DNA of 6,434 nt, taken from positions 1 to 6,434 of the IMG/VR virus record IMGVR_UViG_3300022758_000035; one strand, 5' to 3'. The position numbers and the translations under genes were made by a program. The first letter of the stretch is position 1; each line of letters starts with the position of its first letter. Shown here one piece after another: positions 1 through 6,434 of the stretch. The notes beneath the pieces were generated by a model. The model did not search any database, was not told the origin of the DNA, and saw only the letters and a program-made list of their open reading frames with translations. This stretch comes from a virus.

Positions 1-127
1 ATAGAATCTGCCTTTGCGCGCCGTCGCGCTAAAATACCGGGGCGGAACGCCCCTATAAGGAAGTCGCTCCGCTCCGTTTTTCGACCAAGCCCTACGCGGG
101 CGGCGGGTGTATATCGCTCAAACGCCG
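1..127. repeat. Terminal direct repeat, copy 1. Exact duplicate of 6308..6434, read as the overlap of a circularly permuted contig rather than a biological repeat.
   Basis: I compared the two copies base by base and all 127 nt are identical. The window ends exactly where the repeat ends. The gene content between the copies is a full microvirus complement. Confidence 0.9.
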
Positions 128-150
128 CGATAGGCTTCTAGTCCTGAAGG
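1..150. other. GC-rich hairpin cluster in the large intergenic region. Candidate complementary-strand origin or other cis-acting replication/packaging element.
   Basis: Hand count gives 89 G+C in 150 nt (about 59%), against about 22% at 301..360. Perfect short hairpins: gcgcg-ccgt-cgcgc (16..29), ggggcg-gaa-cgcccc (38..52), gccc-tacgc-gggc (89..101), tatcgc-tcaaacgcc-gcgata (112..132). There is also ggcagat-caaataga-atctgcc, which spans the circular junction (6298..6319, equivalent to ..12). No ORF on either strand. Confidence 0.5.
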
Positions 151-156
151 ATGTTA

Positions 157-309
157 TCACGTCCGGGGATAAAGAGAATAACTATAAGAACAGTCCAATA
201 GAGAGGGAGATGTCTGCCACAAATTGATCCATTCAACACAGTTTTCCAATGTTCCAACTTTTGAAAAAACGACTTTACGTCCGAGTTTGATTCTTAATTC
301 GTAATACAT
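157..309 (-). CDS. Possible small hypothetical protein of 50 aa (MYYELRIKLGRKVVFSKVGTLENCVEWINLWQTSPSLLDCSYSYSLYPRT). Shorter than the ORFs listed in the supplied track.
   Basis: Hand translation of the minus strand runs from ATG at 309..307 to TGA at 159..157. It is on the same strand as all other genes. It sits about 33 nt downstream of a TAtcTTTG box (342..349) with an A-rich leader. I recognise no similarity to anything. Confidence 0.25.
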   Translation of the reverse strand: MYYELRIKLGRKVVFSKVGTLENCVEWINLWQTSPSLLDCSYSYSLYPRT

Positions 310-341
310 AATATATAAGTTTTTGGTTCTTTTCTGTATTA

Positions 342-375
342 CAAAGATACGAAATAGTTTGCAAAGTACAACAAA
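342..375 (-). promoter_or_regulatory. Weak candidate Bacteroides-type promoter (TTTG-N22-TATCTTTG) immediately downstream of the VP2 terminator.
   Basis: The minus strand reads ccaacTTTGttgtacTTTGcaaactatttcgTATCTTTGtaat. The -7 box TAnnTTTG is exact at 349..342. The nearest TTTG elements are 12 or 22 nt upstream, outside the usual 19-21 nt spacing. Confidence 0.3.
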
Positions 376-416
376 GTTGGAGTTAAAGAGTGTTTAGTAA
401 ATGTTAAAAAATGTAC

Positions 417-447
417 AAAAAAATTTTCCCCCACTTCGTGGGGGAAA
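417..447 (-). terminator. Rho-independent terminator closing the minus-strand gene cluster.
   Basis: The minus strand reads TTTCCCCCA-CGAAG-TGGGGGAAA followed by A-TTTTTTT-G. That is a 9-bp stem (425..433 pairing with 439..447), extendable through C434/G438 around a GAA triloop, followed by a T7 run (417..423). It starts 10 nt after the VP2 stop codon (TAG, 460..458). Confidence 0.7.
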
Positions 448-457
448 GAAAATAGAT

Positions 458-1573
458 CTATTTGCGGCCAACAGAATTACCAATACCTTGAAATATACGA
501 GTGCCATAATCAATAGCATTACGCAATTCATAAGAGTTAACATCCTTTTGTTTCTGTTTAGAACTCCATTTATAATAATCACGCAAAGCCTTATCCTTAG
601 AATATTCAATATTCTTAAGGACGTTGGTATTCTTCGAATCCCATAGAGAAAACAAACCTTGAGCACGATTAGACTGAATATTAGCATAAATCAAAGAATC
701 AGCCGTCTGTTCAGCAATCTTATTACTAATACGAATACCATTCGTTTCAGCAGACGTCTTAACAGCCTGAGCCATCTGATTTTTATACTGAGCTTCAGTA
801 AGAGCTCCTTGTGCGTAAAGATTAGATAGTGTTTGACCTTTGATAAATAGATCAGCCTGTTGTTGCTCATCAAGATATTTATTCAATACCTGCTGAGCCT
901 TAGAATCAAGCAAAATCTGTGCTTCTTGGGCAGAAGTAAGACGACCAGCAAATTCCATATTCTTAAGATCCTGATACTCCTTAGATTGATCTAGGAGTGC
1001 AGAACGCCTGCCAGTAGAAGCATTCCAATAGCCTGACTGACCAATACCAATATTACGATAATTAGTATCACCAAGGATCTGTTGCATCTTATAAGGAGTA
1101 AGAGCAGCATTCTGTTCGGCATTAAGCATAGCAGCACGAGCCTGAGCCATAGAAGCCAATGCAGAACCGACATCGGAAAAATCCGGGCGAAAAGCCTGAA
1201 TGCTAGGAGGAAGAGCAGCAGAAGCAGCAGAACCCCCAGAAGCAGGAGACTTAGAAACACCAGCACCAACACTAGAACCAATAAACGGATTAAGACCACG
1301 AGAAATCATCTCGTTAGGTGAATTGTAGCGATTATTACGATTCCACATATCAGTCGTCCACTGACGTTGCATAGCAGCCTGGTCAGCATTAAACTGATTA
1401 TTCTGACGATTAATCTCAACATTAGCATCATTAGTAGCAGACTGAGAAGATGCTCCAATAGCATTACCAGCAAGAGAAGCACCAGCGGCAATAATACCAC
1501 CAAGGACAAGCGGAGCAATATGTTTTTCGGAGTGCCCCATTAAGGGGCTTTCTCCGATATCATAAAACCTCAT
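458..1573 (-). CDS. VP2: Microviridae VP2-like minor capsid / DNA pilot protein, 371 aa.
   Basis: It has a Gly/Ala-rich hydrophobic N-terminus (APLVLGGIIAAGASLAGNAIGA). This is followed by NRQNNQFNADQAAMQRQWTTDMWNRNNRYNSPNEMISRGLNP, which resembles the conserved ..AGLNP.. block of gokushovirus-type VP2, and then Ala/Ser/Gly/Gln-rich coiled or low-complexity sequence. Its ATG (1573..1571) overlaps the upstream TGA (1572..1570) as ATGA. An alternative start is M12 at 1540. Confidence 0.85.
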   Translation of the reverse strand: MRFYDIGESPLMGHSEKHIAPLVLGGIIAAGASLAGNAIGASSQSATNDANVEINRQNNQFNADQAAMQRQWTTDMWNRNNRYNSPNEMISRGLNPFIGSSVGAGVSKSPASGGSAASAALPPSIQAFRPDFSDVGSALASMAQARAAMLNAEQNAALTPYKMQQILGDTNYRNIGIGQSGYWNASTGRRSALLDQSKEYQDLKNMEFAGRLTSAQEAQILLDSKAQQVLNKYLDEQQQADLFIKGQTLSNLYAQGALTEAQYKNQMAQAVKTSAETNGIRISNKIAEQTADSLIYANIQSNRAQGLFSLWDSKNTNVLKNIEYSKDKALRDYYKWSSKQKQKDVNSYELRNAIDYGTRIFQGIGNSVGRK

Positions 1574-2013
1574 TGAGCAGAAGAGTCAGGGGCGGACGCG
1601 GGAACGGGCTCTGACTTTTGCTCTGCCAACATAGCTTCGGCGTACTTGGTCAATTCCGACTTCTCACCAGCCAATTGTTGTAAAACAGCCTGCCTTTCAG
1701 ACATCGTCTGGCAATGCCGAGAAATAACACAATTAAAGCGCTCCTCGTCAGTCATACCATCCATCATAGTAGACTGAGTAGGATGCATCTGGGCAAGAAT
1801 ATTCTGAACATTCATATCACCAAGCAAACGACGATATTTCTCCTGATTAAGAAGAATAGAGGTCATATCCATATACTTAAATGAACCATCAGGCATTTCT
1901 TCCAACATAACCGAATCATATACATTAGGTTCGTAACAAGGATTTCCTTCAACCAGTTCAGGAGATACAGTATCCTGTTTAAAATCGGGATTAGTATAAG
2001 CAAAGCTTCTCAT
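1570..2013 (-). CDS. Hypothetical 147-aa protein between VP1 and VP2. Positional candidate for a VP3-like internal scaffolding protein.
   Basis: I chose the start at ATG 2013..2011 (MRSFAYTNPDF...), 13 nt after the VP1 stop. The track ORF start at 2142 would overlap the VP1 3' end by 116 nt, and its extra residues look like junk (MSLRLLLVIIVWLM...). The protein is acidic and Met/Gln-rich with a C-terminal helical-looking segment. The function is assigned from position only. Confidence 0.6.
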   Translation of the reverse strand: MRSFAYTNPDFKQDTVSPELVEGNPCYEPNVYDSVMLEEMPDGSFKYMDMTSILLNQEKYRRLLGDMNVQNILAQMHPTQSTMMDGMTDEERFNCVISRHCQTMSERQAVLQQLAGEKSELTKYAEAMLAEQKSEPVPASAPDSSAQ

Positions 2014-2026
2014 AAAAAACAAAAAA

Positions 2027-3760
2027 TTAAAAAGGTAAACCATTTCTATCCAAGTTCTGGATAGCATACACTTGAAAATTAACATTACACAATAACTGGT
2101 CATAAGCCACACTATAATTACTAGTAGTAATCTGAGGCTCAAAAATAGAATTCAACTGCTGAGGACGAATCTTAAATGATTGGTAACTCAATGAAGACTG
2201 ACCAGAAACTTGAATTTGAGAACCTTGAAGAGGAGCAACCCAAGATTGGTAAGCAGCAGCAGGACGAAATGCACCGTGAACCGTATCTACAGCGGATTTC
2301 CATTGCCAATAACGCAAATTATATCCGATACTACCAGTGACAGATGAGGGGCTATTATTAAGAGCCAGAGACGGGACAGGCTGCATACCTAACTGGTCAA
2401 AAGCAGGTTGCGGAAAGTCAGAAATAGATGTACATAACAACTGGGGGTTATGACCCTTAAGAGACCAATCGAGCAAAGGAACAGCGTGATAAACACACAT
2501 AATCACCTGATGTTCAGCACCGCAATCATAAGTGATAGTATGACCAGATTTAGAACCTACACCCTTACCAGCAATAACAGCTTGGGAATCATCAGCAGTC
2601 AAATTGGTATTCAAAACCTCATTAATGTTAATTACATTAGACCAGCCACCAATATAATGAGCATGGTTACCCATGTATTCGGGGGCTTTAATGCCAAACT
2701 GGGCAGCCATCTGATCTGAGTAATCCTTGCTAGAGAATTGAACTACTTCTTTCCAACGCTGGAGATATTCAGTCGCACGAATTGATAGGGCGGAAAGATC
2801 AGAATTAATACGCAATTCACGAGAAGAGGAAGTAGTATTCAACGTAACCACAGAAGTACTAGACGCGGGATTATTAACAACAGATGATTTATTCTCTAAA
2901 CCATAAGCAATAACACGATTAGGAGTAGCAGTTAAATCATAAACAGAAGATAATACAGCTACCGAACCATACTGGGAAGAAGGAAGGACACCAAGGAAAT
3001 AATCCTTAGGATAGTTCGCATAACGAAGTTGAAGCATATCAGCAGAAATTTCAACAGAGCTCTTGCCATCCCAATAGTCAACATTATAAGCGTAAGCCTT
3101 ATGTTTTTCCCATTGAGAGTTACTAAAGAAATCATAGTAAATTTTCTGATAAGAAAGAAGGGGAAGAAGATTCAAATTAACACTAGTGCCATAAATAAGA
3201 GGGTTCTGACCATCAGACAATGAAGTGGTATTAAGACCAAGATACTGTCTAGTAATTTCGGCTTTCTTGTCATTCGAAGAACCAATAAACGAGCCATAAC
3301 CAAGCATATCCAATACCTTACAAGATCCATAAGCAAATCCAAATCCAGCATCATCCAAAGTACCAGAAGCCGTTCTATTGCGAATTTCACCAGAAATATT
3401 ACCAAGAGGAGCGTACGGAACATTAAGCAACTGTTCTGTATTAGAAATATTACTAGCAGCACTAGTCATATAATCCGACATTTGCGTAAATGCCTGCGGT
3501 AGCGCACGAGAAATTAAACGTAACGGCACAGCGTAGAAATCATAATACTCCTTAATACGGGTATAAGCCGCCGTATTCACCGGGACAGTACGGGTAAACC
3601 AATCAGAAGAAATACGATACGTATTATCGGGAATAGCAATCTGCCAATAGCAAGGGAGAATCTCACCAACTTTGGCGGTAAACAATTTTTTCGAACTCAG
3701 ATCGAAAGAAGACCGATGGGTAGAAATCTTAGCTCGGTCTAAAGGATTAAAATCACTCAT
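2027..3760 (-). CDS. VP1: Microviridae major capsid protein VP1 (F-protein family), 577 aa.
   Basis: The N-terminal block STHRSSFDLSSKKLFTAKVGEILPCYWQIAIPDNTYRIS matches the conserved microvirus VP1/F signature (R/H-s-F-D-L-S ... f-T ... G-x-L-x-P ... lP-gD-t). The length and the position after Rep are typical. Confidence 0.95.
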   Translation of the reverse strand: MSDFNPLDRAKISTHRSSFDLSSKKLFTAKVGEILPCYWQIAIPDNTYRISSDWFTRTVPVNTAAYTRIKEYYDFYAVPLRLISRALPQAFTQMSDYMTSAASNISNTEQLLNVPYAPLGNISGEIRNRTASGTLDDAGFGFAYGSCKVLDMLGYGSFIGSSNDKKAEITRQYLGLNTTSLSDGQNPLIYGTSVNLNLLPLLSYQKIYYDFFSNSQWEKHKAYAYNVDYWDGKSSVEISADMLQLRYANYPKDYFLGVLPSSQYGSVAVLSSVYDLTATPNRVIAYGLENKSSVVNNPASSTSVVTLNTTSSSRELRINSDLSALSIRATEYLQRWKEVVQFSSKDYSDQMAAQFGIKAPEYMGNHAHYIGGWSNVININEVLNTNLTADDSQAVIAGKGVGSKSGHTITYDCGAEHQVIMCVYHAVPLLDWSLKGHNPQLLCTSISDFPQPAFDQLGMQPVPSLALNNSPSSVTGSIGYNLRYWQWKSAVDTVHGAFRPAAAYQSWVAPLQGSQIQVSGQSSLSYQSFKIRPQQLNSIFEPQITTSNYSVAYDQLLCNVNFQVYAIQNLDRNGLPF

Positions 3761-3778
3761 AATTAATTAATATTTAAA

Positions 3779-5461
3779 TCAAACCATACGGTTAAAAATA
3801 CCATTAGCATCATTAAGCCGCTTGTGCTTGGTCATATCACGACAGAATGTCGAACTACGGTACCGAAGTTGTTCAAGGAGTTGAACAGTTTCACTTGATA
3901 CGGCTTGCAGGACATCCATCTCTTGCCCGTTCTGAGGCAACGCAAACATACAATCCGAGAGCTCTGGATACTGGGATCGAAGATCATATGCATTTCGTAA
4001 ACTTTCATAATCCGCTTTCTTCTCATACTCTATGCCCGTTTTGATAATAAAGCCAATGCGACCGGAGTAAGCGCTAATATCGGAGCCAAAAAGCGGGAGA
4101 TGCCAATTAAGGAAGAACTTATAGACATATAAGAACAATCGATATAACTTATTAATATAAGAATCAATATCGACATCGCTAGAACTATTGCAAAACCTAG
4201 TAAGGCACCGAGAAGTATGTAATATAATTTTGTCATCATCAGTAAGAATAGAATGAACCTTAAGATATTGATAATAGACCCGAACAAGGCTCAAAATTGA
4301 GCCTTGGTTGAAATCAATGAATCCGAACTTTGCAATTCTTTGCGGCGTTCGGTGAACAGCGAGAAGAATTCGAGCAATCGCAGTAGCATCGTCATTGCGA
4401 GCAGACGAGAACCTTGGCAGTAAGGTACGGATATACGACAAGGGTGGAGTGGAGCGAACACTAACGCCAGCGAAGTTATAGACTCTTCCATTAACGACAG
4501 AATCGAATTTTTTTTCAATTTGCGCATAAGGGTCTTCGTTCTCCACGAAAGAGCAACCCTTTTCAAAGAATCCAACAGATGATCTTGATTTGGGTCTAAA
4601 TGCGCGGCATGATCTATATAATAAGGGAGCAGAACACAAGCTATTAACGTAGCTCGCAACGTATGAACAAGCTCCACCTGCGGAACGTTGGAAATCTGAA
4701 CGACCGAGTTTCCAACTCTTATCATGACAGTATCGTAAAACTTGGGAGACTTCGTCCGAGTTTGTGAATAATAAGAGATGATAATGCGGGCGGAAATGAA
4801 CGGGTCCATACTCACCCACAGCGTAGAAATGTAACGTTTCATAAGAACCTAGTTTTTGAAATAAATGTTTACGCAAGCGCTTAATATAATTCTGAACATC
4901 AACATAATTCAGAAAAGGAATAAGATTATCTCCGTATCTGTCGGATAGCCTTCCATTTTCACCGTAAGGTGAATCGGATTTCGTCTTAGCAATAAAGGAA
5001 CGGATAGCATCCATAGACAAAAACCAATTATCCTTAACTTCTTCATACTTAGACAGGGTACGGTCAAATGGCACCGTACCCTGGACTTGTGTAAAAAATA
5101 TATGACGCAATTGAGATGAATCTACGCAACTATATTCGGATACCGGAACAAACGAATGTTTTTCATAACCATAATGAATGTCTCCTGACTCATTTAAAAC
5201 ATCGTCGTAGACATTGTCCAAAACCTCACATTTAAATAAGGGAACATGTTCATTATCATAAGTAAGAGTTACAAAATAAGAATACTTAAAAGCACTTCCA
5301 GCGGTCTTCACGCGCATAGAAGCCTTTTTAGCTTTCTTATGAATACAGTAATCGCATTGACCACAATCTACAGCAATGCGTGCACCATTATACTTATTCG
5401 TAATAAAAGAACGATGCTGACAATGATCAACAGCCTTAAACAAATCAGGAGAAAATTTCAT
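3779..5461 (-). CDS. VP4: Microviridae replication initiation protein VP4 (HUH rolling-circle endonuclease), 560 aa.
   Basis: Four motifs support the call. The N-terminal Cys cluster is CGQCDYC (aa 33-39). Motif 1 is FVTLTYD (aa 63-69). The HUH motif is RPHYHLLLF, with HYH at 4778..4786, verified as CAT TAT CAT on the minus strand. The twin-tyrosine motif is YVASY at 4649..4663, verified as TAC GTT GCG AGC TAC. These are the same motif types as phiX174 protein A and gokushovirus VP4. Confidence 0.95.
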   Translation of the reverse strand: MKFSPDLFKAVDHCQHRSFITNKYNGARIAVDCGQCDYCIHKKAKKASMRVKTAGSAFKYSYFVTLTYDNEHVPLFKCEVLDNVYDDVLNESGDIHYGYEKHSFVPVSEYSCVDSSQLRHIFFTQVQGTVPFDRTLSKYEEVKDNWFLSMDAIRSFIAKTKSDSPYGENGRLSDRYGDNLIPFLNYVDVQNYIKRLRKHLFQKLGSYETLHFYAVGEYGPVHFRPHYHLLLFTNSDEVSQVLRYCHDKSWKLGRSDFQRSAGGACSYVASYVNSLCSAPLLYRSCRAFRPKSRSSVGFFEKGCSFVENEDPYAQIEKKFDSVVNGRVYNFAGVSVRSTPPLSYIRTLLPRFSSARNDDATAIARILLAVHRTPQRIAKFGFIDFNQGSILSLVRVYYQYLKVHSILTDDDKIILHTSRCLTRFCNSSSDVDIDSYINKLYRLFLYVYKFFLNWHLPLFGSDISAYSGRIGFIIKTGIEYEKKADYESLRNAYDLRSQYPELSDCMFALPQNGQEMDVLQAVSSETVQLLEQLRYRSSTFCRDMTKHKRLNDANGIFNRMV

Positions 5462-5463
5462 AA

Positions 5464-5772
5464 TTACTTACGTTTATCGATTACTTGATGACGATTCCGG
5501 TCACCAAATGAAATATGAATGAATGTAGGATACAATATCAACTGGTCAAATGTATGAGTATTATCCGAGTAACTATAGATATGTTTAAGTAACCGGCTAT
5601 AAGTAGTAGAGCCATAAGGTTTAATATCAATAGCCTCTCCAAAAAGATGCTGAGAGTTAGGAACACCACCAGCAGCCTCATTGTCAACAACAGAACGCTT
5701 AGCACTTGTCACTGTAAAATGCAAGTTAAAATATAACAAGTGCTCAAGAAAATCCATAAGAGCAATATTCAT
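5464..5772 (-). CDS. Zinc D-Ala-D-Ala-carboxypeptidase-like peptidase, family M15 (Peptidase_M15_3-like), 102 aa. Candidate endolysin.
   Basis: The sequence TVTSAKRSVVDNEAAGGVPNSQHLFGEAIDI carries the S-x-H-x-x-G-x-A-x-D signature. H42 and D49 form the H-x6-D zinc-ligand pair (5647..5649 and 5626..5628), and a third ligand candidate H86 lies in FIHIS (5515..5517). There is no N-terminal signal peptide or TM segment. The stop is 2 nt before the VP4 ATG. Confidence 0.8.
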   Translation of the reverse strand: MNIALMDFLEHLLYFNLHFTVTSAKRSVVDNEAAGGVPNSQHLFGEAIDIKPYGSTTYSRLLKHIYSYSDNTHTFDQLILYPTFIHISFGDRNRHQVIDKRK

Positions 5773-5852
5773 AATCCAATAGCGTTAAGGATGTAACCAA
5801 AAGCGGCAGAAACAGCGCCAATCAAAATTTTCCAAATATTATTATTTTTCAT
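5769..5852 (-). CDS. Possible 27-aa single-pass membrane peptide (MKNNNIWKILIGAVSAAFGYILNAIGL). Holin-like candidate. Absent from the ORF track because of its size.
   Basis: Hand translation runs from ATG at 5852..5850 to TGA at 5771..5769. A polar N-terminus is followed by about 22 hydrophobic residues. Its TGA overlaps the peptidase ATG (5772..5770) as ATGA. Its start overlaps the last 11 nt of the upstream ORF. Confidence 0.45.
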   Translation of the reverse strand: MKNNNIWKILIGAVSAAFGYILNAIGL

Positions 5853-6048
5853 TGCTTTGAGCTTTAAGTTCAACAAAATGATCTACAAAATGATCTTCCT
5901 CTTTAATCGAATCCACAACAACAATAAAATCCAACGAAGATACTCGCTCAGAATAAACTCCAAGACCATCGAGAGAATTGATAACATAAGGTGAGATAAC
6001 ATCACGACCAGTGTTTTTGTCCTTAACTGAGATAATAAATTTCTGCAT
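5842..6048 (-). CDS. Hypothetical protein and first gene of the cluster: 68 aa from ATG 6048. The track version is 95 aa from a TTG at 6129.
   Basis: The track ORF begins with TTG (the reverse complement of caa at 6127..6129). That TTG is part of the TTTG -33 box of a near-consensus promoter, and the -7 box would lie inside the ORF. The first ATG downstream of the predicted transcription start that opens a real frame is 6048..6046 (MQKFIISVKDKNTGRD...). The protein is net acidic (12 D/E against 8 K/R by hand count). I recognise no family. Confidence 0.5.
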   Translation of the reverse strand: MQKFIISVKDKNTGRDVISPYVINSLDGLGVYSERVSSLDFIVVVDSIKEEDHFVDHFVELKAQSNEK

Positions 6049-6099
6049 AAGCGTAATAAATTTTAAAGTGTTAATAATAGTTGTAACTTCTACATGGCG

Positions 6100-6130
6100 C
6101 AAAGGTATGAGTTTTTTTTGTATTTCCAAA
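6100..6130 (-). promoter_or_regulatory. Bacteroides-type sigma-A promoter, TTTG-N19-TACCTTTG, driving the minus-strand gene cluster.
   Basis: The minus strand reads taTTTGgaaatacaaaaaaaactcaTACCTTTGcgcc. The -33 TTTG is at 6130..6127. The -7 TAnnTTTG is at 6107..6100. The spacer is exactly 19 nt (6108..6126). It is the only exact full match I found in the intergenic region, and it sits directly upstream of the first gene. Confidence 0.6.
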
Positions 6131-6179
6131 TAATTTTTTTTAGAAATTGTGGGGAAAGGACCATTTGTGATGGAGTGTG

Positions 6180-6247
6180 AGTTGTGCGTTTATGGACAAG
6201 AAATGGAGAATTCGAGAGGATAACTCGAATTTGCTTCGCACACAACT
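6180..6247. other. Nested imperfect stem-loop directly upstream of the main promoter.
   Basis: The outer arms are agttgtgcg (6180..6188) and cgcac-ac-aact (6237..6247), giving 5+4 bp with a 2-nt bulge. The inner hairpin is perfect over 8 bp: aattcgag (6209..6216), loop aggataa, ctcgaatt (6224..6231). Confidence 0.45.
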
Positions 6248-6271
6248 AGGGGCTTCGCTTAATTAACAAGT

Positions 6272-6292
6272 GGATGTATACAGGGGTGTATA
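6272..6292. repeat. Tandem GG(A/G)TGTATA motifs 12 nt apart, with a third copy at 105..113. Iteron-like.
   Basis: The copies are ggatgtata (6272..6280), gggtgtata (6284..6292) and gggtgtata (105..113, which is 6412..6420 in the repeat copy). All are in the same orientation and they flank the GC-rich hairpins. Confidence 0.4.
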
Positions 6293-6297
6293 GGCAC

Positions 6298-6319
6298 GGC
6301 AGATCAAATAGAATCTGCC
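6298..6319. other. Perfect 7-bp hairpin spanning the arbitrary contig start point.
   Basis: The structure is ggcagat (6298..6304), loop caaataga, atctgcc (6313..6319, equivalent to 6..12). It is visible only when the circle is closed. Confidence 0.5.
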
Positions 6320-6434
6320 TTTGCGCGCCGTCGCGCTAAAATACCGGGGCGGAACGCCCCTATAAGGAAGTCGCTCCGCTCCGTTTTTCGACCAAGCCCT
6401 ACGCGGGCGGCGGGTGTATATCGCTCAAACGCCG
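6308..6434. repeat. Terminal direct repeat, copy 2. Exact duplicate of 1..127, read as circular-contig overlap.
   Basis: Same evidence as copy 1: 127/127 identical by direct comparison. Confidence 0.9.

Follow-up and report, generated by a model that had tools for sequence, protein, structure and literature searches.

The window analysed here (the whole stretch of 6,434 nucleotides, IMG/VR record IMGVR_UViG_3300022758_000035) represents a single complete microvirus genome, circular and 6307 nt long; bases 1-127 of the window recur at 6308-6434. All genes of this genome are carried on the minus strand, in the order ORF68, TM27, M15 peptidase, Rep, major capsid protein, a 147-aa ORF and pilot protein. 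The features, with the basis for each, are as follows:

6100..6130, minus strand: Bacteroides-type promoter motif TTTG-N19-TAnnTTTG (motif match)
5842..6048, minus strand: ORF68, a conserved 68-aa gene (homologues upstream of the peptide in all relatives)
5883..6005, minus strand: interrupted upstream extension of the TM27 frame, a 40-aa ORF in the window (ORF reading; continuous in most close relatives)
5870..5893, no strand assigned: 12-nt tandem duplication specific to the window (repeat seen in the window only)
5769..5852, minus strand: TM27, a 27-aa membrane peptide gene (MKNNNIWKILIGAVSAAFGYILNAIGL) (ORF reading, selection, hydropathy)
5769..5772, minus strand: ATGA stop/start overlap of TM27 and the peptidase (read from the sequence)
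5464..5772, minus strand: 102-aa Peptidase_M15_3, a LAS-type zinc peptidase without a signal peptide (Pfam, PHROG, alignments, AF2 model)
3779..5461, minus strand: Rep/VP4, the replication initiator (Pfam/PHROG matches)
2027-3760, minus strand: major capsid protein (Pfam/PHROG matches)
1570-2013, minus strand: 147-aa ORF (ORF reading)
458-1573, minus strand: pilot protein (Pfam/PHROG matches)
425..447, minus strand: strong terminator-like hairpin 3' of the pilot gene (probable end of the transcription unit)

The promoter motif, whose consensus we take to be of the Bacteroides type, lies about 50 nt upstream of ORF68 and is the one match in the genome, against 0.11 expected. It recurs at the equivalent position in 74 of 112 relatives, where it is almost the sole match per genome, and it is likely the start of a single transcription unit. 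With this motif upstream of ORF68 and the hairpin after the pilot gene, the genome looks like one transcription unit of a virus with a Bacteroidota host. Given the motif and the nearest cellular homologues of the peptidase, which are at most 44% identical and mostly from Bacteroidales, the host is probably a Gram-negative member of the Bacteroidota. The nearest database genomes, at 74-82% nucleotide identity, come from dog, lemur, rodent and human samples. No prophage copy of the virus was found in the cellular genome contigs searched, which yielded only distant peptidase homologues (at most 44% identity, mostly Bacteroidales), and Rfam and tRNA scans of the window returned nothing significant. 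ORF68 has a pN/pS of 0.33 and no match in Pfam or PHROG, and its single-sequence AF2 model is poor (pLDDT 65). Its last 11 nt overlap the start of TM27 from the ATG on, a detail absent from the first-pass annotation.

The 102-aa ORF starts with an ATG at 5772-5770 and ends in a TAA 2 nt before the Rep ATG at 5461. It had been read as a complete M15-type metal site on a protein without a secretion signal, for which a Peptidase_M15_3 match and an M15 fold were to be expected, and each of these points is borne out. The protein passes the Pfam Peptidase_M15_3 model (PF08291) with 35.7 bits against a cut-off of 23.2 (E 1e-8) and is matched by PHROG 894, 'endolysin' (E 1.9e-15); the PF08291 match is also present on all 120 of the homologues listed. 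R26, H42, D49, D76 and H86, which include the proposed metal ligands H42, D49 and H86, are invariant in alignments of relatives reaching down to 41% identity, and phmmer aligns the segment R...SxHxxGxAxD (R26...H42...D49) to the Streptomyces zinc DD-peptidase 1lbu. An AF2 model built from 64 sequences (pLDDT 86.3) has 1lbu as its best Foldseek match (probability 1.00, E 1.4e-3), followed by the T5 endolysin 2mxz, VanY 5hnm and LdcB 4oxd, all of them M15/LAS enzymes, with TM-scores to these structures that are modest (0.43-0.57). The N-terminus is acidic (D7, E10), lacks a basic n-region and in the model forms one of the helices of the domain itself, so that it is not a signal peptide. The enzyme is a short form: the Pfam match spans profile positions 28-107 of 108, so that the domain is incomplete, and the usual homologues, of 126-174 aa, have an extra N-terminal segment that is missing here. 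This shortened form is conserved in about 1900 metagenome proteins, and the gene has a pN/pS of 0.30 in the genomes used below for the selection test on TM27.

Searches with tblastn found the peptidase in 111 phage records, mostly microviruses, and most of the microvirus matches listed already carry the GenBank annotation 'peptidase'. Peptidase_M15_3 domains in Alpavirinae and Gokushovirinae were reported in 2012 as horizontally acquired, possible endolysins (Roux et al. 2012, PMC3394797). A 2022 survey counts peptidases among the accessory genes that are associated with lysis in microviruses (Kirchberger et al. 2022, PMC9239249), and the peptidoglycan hydrolase of microvirus Ebor (Gp7) was shown to be active in 2025 (PMC11980548). 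The peptidase half of the finding is therefore not new, M15 enzymes having been known in microviruses since 2012; the interest lies in TM27.

The TM27 ORF, directly upstream of the peptidase, runs from an ATG at 5852-5850 to a TGA at 5771-5769, and the stop overlaps the peptidase ATG as ATGA. The encoded peptide has a polar head of charge +2 and a conserved Trp; the remainder, up to the C-terminus, is a hydrophobic segment of 19 residues (Kyte-Doolittle 1.94). The earlier description of a 27-aa ORF with a polar head and one hydrophobic helix, joined to the enzyme gene by ATGA, thus agrees with our reading. The peptide ends within the hydrophobic helix (...LNAIGL), with no charged residue past K8. 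One face of the helix is made up wholly of small or polar residues, G12-A16-G19-N23; the equivalent face of the type B peptides, a second sequence type, is A12-A16-S19-S23, and a small/polar face is kept across three sequence types.

TM27 is a real coding gene under strong purifying selection. Sequence upstream of the peptidase was available for 94 genomes: the window itself, 80 relatives from IMG/VR and 13 from GenBank. All of them have the ORF directly before the peptidase and out of frame with it, starting with ATG in 93 and GTG in one, so that the predicted synteny of a short membrane ORF with the peptidase holds throughout this set. It might be objected that so short and unannotated an ORF is a chance open frame, lying in a spacer conserved for nucleotide-level reasons, in a T-wobble-rich genome where hydrophobic off-frame ORFs are common. 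This explanation is effectively refuted: codons 5-26 overlap no other gene, and among 77 distinct nucleotide versions variation is concentrated at third codon positions (0.22/0.08/0.70 bits by codon position), with a pN/pS of 0.09 for the coding frame and of 1.5 and 8.9 for the two alternative ones. Serine codons, moreover, switch between TCN and AGC, and the ORF is kept in 94 of 94 genomes of this set and 79 of 80 in the census described below.

TM27 is annotated as a gene of its own in none of the GenBank relatives examined, where it sits either in an unannotated gap of about 70 nt or under a wrong-frame extension of the peptidase. A common gene caller has a 90-nt minimum; at 84 nt TM27 is below it, which may explain its absence from the database records examined. 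A fusion of peptide and peptidase, as the longer 'peptidase' of the GenBank genomes Dulem 226/238/243 (starting 63 nt upstream) might indicate, was rejected as mis-annotation, because the 63-nt extension is the non-hydrophobic peptidase frame read through the peptide gene, while the conserved product lies in the other frame. Papers on microviral M15 peptidases and further literature searches mention no membrane partner. The supposition that the partner is undescribed therefore stands as regards the literature found and fails in another respect, since Pfam already lists DUF6486, of which TM27 is a distant relative.

In most close relatives the TM27 frame remains open across ORF68, giving a 73-aa ORF overprinted on ORF68, in which a hydrophobic N-terminal stretch of 31 residues is followed by a strongly basic loop and by the TM27 helix. 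The window genome has long hydrophobic +1 ORFs throughout; that the 73-aa frame is a pure artefact of T-rich wobble is nevertheless overturned for the close relatives by codon resampling and a test of at-risk codons. The long frame is open in 45 of 46 genomes versus about 2% expected when the ORF68 protein sequence and clade codon usage are resampled, and stop-creating synonymous codons occupy 1 of 627 at-risk sites in the ORF68 overlap versus 165 of 506 in the peptidase and 252 of 1511 in Rep. Synonymous divergence in the overlapped part of ORF68 is 0.21 versus 0.42 and 0.50 in its neighbours. In most close relatives the long frame is thus kept open by selection; a dual long and short product is a possibility there, and it may even be the 73-aa form, and not the 27-aa peptide, that functions. 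Type B does not conserve the extension, a second, oral lineage lacks it, and in the window it is broken by the 12-nt duplication at 5870..5893, which adds DHFV to ORF68 and creates a TAG in the long frame. What all have in common is thus the 27-aa unit, which is the right annotation for the window.

A search of IMG/VR with a back-translated peptide pattern recovered 112 genomes, with the peptidase right after the peptide in 102 and the ATGA overlap in 101. Ten genomes have instead ORF68, the peptide, a common 52-nt T-rich spacer and then Rep, with no peptidase anywhere. A remnant of the enzyme gene was sought in the spacer, which has no similarity to it, and a substitute hydrolase was likewise rejected, all coding space being accounted for. 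The peptide of these ten genomes is still strongly selected (pN/pS 0.097). A census of the 80 closest relatives by Rep, chosen to remove selection bias, gave the following states:

Peptide and intact peptidase: 67/80
Peptide and frameshifted peptidase: 1/80
Peptide only: 11/80
Neither, with the peptide frame decayed: 1/80
Peptidase only: 0/80

The peptide is thus kept in 79 of 80 genomes and the intact peptidase in 67 of 80. Both genes are present throughout the outgroups, so that the genomes with the peptide alone have lost the peptidase secondarily. Microvirus mar63 is the only genome seen anywhere with the peptidase and without the peptide, and in other M15-bearing microviruses (L099, L100) no such peptide was present in the 2-3.3 kb loci scanned around the peptidase. 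A textbook holin-only phage should not lyse, yet 11 of these 80 relatives are without any peptidase.

The census also bears on the possibility that the peptidase serves entry, through local digestion of the wall while the DNA is delivered, and that TM27 is unconnected to it. Trace amounts of Ebor Gp7, a microvirus peptidoglycan hydrolase, were detected in virions (PMC11980548), which is the kind of observation that such a role would lead one to expect. The dispensability of the peptidase in 11 of 80 relatives is nonetheless hard to reconcile with a requirement at entry; its tailed-phage homologues are annotated as endolysins within lysis cassettes, and it has no linkage to structural proteins. 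We regard an entry function as very improbable.

A second lineage, of human oral microviruses (6.6-7.1 kb) whose capsid protein is about 25% identical to that of the window, encodes a 28-29-aa ORF, MKKxNVWKLVLQIAVSALTALATALGV, right after the pilot gene. This peptide is under selection (pN/pS 0.32) and lies 600-1200 nt upstream of a full-length 144-aa M15 peptidase, to which it is unlinked. Peptide and M15 peptidase occur together in all nine genomes of this distant lineage that were examined; their co-occurrence as a whole comprises only two independent lineages. The oral peptides score 22.3-39.9 bits on Pfam DUF6486, a 31-position model with a cut-off of 22.7 bits. TM27 of the window fails this cut-off and has no Pfam match at all, and the best type A variant, from peptidase-less genomes, stays below it at 17 bits. 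The TM27-type (type A) profile, however, aligns to that of the DUF6486-type peptides in hhalign with a probability of 94.4% (E 9e-8, 26 columns), and the two share their size, an MKxxN-W-K head and the layout of the helix. By this profile comparison TM27 is a distant relative of DUF6486, and the family was thus already catalogued, without a function. No paper mentioning DUF6486 was found, and its Pfam entry records neither a function nor a link to lysis.

In the GenBank phage collection searched, the TM27 type is restricted to microviruses, while the peptidase has cellular and tailed-phage relatives; these differing distributions argue against acquisition as one block. Together with the 11 of 80 relatives that have the peptide only and the unlinked genes of the oral lineage, they speak against the proposal that a miniature cassette was acquired as a unit, and an obligate, jointly acquired cassette of TM27 and peptidase is not supported. 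The horizontal origin that the first-pass annotation proposed agrees, as regards the peptidase, with the published interpretation of that enzyme (PMC3394797).

That TM27 behaves as a core gene independent of the peptidase, and is unlinked to it and follows the pilot gene in the oral lineage, also raises the question of whether its function lies outside lysis altogether, for instance in superinfection exclusion, in membrane anchoring of replication or assembly, or as an accessory of DNA delivery, its adjacency to the peptidase reflecting merely an insertion site for foreign genes before Rep. Its family, DUF6486, has no assigned function, and phiX174 also has a small membrane protein, K, whose role is unclear. 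Such a function would leave these genomes with no other candidate for lysis and a signal-less peptidase in need of some route across the membrane, and it has to face an overlap with the peptidase start that is kept in more than 100 genomes. We consider it unlikely.

The retention of TM27 in genomes without any peptidase equally fits a single-gene lysis protein of the E or LysM kind, blocking MraY, MurJ or a similar target, with the peptidase a later add-on that helps a failing wall. A specific protein contact would be expected to keep the helix sequence nearly unchanged, as is the case, and the idea accords with the small transmembrane Sgl proteins known and with single-gene lysis as the accepted paradigm for Microviridae (bioRxiv 10.1101/2022.01.20.477139; 10.1101/2023.10.16.562596). 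By Pfam and PHROG, however, TM27 resembles neither protein E nor any Sgl family. Such a role would also leave unexplained why the gene is so tightly coupled by ATGA to that of the enzyme and why the two co-occur in two lineages, because a block of wall synthesis gives a cytoplasmic enzyme no access to the wall. A role of this kind therefore seems to us rather unlikely.

In light of the above, we propose that TM27 is a membrane-lesion lysis peptide and that the signal-less M15 enzyme is its coupled, dispensable endolysin, which reaches the wall via the lesion; from the sequence comparisons made here we judge the chances of this reading to be about evenly balanced. TM27 is in this reading nearly a core gene of the clade. 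The analysis shows that both genes are real and selected, and it shows their overlaps, the family of the enzyme, its lack of a signal peptide and the distribution of the two genes across genomes; the steps that follow are proposed. From one Bacteroides-type promoter, ORF68, TM27, the peptidase, Rep and the structural genes would all be transcribed together. With the TM27 start inside the end of ORF68 and the peptidase start on the TM27 stop, the three genes would be translationally coupled, so that peptide and enzyme would accumulate together. For TM27 itself we infer the topology, oligomerisation, membrane damage, role in lysis and timing as follows. The peptide would insert in the membrane with its basic head in the cytoplasm, may self-associate via the conserved small-residue face G12-A16-G19-N23, and at a critical level would damage or depolarise the inner membrane. 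The 12-kDa signal-less peptidase could then get to the peptidoglycan, cut peptide links and speed rupture. Where the peptidase has been lost, TM27 alone, probably through host autolysins, would still suffice for release.

Microviruses are among the most abundant phages of the mammalian gut, and papers since 2012 have pointed to the M15 peptidase, never to how a signal-less enzyme crosses the inner membrane. TM27 offers a concrete candidate, a selected membrane micro-gene placed on the start codon of the enzyme, and at 27 residues it can be directly synthesised or expressed, so that host lysis by microviruses outside the phiX174 group becomes a testable question. The usual hierarchy is reversed: more genomes keep the peptide than the enzyme, and it is the former that looks like the core component, the endolysin like the accessory. 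There is also a blind spot in annotation, an 84-nt gene that is missing from the records examined, some of which have wrong-frame calls over it. More tentatively, and with confidence somewhat short of even, we suggest that the abundant microviruses of gut and mouth without a protein E could have, in TM27 and its DUF6486 relatives, the lysis gene that has long been missing for them. A length of 27-29 residues would make the product smaller than any known phage lysis or holin-like protein. Some lineages would use it by itself and others together with an acquired M15 endolysin that has no signal, and many genomes would make 73-aa and 27-aa forms from one overprinted frame, in the manner of a holin/antiholin dual start.

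Lysis cassettes of tailed phages and Bacteroidales prophages resemble the window in that the gene of a small membrane protein adjoins that of a signal-less M15 endolysin, with stop and start overlapping or abutting. A tailed-phage homologue of the enzyme, in Stenotrophomonas phage Siara, belongs to a cassette of endolysin, holin/antiholin and spanin. Several Bacteroidales M15 homologues are directly preceded by a 65-68-aa two-helix protein or by a one-helix protein, and one bears its own N-terminal membrane helix; a small membrane protein followed by an M15 enzyme is thus a normal lysis-cassette layout. The logic of holin and endolysin in tailed phages is also the one proposed here, membrane lesion first and wall hydrolysis second. 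Unlike these cassettes, the window genome has no spanins, and TM27, with 27 aa and one helix, has no charged tail at its C-terminus and resembles their membrane proteins neither in sequence nor by profile. A derivation of TM27 from the 2-TMD proteins beside Bacteroidales M15 genes was rejected, there being no profile similarity. Judging from these comparisons, the TM27 family is apparently different from the cassette membrane proteins and specific to microviruses.

Measured against holins, TM27 is a small protein with at least one predicted TM helix by Kyte-Doolittle hydropathy, and its gene is adjacent to the endolysin in the window and in 101 of 112 relatives, though not in the second lineage. 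It has no hydrophilic, highly charged C-terminal tail and no significant match to a holin family in Pfam or PHROG, one variant reaching Phage_r1t_holin at an E of 0.033, which is not significant. Peptide and intact peptidase are found together in 67 of 80 relatives and the peptide alone, under selection, in 11 of 80; that the membrane gene outlives a lost endolysin is the reverse of what an obligate pair predicts. The holin/endolysin module read by the first-pass annotation accordingly survives in part: the M15 enzyme, the membrane peptide and the ATGA are there, while the lack of a holin tail and family, and a peptide that outlives its enzyme, do not fit the name.

Type I toxin peptides (TisB, DinQ and the Hok family) are 19-50 aa long, combine a short polar head with a single helix, and depolarise the inner membrane; they are chromosomal or plasmid-borne and controlled by antisense RNA. 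The resemblance of TM27 to them lies in size and in the head-plus-helix layout.

The M15_3 proteins of Alpavirinae and Gokushovirinae (PMC3394797, PMC9239249) are like that of the window in domain (PF08291), genome type, gut/Bacteroidetes link, proposed endolysin role and horizontal origin. The enzyme of the window differs in its minimal length of 102 aa, without the first ~27 Pfam positions, and these two papers describe no membrane partner. TM27 has no match to a lysis protein in Pfam or PHROG and no similarity to phiX174 E, MS2 L or LysM of phage M. These single-gene lysis proteins nonetheless share with it a minute size, a single membrane helix, a place in the genomes of tiny phages and partial overprinting on other genes. 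A lysis gene of this kind would account for the relatives that have no peptidase, since such proteins bring about lysis with no muralytic enzyme from the phage. Coupling to a wall hydrolase, the normal arrangement for TM27, is not a feature of known Sgl systems.

Selection holds open a 73-aa overprinted frame in relatives of the window genome, formed where the frame of TM27, the 27-aa membrane-peptide gene joined to the peptidase gene, continues upstream across the 68-aa gene ORF68. In these relatives, codons synonymous in ORF68 that would create a stop in the 73-aa frame occur at 1 of 627 at-risk sites, as against 17-33% in control genes. The corresponding features are:

5883-6005 (-) in the window, also in relatives L015-L094: extension of the TM27 frame over ORF68
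5870-5893 in the window: 12-nt tandem duplication, TCAACAAAATGA / TCTACAAAATGA on the + strand

In the window the 73-aa frame is interrupted by a TAG. The tandem duplication, found in this genome alone, adds DHFV to ORF68 and makes a stop in the long TM frame. ORF68 itself (5842-6048, -) is kept in all relatives and is translationally coupled to TM27; it matched no family, and its single-sequence structure model is poor and all-beta.

The window peptidase (5464-5772, -) is a minimal 102-aa form in which ~27 N-terminal positions of the Pfam model are missing, while homologues in other phages and bacteria span 126-174 aa. In Dulem virus 238, 243 and 226 (L006, L008, L009) the start given in GenBank for the peptidase CDS is an in-frame ATG 63 nt upstream of the proper one (locus 1438-1500), and the CDS as annotated crosses the conserved peptide gene out of that gene's frame. 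Several genomes lack the peptidase altogether (L102, L134, L138, L147, L152, L155, L168, L176, L184, L213, L310), and these have in common one 52-nt T-rich spacer and identical peptide substitutions (S23, V27). Given that they are nonetheless dispersed over the Rep tree, these observations suggest either that one deletion allele spread through recombination or that the tree is poorly resolved. The three individual departures are Microvirus mar63 (L235), where the peptide gene is absent and the peptidase is joined via ATGA to the ORF68 homologue; L313, which lacks the peptidase and whose peptide frame has decayed; and L185, whose peptidase is disrupted by a duplication and a frameshift.

Three non-coding features flank the genes:

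6100-6130 (-): Bacteroides-type promoter consensus
425-447 (-): strong terminator hairpin
6161-6307 running on into 1-153: ~330-nt non-coding element, immediately upstream of the promoter

All window genes are enclosed between the promoter consensus and the terminator hairpin, which implies that they form one transcription unit and that the host belongs to the Bacteroidota. The ~330-nt element, GC-rich in part (up to 63%), is conserved across ~190 related loci as against 10-35 for the remaining non-coding region. It had no Rfam match, and several hairpins are predicted when it is folded as coding-strand single-stranded DNA (z = -3.1). It could serve as a replication origin or packaging signal.

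In the distantly related oral microviruses, a DUF6486 peptide gene lies directly 3' of the pilot gene:

L097 (OR149003), 382-468: unannotated DUF6486 peptide
L098 (OR148991), 796-885 and 895-1017: unannotated DUF6486 peptide and second ORF

What is annotated in OR149003 is a 56-aa ORF that overlaps the peptide gene in a different frame, and the second, likewise unannotated ORF of OR148991, shortly downstream of the peptide, is 40 aa long and hydrophobic. Among bacteria, in four loci from Tannerellaceae and Parabacteroides (L215, L220, L230, L232), the M15 gene is immediately preceded by one for a conserved two-helix protein of 65-68 aa; the sole family match of this protein is a weak one to DUF308, and it looks like a holin.
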